Source: Vermamoeba vermiformis (taxonomy: Eukaryota). From it: DNA of 64,000 nt. Below, in pieces: positions 1 through 64,000 of this stretch (within the stretch, counting starts at the first letter, position 1; every line of letters begins with the position of its first letter). Made by a program: the position numbers and the translations under genes. Location of the stretch: contig JBEWZL010000101.1 in the NCBI GenBank assembly GCA_045837725.1, positions 434,001-498,000 of the forward strand, read 5' to 3'. The notes beneath the pieces were generated by a model. The model made no database searches, was not told the DNA's origin, and saw only the letters and a list, made by a program, of their open reading frames with translations.

Positions 1-346
<346 letters not shown>

Positions 347-551
347 TTAAAAGCAACAATAAATCAAATGTAACATACCGATAGTATTGTTATTTGTCTG
401 ATTTGAATATTTGTCCCTGTTGTGGGACGTGGCCGATTTTTGTTTGGCGAAAAACTCGAGAATTTAAGAGACTTACCTGCGCTGATTTCTTAAATTAGTT
501 TTTCATAACAATCGTTGATAATACAACCGATTATTTGATTAGCCATTATAA

Positions 552-2743
552 ATGGAGCAACTTAAAGATCAGATCAGAGAGCAAGGAGAGGCTTTGCGAA
601 AACTCAAAGCTAATAATCCAGAATGGCATACAGATAAGAAAATCTTAGAGCATATTTGGAATTTATTGAATTTGAAGAGCAAAGACCCAGCTTTGAACGA
701 AGAAGTCTTTGGAACTGACAAGGTAAAATAAATTTAAAATCTCAGTTCAGAAAATATTTAATTAAATTTAAAGACCGGCAATATGATAAATATATTAAAT
801 TAAATCGTGGCAGCATAAATTTAATATTTTTTTGCATTATTTTAGCCAGCGAAGCAAATCAAGATCCGTTGGTACGTCGTAGACGACAAGAAAAACAAAA
901 TTCGCTATCAAAATGTATTCAAAAACCGTACTTTTGTCACGGGCAAAGAAGTAATCGCTTCAATCAACAACTATATGCACTCCCTCGTCCAACGAAAGAA
1001 AGACCAACTTCCAAAGCACGTGACGGGAGATTTCGTTAAAATCGAACACGTGTCCAGACCCGTCGCTAAGGCGGCAAAGGTCTTGCGCTCAATTACAGAA
1101 GAAGACATGTTCAGATTGCCTGCAGTCTTCCCTGGTCCTACGTTACAGCCTGAAACAGTCATAGAGTTTAAGGTCACTTTCCCTGGCCCTGCTTATCACT
1201 TGACCACGCCTGAAGCATATAACCTTCATAGACCCGAGATCGTTGACGCAGGTACGTAATGACGGCAATACTTGATATTTCTGAAGCTCGATCTGATCCG
1301 TGTAAATGTAGGTGTTAACTTGTTCGAGAAAGTGTTGTACAAGAACGTCGATGCAGTCATTGCACGATCATTTGCAGCTGGTGTATCTCAGAGTGTACTG
1401 ATTTCAATTGACGCTCAAACTAGTGCCACGTCAGTCGAGATCTGCAAGAAACATTTGCAAAGCTTGTACGCAACGGCTGGTGTCCATCCTTTGTATATTG
1501 GCAATGCTCCAGTAGCTCGCGGAGACGAAGAGGAGAAGAAACAGATTGAAGAGGATGAGAAGGCCCTGCAGTCCGCGCAACCTGAGGGTGCTGAAGCCAA
1601 CCCGAAGGCCGAAGAAAGTAACAATAGCAACGAGAAGCCTAAAGAGAAGGACTTGAAGACTGAATTGAACGCCATCACAGCTCTCATTAAGCACAATCCC
1701 GAGTATGTCGTCGCTGTCGGTGAGATTGGCTTGGACTTTAAGGACAACTTGGCACTTGGTAAGTTGAATTCAGATACTTTTACGCTCGTAAGCAGGGATT
1801 GACGAGCTATATAATAGAGTTGAGAGAGACGCAAAAAGTGTGGTTCGAAGAGCAACTCAAGTTAGCCGCTGAGTTGAAGTTGCCCGTGTTAATTCACGAG
1901 CGTGAAGCTTTCAGAGAAACGATTGACATCCTCCGAAAGTACAGATCTCAGTTACCAACCGTCGTGATTAACTGCTTCACTGGCTCGCAAGAGGAAATGG
2001 TTGCGTACAATGAACTTGACGTGTACTTTGTCGTCACTGGCATTGTTGCAAACACCGTGCGTGCAGCACATCTTAAAGACGTCGTCAAGAACATGCCTAT
2101 CAAGAAGATCGTACGTCATATTGACTATTACTAAGAGTTACATACTAACCACGAGGTCGTGTAGTTGCTTGGTAGCGATGCCCCGTACTTGACCCCGTTC
2201 AACATGCCCAAGCCATTCCCTCGTCGAAATGAGCCTGGCTTCTTGCCTCACGTGCTCGTGGCTGTTGCTGAAGCCTGTGGCCAATCACTTGAAAGCATGG
2301 CAGCTATTACAACTGAGGTACATTGAACGCAAGTTCGGATCTCAAAACAGATTTTAACAATGATTTTGCAGAACTCTCGCCAAGCGTTCAATATGGCTCG
2401 TACAGCTTACAATGGTGTGTTGAGAGCTAAGCCAGAAATTGTTCATTTGGAAGTACAAAAGCTTGAAGACGAGAAGTTGCGTGCGGCCGAAGAAAACAAG
2501 CTTAAATCGAAGAAAAAGAAAGTTAAGACCGTTCAAATTCAATTGAAAGAGGGCCAAGAAGTGTTTGAGTTTGAAGGCAAGAAGTACATTGTCAGCCAAA
2601 AAGAGAAAAGCGTGCTTGAAAAACAAGCGAAGATCTTGGCCTCGGATATGTTGATGCAGTTAATTAAGGACTTTGAAGCTCCTCAAGTGCCTGACAATGC
2701 AGTGGTAGTGCCTGCTAAGAACGCAGTTGCGGCAAAAAAATAA
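552..2743 (+). CDS. TatD-family DNase with N-terminal WHEP-like extension and C-terminal Lys-rich tail (multi-exon)
   Basis: Motifs [52 protein letters not shown]; exon 1 reads [20 protein letters not shown]... Confidence 0.85.
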
Positions 2744-2959
2744 TGGGAAAAGCTTCAGGTACCGTGTTTTTTGTACAAAATAAATTCGACTTTTAATCTT
2801 TTAATTTGCTTTCTAATCGTGCAATACAACTATCATGATATTGTACAATTGCAAATAACAATATTATTCTGCAACGCTGAACCTGTAACGTACGTGTCAT
2901 CGACGTGAGACTCATCCGCAACCGAAGTTGATTTTAACGTTGCTTGGCTGACAATTATA

Positions 2960-4706
2960 ATGGTAAAAAATAGTATTAAATATGACAAATTTTCCTTCAT
3001 TAATTCGCTCTTTTTGAAATAAATACTAAATAATATTTTAGGATCGGCTTCCAATCGAAATAATTAAGCTCTGCTTATCATTTTTGGATGATAAAACAGC
3101 GAGAGTGGCGCGAGTGGCGTCTATTAATTGGTTCACATGGATAAAATACTCCAACTTTAACATCCATTTTGCTCGAGCGGATACACTTCCCCTAATTATT
3201 GACAGATTATCAACCTATCAATATCCGATCAAATTAACACTTACTAAAGCAATCAACTTGTCATTTAAAGAGATAATCACCAATATCACCAAATTAACGC
3301 AACTCAAAGCGTTCAAATTGATCCCGCAGGGCGACAGTAGCCGTTTCGTACCGTCTATATATTGCGACGGACTGGCAGTGCTAAGCAATTTAGAAGAGCT
3401 AGATTTTGGCGAATACATATTTCCTCCAGATCTTTTGCCACTTTTTCCCAAGATGCGCAAAACGAAACACGCCGAATTTAATGACGACCCACTTAACGCA
3501 GACGAAGTACTCAAAACATGTACTCAACTCGAGTATTTATCCTATTTGTGCCCAGATTCGAATCTACTTCAAGGAATTAATTCATTAAAAGAACTCAATC
3601 TTAATGGTTCGCTATTGGCGAACGTTGAGTGGATCCAATTTTCGAGATTGACGAACCTGAAAGTACTTACAACATCACCTGATTACGAGCATAATATTGA
3701 CGTTACATACATGACGTGGCTTGAAGAATTGGCTGCAGGAACCCCGCACATTACCGGATTAGAAAATTGCAAGAATTTGACAAGTTTATCCATATCAAGC
3801 GCAACAGGAACAGAACTGCCAGAATTAATAGCACCACCAAATATGGAAAAATTTTCTCTTAGCATGGGGGATTGCACAAACGTGTCACTTGGAAATTTCA
3901 GCCATTTAACGAGCTTGACATCTGTTGAACTTCACTGTCAGTCTGTTTTATTGGAGACACTTGGCACTTCATTACAGCAATTAAGCTTAACAGTCAAAGT
4001 ATACAATCTTGAAAATATGAATCATTTGATCAATTTGACGCAGATGAAGATTTTACGAAATGAAGAGGTGCGGGAATTTCAACCAATTAACAATCTCACA
4101 AATTTAGTTGACTTGACAATAGAAAATGATAGTGAAGTTTATCACGTGGCAGGGGCACGCCCCTACGTGTCTTTACCAAATTTGGAAAATCTTACAAGAA
4201 TTGAGCTAGCTCTAGTAAAAATAGATGTGAAGACACTACAGCACCTGACAAAATTAAAACAAGTTAAAATCTCACATTCAGAGTTTGACCAAGAACAATG
4301 GCAGAGCTTGCATCATTTACAAAATTTAACCGAATTATTCTTGGAAGAAAACGAAGTTGATTTTGAATACGATTACAATGTGATCAATGGAATGCCATTA
4401 AAAGTACTCAACATAACTGTTCCTCGAAAATTAAATGAATGGAAGGTCAGTACTACGCTAACAACACTTGAGAACCTTTCCATTAGTTTAGCTGCCGAAG
4501 ACGATCTTTTGACATTGACAGCACTCAAAAACTTGACCAACTTGACAGTGAATGGACACTCGAATATGACTGGCGTGCACTTAACGAGTTTGACGAATTT
4601 GCAAAATGCAAGTCTTGAGTTTAAATCTTGTTATGATGTGGCTGATCTGACTTCGAAACTGACCCGACTATTTCATTTCGAAGATGATTTTGGTAAATTC
4701 TTATAA
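2960..4706 (+). CDS. F-box/leucine-rich-repeat protein
   Basis: ATG at 2960 followed directly by intron 2963-3041 gives MDRLPIEIIKLCLSFLDDK (F-box), then many LxxLxxLxL repeats. Confidence 0.85.
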
Positions 4707-4744
4707 TAAAGAGATTTTTTATTTAAATAATCAAAGTTAATTAA

Positions 4745-6709
4745 TTACATTTCAACATGTTCTCCCTCCTCATGTGTTTGTTCGATTATAACAGGCAATT
4801 CATCGGCTATGTAAATATTTTGTTTAAAATAACAAATTATATTAATATAATTATAGATAATTACCTGGAGCCTCAATTCGATGTTTTGAAAGTTCCATTT
4901 GGCAATAAAGTGCGCCACCAAGTTCAATAACGCAAATTATAAAAATCGTTCGCAGATCAAACGCATCGCTCTAAAAGAAGAACGGTAATTAACATCAATA
5001 ATATAATTAATAGTATGGAACTTACGAAGATCAGGGTGAAGACAACGATTAAATTTAAAGGCACGCGATAAAAGCTCATAATCGCAGCACGACTGTCTGC
5101 AGGGATGTATTTTCCGCGCAATGTTCCTAATGTCGGGAAATACAATCCAACAGCCGTTTCAAATGTTAAGAAGCCTAACAATATTAACTCGCCAGCGCTG
5201 GTTCCCTGTTTTAATTTTTTAAAGTTAGATCCGTTTTTAAATTTCATTATAATTAATTATTAAGGGTCGTTTATGCTTACCGCAAATAAAACAGGCAACA
5301 TCATTGAACCAATTGCGGCAATAATTAAAATTTGACCGATGCGTTCTTCGGTGTTTTTAGGCTTTAAAATTCCGAACAAAGAACTGCCGAGCATAATGCA
5401 AGTCATAAAGGCTGCAAATACCAAGCCGTGGAGAGCTGAATTTTCCGCACGGAATTCCTAGTAAAATGAAATTAAGAAAATAATTCGTTTGCGATCCGGA
5501 TCTTGCGATCTCGTTGACTTACCTCAGCGCTTGCTGATAGAGTAGGCGTCCACATAAACACAAAGGTGTACATGGCTGCTTCAAATAGTGATTGGATTAA
5601 ACCGACTAACATCACTTTTCTGTCTTTTTTGACTTCCTCAAATGCGTGTTGGAACGTCTTCATCACCTCCAATTGCGCGTCTCCATAATTTTCATTCCAG
5701 TTGTTATTGATCAAGTAGGTAATAGCCAGCAAGCACATCATAGCTAACATAAAAGGTGCAACATAGCCTATGCACAAACGTTAGAATATTGACTAAAAGG
5801 TGCGTGCTCGAAGCGGATCCGTACCGAACTGAGTGGCCAATGCAGATGCGATCAAACCAGCTACAATTGCTGCAAGACCATTGCCGAATGTAGCAGTGCT
5901 AAAAGTATCACCGAGCCATTCGTCAGGGAAATTTCGCTAAAAATAGTTAGTGACATCCGCCTTAGATCTTCAATTACAAGACTCACTCGCTTATGTTCAG
6001 TGACCATCCAAGCTTCAAATACTGAATACAATAATGACGTAGAGATACCGGCAAGAATTCGAGCTACAAAGTAAAGATCAGAAACGATCCGAATTTTATC
6101 GCGGTCAAAATCTTACCAATTAATAAAATATTGAAGCTATTCACGATTTTTAATAAGCAAGATAAAGAATAGATTATTCCGAAAGCCATGCACATTCTCT
6201 TTCGTCCACTAAAGCAAAAAATTAGAAACAAAATTGGATGCGCTATGATAGGCGTACTATTTATCAGCGAATGCTCCAGTCACAGTTCCAAATACGAGAC
6301 TAGCACCAAATCCAATAATAAAGAGCGTGGCAATCTCAGATCGAGAGTAACCATAAGACTCATACAAGGCGTACGTGTAGGGACCTTGCAGCCAATCCGA
6401 AACTTAAATAATAATATGTAAATTAATAAGATATATGGGATCACGTTACTATAAGCATTTTAAAGTATTACGAATCCAGATGTATTTCATGAAAATTAAA
6501 ATAATAATTAGGCGGCCTTTGGATTTGCAAATAAATGACTTACACATTACGGCCCAATATACAATAAAATAATTTTGCTGAAATGCTTTAAATTCGGCAT
6601 TAGAACTGCTTGGTTTGTTTTGCGAGGCTGATCCTTGTCTTAAATAATATTGTATGCCAACATTAGCAGCTACAATCACTATAAATATAAGCCAAAAGAA
6701 CGCGTACAT
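4745..6709 (-). CDS. MFSD5: Molybdate-anion transporter (MFSD5/MOT2 family MFS)
   Basis: FKAFQQNYFIVY, DWLQGPYTYALYESYG, LIQSLFEAAMYTFVFMWTP, GLYFPTLGTLRGKYIP..SRAAIMSFYRVPLN. Confidence 0.92.
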
Positions 6710-6853
6710 GTTGGCAACGTCCTTTCGCTTTAAATCAAAAATAGTTCGGTCGACGTAGATCTTTTTTCTGGTTTTATTTGCCGCCAAATTTCAGTCACTA
6801 TTTTTGAATTTTTCTAAAGCACCACTGCTCAGCAAACTAATAATATAAGAATT

Positions 6854-9156
6854 ATGGAAGCTGCAGTTGTCAAAAATACATTATCTATATTTGATATTGA
6901 CGAATCTGAATTACTGGCCAAATTAGAACGAGCAGAAAAAAAGGAAAATATTGCCCCGAAGAATAATAATGCATTAATAGCATCAACAGGTTCGTAAAAA
7001 TTCACTCAACTGATATTTAATTCAATAACGGTCAGATCTGTTTCCCGGATTAATTAGTACAGGACGATTAGTCTTATTAATACTGATTTTAGGTGCTGCT
7101 AATAAAAAAAGGAAATTTGATAGCATTTCACAAGACGAAACGAATAGCACAGCGATAAGTAAGAAAATAAAGCAAAATAAATTTGGAGCACTATTGCTTA
7201 TCTCCTTTAATATTATATAGAGCCTTTGGAAGTAGTTCCAGATAATTTTACACGCAGAATAGTTGAAGCACGAAACAAAAAGTTGTTACAAGCCAAGCAA
7301 AAACAGATCGTAAGATCAACAGACTTCTTCGAGCCTTTAAATGCCCAAGGTATTCTAACAATTATAGAAAAATACTATATGAATATTATTGTATCCTTTA
7401 TTTCGTTATAGAAGCGACTCATCAAGCTAAGAAGCGAAGAACTTTGGATGAGCCAGCGACAACTGAGGAAGAAATCGAAGAGTATTCGCAATTACGATTA
7501 AAGTACGTGCTTATTAAGAATTTTAACTATATTTATATTAATTGGTTCATAGGGAGCGCAAGATTAGCGGATCCGATCTGAAAACTTGTTTGAACGGCAG
7601 AAAATTCATGAAACTCGGTAGTTTATCGGCCATTTATTCAAGAGCCCTCGATCAACGTCAAGATATGGTACTAACATCTTATTATATATTATTAAATGCT
7701 TACACGTTTCTAGGACGATGTTATAACTTCAGACTGGATCACGATCGGAGTTGTAATTACAATTTCCGAGACTAAGAAGGCTAAGAATAAGTCTGACTTT
7801 TGTATTATGAAACTGAACGATTTGATGGGTCACGAGGCCTCGGTGTTTTTGTTCAGCGAGTCTTTCAAACACCACAAAAATTTGCGGCCTGGTACTGTTG
7901 TTGGCATTTTGAATCCGTCATTTTTAACTGCAAAAGAGGTGCGTATATATGATAATTGTCATCGTTATATTTATATCTCTTATTGGACTCTCCGTCGCTT
8001 CAATAGTTGTCGGGATCTTGGGATGCAGATCTCATCGAAACGTTTCATCTTCTATTTTAATAGTAATAGCCCTAATATTTAATTATTTCCTAGAAACAAG
8101 GATTTGCACTTAAATTAGGGGATGAATATAACCGACTGGCAGTTATTGGCACGAGCGAAGATTTGGCGTACTGTCCCGAAATGACTGCTAAAGGAAAAGC
8201 TTGCGGCACTGTATATAACAAGTACGATACTATAATATTATTATAATAATCGCTCATTATTTTAATTTGGTCCATTTTTGCAGATCTACTTCGAATCGCT
8301 GCGACTTCCATTTGCAAGAAGCTTTCAACAAAGAGCGATCGACGCGCATGGAATTTAATGACCTGTATTCCACGCCATTACCAAAGGCAGAACGTGAAAG
8401 GCATCGTCAGGCCCATATGAATTTATCTAAGGGCACTTTCGAGATCGGAAACATGCAGGTCGGAATTGACGTGCCTGAAGAAATCAAAGCCAAGAACGCG
8501 CCGTCAAAGAGCAAATTGCACAAAGAATCTAAAGAAGTGTATGTAATATTACCATATTATAATATCGCTGAAACGCTATTTAGGAACGAGGCCTTGGAAA
8601 CTACTCAAGCCGGATCTCGGTACATTAAAAAGGTTTTGGGCATTCCAACTGATGGTAAACAAAATGATGCGGTTATAATCATTACTATAACACAATTATT
8701 TTAGATGAAATTCAACGAGAAAGGGACAAAGAAAAACGACGTGGTGTCAAACCGTAAGATCCGGATGTGGCTCCTTCTTTCTTTAACAAGCAGGACTAAT
8801 ATTTTAATCGTATAGAACTGTTAAGAAGGTCGAAGATAGTCATAATGATGATGAAATGTCGCTTGAAGAGGAGTCAGATAGCGATGACGAGTTAGTTATT
8901 GTCTACGACGAAGAGCCTAGCGCTGCTGAACAAACATCGGATGTGAAAGCAGAAATAAGCACGAATAATATCATAAAGGAAGAGAAACAAGAACCTATTG
9001 AAGATGTTAAAGTCGCTTATCAATGCACTGAGGTAAGATCCAGATCCATGAATTTTATTCTTATTTAACGCTAATATTTCTGTTTTAAAGTGCCAACAAA
9101 CTTCAGATAAATTATGCAATAAGATCGGACATCACATTATTATTGTACGTGCGTAA
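6854..9156 (+). CDS. MCM10: DNA replication factor MCM10 (3' end uncertain)
   Basis: EEYSQLRLKERKIS, DWITIGVV, FCIMKLNDL, VFLF..GTVVGILNP (OB fold), IGTSEDLAYC..C..CDFH zinc finger, C-terminal CTEC..C...H. Confidence 0.88.
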
Positions 9157-9241
9157 TTAAAAACATGTATGAATACACAATTTAAATTTCGAACCGAGAA
9201 CGACATCACTATTTAACGGGTTTTACGTAAACAATATAGTT

Positions 9242-9420
9242 TTATTTTTGTATTTCCATACAGTATGAGTGAATCAAGTACGGCAATTTTGATTCAAGAT
9301 CTTGGAGTGCGGTTTTTAAGGTAGATCCGCCACGATTGAAGCTAATGTACTGAAGGGACGTTAACATAGTTAAATAGCTTCCGTTAAAACTAGATGGTGC
9401 GTTATTTATCTCGTATCCAC
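9242..9420 (-). pseudogene. 3' remnant of an LRR gene
   Basis: NGSYLTMLTSLQYISF...DLESKLPYL resembles the C-terminus of the 2960-4706 protein (TGVHLTSLTNLQNASL...DLTSKLTRL); no upstream exons found before the duplicated BTB segment. Confidence 0.5.
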
Positions 9421-9519
9421 GATATAATTCATTAGGAATTGTTGGGCACTTGAGATGAGTGATCATTAAATTTGACTGAAAAATAAAACAAAAACAACGA
9501 CAGACATTCATTTTTGGGA

Positions 9520-12500
9520 TAGATTCGAAACTGTAACCAAACACTAGCTCTAATTAGAATGTAATTCACAACTGCTTGTCAAATTATTGAAAGGTACGTT
9601 ATTTAAGAGGAACCTTGCTAAAACCACAAATTAAATAATTAGTAGAAAAATACAAAGTATTAATCGCTGTATAGCATTGCGCATGTTATATTTTTTTCTC
9701 ATTTATAGTAATATTTTTAGCGAGGTGCACCAACGGAAGATCTCCCTTGATCGGGTCTGGATGCGACGATCCGGTTGTTGCTTCGGCCTTAGCGCTTTGC
9801 ACATGAGCATGCAAAAATAGTAGTCGCAAATAAAATTGAGCGCTTGTTCATTTGGCTTTTGGTTTACACACGAACAAATGACCACAACAGAAATAACAAC
9901 AAACGAACTCGCACCCTTGGTAATATCTCCGCTGTACTCAGGTAACGTTACCTATAAGCTATTGTTTTTGATTGACGAGCGAGTACTGATCAATTGGTTG
10001 GTTAGATTGCACGATCCGAGTGCCGTTGGACGACAGATCCGGTTTTCAAGATTTCAAGTTGCATCTCTGCATGCTCTATGAAAGCCCTTATTTCGAAGGG
10101 GTAATGTTTAATATATAATAATACTAAACGAAGCTAATTATTCTATTTGCAGATGCTACCGAATCCGAAAAAAGTGCGGAACGTTCCCACGCTCAAATCG
10201 CACTTTGAGATAATACTGCGGTATATTTATAATAAGAAGCAGGTCGTATATAATGAAAACAATATTTTGGATCTAATTACTGAGGGCTACCGCTTCTCGT
10301 TGACTGGTTTCGTGGAGCAGCTTTGGTCTGCATTTGCACAAACTGCGTCTGCAAAAATGGTCCTCGAAGCGCTTAAGCGAATAGAAAATCACGTTGAATT
10401 TTCAAAAAAATGGGGCCTATCGCAGTTAAAAGTGTAAGCTTAGCAACTTCATTTTTTTAGATCCTCGATTCTAAAACTGTTTTCGTTGCGGATAGGGCAG
10501 CGCAGCGCCATATTTTAAGCTTAATCGATTCGTTGGGAGAGCTAAACAACCTGGAGACAATACGATTCTTAAGTCAGGTCTGCGCACACAACCAGAATCC
10601 GGATGTGATCTTGGCCAAACTGAACCAATGGGGCGCAGATAAGTGCAAAGATCATGTAAGCGCTAGTGATATCTTCATTATCGTTTTAAGAGGCTCTAAC
10701 TGATAACTACTTCTTTCAGGTCAGACAGATGCGCTCCGAATTTCTGACTTATCTTAACGAGGAGCAACGGCCTGCCGTTCCTCAAATGTTAGACGGTCAT
10801 TTGACGCAAAGAATTTCTGCTTCGAGATTTGGTGCGGATAACGCGGGGTTGTCAGACCGCAACGCACAAGAACTTTCTGCTATGGTTCTTGTACCTTGTA
10901 CTCTCAACGCTACTAAGAAATTCCGCGGTCGGCAAGTACAGCACGCTATGTACGTCACATTGCTTCATACTAAATGACATCTTAAGAGCTTTACAAATCC
11001 AGTCTATATCACCGTTGGTTGTTGAATACACAACAACTAGATGTGATTGGCACACGAAAATACTTCGATTATGGGACAAAGAAGGCATGTTTTACATCTC
11101 GAAGACGCTTGACAGTATGGATTATGTTCCTACTTAATCATAATTGATTGATTGACTTTGTTTGACCAGAAAGAGACTGCACGCACGTTACTTTTGACAT
11201 TCAGAACACGCTTGAATGGACAAAAGACAACCAACTGCGATTTGAATTCATTTGGTTTGATGCTGAAATCGAAACGAATCTTGTCAGACCTACCACGACA
11301 AATCTGCCTCAGCAACAACCTCCGTCTTTTAGTTACCCAAAAAACCGTGAAAAACTTTCAGGTATCATTGTTCAGTTCGTTTGACATCGTTGGACTAATA
11401 AGACGTAGCAGATTTTACGGTTGAATGCGAGGATGAAGGTGGTCTGGTCATTTACAAGTTACACAAATTCATCCTGCAGAAGTCGCCGCACTTTCAGAGG
11501 GTAAGACAAAAAGTTTAATCTGATATATAAGGTCTCAATATGTTAATAACGTGTTTGCAGATATTCTCGTTATCGACTTTCATCGAATCCAAAAGCAACA
11601 AAGTCACAATCGAAACTCCGAAACACTTGTTCGAGGTCATCTTGCGATACCTGTACAATCAAGAGCCACTTGCTGGCATCTCCAGCATCATCATGGATGT
11701 CATATCAGAGGCGTCATACTTCGAATTGAACGACTTTGAGAACGATTTGTGGGGTTTGTTCGAGAAAGAAGCGGATGTAACTAACTGCATCAAAGCGATC
11801 AACTTGATGCAGTCGAACATGGTATTTGCACTTCGTCGGCCAAATATACTGAGGTAAATTAACGTTAGCTCAACTAATCAATCGTTAATTTAAACTTAGA
11901 GCTGTGGCACGGAAAATTAAAGCCGTATTAAGGGAAATTTCACAAGTGCTTCATTGGGATTCAGTGCGCATGATTCTTTGTCACGAAAGTACTAAGAAGC
12001 AAAATCCTGTTCTCGTTCTTGAAAGTGTTGTCCGCTGGTCACAAGTTCATGAACCAAAGGTATGATCATTTAACACCAGATAGCGCAGTCTAACAGCATC
12101 AACAGAATGGTGAAAATAGAGTCATCGAAATTTTTGGTGCCGTGTTCAGGCAAATGAAATTCCGACCGATGATAGAAAAGGAACTCAAAGCTAAATTTCC
12201 GTTCTTAACGGGAATTAAAGGCGAGGCTGAGTTTATTGTAATTGACAAATATTTGATGACAGAAGGAAAAAAGATTACAATTGGATTCATGTAAGATAGT
12301 TGCTTAAGTACGAATATTTGGTAACATTGATATTCTAAGGGAGTTGCAGATATTAAACACAAGTAAGCTCACTTTCTCGGTCGGAAAAGGTGAATTGCGA
12401 CTCTACGATCAACTATCGTATCATCACTTGGTAGTTCAAAACGGTACGGTGATTCTGTAAATACCTTAGGTTACAATTTGATTTGAATACTTTACCGAAC

Positions 12501-12854
12501 CAAGTCTAATACTTGTTCAAGGTACCATTTTGAGGCAAGCAATAGAAAATATTGAGGAATGGAAGTACGACGGATATTATCGCGTTGGACTAGCATCTTG
12601 GGAAGAATAGACAAGTGTACTGCCACGACCGATTTGTTGTAGAGCAGAAAATAAAACAAGCTTAATGAATACAAACACTCTCCTTGGTTTATCGACGGAA
12701 TAATTGTAAGCGAAACTTAACCTCCAGTTTTAAGCTGTAATTTGTTCTTAAACGACTATTTTTAATAAAAAGTTGAGCTTTTATAAGGTTCGTACATATT
12801 TAGAGCGAGTTTCGGGGGTGCTTTTGTTAGCTCGAGGTGCTTTTCAATTTCTTG
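9520..12854 (+). repeat. Arm 1 of ~3.3 kb inverted duplication (partner 21579-25020)
   Basis: Long near-identical reverse-complement matches, e.g. 10147-10437 vs 24080-24370 and 12740-12854 vs 21579-21700. Confidence 0.95.
9878..12703 (+). CDS. Tandem double BTB/POZ-domain protein, copy 1
   Basis: BTB1 YSDCTIRV..FKLHLCMLYESPYFEGM..HFEIILRYIY; BTB2 LSDFTVEC..YKLHKFILQKSPHFQR..LFEVILRYLY; the exons inspected join in phase. Confidence 0.8.
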
Positions 12855-13135
12855 ATCCGATTCATTAAGTGCTAACTACGGGTAGGGTGTAAATTTGACG
12901 CGTTTCAAAGAGAAGTCCAACTTGGTCTAATTTATACGCTGACAACTCTTTCGCCATTAAGAAAATCCAGTGATGGAATCACAGATTCTCTTTCGTATTT
13001 TTTCAAACGTCAAGAAATGCGACGACAGTCCTGTCACACTTCGCGAAATTGCCAGAAGACGGTTGTGTATTAATACGATACAAATGACTAGTAATAACAT
13101 TAGTACATTGATACCATATCATATCAGCAACACAA

Positions 13136-13636
13136 ATGCCAAAAGAGTGCATCATCAAAAAGCGATTGTTGGCAGCATCTAGCGCGGCTTTGGCGTTGGT
13201 CGTCTTAGGGATTGGCTTCGCTGCTACTGGCTATAAAGTACTAGGCCAAATATATTCACCTCATGGATCTCCAGATAACTCATCAGAATGGAGCAGCTTC
13301 GCCGTCATAATTTCTTTCTGCTGGCAGATCTTGTTTACCGGTAGCATTACGCTTCTCATTATAACCTACTTAGTACTGCTAGCCGGACCTCTATTAGGTG
13401 TCATCTCTGCATTCGGCAACGAACCCAAAGTGCGTCTTGCAGCACGGATTTTGTGCGGATTTGGTTTGGTGATCTGCCTTTGCGACGTGATTTTCAACAG
13501 CTTTTTGCTCTACCCTCGCCCTGGTCCAGTTATAGGATTCCTAGTAGTACTTACTCGTATGCTGGCATTCGTACCCGTCGTGATTTTGCGTACCCCGAAA
13601 AAAGAAGCATCGGTCCCTGAATATGAAATAGTGTAA
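13136..13636 (+). CDS. Small multi-pass (about 4 TM) membrane protein, unknown function
   Basis: Intronless 166-aa ATG ORF with four hydrophobic segments and a C-terminal YEIV. Confidence 0.65.
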   Translation: MPKECIIKKRLLAASSAALALVVLGIGFAATGYKVLGQIYSPHGSPDNSSEWSSFAVIISFCWQILFTGSITLLIITYLVLLAGPLLGVISAFGNEPKVRLAARILCGFGLVICLCDVIFNSFLLYPRPGPVIGFLVVLTRMLAFVPVVILRTPKKEASVPEYEIV

Positions 13637-14016
13637 ATATTAACATGAAAAAAGCAAATAGCTTGAAAGTAATATTCTTTCGATTTTTTGGACGTTAAAT
13701 AAATAACTTTTGAAAATTGTGAATCTAGTTTAGTAATTCGTATCTACTGAGCTCATTTACCTATGAAATATTCACTAGCAACTATAAGCCTAGAAGGCTT
13801 TGCTCGGGTTTAATTTAACTTGAGTCTCGATATTTGTTGGCCTGGTGTTGAGACTTATCCATTGTTCAGCATTGATGGAGTATTTGTTATGATAAGAAGA
13901 ATACTCGTGACTTGTTGTATCGCTGCAAAAATATTAACGTGTTTTTGGTTCGGTTGCGCCTTTTCATTTTGCGGTTATTTTTACTCGATCCAAACTACTC
14001 AGTACCTCACATCAAA

Positions 14017-16480
14017 ATGTTGTCAGCTGTTGATTATTCGAACCCTGCTACTACTAAGTTCGAGCACCGCGTGACCAAGACTCAAATTGTCTGCACCATT
14101 GGTCCGCCAACGAATTCAAAAGAGCAGATTATGAAATTGATTCAAGCCGGTCTCAGTGTCGTCCGTTTGAATTTTTCTCATGGTACCCACGACGTATGTA
14201 CCCGATATATCCGCAAAATACTCGAATATCAATCAAAGCAAATAATATTAAATTTTTGGTTTGATGCAGTTCCATGGATCTATCATCGCCAATGCTAGAG
14301 CCGCCGCTAAAGAGCTAAATCAGACCATTGCCATCATGTTGGATACTAAGGGTAAGTTTTTGTTATTTTAGAAAGCGTTGTAGGGACTTTAAGTACCTTG
14401 TCAATCTGGGCAAAAAACATTTTATTTTTTAAATTCGAATCTTTGCTCAAAGTTACTCGTGCAAATGCACTGTATATACTTTTGTATTATATTCTTATTA
14501 ATAACGGCGCTTAATGATGCTTACTGCTTTTTCCGTAATTAATCCAACGGACAAAAAAATCTTGGTCATCAATTACCAGTCTGAATATCATTTTAATAAT
14601 TTTTATAGGCCCTGAAATTCGTAGCGGCAAGTTGAAGAACAATGATAAAGTCTGGCTTCAAAAGGGTCAAAAATTCGCTTTTGTAACGGACCAAGATGCG
14701 CTCGGAGACGAAACCAAAGTATCAACCACTTATACTCAATTGTCAAAGACTAGCAAAGTCGGTGATAAGATTTTAGTCGAAGACGGTTTGATCCAATTTA
14801 AAGTCGAAGAGGTACGTGAATCCACGCGCGATCCGCATTTTCATACTTTTACACGTCCATACATTACCTTTCTATAACATAATTATTATATGTTATGATT
14901 ATGCTTGCCGGCTACAACATATACTAACGGAATTTATTGCAGGTTAAGGAAGGCGAAGTCGTCTGCCGTGTGTTGAACTCAGCGTGGTTGGGCCAAGTCA
15001 AGGTACATTACCTACGATTCAAATTCGATTCTACCTTCCACTTTATGCTACACTAGGCGCCTATAATAACATTAATATACTAAGCTTCTATATACTAATC
15101 GTCGTGCTTGTCTGCAGGGTATGAACTTGCCTGGTGCACGTGTCGAACTCCCCGCAGTAACTGAGCAAGACAAGCGAGATATTGCCTTCGCTGTCGAACA
15201 AAAGTTGGACTTAATCGCCGCTTCGTTCATCCGTAACGCTGCTGCTGTCAAAGAAATCAGGCACGTGACTTTTTGACCTCGCAAAATTTATGCAAATGTT
15301 CTAATATTGATATTCCGATAGAGATTTGCCGGGTGTCCGCGACGCTGGTATTAAAATTATTTCTAAGATTGAAAGTGAAGAAGGTTTGCAAAACTTTGAA
15401 GAAATTTTGAAGGTAAGATCTGCGGTGAAAATTTGACCTTTTAGGTCGTCTTATTCATTACGAATAGTAACATTACGCAGTCAATCTTTTTTGATTATAC
15501 TAATCGGGTATACTTTCCTTTTATAGGAATCAGACGGTATCATGGTTGCTCGTGGAGATTTGGGTGTTGAAATTCCCATTGAACGCGTTGCCTTGGCGCA
15601 AAAGATGATGATCGCCGAGTGCAATCACGCAGGCAAACCCGTCATTACTGCCACACAGATGTTGGAAAGCATGGTTGAGAACCCTCGTCCCACTCGTGCT
15701 GAGGCTACTGACGTCGCTAACGCCGTGTACGATGGCACTGATTGCGTCATGTTGTCCGGTGAAACTGCTAAGGGTGAGTCCTATTCTCATATAATACTAC
15801 AGCCATCGTTCATATACATACACTATACATCGAAATTATCGTTCAAAGTGATGAGCATGAAAAATGTCTCGAGTCAATACTAACTCGTTTTTTCCTTTTT
15901 AGGCAAGTACCCTATTGAGACAGTTCAAATTATGAGCAAGATTTGCTTAGAGGCCGAGAAACAAGTTGACTACCGCAAGCTCTACACTGACTTGCGTAAG
16001 CACGTGATTCACAAGCAAGGAGGCGTGATCAGCGTGCCCGAGTCCATTGCGTCGTCTGCCGTGAAGACCAGCTGGGACTTAAAGGCCTCGCTGATTATTG
16101 TCTTGTCTGACTCGGGCAGCACTGTCAGATTTGTGTCTAAATATAGACCTCACGCGCCTATTCTGTGCATCACATCCACTGAACAGACCGCTCGTCAATT
16201 GCGAACCTCACGAGGTGTTATTCCTCATTTGGTGCATGATATGAAGAACAGCAGCAAGCTTATTGAAGAAGGTATTGCTTGGGCTAAGCAACAGGTACGT
16301 CATACCAAGATCTCGGATCACATCCGAAGATCAGATCTTCAAACGAATCCAGCGCGATGTTAACAAAAATTTACTTCATAGGGCATTGTTAAGTCGGGCG
16401 AAGTTGTCGTAACTACTTCCGGTCTTATTGAAGCCACTTCGGGCTCTACCAACATTCTTAAGGTCGCTATTGTTCCTTAA
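14017..16480 (+). CDS. pyk: Pyruvate kinase
   Basis: [63 protein letters not shown]. Confidence 0.98.
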
Positions 16481-16768
16481 GAACTCTGTCACACTGTACA
16501 GCCGCAAGAATTCAACGTTGAATGTAGTTAACTTGTTTTTTTGCTGTAAAAATACACCTTGTTGATACATCGCGAATAAATCATCAACAATACACAGTTT
16601 GTTTACTTTAGGTCTAGGGTGCATGTCACACGATATTTCAACTGCAAATCACCTGCCAGAATTAGCGACACACCCGAAGGAAGCCGCTGCGGCATGCGAG
16701 CTAGCCACGAGACACGCTCAGCTGTTTTATCCGGCACATAAACAATGTGAATACGAAGCGCAATGACA

Positions 16769-16843
16769 ATTTTGAATCCGTTTCGAAAACTAAATCGTCC
16801 GATTGCTTAACACGCAAGAATGATCAAACTGATATTTTTCTTC
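16769..16843 (+). repeat. ~75 bp dispersed copy of 30597-30672 (exon 2/intron 2 junction of the SAM-NTPase-nuclease gene)
   Basis: TTTGAATCCGTTTCGAAAACTAAATCGTCCGATTGCTTAACACG(C/T)AAGAA(T/C)GATCAAACTGATATTTTTCTTC occurs at both sites. Confidence 0.9.
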
Positions 16844-16887
16844 AACACTCAAAAGCCTAAATCTGCGACAATGTAATGACAGCATAT

Positions 16888-19800
16888 TTACATGTTGAAG
16901 TCCAAGTAATTAACACAACTTCCACCCGAAGAAGCAATAAACAAGCTCTGCGTATTCATGCCACATACAGTGTCTGCATTCATCTCGTCATTTGTAGGCA
17001 ATACTCGTTCAATCAGGCCCGATGTGATATCGACTACCACTGGCAAACTAAATCGTGAAATCATGTACGCCATGCGATGATTGGGTACGTCAACTACGAC
17101 AGAATCATGTCTATCGTCCTACAAACGGTAATATTAATACCATACTATTCCGTATGGAAATTTCACTCAAAATATCTGCGCTGAGCTGCCATACAATAAA
17201 AAACCGTTCAGTTTGCTCCAAAGATTTCCATAGGTACGAAGCTTTACGCATCAAAATTATAAATGGCAAGTGACTTACTTGAAAGACTGCAATCTCCTTA
17301 TCCAGTTTTCTTATGTCGTAGTACAAGCGAGAGTTCAAGGTCACAGCCAACATGGTGTTTTCATCGATCATGTGAACTTCCTGAACGGGTTCATGAGCTC
17401 TATTACGCTCAAATTGGTTGACGATGGCGGCGTTAACATCGAACATGTATAGCGAATCGATATCAAATCCAACACTCGTACGACTTTGATCGAATAAGTT
17501 GGGGGTTGCACCCAGCAACGAATACGTCTCGGGCAATGAACTGACTACTTGAAGGCTATTTAAATCAATTGTATGCATGCCTAAAGAGAGAAAAATCAGC
17601 AAATCTGGTCACTACGAGATGTCTCAAAGAGTGACACGTGTCAACTTGAAATTTCATCTCAATTTTTTCACACAATTGCGAAACTGTAACAGGTCTCCGT
17701 TTAAAAATTAATTAAATTATTATTTTAATTTAAATGCTTTAAATTGACTTACGCGGACCAAGCACGTATTGTTGCTTGTAATTCAAGAACGACACTTTGC
17801 TGGTATAATTTGTATTGAATGCCACGGCAGGGATATTGTTGAGGACTGTCAATTGATGATTTTCATGCTCGTGGTGCAATAAATATATTCGAAGGTGGTC
17901 CTGACTAACAGCAAGTAGCGTCGGAATCAGATCTGGATCCGGATCGCTGTTGATAAAAGTCACGTGATTGAACATTGCCGGGACTGGATCTACATTGTTA
18001 TTAAACTTTTCGGCGTGTTCTATAATAAGCACTTCATTATTGCCTTTTTGGCAGTTGAATAAACTGGAGTAGTTGTAATCGACTGAAATAGCCCAATTCT
18101 CATCGCAATTAAAATAGTACAGGTGCAATATTGCTGAAACTAAGACTTTGAATTGATATTTGCCTTTGCGCCAATTATTCAGCACTCTATAATCAAATTG
18201 TTAATAAAAAGCGAGTGTTTTTACTGGAAAAATTCTAATACTAGTATTAGAATAATACAATTATAATCCAATATTACATTATAATTATTATAATATTGTG
18301 TCGGGGGTTTTTTTCTTCAGGAATATCTTGGTCATTTTTTACTAAAAAAGGAAAAATAACGGTCTTACCGATGATGTGCTACAGCGACATTTTTCCAATC
18401 AATTTGATCTTTTTGCTTGATTTTCTTCAACGGCCAAGTCTTTGCAAATATTTGTTGCCACTCCCATTGATTTATCGTGTCGTAAAATATCTTCGAGATC
18501 ATTGACAGACTGACAGCATCGAGTGGCATGAGCTCCGTGAATATCATATGAATAATCTCTTTTGGTAATAAATCTATGGGAAAACATCCACTCGGATCTG
18601 CTGCTTTGCCTCCACTTTCCTTATTTGGTAATAACAGTCCTTTAACAAGCGTTAGCGGTCAATTCGCGTTAATTTTGAAATTTCGTACGTTTTTTAGCTT
18701 TAGTGAACGCCTCAATGTTCGAATCGAATCCTAATTGTACTAAAAAGGAAACCAGATATTGCGGATATTCTCGTTCACTGAACGTGTATTCGGCTTCTCT
18801 TCCTTCACGCGCTATAATTTGCAATGCTTCCAGTACCCAAATTGTTTGAAAACCCGTTAATGATTCTATCTTCTTAACCGTTGAATTTAATGCCGTTGGA
18901 CTTTGAAAAAAAAAATCAGATCCGAGAACGAAATTTTCATATTTAGTACTTACTTTAACTTTAAAATTTTGATGACTTCTTCTTTGGCAAAACAGCTAAT
19001 ATTAGAAGTGTAATCTAAGATGGTTTTCCCGGTCGTGCTAACCACTGCACAATACGAGCATTAGGACCGAATGAGATCTACTTTAGAAATCGCTACAACA
19101 CTTCATTCTTACCTTTAAAATCTTCGTCTCTTTTCAATTTATCGTAAATATATTTTTTGCTTTTTTGTAGGCAAAAGAAAAAGGGAGGAACTTGCTCCTG
19201 GCCACTCAGCTCGTGGTTGATGTTCGGATCTAGTGTGGCGAAGTAATCCAATAATCGTATTGTATCTCCTTTATTGATGTTGGATTGGACTACTATAGCT
19301 GGTAATGTTTCGTCTGTAAATAATCATATGGCAAGTAAGTATTTGGCAAAATATTCGGGATCCAGTTTTTTTGGCGGCCGAAAATAACAACCAGGTTAAA
19401 ATTTTCGCAAATAAACGTCAATTATATGTACTATGTATTATATTGTGATATTTTGTAGCTTCGAGAACGTACTTTTGTCGGATCGCTTGCGCACATCTGC
19501 TCCTAAGGCGAGCAGGCCCATCACCGTTAAAGGATATTTTGTCGCTGCTTGAAAAATATCAAAGCAATCATTATCCAGTGCTATTTTATATGCATGCATT
19601 CGTTGTTTGAATTTCGCTTGGTATTTTGGTGCTAATCCAGGGATCTGGGCTTGCCCAACGGCTCCTTCGCCTTTTTGGTACTTCTGAATCGTTTTTTCTA
19701 ATTTAAATTAATATCATGGCATTTTTTGGGTATTATTCATCGATTTAATTACCAAAGACCGAGTTCCAGCAATCAACGCCAACGGTAAAAGTGTCATAAT

Positions 19801-20213
19801 CAATCATTTGAAGAATCTCTTCTGATACTCCGTATAAATATGCTGCTAAGACGTGTGCTGAATTCCAACAACCTTTCATAATAGCCTAATAATTGAATAT
19901 AATTTAGTAGCAGGTAAACTTATTTTCAGATCTAATTATTTTTATTACCCATTCTAGAATATTCACTCCGCCATGACAAGACCACAAACACCGCTCTCGT
20001 TCGTCCATTGGAATTGCTGCCATTGCTGTAGCTAGCTGTTGGGCGTTATTTTCTAAGACGGATTTCATTAATTTTCTTTTATGCGCCCATTCAGAGCCTC
20101 GCACTTGAGAATCTATTTCACCAAAGTCTCCTAATTTTAAAATTAATATCATTAATAAAAATTAAGCCGATCGAGGTGCGCCACAGTTTAAAAATTCTCT
20201 TACCCTTTTCCAT
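16888..20213 (-). CDS. Ankyrin-like repeat + F-box + beta-propeller-like protein (one spliced gene)
   Basis: LEWAIMKGCWNSAHVL, GLLALGADV, GKTILDY (ankyrin-like); short intron near 18640-18690 joins in frame to IDLLPKEIIHMIFTELMPLDAVSLSMISK (F-box); then VLNNWRKG and beta-rich repeats ending YYDIRK. Confidence 0.7.
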
Positions 20214-20468
20214 TTCTCCGTTTGTTTATTTAATATTTATCGTACTATAACATTCCCCTATTAAAATTAATTGACGTGTTGTGCTTGTTCCAGGGAGCGT
20301 ATTGAAAGGAAATTTTCAGTGTTGTAAATTATTCTCGCTTTCACACGACTACCACACGCAAAGATAATATTCTCGTAGCGAAATTATATAAATTATATAT
20401 AACGTATTAGTATAAAAATATTGCTTTCTTAAGCGCTAGCCCTACATTAACCTCACCTGATTTTCAAA

Positions 20469-21671
20469 ATGGATTTACCCGAAGAGATCAAGCTGTTGAT
20501 TGCTAAATTAGTCGACAACAAATCTCTTACGCGGTGCCGTCAAACATGCAAGGCGTGGCTAGCAGCTCTGACGCCTCTGTGTTACAAAAGACTTCCGATC
20601 TTGCGAAATCTACTTTATTATAAGGACGAGCACCTGCTATATCTTCGAAATATATTACAATACGTTAAAGGTAAGTAAAGAAATTATTATTTTAATTTTT
20701 TATTACTGAACGAATTTTTGTCAGATGAGCCTCTTTCTTTGACGTTTAACTCCGGACGATTCCCCAACAACGTGCATTTATTAGGAGACATTAAAAATTT
20801 ACAAGAATTGACGTTGGATTATTGCAGCTTGCCTGATACTTACTTGGATGCGTTGGCTCCGTGCACAAATCTAACTTCGTTAAAAGTGATCATCGGCAGT
20901 AAAACCGGACTGGCCTATAATATTGATCATATGGAAGACATAACAAAACTGCAGTCTCTACGTAATTTAGAGATTTCTGGCTATACTTTCAACGAAGAAA
21001 ATACCCCGATCTACTTGCGCCACGTGATCAACTTGCCTAATTTGGAATCAATTCCAACGATCCCTATTCATAACGCCGAGCAAATGGATATAATTTATAA
21101 TTCACCGTTAAAATCGAGATTAAAGGCGATTAACTTAGAAGATGGACTCGTGTCGCATGACATGATCCAGAAGGTGGCAGAAATGTCAAACTTAACTAAA
21201 CTACGAATATCATATGCCAACATTGATGACGCGTCGTTCTCATTGCTAGGAATACTCTGTAATCTTCGTCAAGTCTGTTTGGAAGGGTTGGATAATGTCA
21301 CAGATCTGGGTCTCGCAGCTGCAAAAAAATGGACAAATTTAGAAAATTGTAGCTTCCAATTGAACAGTAACTATTCATTCATATCAAATACAACCTCTAT
21401 TAAGTGTTTGGATATCAATAATTGCATTATGGAAGGTGGATTAGCGGCGTTAAGAAAATTGACTAATTTGGAAGTTCTTCGGCTTGGATCCGTCGACGGA
21501 TTATCAGCAATGGATTTCATCGACGTACCGTTGGATAATTTGACGCGATTACAGGTTTCACTGCGCCATATCTACATACAAGAAATTGAAAAGCACCTCG
21601 ATCTAACAAAAGCGCCCCCGAAACTCGCTCGAAATATGTACGAACCTTATAAAAGCTCTACATTTTATTAA
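20469..21671 (+). CDS. F-box/LRR protein
   Basis: MDLPEEIKLLIAKLVD..CRQTCKAW F-box; one intron; LRRs. Confidence 0.88.
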
Positions 21672-24600
21672 AAATAGTCGTTCAAGAATAAATTACAGCT
21701 TGAAACTAGAACTTAATTTTCGTTTATTTTAAAATTCATTATTCCGTCGATAAACCAAAGGAGTGTTCGCATTCATTAAACTTGTTTTATTAATTTAAAT
21801 ACAATCATTATTTATACCTTTTGCAGAGCAGAACAGATCGTTCTTGTCAGTGGTCGAAACCGTTCTCGCTCCAAAATCTTCCTACTGCAACGCGATAATA
21901 CCCACCGTACTTCCATTCCTCAACATTTTCTAGAGCTTGCTTCATATTGGTACCTAAGAAGTATATTAGACACGGTTCGAACAGTTAAAGTATTGAAGTC
22001 AAGTTATGGCAATATAATGGCGAGTAATACAGCGTATTAAATAAATAGTACCAGAAGGAACTACCAAGTGATGATGCGATAATTGATCATAGATTCGCAA
22101 TTCAGTTTGTTTCAAGTCCATTTTGCTAACTAACTTGAGTTCGCTTGTGTTTAATATCTGCAGCGAAATCCTTGAATGCGTATTAGTACGGCAATATATA
22201 TTAACGAAATTTAAGTAAAAAATTACCCGTATGACGAAGTCCATATATCGACCGCTTTTCCTCCTTCTGTCATACAATATTTTTCAATCACATTGTACGG
22301 ATCAGCCTCGCCTTTAATTTCCTTTAAGCACGGATATTTAACTTTGAGTTCCTTTTCTATCATCGGTCGGAATTTCATTTGCCTGAACACGGCACCAAAT
22401 ATTTCGATGACCCGATTATTACCATTCTGTAGCTGTTAGAATGCATTATCTCGTGTTTAACGAACACATACCTTTGGTTCATGTTTTTGTGACCAACGGA
22501 CAACGCTTTCAAGAACGAGAATGGGATTTTGCTTCTTAGTACTTTCGTGACAAAGAATCATGCGCACTGAATCCCAATGAAGCACTTGCGAAATTTCCCT
22601 TAATACGGCTTTAATTTTCCGGGCTACAACCCTATGTTAAAGTAATGATTGATTAAATACGTATTTAAACATAGTTGAAGGATAGCTAATTACCTCATAA
22701 CAGTTGGTCGACGCAGTTCAAATACCATGTTCGACTGCATCAAGTTGATCGCTTTGATGCAGTTAGTTACATCCGCTTCTTTCTCGAACAAACCCCACAA
22801 ATCGTTCTCAAATTCGTTCAATTCGAAGTACGACGCCTCTGACATGACATCCGTAATGATGCTAGAGATGCCTGCAAGTGGCTCTTGATTGTACAGGTAT
22901 CGCAAGATGACCTCGAACAGGTGTTTCGGAGTTTCCAGCGTGACTTTGTTGCTTTTGGATTCGATGAAAGTGGATAACGAGAATATCTGCAAACGCACTA
23001 TTAACATATTGATGTTATATTAAACTTTTTTTACCTTATGAAAGTGCGGCGACTTCTGCAGGATGAATTTGTGTAACTTGTAAACTACCAGACCCTTTTC
23101 GTCCTCACATTCAACCGTAAAATCTGCTACGTCTTATTAGTCCAACGATGTCAAGCGAAGCGAGCAATGATACCTGAAAGTTTTTCGCGGCTTTTCGGAT
23201 AAGTAAAAGTCGGAAGTCGAGGCAGATTTGTCGTGGTTTTGACTGCGTCTATATTGACTTCGGATTCAAATAGAATTAATTCGAATTGCAGCTCATTGTC
23301 TTTTGCCCATTCAAGCGCGTTCTGAATGCCGTAAGTTATGCACGTGCAATCACCCTCTGGTCAAACAAAGTCAATTAAAATAAATTTAACTAAAATATTT
23401 CATACCTTTAATCTTCTTAGAAATATAAAACGTGCCTTCTTTGTCCCATAGTCGAAGTATTTTCATTTGTCGCTCCCATCTCTCTGGTATGTATTCAACG
23501 ACCAACGGCGATAAAGACTTGATTTTTAAAGCTCTTAAAATGTCATTTAGTATGAACCAATAGCATATGCTACACTTACCGATTGTTATGTTGGCTACAT
23601 ATCTTAGTCTCCGCTTTGAGAGTACAAGGTAGAAGAACCATAATAGAAACTTCTTCCTTGTAGGTTTGTAATAACACCATATTATCCGCGCTAAAACTCG
23701 ATGCATAAACTCCTTGTGTCAAGTGACCGTCTAACTGTTTAGCAACGGCAGTTTGCCACTTGTAACCCGTCACAAATTCGGAGCGCATCTGTCTCACCTG
23801 AAGGAACAAGGTATCAGTTCGAGTCCTTGAAATGGTCTGGTAGATATTGCTGATACTTGCAAAATCGTAATGCTTGTCTGTGTGCCATTGAAGCAGTTTG
23901 TTCAAGACCAAAACCGGATTCTGGTTGTTTGCGCAGACTTGAATTAAGAATTGTATTGTACCCGGGTTTCTTAGCTCTCCCAATGAATCCAATAAGCTCA
24001 AAATATGGCGCTGTGCTGCCCTAACCGCAACGAAGACAGATTTAGAATCCGGATCTAAAAAAAAATGAAGTAACTAAGCTTACACTTTTAACTGCGATAA
24101 GCCCCATCTTTTTGAAAATTCAACGTGATTTTCTATTCGCTTGAGCGCTTCGAGCACCATTTTTGCAGACGCAGTTTGTGCAAATGCAGACCAAAGCTGC
24201 TCCACGAAACCAGGCAACGAGAAGCGGTAGCCCTCAGTAATTAGGTCCAACATATTGTTTTCATTATAAACGACCTCCTTCTTATTATAAATATACCGTA
24301 GTATTATCTCAAAGTGCGACTTGAGAGTGGGAACGTTCCGCACTTTTTTCGGATTCGGTAGCATCTGCAAATAGAATAATTAGCTTCATTTAATACTATT
24401 CTATGTTAAACATTACCCCTTCGAAATAAGGGCTTTCATAGAGCATGCAGAGATGCAACTTGAAATCTTGAAAACCGGATCTGTCGTCCAACGGCACTCG
24501 GATCGTGCAATCTAAAATCAATTGATCAGTACTCGCTCATCGATCAACAATGATAGCTTATAGGTAACGTTACCTGAGTACAGCGGAGAGATTACCAAGG

Positions 24601-25020
24601 GCGCAAGTTCGTTTGTTAGTGTTTCTGTTGTGGTCATTTGTTCGTGTGTAAACCAAAAGCCAAATGAACAAGCGCTCAATTTTGTTTGCGACCACTATTT
24701 TTGCATGTACACGTGCAAAGCGCTAAGGCCAAAGCAACAACCGGATAGTCTCATCCCGAGATCAAGTAGATCTTCCGGTGGTCGTTGCACCTCGCTAAAA
24801 AAATTACAATAAATAAGCAAAAATAGTAACATGCGTGATGCTATACAGCGATTAATAATTTGTATTTTGATACTAATATTTAATTTATTTAGGTTTAAGA
24901 CCAATGCAACCTTACCTGCACGCAAGATTCCCTCTTAAAATAACGTAACTAGAATAATTTTGACAAGTAATAGTAATTCACATAATTCTGAATAGAACTT
25001 GTGCTTGGTTTCGAATCTGA
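21579..25020 (-). repeat. Arm 2 of inverted duplication (partner 9520-12854)
   Basis: Reverse-complement similarity through exons, introns, upstream region and 3' flank. Confidence 0.95.
21739..24637 (-). CDS. Tandem double BTB/POZ-domain protein, copy 2
   Basis: Same exon structure as 9878-12703; BTB exons nearly identical (ORFs 24080-24370 and 22690-23007). Confidence 0.8.
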
Positions 25021-25504
25021 ACAATGAAGTTCTATCCTGCCTGCTTTTGTTCATTTTCGGCGCACTTGGGCACCATCGCCACAATTGATGATTTGAAAAC
25101 AACATGCGTGACACGACAACAGACCAGAATCTGATTCAATCACGCATCCGAATCCGATGTTTCTGCCTTCGCGACGAAGGGAATCTCATTAGTACATTAC
25201 CTTGTCTGAAGCTCCGTTATTAAGCAAATTGCCTTATCGTGACCAAGGCTGATTCAAAAGGTAAGGAATGAAACGGAATCTAGATGCAGGATCAAAGAAT
25301 AGATAAAATTGATAACTATTCTTTTTAAAAAGGAAAAACTGGCCTTGTGTTATCGACTGTTTGCAAGTATCCCACGATGGCTATGAAAGCACACGTCTTT
25401 CCAATCCATCCAAAAAAAAATCACAAAATTGAACCCAAAGAATTGGGCACGTTTTGTTTTCAATCAAAATTATTTTTTATTCTTGTTCAGACAGCAATAC
25501 CTCG

Positions 25505-28334
25505 ATGGTAATTTTTATAACTAGCGCAAATTAATATCTAATTAAATAATATAGGAACAACCCCGACGCCAGCGTGCCCTTCCCGACGTAAGAAGATCCG
25601 AATTTATTTTCATTATTTTTGAAAACTCAAGTTGCCCAAACAGGACACCATACCCCCAGAGGACCTGGCCGCTTGCGTCTTCTCCTACCTAGTTTACGAA
25701 GCCAGAGATGAGAGTGCTGTTCCTGGGATAACACCCGAGGAACGTTTGACGAGGGTGCTGCTCGATCCAAACGTGAAGAGGTTTATCGGAGCCAATTGGA
25801 CCGTTATGCACGCAATTCCAGAAGCCGCGATATTCAGGAACACGACTGGTCTGGCCTATCTCGCTGTGTGTGGTCAATCGAGCTGGGCTGCACTCTCCAA
25901 CTCTGCAGCTGGTAACAGACCAGCGCTGTTACAACGCTACGTGGAAACCGTCAAAAAGCAGCTCGCCACATTCCTCAAAACCTTAGCTGATGAGAACTAC
26001 ACTACTATATTAACTGGACATTTCGTCAGCGGTACCGTTGCTGTAGAGTTGTCTGGAGGCATCTATCATGTTCGCACATTTGGTTCCGTCGAGATTGGAC
26101 CTGGCGCGGAGCTGGATCAACATTTGGTTCGCCATTACCGACTGCAAGGTGACAGCCTGTCACAACGCAATGCACCTCGCTACAACGTCAAGACAATGCG
26201 TTACCAAGGAACCCCAGAAGAAGCTCGCAGCATCGCCAACATCTTGCTTGCAATGACCGGAAGTCTTATCGGATACGACCCGAGAACACTGGACGACGGT
26301 CTTGACCTTGAAGGTCTTAAAAGCTGGTTTGAGCGGAATTACCCACTGGCTGTTTTCAACAGTGATGATGAAGATACCAACGAAGACAATGTACCTAGCG
26401 ATGAAGATGAAAAGTCGTCTGAATCTGATGAAGGCTCTTCAGATGAATTAGCGCGACGGTTCATGCGAAACAAACGGCCAGCCAATCCCCGAAATTTAGT
26501 TTGGGCGAGAAGATTCCGGTTGATGGGAAAAACCCGAACACTAACAATAATCACGAAGCCACGAAATGGCATGGCTGGCCTTTTCATTGACGACACGACT
26601 ACTACTGCCACATCAACTACGCGTAACGGAACTACGACAGAAACTGTCCAAAGAACCAGTTCTTTGAATGCTGGTGCAGAACGTGGTCTAGGTATGTCGT
26701 TTTTGACTATAATAAGCACTTCACTGACCTATTTTCGTAGGCATTGGTATTTACGAGACTTTGCAGCTGATATCTGACAGCTATTCGCGGATCCAAGAAG
26801 GAAAAAAAATTGACTCAAAGTTCTTGGGTGGCCGCATTGTTAAACTTCTGACCGATATTGGCGAAGGCTATTTGTCCGCTCAGGCCGGTGAGATCATTGC
26901 CGCTGGAGGTCAACTTCATGAAGCACTTCCTCAAGCTGTTTGGGCCATGTCGATCGCGTACTTGGTGCGAAATGGCTACAACATCATGACGATGTCCTCA
27001 GCCCAAAGAAAGAAGAAATGGGCGAATCTGAAAATGTCCGATGTCCTTGCCTCCTCAATTACCGCTACAGCCTCAATCGCACGCACTGGCTTGCAGTTAG
27101 CGCTCGTTGGTTTGAAGAACGGATACGCTGGGCCTGCTATGTTCGGTGCCGACCTCGTTGTCAATTCTGTATTCCAACTGGCTTCGACGTTAGTGCAACA
27201 TGGCTTGGACTCAAAGGAGCTCTCTGCATGTGCCAAAGCAATCGTGAAGTCCTCGATCACTGCCGGTGCTGGTGTTTTGGCCTCTATTGGCACAGCTAAA
27301 GCGATGGTGTATCTCTTTGGATCAGCGACAACTGTGGGAATGAGCGTTTTGACCGTCGGATTGGGTGCCGTCGCCTTCTTTGCTGCAAAAACGCTATGCG
27401 AGAGGTACCTTTGGGGAAGCACGAAGAAGAGGATAAAACGAAGAAAGAAGAGCAAGATTATCATCAATTGTTGAGGAAATACAATCTACCGGTTAATGCT
27501 ACTCTCGATCAAATCAAGAAAAAGTACAGAAAATTAGCGTTGGAATTGCACCCTGATCGCGGCGGCTCAGCTGAAGACTTCAAACAACTTGGCGAAGACA
27601 TAGACAAACTTACAACTCTGTTCTTGTTGTTTCAAAGTCGAAACCAGAAAAAAGACGCTGGCCTATTCTCGCTCTTGCAACGTGGTGTTGAGTCACTTCA
27701 ATCGCTCATCCGACATTTTTTGAACCCAAAGGCTCCTGTCAGCGCACAAGAAGTAGAAGAGCAACTCAGCCAATTTGATGACAATCAGCCAAATGTCATG
27801 CAAGTCGAGCCACGTGCACGACAGCGCATCGATGAGGCAATGGACAACGTCGGAAGTTCCTTTTTTGAGTTATTTCCAGGAGATTTACTACAATACGCCG
27901 CTCGGTTTACTGCGGAAGGATACGGCAACGAACAATACTTGTTGGCTATTTGCAATGACGAAGCAGCGTTGCAACGCATTTTCCAAGTTTGTGGTGTCAC
28001 TCTTCCAGGACACCAAGATCGAATCAAGCATGCCCTTCGAGAGCTCAAAAACCAACGAGAACAGGCGCTACGAACAGCTATTGTTCCTATACAACATCAA
28101 CATAGTCCACAAACGAACACAAATGCACAACCTACCAACTCTCGCATGAACGGTGTTACTCGAGAACAAAGCCAACTTTCAGTTCGTCAAGCTACAGCGG
28201 AAGAAATACTCTTGGCGTTGCCTTATTATTCGTTGGAACAATGCATGGAGGCACTAGAAATTCATTACGATAATATGGATCTTGCTATTAATTGGCTCCT
28301 TGATCAGCAAGGCGAAGCAGATTACTTTATTTAA
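25505..28334 (+). CDS. Multidomain protein: degenerate class-3 lipase-like fold, acidic linker, hydrophobic helical region, J-domain, SAM, UBA-like (one frameshift near 27410-27470)
   Basis: ILTGHFVSGTVA..VRTFGS; IKKKYRKLALELHPDRGG; LLQYAARFTAEGY..GVTLPGHQDRIKHAL; YSLEQCMEALEIHYDNMDLAINWLL; introns begin at 25508, 25588 and 26692. Confidence 0.7.
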
Positions 28335-29593
28335 TTAAATGGATAATAAGGAGGAACGAATGAATCTTCATTTTTGCGACTAATTAGCGACAACAAGCCC
28401 GGCTTGCTTTTCTCGCTAACCAACGCTATGCTCCCTTCTATTAGGCGAGTCAGCGTAAGTTGTACAATACCAGTGTAAAAAAGTAGTTTTTTTTCTTGTA
28501 ATGAGCCTTCAACTCTACTAATTTGAACGGAGGCTTGGGGGACGGACCAAACTTGGTAAGGAACATTAGATCCGATGTGCTTTTTCACCGTCAACTCATT
28601 TCCAAGAACGCAGTCAACTTCGTAACGCAGCAATACCCTATATAAATTTATCAGTCATTAAACGAACAAATGTTGCATCGTACTTTCTCTCGCCAAACTT
28701 GAACTCGCTGATAAAGTAGTCGGATGTACTTTCAAAGTTGTTCGTACAGTGATTCTCGAAAGACGTCCTAGCAAGAATTAATTACACTAGTTTATTGAAT
28801 ATTGCGCTCACTTACGCTACGCCTTTGTTGGGGTTGAAACGAAAGTCGGCACGTCGCATTAAAAGGCAATTTTCGTACTTCTCGAAGTCAATTTGAAGAA
28901 CTCTATTCACTCCAGTAGCCCATTCAAATAGCTGACGCAAGCCGCTACGGTCCGTTATCAAATCATAGTTGTTGATCTGGGATCCACGTGTCATTAGAAA
29001 TTTCGAAGAGTGTTCGCAAAGGTACTTACGTCGAAGTTGTTTATCGATTCATGAAGCGCTATGAGCATCGCTTCGAAAGGATATTGAAAGAATTTGTGCG
29101 AGTAGTCCGGATTCGCAGATCGGGTAAGTTTTGTTGATAGAGAAAACGGCACTTGAGGCTTAGTGTAAATTCCCTAACGAAAAAATTAGGACTAATAATA
29201 TTTGAATACATTGTTGATACTCACAGGTTTGGCTGGAACGATCATTGAAGGATCTGCTCCGTAAAAATTTACTGAATAAGATGACACTTGCACTGGATCA
29301 TGCGTCGATAATTCAAATTTGATTGTATCGACTGCCAAATCTGTGACTTTAAATTGATTGAGTATCTCTTTGGGTTGCGATTGCGTCGGAGTTAGTTTAG
29401 AAACCGAATCTACTCCAACACTCTCGCGATCGGTAGCTGGCGGTGCCTTATTTGGTGATTTTTTGCTTCTATTTTTTTTAGCAGCCACTTGTCGTCCATT
29501 ATTGGAGGTCTTTGTGCTTGTTTTTGAATTCTCTCGTGCGCGAGACTTGTTCTTTCTGATGTTGCGGGTTGTTGTTTTGTTCGCCTGTTCCAT
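28331..29593 (-). CDS. DXO/Rai1-like (decapping nuclease fold) protein, apparently degenerate
   Basis: Spliced: SSYSVN..MIVPAKP, YPFEAML, YDLITDRSGLRQL, TSFENHCT, VLLRYEVDC, matching the order of Rai1-like motifs; no clear ELK motif afterwards. Confidence 0.55.
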
Positions 29594-29709
29594 CTCGTTA
29601 ATTGTTGTTTAAGAAAGCGAAAAGTACTTCTAAATCAGAATCTTTAAAATTGAATTATTTAAATTCTTTCAGACACGCCGTGCGCTTACGAGATCGAAAT
29701 TTCCATCGA

Positions 29710-30210
29710 TATGGTTTTAGCACCAATTTTATCGCCATTTGACTCGATATTATATATATTAGTACTGCATGATTGCAACAAGTTAATTGCTATTTTACTT
29801 TGAAGAATAGTCCGGACTTTTAGATCTGGGCAACGTTATTGAATGCAGAAGGTACAATCAAAAATACCTGGTGTGATCGTTGAAAAATACGAAGATAATA
29901 TTCAAGCAGAAAGTGCAGGGAATTTGTTACAGACGAACAAATCCGCGTTAATCCGCTCGCAGCGATATTTTGCAAATTATCGTGAACAAAATTTGTCCTG
30001 ATTAGTAGAGCTTGCCAGGTAATTTTTAAATTCAATTCATAATGATTTAATTATTTTTTTCAAATAATTTTGCTTTCTTCGGTTGAACGCTCAAGTCGAC
30101 TTACAACTAATGGCTCTATACCAGATTATTCTTAGTCTCCAAATTCTTGGCGCTGTTCAAATTGCTTCACGTAAAGCTGGATTTACGACGTGCCAAGGTT
30201 TACGACTTAC
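29710..30210 (+). pseudogene. Decayed copy of the 5' end of the F-box/LRR gene at 34780-35310
   Basis: Colinear similarity including intron 1 (e.g. TTGGCGCTGTTCAAATTG.TTCACGTAAAGCTGGATTTACGACG); ATG lost and indels present. Confidence 0.85.
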
Positions 30211-30397
30211 ATCCGAGATCTCAATGACGTAAATTCCTTAGTCCAACAACTACAAAATGTAATGATAGGTCGTGGTGTTGTCAACATTACGAACGGTCGT
30301 TTCGATTTGACCAACCAAAAATTTTATTTGCCCACCAAACGTGCGAGATCATCAACACAACGGTTTTTTCACTAATTAACGACGCAACAAGAAAGCG

Positions 30398-33300
30398 ATG
30401 TTGCGTTTACATTGCCTAAAGTTACTTGCAAAGTCAAGGTCACAAAAATACTCCTCCGTGCCCAATCCAGCTGGTAGGCAAATCTGCAAAACAGGAGAAC
30501 CTAACGTTATTAATTAATTACTCTCTATTACTATAGGAAAAATATCGCGTGCACTTCGTACAAGTAAACGGAGCTCTTTAGTTTTGGGCACTGCAAATTT
30601 TGAATCCGTTTCGAAAACTAAATCGTCCGATTGCTTAACACGTAAGAACGATCAAACTGATATTTTTCTTCTCAATGAACGATATTTATTTTAAAATTAA
30701 TAACGGTAATTTAGAAAAACGAGAAGTTTGGAAGATCCGTCGCTACTCTTCGAGCAGCAGTGATGAAGAATCGCGTAATAACCATTAATATGTAACAAAA
30801 TACTACCAGTGTGCTATATATCGTCAGATGCACAAGAAATTTTTTAATATGACCCTTATAATATTTTAATATCAAATAGTTGTTTTAAATTGGGTTCGGG
30901 ACAACCTTTTGAAGGTCCCAAAAAGTTAGGTGCGGGAGGAAAAGAGCTGCCCCGACTTTATGTTCGGGTAAAAACGGCTAGTTTTTTGGGCGGGAGCAAT
31001 ATATCGTCACTCGACCTATTCTCACCCCAAAACATCACCACAGAGGTTCCTGAGGTGTTTTTTGAGTAAATGAAACATAAATTATAATACGCCGTTGTCG
31101 CCTGCATTGGGCACCTCCACCAAAACAAGAACAGAATGAGTGTGAATGATGCGGATGTTGCATCTGTCAGTGCCAATGGTCGCAATTTCGTATAATTTAT
31201 AACAAAATATTATAGTATAATTATAGTATGTGTAAGATAATTGATGCTTTGATTTACACTGAAATTATTTTGGGTCAGCAATCAAAATTCAAAAAAATGG
31301 AAAAAAAAGACTGCTGAAATGTATGGTGGTCTTGAGTGACGATATATCGGCTCCGACGATATACAGCACACTGGTAGTAATGTGTATTAATAATTGCAGC
31401 AATCACTTGGTCTGCGGCACAGGTCGAATCTTGGCTGAGGCACACTTTCCGCGACCACGCCGGTCTTGACCTCTTCGCTTCGCTCGGTTATTCAGGCAGT
31501 CAATTATGTGCTATTTCAAGGAGCAATGATAACGCAGGGCTGCCTACAATAGCCGATCTAATTGATGTGCACCAAATACCCGATCCATTGGTTAGAGCTG
31601 TGTGTGGTGCTTTTTGGTCACTTCAAGCCAACCACGAAAAGATCCAGCCTTTTTATGAGGTCACTGAAGAGGCTATCAAAGAGAACGTCAGAACGATCTT
31701 CAAAGAAGTTAAGGAAACAATGGACAAATCTAACAGTCTGACATTTCAGCAAACACTTCAGCCCTTGCTTCAGAATCCTTTACCTCTCAAGACTGGTGAC
31801 AACTTTGTTGATTCATATTTTTCAAACGACCTTCTTGGAACTAAAAACTTCCAGTCATTTGTTGGTCATGTTGAGAATTCAACAGCAAGCTCAATTACAC
31901 AAGAGAAGTTTCTTGTTAATTTAGTTCAAGGTACGTCTGCAAAGATCAATCGAACACAATTATGCTAATTCTTCAAAGTTTCTGGTAGTGGCAAAACTCA
32001 CTATGCAATGCAGTATGCTCAAGAATATGGAGGTTTGGTTATCAGATTTGTTCGAGGTGCCCATGATAGGTTTTTGACTACAGCAAAGACTGTCTTGGAG
32101 CATGCATATGAGACAGATCTACTTATCTATAACACTGTGTCTACTTATGAAAAGGAGTTAGAATGGCTAGACTATGGAAAACAGGTCTTAGAACTGATAC
32201 CACTGACGTTCATTGAATATGCAAAGTATTTTTATGAGCAAGGTAAGTTAAACACTCTTGAGGATGATTTCTAACTGATTACAGCCACTGACTTGCCAAC
32301 GAATTCACAAAAACACACAGCATTTCAACGAGCAACAATGAAAGGTTCTGATTTAATATTGAACCTCTTCAAACAAAACCTCACAAAGAGATTCCCTCTC
32401 AAAAAACCTGGAGTCCATGCTCAGTATGCAAACTACAAAAAAGAAATATTGGAAACAGCTAAAAGCTTGGGCATTAAAGCATTCTTCTATGATGAAATAC
32501 ATCAACTGCAGGAACTACTTAAAGGCCTTTGGATTCACTATGCAAAATCTAACACCAGTGATGTGATTAAAGTCTGTGTAAGTACTTGTTTGAATGTAAC
32601 ATCCAAGTGTTTAATTGTATTACAGTTAGACAGATTGAAAAAAGAGCGTGTTGATCATGTTACTGACAAGGATGATCACTATCTCAAGCCAACTTCATTA
32701 CTTTACTTACAGGTCTTAGTAATGGAGGATTTGTGTAAAGATGAAGGCATTGCAGTAAGTTATTTTTGATAACTATCAGCAAAACACTAATGGTTGGGCA
32801 GCAAATTGGTATAACAACAAAATACTCTGCAACAACCTTGTCTAGCAAAGACACTTCTGGCCCAAGATACTCAAGAGACAGACTACAAGTTGAGGACTTT
32901 GTTTTGCAGCAACCTGCTAGTGCAGCTAAAGCTAGATTTTTGAAATTAACAACTAAAGCCTTTGGAAAGCAACTACAGTTAGCATTTAGAGCATATGATA
33001 AGGAACTTGGAGATCTTTCCTCTAGAGCTTTGTATCTATTTCCTCACATTACAGTAAGTCAGCTTACAATCAAGCAACCAACTTACAAACTTAGAATTTA
33101 ATGGATGCTGAACGTACATATGAGAAGCTGGCAAAAAAATTTATCAAAGAAGCAAAAGAGTATGCAACTAGGCAATCCTCCTCCTATCTTGAAAGCGCTT
33201 TGTCACATCGCAATTACCGACTGGTATGTTACAAACATCTCACTTTCTTGCTAATTAGCCCTGTAGACCATTAAACCTACTCTGCTCTACATTGCACTTG

Positions 33301-34284
33301 GTGGAAAGAGAATGGAATTGGATGCAACTGTTATGGAACATTTGGTAGATGCAGGCATTGCAAAGCTACAGACCCCTGTTGACAAACCCATCCTTTCAAA
33401 AGTTGAAAGAATAATGGATCCATTTATGATAGAAGCTATTCAGGCAGTACCAATAAGTAATCTAATTAAGGTAAAAAATTGCCCACTTAAGTTGCAATTA
33501 CTAAATTCAATAGGATTTTGCAGAGCAGCTCAGCATAACTCAGCTTACAAAAAATCAAGGACAAATTGGTGAGTTTGCATCTGCCCTAATGCTGAAAAAC
33601 TTTGCACTTGCAAATCAGCCCCTTGCTGAGTTGAATGACAAAATCAATTTAAGTGGAACAATTGCTTCATGGGTGGTACTTAATAGTTGGCTCATTGTCA
33701 AACAAAGAGAAGAGCTGGACATGACAGCAGACTATGAATTCTTCACCAAACGTCACCCAGATATCTACTTTGTTCCCAAAACTCAATTTGGCCCTGATGG
33801 CATTGCAGAGCTAAAAGTAGATGGAGCAAAGGTTGGCTACTTATTGGTGCATTGCAAAAATTGGGAGAGCTGTCTGAATATTGAGGGGGTTGAAGCAGCT
33901 TTGAAACCAATTAATCCAAACAACTTTTACTCAGATCTTAATGGCAGATCAAAAGCTAAAAAGGAATGGAAAGAAATTTTGTCTAAAATTGCAAAGTGCC
34001 AAAAATGGATTCGAGTAAGTTTTCGAGCAATGTTAGAAATGTAAGCTAATTTCTTGATGCAGTTAATTTTTGCCGGTGGATTCACAGACCAAGCTGTGAA
34101 GGCTGTTGCCGACTACAACAAGACTAAAACTGGAATGAGGTACCCAATCATACTTACAACCCCACTGAATCTACCCGAAAAAATCTATCTCACTAAAGAC
34201 GTGCAACCAATAACAATAGAGAAGCAGGAGGAAAAGCAATTTGATGATAGAGAACTGAAGAGAAAGTTTGGACTTCAGTTTTAA
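30398..34284 (+). CDS. Presequence + SAM + P-loop NTPase + PD-(D/E)xK nuclease (Crinkler/CR-effector-like), 12 exons, apparently intact
   Basis: MLRLHCLKLLAKSRSQK...KIRRYSSSS; WSAAQVESWL..FASLGYSGSQL (SAM); LVQVSGSGKT (Walker A); FFYDEIH (Walker B); GQIGEF..FVPKTQFGPDGI..LLVHCKNW (REase). Confidence 0.8.
30803..31377. mobile_element. Non-autonomous TIR element (MITE) flanked by TA, inside intron 3 of the 30398-34284 gene
   Basis: Left CTACCAGTGTGCTATATATCGTC, right GACGATATACAGCACACTGGTAG (one mismatch); TA on both sides; internal inverted motif ATATATCGTCACTC (~30999) vs GAGTGACGATATAT (~31334). Confidence 0.8.
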
Positions 34285-34870
34285 CGACTTACTCAATTCT
34301 ATTACGACTGCGCTTGTTTTCGGTGGACGGCAAACTTAACTTGATAATTCTGCAGCATGACTAAAATATATTAATATTATTAATAAACGAAGTATATTAA
34401 TTGTGAGTACGATTATTTTCGGCGACACGATGAACTGTAAAACAGATTTGAAATATTAAAATTTTTTATCTTAATTCTAATCGCTTTTTAAATGAATCAA
34501 ATGTGGATCGTGCATTGATATGGTACTTGATAATTATTAAAATTGTTTTCATACCTTTCAGGCTCCGTCTTTCGCACCACATCCCGAACATATAACGGGT
34601 AAGTCGTTTAGCGAGCGCATTAGCAATAAGTGGAGGGCTGCAACGATGAATATAATGACATACGTAACACAAATTTCTACGAGGTGTTTGCTCATTAGTA
34701 GTTGCAGAATAAAATAAAAGTCGTTTTTCAAATAACGTAACCCTACGAAATTTCATAAGGACCATGTGGAGCCGGCTGAATTTGGTTTTTTATTGCCATT
34801 TGATTTAGATTCGAAAACACGGTATTGATAATCGCCAGTTATTGTTATTTTGCTTTTACACAACGGCTAG

Positions 34871-36528
34871 ATGGGCAACATTATTGAAGCAGCTTCAAAC
34901 GTCTTCAAAAAGGAAGAAGAAATAGCGAACAATACTACTGAAAAATACGAAGGCAATAGCGACGTAGAAGATGCAGAGGAATTTGTGTTTACAGACGAGC
35001 TAATCCAAAGTAATCCGCTCTTGGGTCTTCCAAGCGATATTTTGCAAATAATCGTGAACGAAATTGACCCTGATTTATCTGAACTTGCCAGGTAATATTT
35101 AAAATATTCAAATCATAATTAATTTTTATTTATTTGGTTATTTTCAAATAATATTTGCTTTCTTCGGTTGACATGCTCTATAAATCAATCCTTACTAAAA
35201 CTAATGGCTTTATATCAGATTGTTCTTAGTCTCCAAATCATTCTTGGCGCTGTTCAAATTGGTTCACGTAAAGCTGGATTTACGACGGGCCAAGTTTTAC
35301 GACTCAGATTTGCAAAATCTCTTCGACTACCTGTCATTCGTGAGCTCATTAAGGTTCTCATACAAGGGCCGCATGGGCCACACCGCAACAATTACCCACG
35401 TCTCGTTAGAAAAAATGTTCAAGAAGTGGATTAACTTGGAACGAGTTGAATTGCGTGGTATTGCAGGATTTACGCCTGCCGTCGTCAAAAATATGAAATA
35501 TTTGACTAATTTAGTCTCGCTTGACGTAAAGTAAGTTATTTTCTTGAACCTTAATAATTTAAATCCGGTTTTGCTTTGTACCGGATCTTTGGAAACAACT
35601 AATAACTTTAGCATAATTGCTACTTAAAATTTTTTTTATATATCGACGGATTTACTTACGTTTGATTCGCAGAGGAGCGCACCTGAAAGATCTGCCGATC
35701 CTAGATTCGCTCAGCGCATGCACGGAACTTCGTGCGCTTAATTTGAAGAAAACTGGCTTTATTTTGACCGATCAAATACGAAGCTTGGTTAATTTACGCA
35801 CGTTGAAGTTGCCAATTTTAATGGACCCGAAAAGACCTCTCGAAGCGTTCAGTGCCTTGCTGGATCTGACCAACCTGCAAATATTACACATTGACGGTCA
35901 AACGTCGTACGATAATTACGTCACACCAATCGAATTCGGAGACACGGAGAACGGATCCGGTAAAACCACAATCTTTACAAGCCCACTCCATTTAATATCA
36001 CGCATGGTCCAACTGACCGAACTGTCCTTGCCCGCACTAGCACCGAATGAATTGATCAAAAATTTGACGACATTGACCAACTTGCGAGTACTGAAGATCC
36101 GTGGAAAGGAGCCAGATCTCGAACCTTTGTTCAGCCATGTGAGCCAACTACGAGCACTTACTATACAAGACTCGAAAATAGGCAACGAGCACTTAGTCCA
36201 CGTATCAAAGTTGCGCTACTTGCGATCACTGGATCTGACTCGCTGCAGTGACGTTACGTCAGTCGAACACGTAGATCTGCCTCGTGGCCTAACTTACTTA
36301 TCAATGGTGCAAACGAAGATCAACGACAGCACTCTCGAGTACATCTCTAAACAGTTGCCTGATCTCGTCAATCTCAACTTTCATTCGTGCGACAGCATCA
36401 CGGATGCAGGTGTGCGCGAGCTCGTGCATCTCACCAACTTGACGAGACTGTGCGTGCGCGCATATAACGCCAAACTGTCGCCGTACACTGCGTATCAATT
36501 CTTTCCGTGGAAGATCCAAATGTACTAG
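34871..36528 (+). CDS. F-box/LRR protein
   Basis: LLGLPSDILQIIVNEI..ARLFLVSKSF F-box; LRRs with LDLTRCSDVT and LNFHSCDSITDAGV. Confidence 0.88.
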
Positions 36529-36955
36529 ACAAGACTGCCAAGATCAGATCCGGGTGAATCACACAGTCTACGGAAAATCAGCCCAAGATCTGTAAGTTGT
36601 ATATATTGTATTATGATAACTTCTCGGCACCAATTATTACCAAAATCAGTACGATCATTTTTTTTTGAAACAATGAAAGATCCTGTCTTTAGATCTGTTT
36701 TGTTATGATGCTCGTATCTTCAGATCGAGTTGAACGACACCAATTTACAGCTTTTACGCGTTCATGAACAAAATGTTGATTTTGAAGCTTTACCACTGCT
36801 GTCAGTGCTGTCTCTGACACACGTCACAATCGAAACACCCAAACTTTTCTTCTTGTTTTTCTATTATTATTGCTCATTACTAGCATCACTACCACATCAA
36901 GTACTATTTACTTATTCTTAACGACTCTAATCTAACGTTCTTTTTGCCTTACAGG

Positions 36956-37712
36956 ATGCGAGCTTTGATTTGCTTGATTGTTGCAGCGACTTTGATCTTC
37001 AACGTCTTGGCACAAATGCCTTGCAACGTGAACGGATGTACCTACGAAGCGGCTACAGTAGGCTCTGCTAGTCCTACGATCACTTTTGATTCAACGGACT
37101 ACGCTTACAGTCCAAAGTGCCTCCGAGTTGCATCTGGAACTACTGTCACTTTTTCGGGATCGTTTAACGGGCATCCTCTCTATAGCGGCGCCTACAGTAA
37201 GAGCATACTTATAATATTAAAATATTAATTTGGAAATTAATAACTAAAATAATTTTGGATGCAGATGAGACAACTAGCACTGTCGAGGCGTTTGACGGAA
37301 CAATTAGGACTACGAACTCTGGAGACAAAGCGTCGTTCGAAATGACGGTTAGTGGAGCTAATCCATATTACTGCAATTATCACAAAGGTTCTGGCATGGT
37401 TGGCGTGATCTACGTCGGAGATTCGTGCGCATCTGCAAGTCCAAGCGCACCTAGTGCTGCTCCTGCGACAGTAGAAAATCCTACCGCGCCTATGAGCAAC
37501 CCTTCAGCACCTGTTTCCAATCCTGTTGCTGCTCCTGCTACACCGAATCCAGCACCTAAAACTCCTGTTACGTCTTCGGGTACGCAGAAAAGATACAAGC
37601 TTAAATTTTAATCATATATTTAGCTGAATATACATATAATACTAATACTTCATGAATATAGGTAGCCATACAAATTGGTGCCCTTTCGTTGTTGACAGTT
37701 TTGGCGCTTTAA
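36956..37712 (+). CDS. Secreted/GPI-anchored plastocyanin-like cupredoxin, copy 1
   Basis: Signal peptide; GHPL and YYCNYHKGSGMVGVIYV (type-1 Cu ligands); Pro/Ser/Thr stalk; hydrophobic C-terminal exon. Confidence 0.85.
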
Positions 37713-38256
37713 GGTTGGTTTAGACTGGATCCGGCTCTAATAAACGGTAATTCGCAAATAGTATGCTTAAAGATCTTAATTAGGAAAGTATAATATAATA
37801 TCTTTTTTTGCTGCTGTCCGATTCTTTTGCTTCGATTTGACAGCACGTCAAAAGCCTACAAAAAAGAAACAGTGGCGTTTTTATTCTGTTAATTGGTTCT
37901 AAGTCATCAAAAGACCACTATAGTACCTTAAGGTAAGATATGGTTATTATAATACTACGAGATGACCAAAAATTAATGACTTTATTTCAATTGATTTTTT
38001 TTTGTCTAAAACTCTTTTTCTAACTCTTTTATTATTAGATTACGTCGATGATTATAATGATTAAGGAGTCTTTAACGAAGTGAGCTCGATCTGACCAGCA
38101 AAATATCGGACCTGCCAAAGTGTCAACAAGAGTATCAAAATTATCTGGCGCGGTTGCAGTGATTTCCATTTTCTGCCAACAAAACACCACGCAAGATAAG
38201 GTAAGTAAGGATATCAATACAGCCCTTGACTAATATCTATTTAAATTGAATCGCAG

Positions 38257-38997
38257 ATGCGAGCTTTGTTTTGCCTTGTTGCTTTTACTTTCGTGTTGAG
38301 CGCCTTTGCTCAAAGTGCTCCTTGTGATGTTCACGACTGCACATATGCCAGTGCTATTGAAGGAAACACTACGATTATCTTTAGCAGTTACTTCTACGCT
38401 CCTGCCTGCATCCGCGTTGCGCTCGGAACCAACGTTACTTTCTCTGGTGACTTTTCAGGACACCCTCTTGTTAGTGGTTACTATGGTAATTAATATTATT
38501 CTATTATTACGCTATTTTTAATGATTAATTATATTTTTTTTCGATCAGTGAGCCCGACCGCTACTCCCTTCAACGGAAGTATCGAGAATACTAGCTCCGG
38601 TACCACTGCCACGTTCACTATGAATGTTAGTGGAGCCAATCCTTATTATTGCCAGTACCACAAGGACCGCAAAATGTATGGCGTGATCTACGTAGGAGAT
38701 TCGTGCGCGTCTGCCACTCCCACCGCTGCCCCGACTTCAGATGCCCCTACCGCAAATACTCCTATCACCACTGCCCCTACAACACCTTCCGGCTCTCCTG
38801 TTACTCCTACTTCGAGAACGCCTTCTAAAACAAGTGCAGGTAAGATCGATCGGAAAAAATCTTTTTTGTGACACCATTTTTTAAATCGCTAATGTCAGCG
38901 ATATAATTAAATAGATAATCTAATGCTTTTTTACTTGATAATAGGCTTTGCTGTCCAAGTTGGCGTCTTTTCCTTGTTAGGCGTTTTGGCAATTTGA
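38257..38997 (+). CDS. GPI-anchored cupredoxin, copy 2
   Basis: GHPL; YYCQYHKDRKMYGVIYV; PT-rich stalk; hydrophobic tail. Confidence 0.85.
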
Positions 38998-39280
38998 AGT
39001 ATTACACGGTAATTTCGCCGTCATTTACGATGGAAATAGCACAATAAATCAATTACCCATTGGTATTTATATAAATTTGGGTGATTATGGTGAAGTAAAG
39101 ATAAGAAATTAAAATCAGCCATTTTTAGCTCGTGACAGGCGTCACGGCAAAAACGATTAAAACTGCAGTAAAAAACTTTTAGTTTTATCTTCTTAATCCA
39201 GCCAAACACCACGCGAGTAAAGGTAATCTGCCCGTATAAAGATCATCAATTTCAATGAATTAATACCTTTTATGATTCAG

Positions 39281-39973
39281 ATGCGAGCTTTGTTTAGCCT
39301 GATTGCTTTGTCTTTGATTTTGAGCGCCTTTGCGCAAACTGTTCCGTGCGACGTCAACAAATGCACGTTCGACTCAGCCACTGAAACGACTACTATTACC
39401 TTCGGCGGTACTTCTTACTCTCCTTCCTGTGTTCGTGTTGCTTCGGGAACTGTTGTCACTTTCTCGGGCCCCTTCGGAACCCATCCTTTGAGAAGCGGAA
39501 TTTACGGTAAGCGAGAGGCATTTTAAGATTCTAGTACTGACATCTATTCAGATGCGGGTACTGGAAATGAAACACCCTTTGCCGGCACAATTGTTGATAC
39601 CAGCTCGGGCGACACAGCTTCATTTAATATGACAATCGATGGCGCGAACCCTTTTTTCTGCAATGTACATAAATCCTTAGGAATGGTCGGCGTGATCTAC
39701 GTAGGCACTTCTTGCGCTACTCCTGTGGCTCCCACTACTCCTACCGCCGCCACTCCTACTACTCCGACCGCTGCCACTCCTACTGCTCCGACTGCTCCCT
39801 CGACCTACCCTGTTGCCGCTCCTGTTAAGAAGAGTTCTGGTAAGATCTGGAAGCTTTTTGACATTGAATCCTAATTTAGAGTCACTTTTTTGAATTTATC
39901 TAATATCGCTTTGCTTGTAGCCGTCGCCGTTCAAGTTGGTGCCCTTTCTTTGTTGGCTGTTTTTGCTTTGTAA
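39281..39973 (+). CDS. GPI-anchored cupredoxin, copy 3
   Basis: THPL; FFCNVHKSLGMVGVIYV; TPTAA repeats; hydrophobic tail. Confidence 0.85.
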
Positions 39974-40655
39974 AAGCGCGGAATTGATCCGATCCGATTT
40001 TTCGAATATAAACGGTAATTATACTGATACGACCCCTTCGATAGTGAAACATTAATTCCTACTTATTTTGTTCGACATGCCTGTTCTAAATATTTTGCGA
40101 CACTTTTTATTAACCTTCTAGAACTTGTTGACTTTTTTGCCTTAAAAAGGAAACAACAATTTAAAATGTGATATGTTTAAGCTCGTAGCGCACGTAATAA
40201 CAAAGACGAACAATCGCCTCGATCGTAATCTGTTCACGTTTTCAAGCTTTATCTTTTGATACGTTCCAATCTAATAATAGTATTAAGCTTGTCAGGCAAG
40301 CTCGATTTGCCTGATCACCATCGATTTGATCCATGGCACTTATCCTACGCCCAAACTAAGCACCAAATTCGGCTCGAAATTACTTCCGGAAATAACTTGC
40401 GTCGGTTTTTTTTTCAGATCAAAATTTACGTGCTTAAACGTCGCAATCGCGTACCATTAGCATCGACAATATTGATCATACATAGGCGATCAGGTAATTA
40501 AACCATGTTAAGTGGAACTTAACCGACCACAAAAATTTTTTGATCTGGTCGGTACAATTGTTTTTTGTTTTTTTGAACGAACAACACAAAGGTAGGCATT
40601 AATTAATCGACTTCCGTTTATATGCTGCCGTGCAGCTAATACTATTAACTATCAG

Positions 40656-41520
40656 ATGAGAGCCTTGATTTGCTTGGTTGCCTTCGCTTTGATCTGCGGT
40701 GCTTTTGCCCAAACTAACACTACTTTCTGCTTCACCAACGGTTGCACTTACGCTTCCGCTGTCGACGCTACTACGATCTCCGCTGCTAACTTGAAGTACA
40801 CTCCTCCTTGCATCAAGGTTGCTAAAGATGCGGTTGTTACTTTCGATACCGACTTCAGCTTCCATCCTTTAGTCCCTGGCTATGTCGGTAAGCAAAATAA
40901 TCTAGTCATTTTTCGATATTTTTAGTATTTTGCAACGATAATTTTCTCCCTAAACCAATCTGATCAAATCTGTTCGTAGTTGACGGAACTCCTATGGATC
41001 TCACCGAAAGCACCGACATCACCTCCACCGATTCCGGCACTACTGCTAGCTTCACTATGGCTAGCAACTGGGCCGCCAATCCCTTCTACTGCAGCAACCA
41101 CTATGGTTCAGGCATGTACGGCGTCGTGTACGTAGGCACTGCTTGCGAGGCTGTTGCTGCTCCTCAAGGCTCTACTCCTACCGCTTCTCCTCAAGCTGCT
41201 GCTCCTCAAGCCTCTGCTCCCGTTTCGGCTCCCTCCGCTGCCCCAGTGAGAGCTCCCGCCAGAAGTTCTGGTACGTACTTACAAATCCACAAACAAAATT
41301 GTTGTTCAATAATTCTATTTATGAATACTTTATTAATATAATACCATTTACGTATAATTTTGTAATTATGGCCATAATATAACCTTTGTAAAGCGAGGCG
41401 CTCCGCTCTTACTCGTGTGGCCGATATTACGCATGACCTCATTGATTAATATTTCATACCTTAGCTGCCACCGTCTCCGTTGGTGCTGCTGCCTTGATCG
41501 CTGGTTTGGCCATGTTCTAA
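40656..41520 (+). CDS. GPI-anchored cupredoxin, copy 4
   Basis: FHPL; FYCSNHYGSGMYGVVYV; AP-rich stalk; hydrophobic tail. Confidence 0.85.
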
Positions 41521-42093
41521 GAGTCAAGGATCTTGCAAATCCGGTAATTTCGAAAGCTGATTCTTAATTTTTTCGGACGAATAAATTAGAATAATTCGAA
41601 ATTACTGACGTGTTGCTTGCAAATTCAATTTATATAATTGAGCTTTTAACGTAAGTAGTTTTCGGTTACGGTGATTCAAACGGATCGGGACCGATACACA
41701 GCAAACTCTGTCAAGATCCGTAATCTTTATTTTAAGTTATTATTAGTTATTATATGACAACATTTCTAATTAAGATCAAATCAAGAATGCAATTCCATCG
41801 CAAATTTAGTGTCAAAGAAAACGAACCGGTTCCAGCTGTTGGATCTGAAATTATCCTAGCAGCCACAGTTTGATATAATTAATATGATGTGCTTCATATG
41901 GTATCGTTTATAATAGTTGTGGTAGAATTAACTTGAAAAGATTCGACAGAATAGAAAATAACGAAAGATTTTGTTGTGAGTTAGTTTCGAAACCTTGAAA
42001 CCAAATACCACACGAGAGAAGGTAGTAAAGTGTCATAATAGTAATATGATAGTGCCAATTACTAATTATTACGTATCTTAACTCCTCCAGAAA

Positions 42094-42965
42094 ATGAAAT
42101 CTTTGTTTGCTTTAGTTGTCTGTCTTGGTCTGATCGGATCCTCTGCTTTTGCCGCTATTTGCGATTATAATGGGTGCACTTATGCCACTGCCGATACTGG
42201 CATCACTGAAATCACCTTTAACAGCTCTGGTTATTTTCCTTCTTGCATCCGGGTGGATGCAGGCAGCACCGTTACTTTTACTGGACCTTTTGACACTTAT
42301 CCTATTACTAGCGGCTATTTAAGTATGTATTAAATTATTATGAATCAGAATTATAGAATTAATTTGAATTTCCCTTTCAGATGGCGCTACTGAAGTTGCA
42401 GCAACCAATGATATCTCTAACGTGACTACTGGTGCTACTGCAAACTTTACTATGACTACCGATGGTGTCTCCGCTTTCTTTAGCCCCGGCAGTAATGGCG
42501 CATTAAAGGGTGCTATTTATGTCGGAACAAGCTGCGATCCAGCTCCACCCGTAAGTGCACCACCTGTCACTGCCCCTGTTAGTGCCCCTGTTGCTGCTCC
42601 TACTACTCCTGTAGCCGCTCCTACCACGCCTGTTGCTGCCCCTACTGCTGCTCCTGTTGCTGCGCCAGTCAGTGCTCCTACTGCAGCCCCGACCAGCAGT
42701 CCCGTTGCAGCTCCTGTCGCCGCACCCGTAGACAATACTCCGACCAGCGCACCTCTCACTGACACTCCTGTCGATTCCCCTGTTGCTTCGCCTCACAGTA
42801 CCCCCGTCACCTCCGCTCCGCGCCCTCAGCGTGTCAGAGTTTCTAGCGGTAAATTTCTCGATCTAGATCTACAAAACTCTTTTTTGCTAATTTTCTTGCA
42901 ATTTAGCCGCTCAAGCATTCGGTGGTCTTGCTGTCCTCGCCGCAGTTGGTGTTGCCATGTTGTAA
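42094..42965 (+). CDS. GPI-anchored cupredoxin-fold protein lacking Cu ligands, copy 5
   Basis: Same exon structure, but TYPI and FFSPGSNGALKGAIYV replace the His/Cys/His/Met ligands; long AP/TP stalk. Confidence 0.8.
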
Positions 42966-43068
42966 ACTATTCTTTACCTTTTTTGTGATTTTTGAAACCG
43001 AAAGTATAAAACCGATATTTAACAAAATTACCTTGAAATTACACATCATTTTATGATAATGACTAATA

Positions 43069-46034
43069 TTACATGTACATTTCAGACTGTAATTGAACAG
43101 ATTTTTCACTTCGCAAGCCCGTGTAGTTCATGTTCGGATTCAAAATGCAGTTCTTGTAGTTGTCGAACGATGCGCCAGGGAAGTTAATCGACTCCGACGA
43201 CTTCAAATGCGTGCCGACAAATTCACCGACCGTCACAGGTGTCCTAATAACAAAATTAACATTTACAGGATTTCAACTATCGGTCTTAATGTCACGTACG
43301 AGTACTCTTCAGAAAGAATAGCGGAGACGTAAGGACTGCCGAGATTAGCTGTATCAATCACCGCATTATTTCTTGCACGCAACTTGAACACAATTGAATG
43401 ACGATCAGTTGTGCCAACGACACGATGATTGTTCGCGGGATAATAGCCACCTAAAGCACGTGGTCAGTGTTGCCCTGAGTGAATCATCATAGTATTTATT
43501 ACTACGTACCAGTAATGCGGTCTAGTGTTTCACAAACGATCATAACAACGTCTGTAGGTTGAGCCACTTGTTCGACATCAAGCTGTCAAAAGTGTCAAAA
43601 ATGTCACCGTCAGCTTACAATACTTACCCATAGATTCGAGTCATAATCAACAACTTGTAGACCTGCAACGACAGAGCGAGGAATGAACGAAATTAAGCCC
43701 ATGTCCTAATTTGGCAATTGTTAGTAAGCCGTTCAATGAACCAGATCCGGCCACTTACTTTATGCGTGTAACAGGTCTCGGTAAGGTCGTTATGTTGGAA
43801 GTAATGATATAGTCCCATGATGCTGTGGCTGAATTCATTAGGCGGCAAAACTAGCGGATCCATCATATTTAAAAACTTCTCAGGTTGCATTCCAATGCCA
43901 GTGGCCATGTAGCTCATAATCTCTCGTGATAGTTCTTCTTGGAAATTCCAAATATCAGTTATTATCTCTTGGAATTTAGGCAGTCCTGGTGGCCACGGGA
44001 ATTTTTCTTCTTCGGCAACTCGTCGCATCTGATCAAACCATTAATTCGAAATTATTTGGTGGATCCGACTTACTTGAAAGAATTCTTTGACATTATGTAT
44101 GTTATTGTAGCCGACATCTCGTCCAGGATAAATATGAATCGAGTTCTTAATGCTTTCTTCTAACGCGCAAAATTCGTTGAATATTTCTCTTGCCGCGATG
44201 AACTTTTGAAACAGTTCTTGAGGCAACGTTATCACCGCATAACTTCTTCGATGAACTTCATCGCATAATTTCTTGATTTCCTATATAAACAATCTTTAGA
44301 ACGAGATCGCCTTAAATTTTCCTAAAAAGGAAATGCCGTACCTTTTCTTTAGTCTCTTCACTACGGAGCTTTTTCAAGTCAATACGACTGATTAAAGATG
44401 GTATTAAGGCGCTTTCAGGCTCGCTGTCGATCACTAACAGATCCGAGTCCAAGTACGTTACTGTTGTTGGAACTTCTCGATCCATCTTGCAGATCCAAGT
44501 CTACAAGAGACTGATTAATTTTTGAAACATCGAGCATGAGCTTGATTAATATGCTTTCTTACTCTTGAGGCACTATAGCCTGCATAATACGTCGGATCTA
44601 CTGGCGAATATTTAATGTCGAAACAGTTCGGCATAAATTGCTAAGAATATCATCGTTAGGGACCTAAATTAAAAAAATATCAATTCTTTACCTGCGACAG
44701 TATTTTTCCGCTCTCCCATCGAATAGCGATGTTATTTTTGTCCACAGAAATGAATTGATTCTCATTGGTTCCCCAACTGAATGAATTAACGCCCTTCAAA
44801 TGCCCACTCAAGCTCTATTTCCATATTTAGCAATAGAATTATAACCTGAAATTTCAATTAAAGTACCTCGTAAGCGCCACTGAGTTTTCTCGTGTCGAAA
44901 AATTCAATTACGGGCGATTCAGTGTAGCATACAGCAAAGCAATTCTCCTAATATAGTAATTAATATTAGTACTTCTTCGATCTATATTTAATATAATTCA
45001 TAATAGACGTACTTTGAACGGATTCCATCTCATTTGCGAGATAAACTTTGAGTCAAAGGACAAGACGTTCGAGATCGATTCGTCGTTTCCAAATAAGGAA
45101 ATCGTCTTGCCGGCTGCGATAAGAGTGCCTTGATTAGACCAAGACAAGGAATAATTCCGTTCTCGTGAAATGTAAGTGCTGTAAACATCGGGCAAGACAA
45201 AACTGCTCCATTGGTCCGCGCCTCTTTTCCACTTCATGAGCTATATAATATACGGTTAGTATCGTAGTAATAATGGCAATTTTAATCATGAAAAATTAAA
45301 AGTATGAAACTAATTGCAGCTTCGTACTGGGTCGATCCGGATTCGTTCAAGAAAACAATTCGCCTGACGCGCTGCTACGATACGCACCTTTTGCTTATTT
45401 AAGGCATAAATCAGATCATCATCACCAAATTCAAAATCAAGTAACGGCTCTTCTTCGAGTCTTATCGAGATCAGATCATCAGACGTAGCTTCAACGTTGT
45501 TGATAGCGTGATTAGGATTGACCAATGCTATGTATCCATTAGAGCAGCTGAATCCAAAAAGACCATGCGGATGAACTTCGGGATCGTTGGTCTTGCGCCA
45601 CTTTAAGGCAAGTGGCGGTGCAGGGCATCCAGTTGTCGCTGAAAATAATGTAGGATAAGTATTTAGGTTAATTTAAGTTCGTTAACTCTAATTCTGGAGT
45701 TGGCGAAATTAAATCATGAAAAAAGTACTTTTAAAATAAATTAATTTTAATACTCAATCACGTTATTTCAAGTAATTATATGTAGTATTAATCGCATAAA
45801 TAATTGCAATTTTAAATTAGGCCTTCGAAGTTGAATAAAATTACCTATGACATCAGATCTGACAGGAAAACCAGTATCAGCGCTTGTTGGAAAATTGAAT
45901 AGCTTTATGTTATATTTCTGCGTTCTATTTGCATTGAAATCAATCGACAGCAAGTGCAGATCAAGCGGGGACCATTCACAGAACGAGCCCGCTAGTTGGT
46001 ACACAGGCTTGATGAATGGCTTATCGTGACCCAT
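43069..46034 (-). CDS. Sec31-like WD40 propeller fused to an IPNS-like 2OG-Fe(II) dioxygenase
   Basis: WD40: CEWSP, LKW..HPHGL, MRWNPFK, GHLKGVNSFSW, CFDIKYSPVDP; reads in frame into ISRIDL, KEFFQ, CYTHKDMGL (HxD), NNHRV, RHSIVF (RxS). Confidence 0.75.
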
Positions 46035-46220
46035 ATTATATGCAGGATCTGTTGCGTATTGTATTGTAATAGAATTAGGACTGTGAGCAGAGAATTTTGT
46101 AGGTTAGCCTTTTGTGAACGAAAATCGAGAATCGCAATGGCAGTCTGAAATCGAAGAACATCTGATAGCAGGCGACCGGCTTTCCTATTCACCAATTCCG
46201 TATCAAGTGCAACCGTACAT

Positions 46221-47513
46221 TTATTTGATCCACTCTTTTTTGGTGAGTACGCTGAGGCTCGGATGTGCCTCTTCAAATTCATCAATGGCATCCTTGATTA
46301 TCATTTGGCAATGTCCTATACGTAGTTCTTTAAGCATTGGCAATTGTCCGACGAAGTGCAAGGTCTCATCAGTTAGTCGATCACATCCGCTTAAGTTCAG
46401 GAACTGAAGCCGTGTGCAGTTCGCGCATAGCACCGATACGAATTCGTTCGTGATGGAAACACACTTCGACAAGCTAAGCCACTGTAGGGACGTTGCATGG
46501 GCCACAAATGTTTTGAAATCTTCGAGGCGGTTGATCCTGTAACATCCGCTTAAATCCAGCTTGGTGAGTAGTGAGCATCCCATAAATAGCTTCCCTAGCG
46601 TCTAAATAGTGTGTTAGTCGTGATTTTTATCAAACTTTAGCAATTTGAAGCATTGAAGCGATGAACAAGCTAATCAGAATCCGTTACAAAAACAAATCTG
46701 ACAGCTCAGTTTTTCGCTGATTGAGCTTCAAATAGACTGCTTACCTTGCCAGTAATACCTCTGCTACACTCTTCCACTAATAGAGTCCTTAGATTCGTGC
46801 AATAATGCGCCAACTCTACGAGCACGTTGTCGGCTCTGTCCGACGCCAAAGATGAGCCCAGATCAAGCTCTTGCAGGCGCGTGCACGAGCTGATTATATT
46901 CGAAATATCTCTGTCGCTGATACTTCCTACTGAGTTCAGCTGTAACGAGGTCAAGTGACTGAATCTCGTAAGTGGTGCGAAGAAGCGAACGGATACACGC
47001 TGCAAGAGAATGATTAGCTTCAGCAATGATATGGGAACTACGAATAGATGCACAGTGTACGTGTGATTAGGTTTTGAGGGTACTTACGTTTAAATTGAGG
47101 CTCTCAAGCGTAGCACAGGAAGCAGATTCAGCCAAGGCGCGCAATCCATGATTGACTACTGGAACGTTGAGCGAGTACTTAGGCACCGAAAAATCAACCC
47201 TTCGTAGTCTCGTACAACTCTTCGACGTTGCTATAGCCATGAGAATATTATCACTAGGGGTGTATCCAGCACGAAGCGAGATGTTTTCAATCCGGCCGAA
47301 TCTGCTTAGTGCCCAAAGAGCATTTGGGTACGAATCGATCGCCAATGACCTACATTTTCCATAGAAAGTATTGATAATGTACTTCCAATGCTTGTTGATC
47401 TCAAATAACAAACGCAGCGTATCTGTCGGTAGATACTCGCAGATGTACAGCTTCAGTTCACTTGGCAATGCGTCGATATTATATTGAGAGCTGTTTTTAT
47501 TCGACTCATCCAT
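46221..47513 (-). CDS. F-box/LRR (FBXL, cysteine-containing LRR) protein
   Basis: IDALPSELKLYICEYL F-box; CTRLQFLNLSGCDRLTD-type repeats. Confidence 0.9.
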
Positions 47514-47776
47514 GTTGCAAATTATTTCCACGAAGCAGAACTTTGATCTTGAATCTTTGTTGAATTTGGTGTCAAATGCGCTTCTGAAACTACTCTGGCA
47601 TTAATTCGCGGTTTTCTAAATATAATGCACGAGTGTTAATATTATTTTGGTATTTTTGGTCTGTTGTCTTCATGCTCGAGCGAGAAATAAAATATCACCC
47701 CGCAACGGTCAGTGATAGTTTGTTGTTTTTGAGGCAAAGCAGAGCCACTTGTAAATCTTATTCAGTATATATAATC

Positions 47777-50645
47777 ATGCTCACTAGGTTGACTGCTTTG
47801 TGTTCTAAGAAGGTCGTGCGTATGGCGACTTCTACGGTAAGCAAACAACCCCATTCGGATGCGACCGACAAAATTCTTATACAACTTCCCTCACGCGTAA
47901 TTTGTTCATATAAAAATAATACATAGAGTATTATAAGCAATAATGGTGTTGTGAAGTATTTAGAAGCATGCCTAGCGCATTCACTAATTTATTGAAACAA
48001 TAAATATCGTATTTTTCTTTTGTGGACAGCGGACGAGTCTGCACAATAATAATACGATATAAGAAATTATAAGCGCATTATTGCATTATTTTTAAAGCCC
48101 TCATCAATAATCACGCAAAATAATTTTATAGCCAGATCTTTCTAACTTGTGTCGTATTTAGGCCAAATCCTCGTGCTCTATGAGTACATTGGCACGTATG
48201 CGACGAGAACATAACAGAAAGCTCTATGTAAGTCAATTTTCAACCAAATTACTCCACCTGCAGACACCCCGATCACGCAACTTGACCAAAATTTATTTCA
48301 GTAGTACCTCCGACATTTTATCAATATTCATAGTATTCAAAATCATTTTATTACATAAGAACAGCAATTTTAATTTTGGTTAATGAATCTGTCCGGATCG
48401 ATGTTACACGTGACTTACTCTCGTTTCGTACGTTACAGAAAGTCGAGGAATCTGACCCCGAATGGATCAACCCTGACTACCAACGTCTTGGCAATGATCC
48501 CATCTTGAACTGGGAATTGAACAAATACAACGTGACTCCTGTCAACGACGCTTACAGAAACGTTTACTTGAAATTTTTGTTGATGCACACTAAGGGAAAA
48601 CTCGGTAAGTAATATAATTTAAAACACATATATGTGGTATAATATATAGTGTTTATTTGGGAGCTAGATTGAATAGCAGCGTTGCTGCAAATATTTTTTG
48701 TTGAGGTGCATCCGCTACTCGACGATACTTTCTTAAGGCCTGATACTAACATTTTGTTATGAAAGATAAAACCAAGACTCTGCACGTCTCTGGCAAACAA
48801 ACTAAGCACACTATTCAATTGGTTGAGACTGACAAAGTTGCCGTGCCTCAAGGCAACAAGACCACTCCCAACAATTTCAAGAAGTTTGGTCGCTTGGTAA
48901 GATCAGTATTTTAATTTGTTTGTGGTAAAAATAGGCTGCGTGCACGGTTATATACAATATTTGACGATTTTCAGTTAAATTGGATCCGTATTTCAAGAGC
49001 GTTGAAATTAAGTTCAGATCAACCAATAGTTTATTACTTTCAAACCCGACTATTTTGATTATGATACTAATGCTTGCCTAATAGCTTTCCGATCACTTGA
49101 CCTTCGAGTCGAGCGCTTTGTTCGTTCACGACGGTGCTGTTGGCTCTCACACCAGCACTGACGCTCGTGTTCGTGTCATCACCGACGATGCTAACATCGC
49201 TTTGTATATGAGGTATGTACGGTACATATATACATACACGATGCTATTTGTTAGATTCGGAGATGATGTTACTCAGATCTTCTTATCGTTTTTCGTATTT
49301 TTTTTTGATGCATCAAATGACTTGGCAGCTAATGAATCACATTTATATTTACAGAAACATTATCCACCCTGTTCCTCTTCGATTACCCTCGGACTTCAAC
49401 CCTGAAATTGTCGTTTACGTCTCACCTTCGTTCCCTCAAAAAGAATTGGCTGACGCTGGATTCACCACCGAGAGCGGCATTGCTGTTGATTTGGAACGCG
49501 GTGTTGTCTTGGTTGCTGGCCCTACTTCATTCGAGACTATCCGAAATGCAGTTGCCACTGCCGCTACTTACAAGCTTGCCAAGTAAGTATCGTGCACATC
49601 TCGCATCTGAATCCGAAACAAGAAGTACTAAATATTGCTTATTAGGAAGCACAACGCTTTGGCTTTGAACGCTCATACTTTGGTTGGTGCCAATGGCAAT
49701 GCAGCTCTTGTTTTCGACCCGAGCAATGTGTTGCTCCAATCCAAGCCCGACGCTAAGGTTGCTGGTGCCAACGGATCTGTTTGGGGCCAGAATGGCTTGT
49801 ACCAACTCTTCCAAGGTGCTACTCACCGCGATGCTAGCTCTGCCAAGGTCGCTGGGTAAGTTTAAACTTAATTTATGCGCATTTTCATTGCTCGCGTACT
49901 GGATGCAGCCTAAACCATGAAAAACATTCTTAAAGTTGCCACGAGCTATTACAAAGGACTATTTAATAACAAATTCGGTTTATAGTACCATCGTCGAAAC
50001 TGTTGGCAAGACATCCAACGTTACGGTTGCCCACCGAGCTCCTGCTAACGCCTTCAGCCATCCTAAGTCTATCGTCATCGTGGCTAAGTAAGCTATCGTT
50101 CTTATATAATATATCTTACTTATTGGTGCCTCAGGGATGCCTCTGGTGCTTTGCCCGTGTTGAGCCGAGTGGATGCTGCCACCGGATTGCACCACCTCAG
50201 TGTCGGCTACAACGCTGAAACTGACTCATACAGCCCATTCTTCTTCCAACACCCCACAGTCGACACTGGTCTGTCTGCTGCTATTGGAGAGCTCGTTAAG
50301 GTAAGCCAGAAAAAGCCCGCTCGATCTGCGTGTTCGGCTCACGAATTTTCTTTTAGGCTGTCAACCCTACTTTCTACGTTGTAAATGCTGGTGCTAAGGA
50401 CGTCACCGCTGATGCTTTGAACCAATTGTTGAACGCCGTTTTGGACGGATCAGCCGACAAAGCCGCTTCATCTGAAAACAAAACTTTGAAGGCATCCGTT
50501 ATTACTTCTTTGCCTAATGTTAAAATTAATCTTTCTAGCAAGTAAGTACATCTAAAATATATCGAAAATGGTCGCTAGCACGTACTAATGCGCTTGTAGG
50601 GACGATAAGGGCGCTAAAGATCTCGCCAAGAAGCTCCAACTTTAA
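47777..50645 (+). CDS. PEPCK(ATP)-fold protein lacking the catalytic P-loop, probably mitochondrial
   Basis: MLTRLTALCSKK presequence-like start; LNWELNK, LFVHDGAVGSH..ARVRVITDDA..ALYMRNI; ALVFDPSN where PEPCK has LFFGLSGTGKT. Confidence 0.75.
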
Positions 50646-51345
50646 AATAGCTCAATAATACAGAAAATTAATTAACGACATTTTTGTGAAGAGAGATTAA
50701 GGAACTGAATAAGATCCATTTTAACTATTTATATTTGTTTCCATGTGCCATTTATTACCAATATGCGATTTCAAGTAAACATTGTTTAAAACTAACATAA
50801 TATTTGCAACTTAAGACGGGTTCACATTCGACACATGCGAATTTGCGCAATTTAGCAGGATCCGATTTAATTTTTATTCGTTGTTCCAAATTTAGCAAGT
50901 TCAAGGAGCTCGTGTTTTCTGTTTGGCAGGTAATTGCGACTCACAACATCAAAGTATACGACGCACTATCACAGCACACCTTACTAAAGAACATTTTTAT
51001 TTGGCAGATCGGAGGTCCACAAACCGGCGACCGTTCCAGATTAACTCCGAGCCGAATAACCGACCAAATGAAAACATATTGATCATATATTGGTAAGAGA
51101 TTGTGAATATATTACTGTTAGACAGCTTTATTCTCTTGGATGTGGCGGTTACGTAATTTGCCTTACCGTCCTAAATTTCAATTTTATTTCCGAAGCAATT
51201 TAAATTAAAGATTGTTGGTGCACGTATACATTCAATATCAATATAATATTATTCTAATTTTAAATTTAATTTGGTGAAACAACCAACGGCCACATCTGAA
51301 ACATTTTCCCGCATTAATTTGCTTTTTAACAGAGCAAGTAGAAAA

Positions 51346-54300
51346 ATGGAAAATATGGATTTTTTATGTCCTATTGGCACGGTCCACGAAATTTTAAGCT
51401 TCGAAGAATGGTTAGATCTTCCGAAGGAATTGGTACAACTCTACAGCGCAAATAACACGAGGCGGCAAGCAATCAAATCCATCGTACCAGCAATTAGAAA
51501 CAATTATATGAAGTTGGATAGTGGTGCTGTGGCTTCATACCAGCGGGATCGGATTTCAGTTTTCGGTTCGATCTACGACGAGGCCGAAAAATTCATACTG
51601 CGGTTGGATGAAGTAGCAGTGCTTCGATTATATGGATATATATCGGAATTGAATATCTTACTCACAAACACTTCATTGGTTCATGCCCAAACAGTGATCA
51701 GATCCAGCGAGCTGCGAGAGTTTAGCTTGGTCAAATCAAACATTACAGACATCTATAATTTCTTAGCGATTCGAGGAAAAACGTTGGATTTGAGCGATTA
51801 CAATCTCAAAGAAGTCCCGCAAAACGTCTTTGAAGGAAAGATCTCCAAGTTTTTGGCCAACAACAACAGACTAGCAGATCTGGCCGCGGGATTTCTTTCA
51901 TTTGCGAAACTTCAGCGAATATCCCTGTCTCACAACAACTTCACGGAGATTCCGCAGATAATATTCAAATTAACGACATTAAAGAACATTTCGTTCGGCC
52001 ACAACAAAATCAAGACTTTGCCGAGTGAAGTGTCCAAACTGGTCGCCTTAAGACAGTTATATTTAGAAGGCAACGAGCTTGAAACAGTGCCAGAAGAACT
52101 CGCATCGTTGCCAGAGCTCATCATATTGAACGTCAGCGAAAACAAAATCACTTCGAATGCGTGGCCTCAGCTCATTAAAGTGTCCAATCTTCACCGACTA
52201 GTCATGGGCGGCAATGATGTGGATACAATACCCGACAATATCACTGTATTCACGGGACTAAGAGTTCTCAATTTGGCCGACAACAAGATTAAGTCGATCC
52301 CGACATCGATGGCTCAAATGACCTCATTGCGAAGGCTGCACATGAACGGCAACGAACTAGGTACGAAGTTTTAAAAGTGAAACAAATATCTACAGTATTA
52401 TTAATGCTTTTACTTGAAGAAACGATCCCTCAAGAGCTCGCTGCATTGCGAAAGTTGCTCGTGTTAGAGTTGAACGACAATAAGATCGCTAAAGTGCCCC
52501 CGCAGTTTTGGGCGTCGTTATCGAAGCACACAAAAGTTTCTCTCGAAAACAACAATATGGCCAATAATCACTCCGTCAAGCCAAAGACTTCGCCAGGTAA
52601 CGAAATAAATGTTGATTTTTTGGTATGTAGTGCTAACCATTCAAGTAGGAAGCAAGCCCGTGATCACCAAGTTGAATTTACCGATGGACGACCAATCGGA
52701 CATGGGCGAGTCTGCGTGGGAAAGAACGATGCGAAAGGCATCTATTAGTGAAGCTAGACCGGCCTTCCTAACGCAAATGACTATCAGTATCAGTCCTCGT
52801 TCTACTAGTCCTCGCAACTTGAGTCCAAGGCATTTAAGTCCGCATCGATCAAGTCCTCGCAGCAGCTCTCTCGAAGTGAACTTTAAGACCGAGAAAGAGA
52901 AAGATGGCAAAGATAAAGAGAAGGATAAGAAGGACAAGAAAAAGGAGAAGGAGAAAGAGAAGGACAAAGATAAAGACAAGGAGAAGGATAAGGACAAAGA
53001 TAAAGATAAGGACAAGGACAAAAAGAAGTCGAAGATCAAAGGCCTAAGAGAGCAACGAGGGTACGTTTGTGCATGAAAAAAACTTATGGATTGTTAACTG
53101 ACTTTTAACCACCGTAGAATGTTGAAATCAAAGAGTTTAGAGATATCTCCCGGCGAAGAAAAGCACAAATCAAAGGCCCAAGATTTAGAAGATGAAAAGA
53201 AGAAGCTGAAAGAGTTCGAGAAGGCGATGAACAAGTCAAAAATTTCACGCAAAGACTCCGATAGCGATAGCATGAGCTCGCCCAAGTCAGAGTTTATTCG
53301 CACGAATTCTAGTGCGCCGAATAACTCAGATCAGCCTGGTTCACCGAAAACACGTGCATCAAAGCGAATGTCCGTGATCGATTTGAAAGCATTGAAAAAA
53401 GCTGAGCGAGACAAATTGTCGATCAGCATGCCAGCGGACGATTCAAAAGTTCAAACGCAAAAACAACCCGCGACCAGTACGCCTGAGATACATGTTACAG
53501 ACAATACTGACCATTGTGTAGCGCTTCGAAAACGAAGTACTTCGGCCAATACTGCATTGCCCGTGCCCGCATTTTCCGTACGTAATATTCTCGGTCAATT
53601 TTTTTATCAAATTTATTTATCATCTAATGTCCTTTTAAGACTATCCGAAGGGCTCCTAGTTTGAGTTTGTCTATGGAGCCTATTGGCGAGGCTTCTCGTC
53701 CTGACGTTGGTATCACTAGTCCTACGGGAGATAAGCCTCGAAGTCCTTCACGTACGTACAATAATATGGTAACAATATTATAGTAGTTAATTCTCTTTGA
53801 CAGACCCTGCAAGACTCAGCCGCACAGAGTCGGCTGTCAGACTGCGAACACGAGAAGAATTCAAAGAGTTGTTGAAAGAATCGAGTTCTGATCTGAAACA
53901 GGCCGTATTGCCGACTAGTCCCAAGAAACATAGGCGACGAGTAAGTCATCGATATTATTTGCGTGTTTCATAAAATCTAACGCCTTTTAAGTCTGTTTCT
54001 TTGCAAACGTTGGCCGCGGCGGAAAAAACATTTTTGGACAATTTGCCTGAGAGTTCTACGGATTACGTTCTTGACAGATCGATCGAAAAGACTTACCTTA
54101 GTGCTTGCTCTATTGACAGGTTGATCGAATTTGTGACCTACGAACGCGGTAGAGGTAATGCATAAAATATTATTCGTAAATTTTTATTAATTTAAAATTT
54201 TATTTAGATAAATCGCTCATCAGCAATTTCTTGGTGACATTCCCGTACTTTTTATCCGGCAAAGATCTTTTGCTCAAACTTAAGAAACGGTACGAAGACA

Positions 54301-55693
54301 GTTTTGCAATGGTGTTCTTGCCGTCACCAAAAGAAGGCATTGAAACTGTGCCCACTGACGAGTCAAACGCAAAGTACGCTAGTGCATTGCATGATAGGTA
54401 TGTGTTTATATTTCAATGAAATTTCATGATTGTTAATGAGCCGTTCCTAGTTTGTTCGATTTACTGAAGCAAGTGTTCAATGTGCACCCGCCACTTGTCG
54501 AAGATGAAGGTGTCCGTGAAGTGCTCAACGAGTTCTCACAGTCCATTGTTTCGCACTCTAAAGACGAGGCCTCTGCAGCCCCACTAACACTTTTGATCAA
54601 ATCAATTGTAAGCCGGAGAAAAATTTAACTGAAAACCATGGTACGGATCTAACTTTTCGTTTGCAGTTGGAAGGATCACGCTCCAAATATAGAAGTGCTA
54701 TATCTAGCCAATTGAAAGATGAAGAACTCGAAGGCGCGCCTGAGCCTATCATCCCTGCAAATATCGATATTGATAATTTGGATATTCTCGACATCGCGCC
54801 CGAAGAAATCGCTCGTCAAATGACTTTATTGGACTTTGATTTATTTGCACGAATTGAAATGCGAGAGTGGTTCGATGCGCCTAAGAACAACCCTTCACTA
54901 TCTCCTAATATCAATGCCTTCATTAAGAGATTTAACGACGTGAGTTGAAATTTTGATTTCATGTTCACCGACCACTTACTGACATATTTTCCTTATTCAG
55001 ATGAGTCGATGGGTCTCAACGATGATCGTCTTAACTGAGGCTCAGGACCTTCGAACACTTTTAATCAACAATTTCATCATTATTGCATTGGTAAGTTTTG
55101 GAGCGAAGTATCAACTTGCGGATCTAACATCATAAATTTTCACAGAAATGTTGGGAATTGAATAACTTTAGCGGAGTTATGGAGATCATTTCGGGACTTG
55201 AAGCAGCGGCTATTCAACGGTTGACAAGCACCTGGAGCGTAAGAATCATCCTTTTATAAGATTATATAATTAAAACTAACGATACGTTGTTTAGAGCGTG
55301 CCTCAAAAGACCGTGAGAAAATTTGAGCAGCTCAAAGATCTCATGTCAATCACGGGAAATTTCCGACGAGTACGTGAGATGTTACTAAGCACCACGCCAC
55401 CATGTGCGCCGTATATCGGAGTGTATTTGCAAGACATGGTGTTCGTTGAAGATGGCAATCAGACGTGGACTGACGAAGGATTGCTCAACTTTGACAAGAT
55501 CTCGATCTTCGGAAAAATTTTGAACCAGATCCGCACGTTCCAGCAAACGCCTTATAGACTCTTCCCTATTCCATTTTTGCAAGACTTTTTGAGCAACAAA
55601 TTGATCATGTTGGATGATCGTACTTTAGAAGAGGAAAGTTTCAAGCGAGAATTAAGGGCGATGCCTTCACCAAAACAAACCAAATCAAAATAA
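51346..55693 (+). CDS. LRR-containing Ras guanine-nucleotide exchange factor (REM + CDC25)
   Basis: LRR array 51780-52560; FLVTFPYF (REM); APEEIARQMTLLDF, LNNFSGVMEIISGL, PPCAPYIGVYLQDMVFVEDGN, LLNFDK. Confidence 0.93.
52885..53035 (+). repeat. Coding low-complexity KDKE/KDKD repeat
   Basis: AAGGA(C/T/G)/AAAGA(C/T/G) hexamer repeats within the RasGEF gene. Confidence 0.9.
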
Positions 55694-55839
55694 CAATAAC
55701 ACAACAAAAAAAATAATATAATTGTACTATAATATGTGTATAAAAATACGAAATAAAAGCAGTAATATAAAACTTCAGTTCGTTTACTAATTACAATAAT
55801 AAATTAATACAATAGGGTTTCTATACGAAGAAAAATAGC

Positions 55840-56776
55840 TTATTTAGCGGTCACCATAGGAAATTGGTGGTTATATTCATCATTATCGACTTGTTGTAAC
55901 ATAAAGTACGCCAGATCTTCTCGCGAAAGTGAATTGAACGGACCCATCGATAAGAACTTATCTAAATAATCATTCATTAGTATTATTGCAATATAAAGAA
56001 TGTAATTGATATTTACCTGATTTAATCTTGCGAGTTAATGAGCCTTTGGTGAGACGAGGAGGTCGTACAACAACCCACTTGAAATCCGTTTCTTTCGCAA
56101 TCGTTGTTGGTACGTTTGAAAAGTCTTTCATCATATCTTTAGCGATCATATTCATAATACCTAAAAATACAAAAATTAGGTTTGGATTTGGATTATCGGC
56201 GGATCTGATCACTTTGCATGTGCTTTCTAACCGTTTAAATTTTGCTTTTGTTACGTACCTCCCATAAATTTTTGTCCGAATGATTTTTTGTCGGTCTCTA
56301 CGTGCATGGCAGCGCCCGCCAAATAAATTAATTGTTTGACGTTGTGAGCTTTAATGCCAGCAATGACGTTATTAAGCGTCGATGTCATTAAATCTTTGGG
56401 AGAACCCTTCACATGGCCTACTACTACAAATACATGCGTAATATTCTCGAGTGCTTTCATCACTGCCTCTGGATCCGTTGACGATCCTGAAAATATTTTT
56501 AGAAAAGTCTGAAATCGACTTATTAACGTGCTATAATGTACCTTGAATAATTGTGACCTTGTCTCTTAGTTCTTCGGGCAATTTTTCGGGACTGCGGACG
56601 AGTACTGAAACGTGATGGCCAGATTCCAGTGCCTGTCGAACGAGAGGCAGTCCTGATAAACCAGTAGCGCCAATAATTAAGAATCTCGTTTCCTTAGTCT
56701 TCTCTGCGCTTGGGACTGTTTCCTTAACCTCGCTTTCGAGGTTCACATTCGAATTATTGTTATTTGTTTCTGCCAT
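55840..56776 (-). CDS. NAD(P)H-binding flavin reductase / BLVRB-like atypical SDR
   Basis: IIGATGLSG..ALESGHHVSVLVRSPEKL, WVVVRPPRL, LSREDLAYFML. Confidence 0.88.
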
Positions 56777-57104
56777 CTACGAAAGACAATTAGGACTGCG
56801 TTAAAATACGAGAAAAATACCGAAAATATTTATAAATATTAATATTGTATTGCTTTTGACCACGGAAACTTGAGCCCCTTTGGATTCCGATGAGATGGGA
56901 TCCTACTTACTTTATCGTCGCCTGTGTAATAAGACTTTATTGGTTCTAATATGGTACTATTGTTAAAACTTTAGCGAATCTTTGTTTCCCATTTGCTAAA
57001 CGTTTTAATCAGCTCGCGTAACAACTTTAATACGTTGTCATCACGTGTTCGAACCTTCCTGCTATGTTCCATCCATAATTAGAAGAATCTATTTGCAAGA
57101 CATC

Positions 57105-58442
57105 ATGGCTTATGCTAATAAACGCGTCATTGTTACCGGAGCCAGTTCTGGTAAGTCATTCGGGCATAGGCATTAATTTGACGCTCCCATCTGGTAAAAA
57201 ATTGTTTCAGAAATTACCAAAAATTGTAGCACCGATAAATTTGATAAAATTTGTACATTTGAATTATCGTGACGCTATTAGAATCAGTTTACGATTTTTT
57301 CCAACTACTCCAGATCTAATTCACTGAAAATTGCTATCAGGGATCGGCCGTGCTATTGCAACACGGTTTCTTAAAGAAGAAGCAAGGGTAGTATTAGTAG
57401 CACGAGATTCGGTCCGATTAAAAGAAGTAGCAGATATCAATCCTAAGAATGGTGAGTCTGAGACTAAACTTTGCAAAAAGCCAAATCCACCTTACTTTAG
57501 TTCGGATAATCATTATTTGGAGATCGATAGTTATATATAATAATACTTAATTATACTAATGGCCAAATTATCGATTAGCTTTGTGTCTGTCGCTAGATCT
57601 ATCTACACCCGAAGCTTGTGAACAATGTATAGAAAAATCAGTGTCATATTTAGGCGGAATAGACACATTAGTGAATAGCGCAGGCATTGCATTCTTAATG
57701 CAAACAGTGGCTAATATACAGCTAAGCGACTTGAACCACATCATGTTCGTCAATTTTCAAGCCCCGTTGTTGCTAATGCAAAAATCATTTCCTCATTTGA
57801 AAAAGTCACAAGGATCAGTTGTAAATATTTCTAGCATATGCAAGTATTCATTTGATTTAGTACAATGACGTCACACGAAATTTCACGAACATTTTTTCAC
57901 CGCAAATTTTGACAACTTTCTCCATGCTTAATTCTATCATTATTTCGTTATTATAATATAATGCTATGTATAATATACTATATGATTCGTGTTTATAGAT
58001 TTGGTAGTATTGTAACGGATTTTTTGTACAGCTGCAAAGCACGTGTTTCCAGGACTTGCCGGCTATTGTCTGAGCAAGGCAGCGCTCGATCAACTGACAA
58101 AATTGGCAGCGCTCGAGTGGGCGTCATGTCACGTGCGCGTTAATTCAGTGAATCCCGGCACCGTGAAGACCAACATTCATTTGAACTCGGGCATGTCGCA
58201 AGAATATTACGACGAAGAAGTTGAAAGTTTAGCGAATGCTTATCCTATAGGTACATAATAATAACATTAGTATATGCATATGACTATAGTATTGATATTT
58301 TGGGTGACTAGGACGAGTTGGACAGCCTGAGGATATCGTGGATCTGGTGTTGTTTTTGTCAGACAATAGCAAGTCCGGTTGGATGACTGGTCAAACTATT
58401 GTCATGGATGGAGGTCGTACATTGACCGTGCCGTCAAAATAA
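57105..58442 (+). CDS. Classical short-chain dehydrogenase/reductase
   Basis: VTGASSGIG, LVNSAGI, VVNISS, YCLSK, VRVNSVNPG, MTGQTIVMDGG. Confidence 0.93.
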
Positions 58443-58746
58443 AGGTCAATAGGTACTTTAAAGTACAACCGCAGATCCAATCCGATCGATTTTGCAAATT
58501 GACTTTTGTTATGAGCCTTTAGTTCTTAGCATTTGAATTCATGATTAGTAATTATACGTAATGTAGGATACGGTACTGTTTTGACTTTTTTTGACCGTGC
58601 TTTTTTTTTGTACATTTCGCGTTCATTTTCTTTTTTTTTGAACGGCTGTGAAGGAGACCAGTAACTCAGTCAAAATTAATTATTGATTATTATTTGACTG
58701 TAGATATATTGGATCTTAACTACAAAGTCAAAAAGAGTTTCAGCAG

Positions 58747-60386
58747 ATGGAGCAAAACGAAGAAGGAACCGATCAGCGAACCTGGCGATTTTATTTATCG
58801 CCCAAATGGTGCTTTATGGGCTTGATGGTGTATTTTGTTATGGCTTTATTTGGATGGGCTTATTATGTATTTGTATTTCTTAACTGGGGACCTAAAGTCA
58901 GCGAAACGCCTGGATCAGCTATTCCAATCCTGATTTTATTCCACATATTTTTAATTCTCACGGTGCTCAGCTATATTAGAACAGTATTTACTGATCCTGG
59001 AAGGTAATCATAATTATTTTCTGTAATTAGACAATTTTATTTCAATTTTTCGGATTTATGAAAAAACGATCGGAGTTTATTCTTTTGCTCAATTATTAAT
59101 TTCCTTATTTTTACAGCGTGCCTCATGGATTGGTAAGCTAGGATTTCGACGAATAAATAACATCCGTATTATTTTTTTAATAATTTTTTTCAGCCTGAAA
59201 GTCCGGATGCGGAACAGCGACATTGCACGAAATGTCAAAAGAATAAGCCTGAGAGATCTCATCATTGTGCGTACTACCAATATTACTAATACGAATAATA
59301 TGCTAACCGAATGTAATTTCAGGCAGTATTTGCAAACGATGTGTCTTAAAGATGGATCACCACTGTAAGTCAATTTAAACGCAATATAATACTTAAATAT
59401 GATGCTATTATACTATTATAATAATATAAACATATTATGGACCGTTTAAATCAGTTTTCAAATACAATTTGGATTCGGATGTAGTGAGATCTGCATAAGC
59501 GCTATTTTAATCATTAATTTTCGTTAATTACTAATATTTAAATATAATATAGGTCCTTGGGTGAATAATTGTGTCGGTTGGAGAAACTACAAGTTTTTCA
59601 TGTTGTTTTTGTTCTGGACGACCGTGCTCTGTTTATTCATCGTATTTTCAAGCATTCCTATTTGGATGAATATAACATTTAAGGTACGTCATATTAATAA
59701 TATCCTTATTAATTACTACACGAATGTTCCAGCTTTGTCGACAAAAAACTTTGTCACCAATTTTTTTGCTTTTATTTTCGAGTTAGGCTTAATTGGATTA
59801 AAATTGCAGTATTTTAGTATATTATTATTATAGTAGACTATAATAATGACACATGAGGAAAATTAAGATGAACGAATATGTCCTCCAGATCCGATTTTGT
59901 ACTGAATATTAATCGTTATTTTTCTTAGAATTTGGACACGCTCGATTTGCAGCGCGTTATTATTGGATTTATTGCTGTCGCATTTGGTCTCGGATTATTG
60001 TGCTTCTGTTACTCGCACATACATTTAACTCTCGGAAATATGACTACGATTGAATATTACGAGAAGGCTAGAATGCCCGTAAGTATCATAATATAAGAAC
60101 CTTAAAGTCCAAATTTAAAAAATTCATGATTTTATTTATTTTTTCGGTTGGATCGCGATCGTTAACTTCGTCAGTTTGTTTGATAATTTATTGATATAAT
60201 TAATAGGGATGGCGTAACTCATACGACGTTGGTCAACGAAGAAATTTCCAACAAGTTTTCGGCTACAATCCGTGGCTGTGGTTGATACCTGTACGCACCA
60301 GTGTGGGCAATGGCTTGGTGTACCCGCGCAACGATAAAACTGGTGGCACTGACGTCGAGAACCCTTCGGAGCCTTTGTTGCATTAA
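58747..60386 (+). CDS. DHHC palmitoyltransferase
   Basis: TDPG, C..C..KPERSHHC..C.RCVLKMDHHCPWVNNCVG.RNYKFF, NMTTIE; includes a 16-nt microexon at ~59117-59132. Confidence 0.96.
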
Positions 60387-60607
60387 ACATGATCGATTGT
60401 ATTGATATGATACTGTTGAAATGTAAACGTGCACATTGGATCAGCCGATCCAAACATTTTTTGTAAATAAAGTAACAATAATATTTAGTTTCCGGTTATC
60501 TATAGATAGGCCTAAACTATATTTATATGCAAATACGAAATGAAATAATAACTAATGAAGAAAAAAGGAGGTACCGGTGCAATAAAAACACATCTACCAC
60601 AAAGAAT

Positions 60608-62344
60608 CTACTTTTTATTCTTCGTGGCATAAGGAAACACTTTAGCGCTTACAGGAGAAAAGTACAAAGCTAATATAATTATTAAAACGACTGCCGCGGC
60701 ACATCCGACCACAATTCCAATAATAGCGCCAGTCGTCAACGGATCTTGTACTACATTCGAGTTGCAATCACCTTGAGACTTTGTGACCAATAGCGTCAAT
60801 TGACCAGGCGATTTAATCGGTTCTCCGTTGAAATCCAAACACGCATCATCTACTCCTTCAAATAGGACCTCGGTTAAGTCAAAGGATCCGTTCGTACATT
60901 GCGTTAATAGCACAAGAATATTAAGCGTATCATTCTGCAGTAGCGCGTTGTATTGATTTTGACTGAGAATGTACTGGAGTTTTCCCGCCAATTCGGCGCA
61001 ATTAGTGACTTCAATCACCGCTTCATTCGTCACTACCAAAACTGAGGTATTTGTCAACGATAACGTCGTCACTGTTGTGGAGCTATTGAACGAGATGACT
61101 TCAGTGCTAGGATTGTTAGCGATAGGTGGTGTGATTTGGATGTTGTCGCCAACTCTAACAATGAGAGATTTCAACGAAATTCCGTTCCACTGCGTCATCA
61201 CAAAGCTGGAATTGTCCAACTGATCCATGGACATTACGTATTGTGTAGGATCGATAATTGTGTCAAATTGCGGCAATGTCTGGTTAACTATGAGCGTGCC
61301 TCTGAAGAACCCATATAAATAATTGCCAGTCAGAGAGGCTTGAAGTGAAAATAGAGCGCCATGCCAATAAGGATATCCATCGGATCTGAACTGAATATTT
61401 TTGACGATGTAACTATCGTAAAAATAGAAAACCACTGGAGCCAGATCAAACTCTTTGTTGTAGTAAATTGCGTATTGACCAGCACCAATTTCAAATGTGA
61501 TATAATAAGAAGGAGGATACCAAAATATTTCCAAGCTGGTTGGATTGACTGTAACTCCCAATGTTTCTTGAAAAGTGTACAGTAGATCCGGTGTTATTGC
61601 GTTTGCAGAAATTACATCGTTGTCCAAAGTCACAGTGACATCAGTAAGTTGTTCCGCCAGCACATTTGCAGCCAAAAATTGTGTCGTATATTTCGGTAAT
61701 AAAGCTTGGAGTGTAACCAGAGTCGCATTTGAATCGGAATAATAGCTGTATGGTGAGCCACCTGACACCGAAGGTTGGGCCGAAACAAAGAAGACTCTTT
61801 GGTTCCCAAAATAAACTGCTTTGAGATTTGTAACGACGTCGTTGTTAGTCGGATATTGAATGTCAGTAGCACCATTTTCTTCAAATATCATTAAAGTTAA
61901 AGCTGATAGGGCAGTATCAGAGAGGACTCGTATAGAATTGATATCGCATTCAATTTCTGTCCAATTGTAAGAAAGATTAAAAGTGTACAAGATCTGATCG
62001 AGTTCGTCAAAACGGTTAATTGTACCCGCAGCAAAAAAATGGTGATATGTATGTATTAATCCATCTGCTAATGATATAGTAGCGCAAGAATATATTCGGC
62101 TTCCAGTAACGCTGATCTGAGATGTGACTAGCGGGTCAAAAGTTAAAGTACCTACAATTTTGTAAACGGTCAGTTAATGAAAAAATATGATAATTAACAG
62201 AATTATTGGGGGTAATTATTATTTTTTCTGTCCATAAATAACGGTACAGCAGAATTCTGATTATTTTCGTTTGTACTTACCTTCGCTAGCATCGCTCAAA
62301 TACAGCAAGGAGCACCAAAAAATTAACCATTTAAACCATGCCAT
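60608..62344 (-). CDS. Type I single-pass membrane protein, unknown function
   Basis: Signal-like MAWFKWLIFWCSLL, beta-rich ectodomain, TM GAIIGIVVGCAAAVVLIIILALYF. Confidence 0.8.
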
Positions 62345-62569
62345 GGATTGTAGTCGGTTGCAGTTGTGGTGCTATTCGTTTAGAAAAATTAATTTTTATT
62401 GTACTGGAATACTTGCCGTGAAAACGGACTTACCTTCATTGATATCAAATCCGATATTTAATTATAGGTAGCTTATTTGCATACCCTTTCGTGTAAATAT
62501 TTTATTCTATTCAAAAAATAACAAATTCTGGATCAGATCAACTCTCGAGTTCAAGGTTGAATTTGAATC

Positions 62570-64000
62570 TTAGTTCAATTTGGCTTGTAAAGCAGCTTCT
62601 GAGTTGCCCTTGGCGAGTGCGGCCTTAACTTCAGAAGCAGTAGGCATTTTACCAACATTCATCAATTCGGCGGCTTGAGCGCAGACAGGATCTCTGTTCA
62701 TAGAGCAAACAGCGTACTGAAAAATAGTTACATTAGTACATATACATACAAATACTCAATATATATTGGTATTTTCGATTAAGCCACTCAAAACGGTTTG
62801 CTTTTCCGATCGGACGGATGTGACAAGGAAAATTCGTTACTTACGATTCTCTCGCCCTTAGCATAGTAAGCAACAAAGTTAAGAGTATCAGGCTCGAAAC
62901 CATTCTCAGGCTTGTCGATAATAACGTCGTCGTATTCGAGAGCATAACCCGCGTAACGGATGCTCTTGCCGAAGATGGTAGTCCAGAAGAAAGGAACGCT
63001 GCGAGCAGGAGTGGTCTTACCAACCATATTCCTATTTAAATATATCATTAACATTGCAATCTTCAAAGAACCAAAGTTTGTTTAACGAATCCGATCAGAT
63101 TTCGAAGCAAGATCTTGCTGTAAGATTACTTACAAACCAGCGACCATGCCGTGGTACTGAGCCATGCCCCAGTGTTCAATGCGAACTTCTTTGCCGTCGA
63201 GACCGAAGAAAGGGAATGTGGCCATATCACCAGCAGCCCAGATGCCGTCACCAGCCTTCATGTTCTAGTTGCAAATATAACCATTAGGTCATATATTAAT
63301 ACATGAGACTATTAGCATAATCATCGAATGCTAGCAAAAGTTTAAAGTTTAGCGTAGCGGATCTGATCTTCGAATTTTCGAGTACTTACGACGTCGCACA
63401 TAACAGATTTGTCACGAGGGTTGAACTTGACACCGCTCTTAATGTAACCAGTGCTGGGGATGATACCAGCGCCGAGCACAACAACGTCAGCGGGGATCTG
63501 GTCACCATTGTTCAAGATGACTTCGCAGACAAGGTTGTTCTTAACGATGAATTCCTTAGCAACGGCCTCCATCTTGAATTGAATACCGTTCTTCTCGTGG
63601 AACTGATAGTATAATATGATTAGTATGCATGAACTACTAAGTCTTGCTAAACGTCAAAAAGATCCGGTTGCACTTCGATGGATCCAGCTTGAGGCACCAT
63701 ATAAGCTTGCTATTAATTATTATTATATACCTTGCGCAAAGCAGCACCAACTTGGACACCCAAGACACGTTCGAAGGGAGTCTTTTCCATACCGAGCACA
63801 GTGACGCTCTTGCATTGCTTGACGATGCACGAAGCAGTTTCCATGCCAATGAAGCTGCTGCCAACGATAACGACGTGCTTGCCGTTAGTAGCGTCGAGCA
63901 CCTTGTTGGCGTCTTCAGCATCACGGAGCACGAAAATGTTCAAGGCGTCGCTGCCGGGGACAGGGAGAGTACGAGCACTATAGGAATATATTAACAAAAA
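62570..64000 (-). CDS. AIFM3-like FAD/NAD-dependent (ferredoxin-type) reductase, 5' part outside window
   Basis: VVIVGSSFIGME, ADVVVLGAGIIP, WAAGDMA, RIEHWGMAQYHG, VPFFWTTIFGKSIRYAG. Confidence 0.9.

Follow-up and report, generated by a model that had tools for sequence, protein, structure and literature searches.

One gene in a 64-kb window of Vermamoeba vermiformis DNA (the window being the whole stretch analysed) has undergone CpG-specific, transition-type decay that is confined to the gene and has left it intact. The cause is probably long-lasting, locus-specific methylation of CpG in this lineage, followed by deamination and filtered by purifying selection. That 5-methylcytosine (5mC) was the agent, and that the process was both local and recent, is what we infer from the pattern of losses.

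The CpG trough and its edges

The affected segment occupies most of the gene body and was delimited by CpG counts, a scan of the observed/expected ratio (o/e) and a likelihood model:

31700..34011, no strand: CpG-depleted island, composed of a shoulder (31700-32330) and a core (32331-34011)

It contains 13 CpG where about 80 are expected, an o/e of 0.16 in a window with a mean of 1.16 (P = 1.4e-20 for 13 or fewer with 80.4 expected). Seven of these lie in the shoulder (o/e 0.32). The core has an o/e of 0.10, and an earlier sequence-only reading, which had counted about six CG there by eye, was exact: they stand at 32647, 33113, 33196, 33209, 33218 and 33751, with none in 32331-32646, 32649-33112 or 33220-33750. 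The same reading had called CG normal in the surroundings, and the counts agree, both at 35900-36500 (o/e 1.38, 47 CG) and in the 5' segment of the gene itself at 31401-31590 (o/e 1.00, 12 CG). In 500-bp windows taken every 250 bp across the 64 kb, o/e has a median of 1.20 and a 5th percentile of 0.78. Eleven of these windows are under 0.6: one is 3751-4250 (0.58), and the other ten tile 31501-34250. None outside the trough falls below 0.5, making it the only such trough in the 64 kb, and for a two-state CpG model the likelihood-ratio statistic is 108.8. All 19 neighbouring open reading frames (ORFs) tested in this one 64-kb window are CpG-normal, as are pyruvate kinase, MCM10 and TatD.

The trough has graded margins. 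From 1.10 upstream, o/e declines to 0.85 over 31400-31699 before passing through the shoulder to the core, and it recovers to 0.58 over 34012-34284 and, further downstream, to 1.67. In its first 300 nt the coding sequence (CDS) holds 15 CpG against 18 expected, and in the two-state model the support interval of the 3' boundary, 33965-34305, takes in 34011 as well as the stop codon at 34284. Of the sharp island originally described, the strong depletion therefore stands and the sharp edges do not, as the boundaries are graded rather than uniformly sharp. The proposal that a CpG-poor module had been joined to a CpG-normal 5' end in a chimeric gene is not borne out either, since the 5' transition is gradual and takes place within one continuous exon. 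Family homology becomes detectable at about nt 31666-31675, not far from where the trough begins on its 5' side, and to judge by sequence an old domain fusion may have occurred in the 5' part. The graded edges indicate that the trough follows the gene body without a sharp junction; depletion that fades over the first few hundred bases and the last exon, and ends at the stop codon, points to a methylated domain that tracks the transcription unit and not an inserted block.

The products expected of CpG deamination are in excess. TpG/CpA o/e is 1.24-1.46 inside the island and about 0.9-1.05 in the immediate flanks, so the excess on which the methylation reading depended is present, with CpA enriched at 1.32-1.36. 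Compared with 25 background windows of 2312 nt, CG has a z of -9.9 and CA/TG of +4.3; AG/CT is raised too (z +4.6) and AT lowered (z -2.9). With CG, CA and TG left aside, the dinucleotide distance of the island is 0.093, against a background maximum of 0.091 in the same 25 windows. Deamination, together with a shift of arginine codons from CGN to AGR, accounts for the AG/CT, AT and dinucleotide-distance deviations only in part.

The gene and its predicted protein

Splice prediction recovers a nine-exon gene on the forward strand, with the following parts:

31400..34284, + strand: recognised part of the gene, nine exons, ending in TAA at 34282-34284
31400-31930, 31979-32242 and 32285-32577, + strand: exons A, B and C
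32626-32754, 32802-33053 and 33095-33223, + strand: exons D, E and F
33267-33470, 33514-34014 and 34063-34284, + strand: exons G, H and I
31228..31231, + strand: candidate first coding exon, ATG plus 1 nt, with donor GTAAGA at 31232, joining 31400 in phase 1

Eight predicted GT..AG introns of 41-48 nt each separate the exons, and the predicted spliced frame has 840 codons and one terminal stop. In-frame TAA codons and frame changes might suggest a pseudogene, a reading rejected because the eight short introns restore one ORF; an alternative genetic code is likewise superfluous once the introns are spliced out. The depleted part holds six of them, all CpG-free spliceosomal introns with host-type signals. 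A strict census of intron motifs rose merely about 2-3 fold over shuffles and was left unused. Three RNA runs carrying the same species label placed 3, 5 and 12 reads on the stretch, all only partly on it and all but two at 90-95% identity, and are uninformative on splicing or expression. The first-exon search yielded two phase-compatible candidates, the one listed and a less plausible one at 30675-30705, and found no trace of the presequence that had been claimed.

A relative from strain X5, at 94-99% identity, has the CpG depletion in common with this gene. All five indels that separate the two fall in predicted introns, which make up 12.5% of the span, and 14 of the 33 substitutions among those listed are synonymous. 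The protein family comprises 6 representative clusters among 1.84 billion, to which a later search added none. No paralogue of the gene lies within the 64-kb window, and no confirmed locus encoding a relative turned up in the viral, metagenome and prokaryotic/genome contig collections scanned. P0010 appears to represent a second copy, whose 3' continuation differs beyond a breakpoint at about 33873, and one metagenome contig joins unrelated sequence at 32430.

Its sequence predicts a product of about 840 aa, an orphan protein that contains a P-loop/DExH-like NTPase and to which these elements belong:

31408..31600, + strand: 5' coding part, CpG-normal and weakly similar to SAM (Pfam SAM_PNT, E=0.03)
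31981..31998, + strand: Walker A, SGSGKT, formed across intron 1
32197..32235, + strand: family signature IPLTFIEYAKYFY, from alignment A3
32482..32502, + strand: Walker B / DExH-like FFYDEIH, pattern hhYDExH
33793..33864, + strand: PDG...(x26)...HCK segment, a motif seen by eye and the candidate PD-(D/E)xK core of the sequence-only reading

SGxGK[TS] occurs in 6 of the 7 rows of alignment A3, the seventh being a fragment whose start lies downstream of the motif; I, P, L, F, A and F of the family signature are invariant in all 7 rows; and hhYDExH is common to both relatives that reach that far (P0004 and P0005). The NTPase assignment thus holds at the level of Walker A and Walker B motifs, present and conserved in relatives, and fails at the level of a Pfam family, the nearest being AAA_33 at E=0.082, below the Pfam cut-off. 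The claimed SAM domain has 14.8 bits for SAM_PNT against a 24-bit cut-off and no PDB sequence match, and pairwise similarity between the N-terminal region of P0009 and exon A is not significant. The PDG...HCK segment has no match in Pfam, PADLOC, NCBIfam or PDB. Profile searches against Pfam, PADLOC and NCBIfam gave nothing significant, PDB gave no match by sequence or profile, and a word-indexed protein search, which covered 254-809 aa and so left proteins of about 850 aa outside its range, gave nothing. The look-alikes in an atlas search were either fungal clusters without a name or AAA_22/KAP rows with low scores, and serve as leads only; these leads and the intron signals are all that hints at a fungal affinity. 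An AF2 model of exon H alone was unusable (pLDDT 37); that of the relative P0005, from a 7-row alignment, reached pLDDT 60 and had 0 Foldseek matches in PDB at E<=0.001. The protein would accordingly be a member of a tiny NTPase family that has no Pfam, NCBIfam or PADLOC assignment.

Origin of the deficit

Codon bias does not explain the deficit. With the amino-acid sequence fixed and codons drawn from the 19 neighbouring ORFs (4481 codons, from stop-to-stop frames that may include some non-coding bases), the island CDS is expected to contain 88.2 +/- 7.2 CpG and contains 11. The depletion therefore persists, at z -10.7, once local codon usage and the encoded amino acids are allowed for, and the 19 reference ORFs themselves range from -2.3 to +4.2. 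Codon choice in the island is that of the host wherever a CpG is not at stake. Two-fold codons ending in a pyrimidine carry C in 61 of 126 cases (48%) when the next base is not G, against 456/990 (46%) in the neighbours, whereas before G they carry it in 2 of 58 (3%) against 175/371 (47%). At four-fold sites the C share is 21% in both before non-G, while before G it is 0/63 in the island and 26% in the neighbours. Third-base usage in GGN, GTN and CTN is host-like (p=0.18) and within the spread of the 19 host ORFs.

The missing CpG can be traced to their transition products. NCA and NCG together make up 76/144 (53%) in the island and 50% in the host (p=0.56), and C plus T before G amount to 59% and 62%. 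The NCA share is 51%, against 36% under free re-choice of codons, which is rejected (p=0.00025). The depletion is strictly CpG-specific, and the losses are transitions, from NCG to NCA and from NNC followed by G to NNT followed by G. They extend to non-coding sequence: introns 2-7 have 0 CpG in 264 nt where 7.9 are expected (P=3.8e-4), and four short introns of neighbouring genes have 2-3 CpG each. Within the core, CpG of the silent type (codon positions 2-3 and 3-1) number 1 against 51.1 expected, a loss of about 98%, and those of the arginine type (positions 1-2) number 5 against 13.4. Arginine CGN codons, in which either deamination product alters the amino acid, hold 5 of the 6 surviving core CpG. 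Replacement of CGN by AGR is advanced, the ratio of the two being 7:15 in the island and 162:56 in the neighbours; this, and the depletion seen in the X5 relative as well, speaks for a long residence of the gene.

The gene body would then have been under a strongly elevated rate of CpG-to-TpG/CpA transition until recently, or may still be, most likely through germ-line, locus-specific 5mC at CpG and its deamination. Purifying selection on the protein would filter the outcome, so that nearly every CpG that can be lost silently would be gone, introns included. What might target methylation to this gene is a matter of candidates, namely silencing because the gene is selfish or looks foreign, heterochromatin or small RNA, and near-identical extra copies; no such cue was identified, and no CpG DNA methyltransferase was seen among the window ORFs scanned. 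Any methylation system would have to be highly selective, the other genes in the window all being CpG-normal. In vertebrates, CpG o/e equilibrates at about 0.2. The silent-site loss here goes beyond the vertebrate level and would call for either a CpG mutation bias that is very high or a further, enzymatic process.

The long methylated history first proposed for this segment thus retains its deamination-type signature and loses its transposon-like or viral insert and its CpG-poor foreign donor: the introns are host-type, codons at non-CpG sites are host-like, and viral, metagenomic and prokaryotic relatives were not found in the contig collections scanned. Direct repeats do flank the gene:

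29727..30215, + strand: left copy, a decayed duplicate of an F-box/LRR 5' end, CpG o/e 1.45
34790..35312, + strand: right copy, the intact 5' end of an F-box/LRR gene that runs to about 36528, CpG o/e 1.29

They are a duplicated fragment of a host F-box gene rather than the termini of an element, as a recent viral, bacterial or transposon insert would have. A local alignment of 29636-30325 with 34705-35419 has 517 identical positions in 627 ungapped columns (82.5%). The left copy, which reaches from the F-box/LRR gene's upstream region through exon 1 and intron 1 into exon 2, is damaged by two frame shifts, a premature stop and a 3-nt deletion. It was considered as a source of 5' coding exons for the depleted gene and rejected on account of its frame shifts and stop. 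Rfam has no match within the 64-kb window.

Could the CpG-poor state have been acquired elsewhere, the gene or its central part moving in later, so that the depletion is an unmaintained fossil? It would have come from a eukaryotic donor with heavy CpG methylation, or else from a methylated compartment within this genome. The direct F-box duplication of about 0.5 kb that frames the locus does suggest that about 4.6 kb was rearranged or inserted in the past, the onset of family homology is near the 5' edge, the non-CpG dinucleotide distance is marginally over background, and P0010 appears to be a second copy that continues differently at its 3' end. However, codon choice at sites that do not form CpG is indistinguishable from that of the host, and amelioration that far without ongoing pressure should have let CpG recover as well. 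The six inner introns are host-type in their signals and themselves CpG-free, the edges are graded with the 5' one inside a single exon, and no relative appeared in the viral, metagenome or prokaryote contigs scanned. Moreover, taken in its entirety the putative insert is not CpG-poor, because the spacers that flank the gene within the repeats have a high CpG content (o/e 1.35 and 1.76). We regard such an import as quite unlikely. A similarly low probability attaches to CpG-targeting, repeat-induced hypermutation (RIP-like or MIP-like, a process proposed for some fungi) in one or a few bursts triggered by near-identical copies. Changes of this kind would be CpG-specific C-to-T and G-to-A transitions, as seen here, and the depletion is very deep; the P0010 breakpoint and the metagenome contig junction hint at other copies, and CpG-signature mutation of repeats is described in an excerpt of PMC4352252. 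Against it stands an intact ORF with no premature stop in 840 codons, and the sparing of arginine CGN while silent-type CpG were lost, a combination that argues for gradual decay under selection and not a burst. CpA is enriched and not depleted, which excludes classical RIP, and the small size of the family in databases and the lack of a paralogue in the window weaken any mechanism triggered by repeats.

Natural selection rather than mutation might have removed the CpG, for example in escape from silencing or from a CpG-recognising factor, and it too would spare arginine codons while clearing silent sites. Yet the replaced codons follow transitions and not host-preferred alternatives, the introns are depleted as well, and none of the 19 neighbouring ORFs shows a similar avoidance, making selection a very improbable cause.

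A bolder version of the methylation reading has a single functional, single-copy host gene kept for millions of years under heritable CpG methylation confined to its body, the rest of the genome's genes being unmethylated. It is unlikely as it stands. If true, the orphan NTPase gene would be gated epigenetically and might be a selfish or conflict gene that was domesticated and is silenced until needed, and the extent of silent CpG loss would imply a bias well above the vertebrate level, hence enzyme-assisted and not spontaneous deamination. Should methylation be confirmed, the locus would provide a clean natural case of CpG methylation that is gene-specific and persists over evolution, in a microbial eukaryote with no methylation on its other genes, an intact target for asking what the recruitment cue is (the foreign look of the gene, small RNAs or heterochromatin), and a sign that a CpG scan of sequence alone is able to locate such targets. 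A compact set of tests (C usage before G and non-G, conservation of NCA plus NCG, intron CpG and sparing of arginine codons) tells CpG decay driven by mutation apart from codon bias, foreign origin and selection.

Comparison with known systems

Gene-body methylation typically affects many constitutively expressed genes. The trough resembles it in sparing the first few hundred bases, weakening in the last exon and ending with the coding region, and differs in that 0 of the 19 neighbouring ORFs in this one 64-kb window are depleted. Neurospora-type RIP prefers CpA and generates stop codons. Both produce C-to-T transitions within a defined segment, but here CpA is enriched, the ORF is intact with a single terminal stop and the window holds no duplicate.

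The protein recalls Crinkler-type C-termini, which an excerpt of PMC5289972 describes as a P-loop NTPase with a helix-turn-helix (HTH) and an REase nuclease. A Walker A/B NTPase and a lineage-restricted family are common to both, and an NTPase-then-nuclease order was proposed in the sequence-only reading; the nuclease is putative, and unlike the Crinklers in that excerpt the protein matches no named family and has no Crinkler-type N-terminal domain by profile search. The resemblance is a lead only.

Closer parallels come from methylated microbial genomes. In fungal repeats and transposons, CpG-to-TpG signatures are attributed to methylation and deamination, according to an excerpt of Amselem et al. 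(2015, PMC4352252). As in the MIP-like decay described there, a CpG-specific C-to-T signature marks particular sequences in an otherwise undepleted genome, although what carries it here is a spliced and intact gene, held under purifying selection and lacking detectable self-repeats in the window, rather than a degenerate transposon copy. An excerpt of PMC12344493 places fungal 5mC mainly on transposable elements (TEs) and on DNA that is transcriptionally silent, and in microbial eukaryotes with sparse methylation on silenced genes, many of them derived from viruses, and on young TEs. Unlike the virus-derived targets in that excerpt, the gene described here has eight introns, host-like codon usage and no viral relative found. 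Methylation limited to a few silent or foreign-looking genes, as in those sparsely methylated eukaryotes, would nevertheless leave just such an isolated footprint.

The CpG trough and its edges

CpG is almost absent from the core of the island (32331-34011). The sequence-only reading had counted about six CG there by eye and none in 32331-32646, 32649-33112 or 33220-33750; the exact count is six, with zero in all three sub-intervals. The observed/expected ratio (o/e) is 0.10 in the core and 0.16 over 31700-34011 (13 CG) against 1.16 for the window, at similar GC content (37% in the island, 39.5% in the window). Windows of 500 bp at a step of 250 have a median o/e of 1.20 and a 5th percentile of 0.78; ten of the 11 that fall below 0.6 tile 31501-34250. 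The eleventh (3751-4250, 0.58) lies in an F-box/LRR ORF with normal CpG overall (61 vs 68.2 expected, z -1.2). Finding 13 or fewer CpG where 80.4 are expected has a probability of 1.4e-20, and a two-state Poisson model is preferred over the null (likelihood-ratio statistic 108.8). The anticipated TpG/CpA excess is present as well, at o/e 1.24-1.46 within the island versus about 0.9-1.05 just outside; relative to 25 equal-length background windows, all from this one 64-kb stretch of the genome, CG is depleted (z -9.9) and CA/TG in excess (z +4.3).

CpG o/e along the island gene and its flanks
Upstream 700 nt: 1.10
31400-31699: 0.85
31700-32330: 0.32
32331-34011 (core): 0.10
34012-34284: 0.58
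Downstream 700 nt: 1.67

By maximum likelihood the island spans 31490-34285, with 31695-34010 statistically equivalent, and the support intervals for its boundaries are 31485-31730 (start) and 33965-34305 (end). Together with the segment values, these indicate that the trough tracks the body of the transcription unit and fades at both ends. Of the "sharp" island first described, the depth stands but the edges are graded, the 5' transition falling within a single exon. A contig of X5, a water-metagenome run, crosses the 3' edge of the core (33822-34185), so this edge is not an assembly artefact of the window.

The island gene and its surroundings

Stop-to-stop ORFs over the island suggest a pseudogene, with two in-frame TAA followed by frame changes. 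This reading was rejected: each break lies inside a short intron-like segment with the pattern GT(A/R)NGT...CTAAY...YAG. Removal of eight such introns (41-48 nt; 360 of 2885 nt, 12.5% of the gene span) leaves nine predicted exons, A to I, at 31400-34284 (+), in one open frame, 840 codons long before its terminal TAA, and the predicted splicing of intron 1 generates the Walker A loop SGSGKT. Exon A requires a phase-1 partner, for which the best candidate is:

4 nt at 31228: candidate first coding exon

X5 contains a relative 94-99% identical to the island gene. All five of its indels within the gene (32267, 32586, 33247, 33250, 33508) sit in predicted introns, and of the 33 substitutions listed 14 are synonymous, with 65 further differences over a 6.6-kb stretch; this comparison lends independent support to the predicted gene model.

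Few proteins resemble the product. HMMER, run exhaustively against 1.84 billion representatives, returned six matches, all fragments of 93-241 aa at 31-42% identity, and a profile search added no further family member. The protein has no significant match in Pfam, PADLOC, NCBIfam or PDB sequences, and Foldseek gave no partner for P0005, the most complete relative, as modelled by AF2 (pLDDT 60). The relatives share SGxGK[TS] and the signature IPLTFIEYAKYF, plus hhYDExH where the fragments extend that far, and NTPase identity is well supported by these motifs. Detectable family homology starts near nt 31666-31675. Exon H, towards the C-terminus, has a single relative, P0010 from another assembly, which is near-identical over 33312-33873 (exon G, read-through of intron 7, which in P0010 is open and 45 nt long, and exon H to '...CLNI') and unrelated beyond (about nt 33873); P0010 would be a second copy or else a rearrangement specific to its strain. 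A PDG...HCK pattern seen by eye in exon H is the sole basis of the putative nuclease label, and the SAM label given to the 5' end falls below threshold (E=0.03). The upstream neighbour (27300-28334), a gene for a DnaJ-domain protein, matches SAM_1 weakly and below cut-off (E=0.001), which makes a second SAM-like segment near the weak SAM-like N-terminus of the island gene.

The window, eukaryotic nuclear DNA containing spliceosomal introns, includes genes for pyruvate kinase (several exons), MCM10, TatD, RasGEF and a DnaJ protein, along with several of the F-box/LRR type. By eye, 15261-15321 appears to be a 61-nt GC-AG intron of pyruvate kinase (GCACGT...CTAAT...GATAG), which would connect ...VKEI(R) with DLPGVRD... 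RNA-seq runs under the same species label (X9-X11) map fragmentarily over 30000-36600 at 90-95% identity, neighbouring genes included, which suggests that the label takes in strains or species at some distance from the one the window came from. The CpG-poor gene is framed by two direct-repeat copies of about 0.5 kb, 82.5% identical over 627 ungapped columns in a slightly longer local alignment and spaced about 5.06-5.10 kb apart:

Left copy, about 29727-30215: decayed partial F-box/LRR 5' duplicate including the upstream region
Right copy, about 34790-35312: intact F-box/LRR 5' end, comprising the upstream region, the F-box exon, intron 1 and the beginning of exon 2

The left copy carries two frame shifts, a stop and a 3-nt deletion; the gene holding the right copy extends to about 36528. 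The segment between them, about 4.6 kb, may be the trace of an old rearrangement or insertion, and the left copy may be a relic of locus assembly or a supplier of promoter. Both copies, and both spacers between them and the gene, have CpG o/e of 1.29-1.76; CpG loss inside the inter-repeat segment is restricted to the gene body. Just 5' of exon A lies a 34-nt inverted repeat (30795-30828 and 31352-31385, 88% complementary, 523 nt apart), beside four copies of a ATATATCGTCA-like motif, two direct and two inverted:

Further coordinates of the ATATATCGTCA region: 30813-30826, 30996-31009, 31334-31347

The inverted repeat and motifs could constitute a MITE-like element or a regulatory repeat. In this same upstream region the related strain in X5 shows a 79-nt skip (31140-31220) and diverges at 31381.

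CpG loss in codons and introns

The deficit survives correction for protein sequence and codon usage. With the amino-acid sequence fixed and synonymous codons drawn at the frequencies of 19 neighbouring ORFs (4481 codons, tabulated from stop-to-stop ORFs), the island CDS (1998 nt) has 11 CpG against 88.2 +/- 7.2 expected (z -10.7); in the same CDS the opening 300 nt have 15 against 18.0 and the last exon 5 against 10.5, and z for the reference ORFs lies between -2.3 and +4.2. The anomaly is limited to CpG context. Two-fold pyrimidine-ending codons end in C before a non-G base at the same rate in the island (61/126, 48%) as in the neighbours (456/990, 46%), but before G in 2/58 (3%) versus 175/371 (47%); at four-fold sites C is 21% in both before non-G, and 0/63 versus 26% before G. 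GGN, GTN and CTN codons before non-G, which cannot form CpG, are used in a host-like manner (p=0.18, inside the leave-one-out spread of host ORFs). Over 31700-34011 AG/CT is also raised (o/e 1.20 vs 0.92, z +4.6) and AT lowered (z -2.9), and the dinucleotide distance excluding CG, CA and TG (0.093) marginally exceeds that of all 25 background windows (0.091). CCG/CGG deamination and a shift of Arg codons from CGN to AGR account for only part of these departures.

The lost CpGs became transition products. NCN codons keep their purine total (NCA+NCG 76/144, 53%; host 50%, p=0.56) with NCG down to 2 and NCA up to 74; re-choice of the lost NCG by host preference would give NCA 36% and is rejected (p=0.00025). 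Similarly, C+T before G is 59% in the island and 62% in the host. Both strands show transitions, the outcome that deamination of CpG cytosines predicts. Predicted introns 2-7, 264 nt in all, are free of CpG (7.9 expected, P=3.8e-4), against 2-3 in each of four short introns in neighbouring genes: the process works at the level of DNA, not translation. It is also filtered by selection. Silent-type CpG in the core (codon positions 2-3 and 3-1) number 1 against 51.1 expected and Arg-type CpG (positions 1-2) 5 against 13.4, Arg CGN codons making up 5 of the 6 survivors. Across the island Arg is encoded by 7 CGN and 15 AGR, against 162 and 56 in the neighbours, a ratio that points to a long history.

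A candidate cause and its rivals

These data fit a CpG-specific, transition-type, locus-restricted mutation pressure, which would act on an intron-bearing gene otherwise under the host codon regime and purifying selection. The classical cause of such pressure is germ-line 5mC at CpG, and methylation followed by deamination is the favoured candidate here. As non-CpG features are at host equilibrium and about 98% of silent CpGs are gone, the pressure must be recent and in this lineage; a fossil state imported from a CpG-poor donor, as the sequence-only reading allowed, would presumably have regained CpG at the same pace as amelioration.

Could the gene itself be foreign? That reading also proposed a methylated insert of transposon or viral kind, but the data lend no support to a recent insert from a virus, a bacterium or a transposon: the gene has introns and host-like codon usage, the spacers beside it are CpG-rich, and the viral, metagenome and prokaryote/genome contig collections scanned yielded no relative of it. 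Neurospora-type RIP is ruled out by the enriched CpA and intact ORF of the island. A repeat-induced burst of CpG type would need copies, and both the P0010 breakpoint and a metagenome contig joined to unrelated sequence at 32430 leave room for one elsewhere; however, none is detectable in the window and Arg codons were preferentially spared, which makes such a burst unlikely. General gene-body methylation is not supported, since none of the 19 neighbouring ORFs is depleted.

Methylation of this locus would have published parallels. CpG-to-TpG signatures in fungal repeats are credited to methylation and deamination by a MIP-like route (PMC4352252); fungal 5mC lies mainly on TEs and silent DNA, and in several protists silenced genes, many of them virus-derived, carry the mark (PMC12344493). 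A 2026 review discusses the mutagenic burden of 5mC together with CpG maintenance enzymes, DNMT5 and DNMT1-RFD among them (PMC13297926). For the protein, the NTPase, HTH and REase architecture described for Crinkler C-termini (PMC5289972) offers a lead only. The island would belong with the known class of methylation footprints, where two things set it apart: its target is an intact orphan gene, and silent sites are almost completely depleted.
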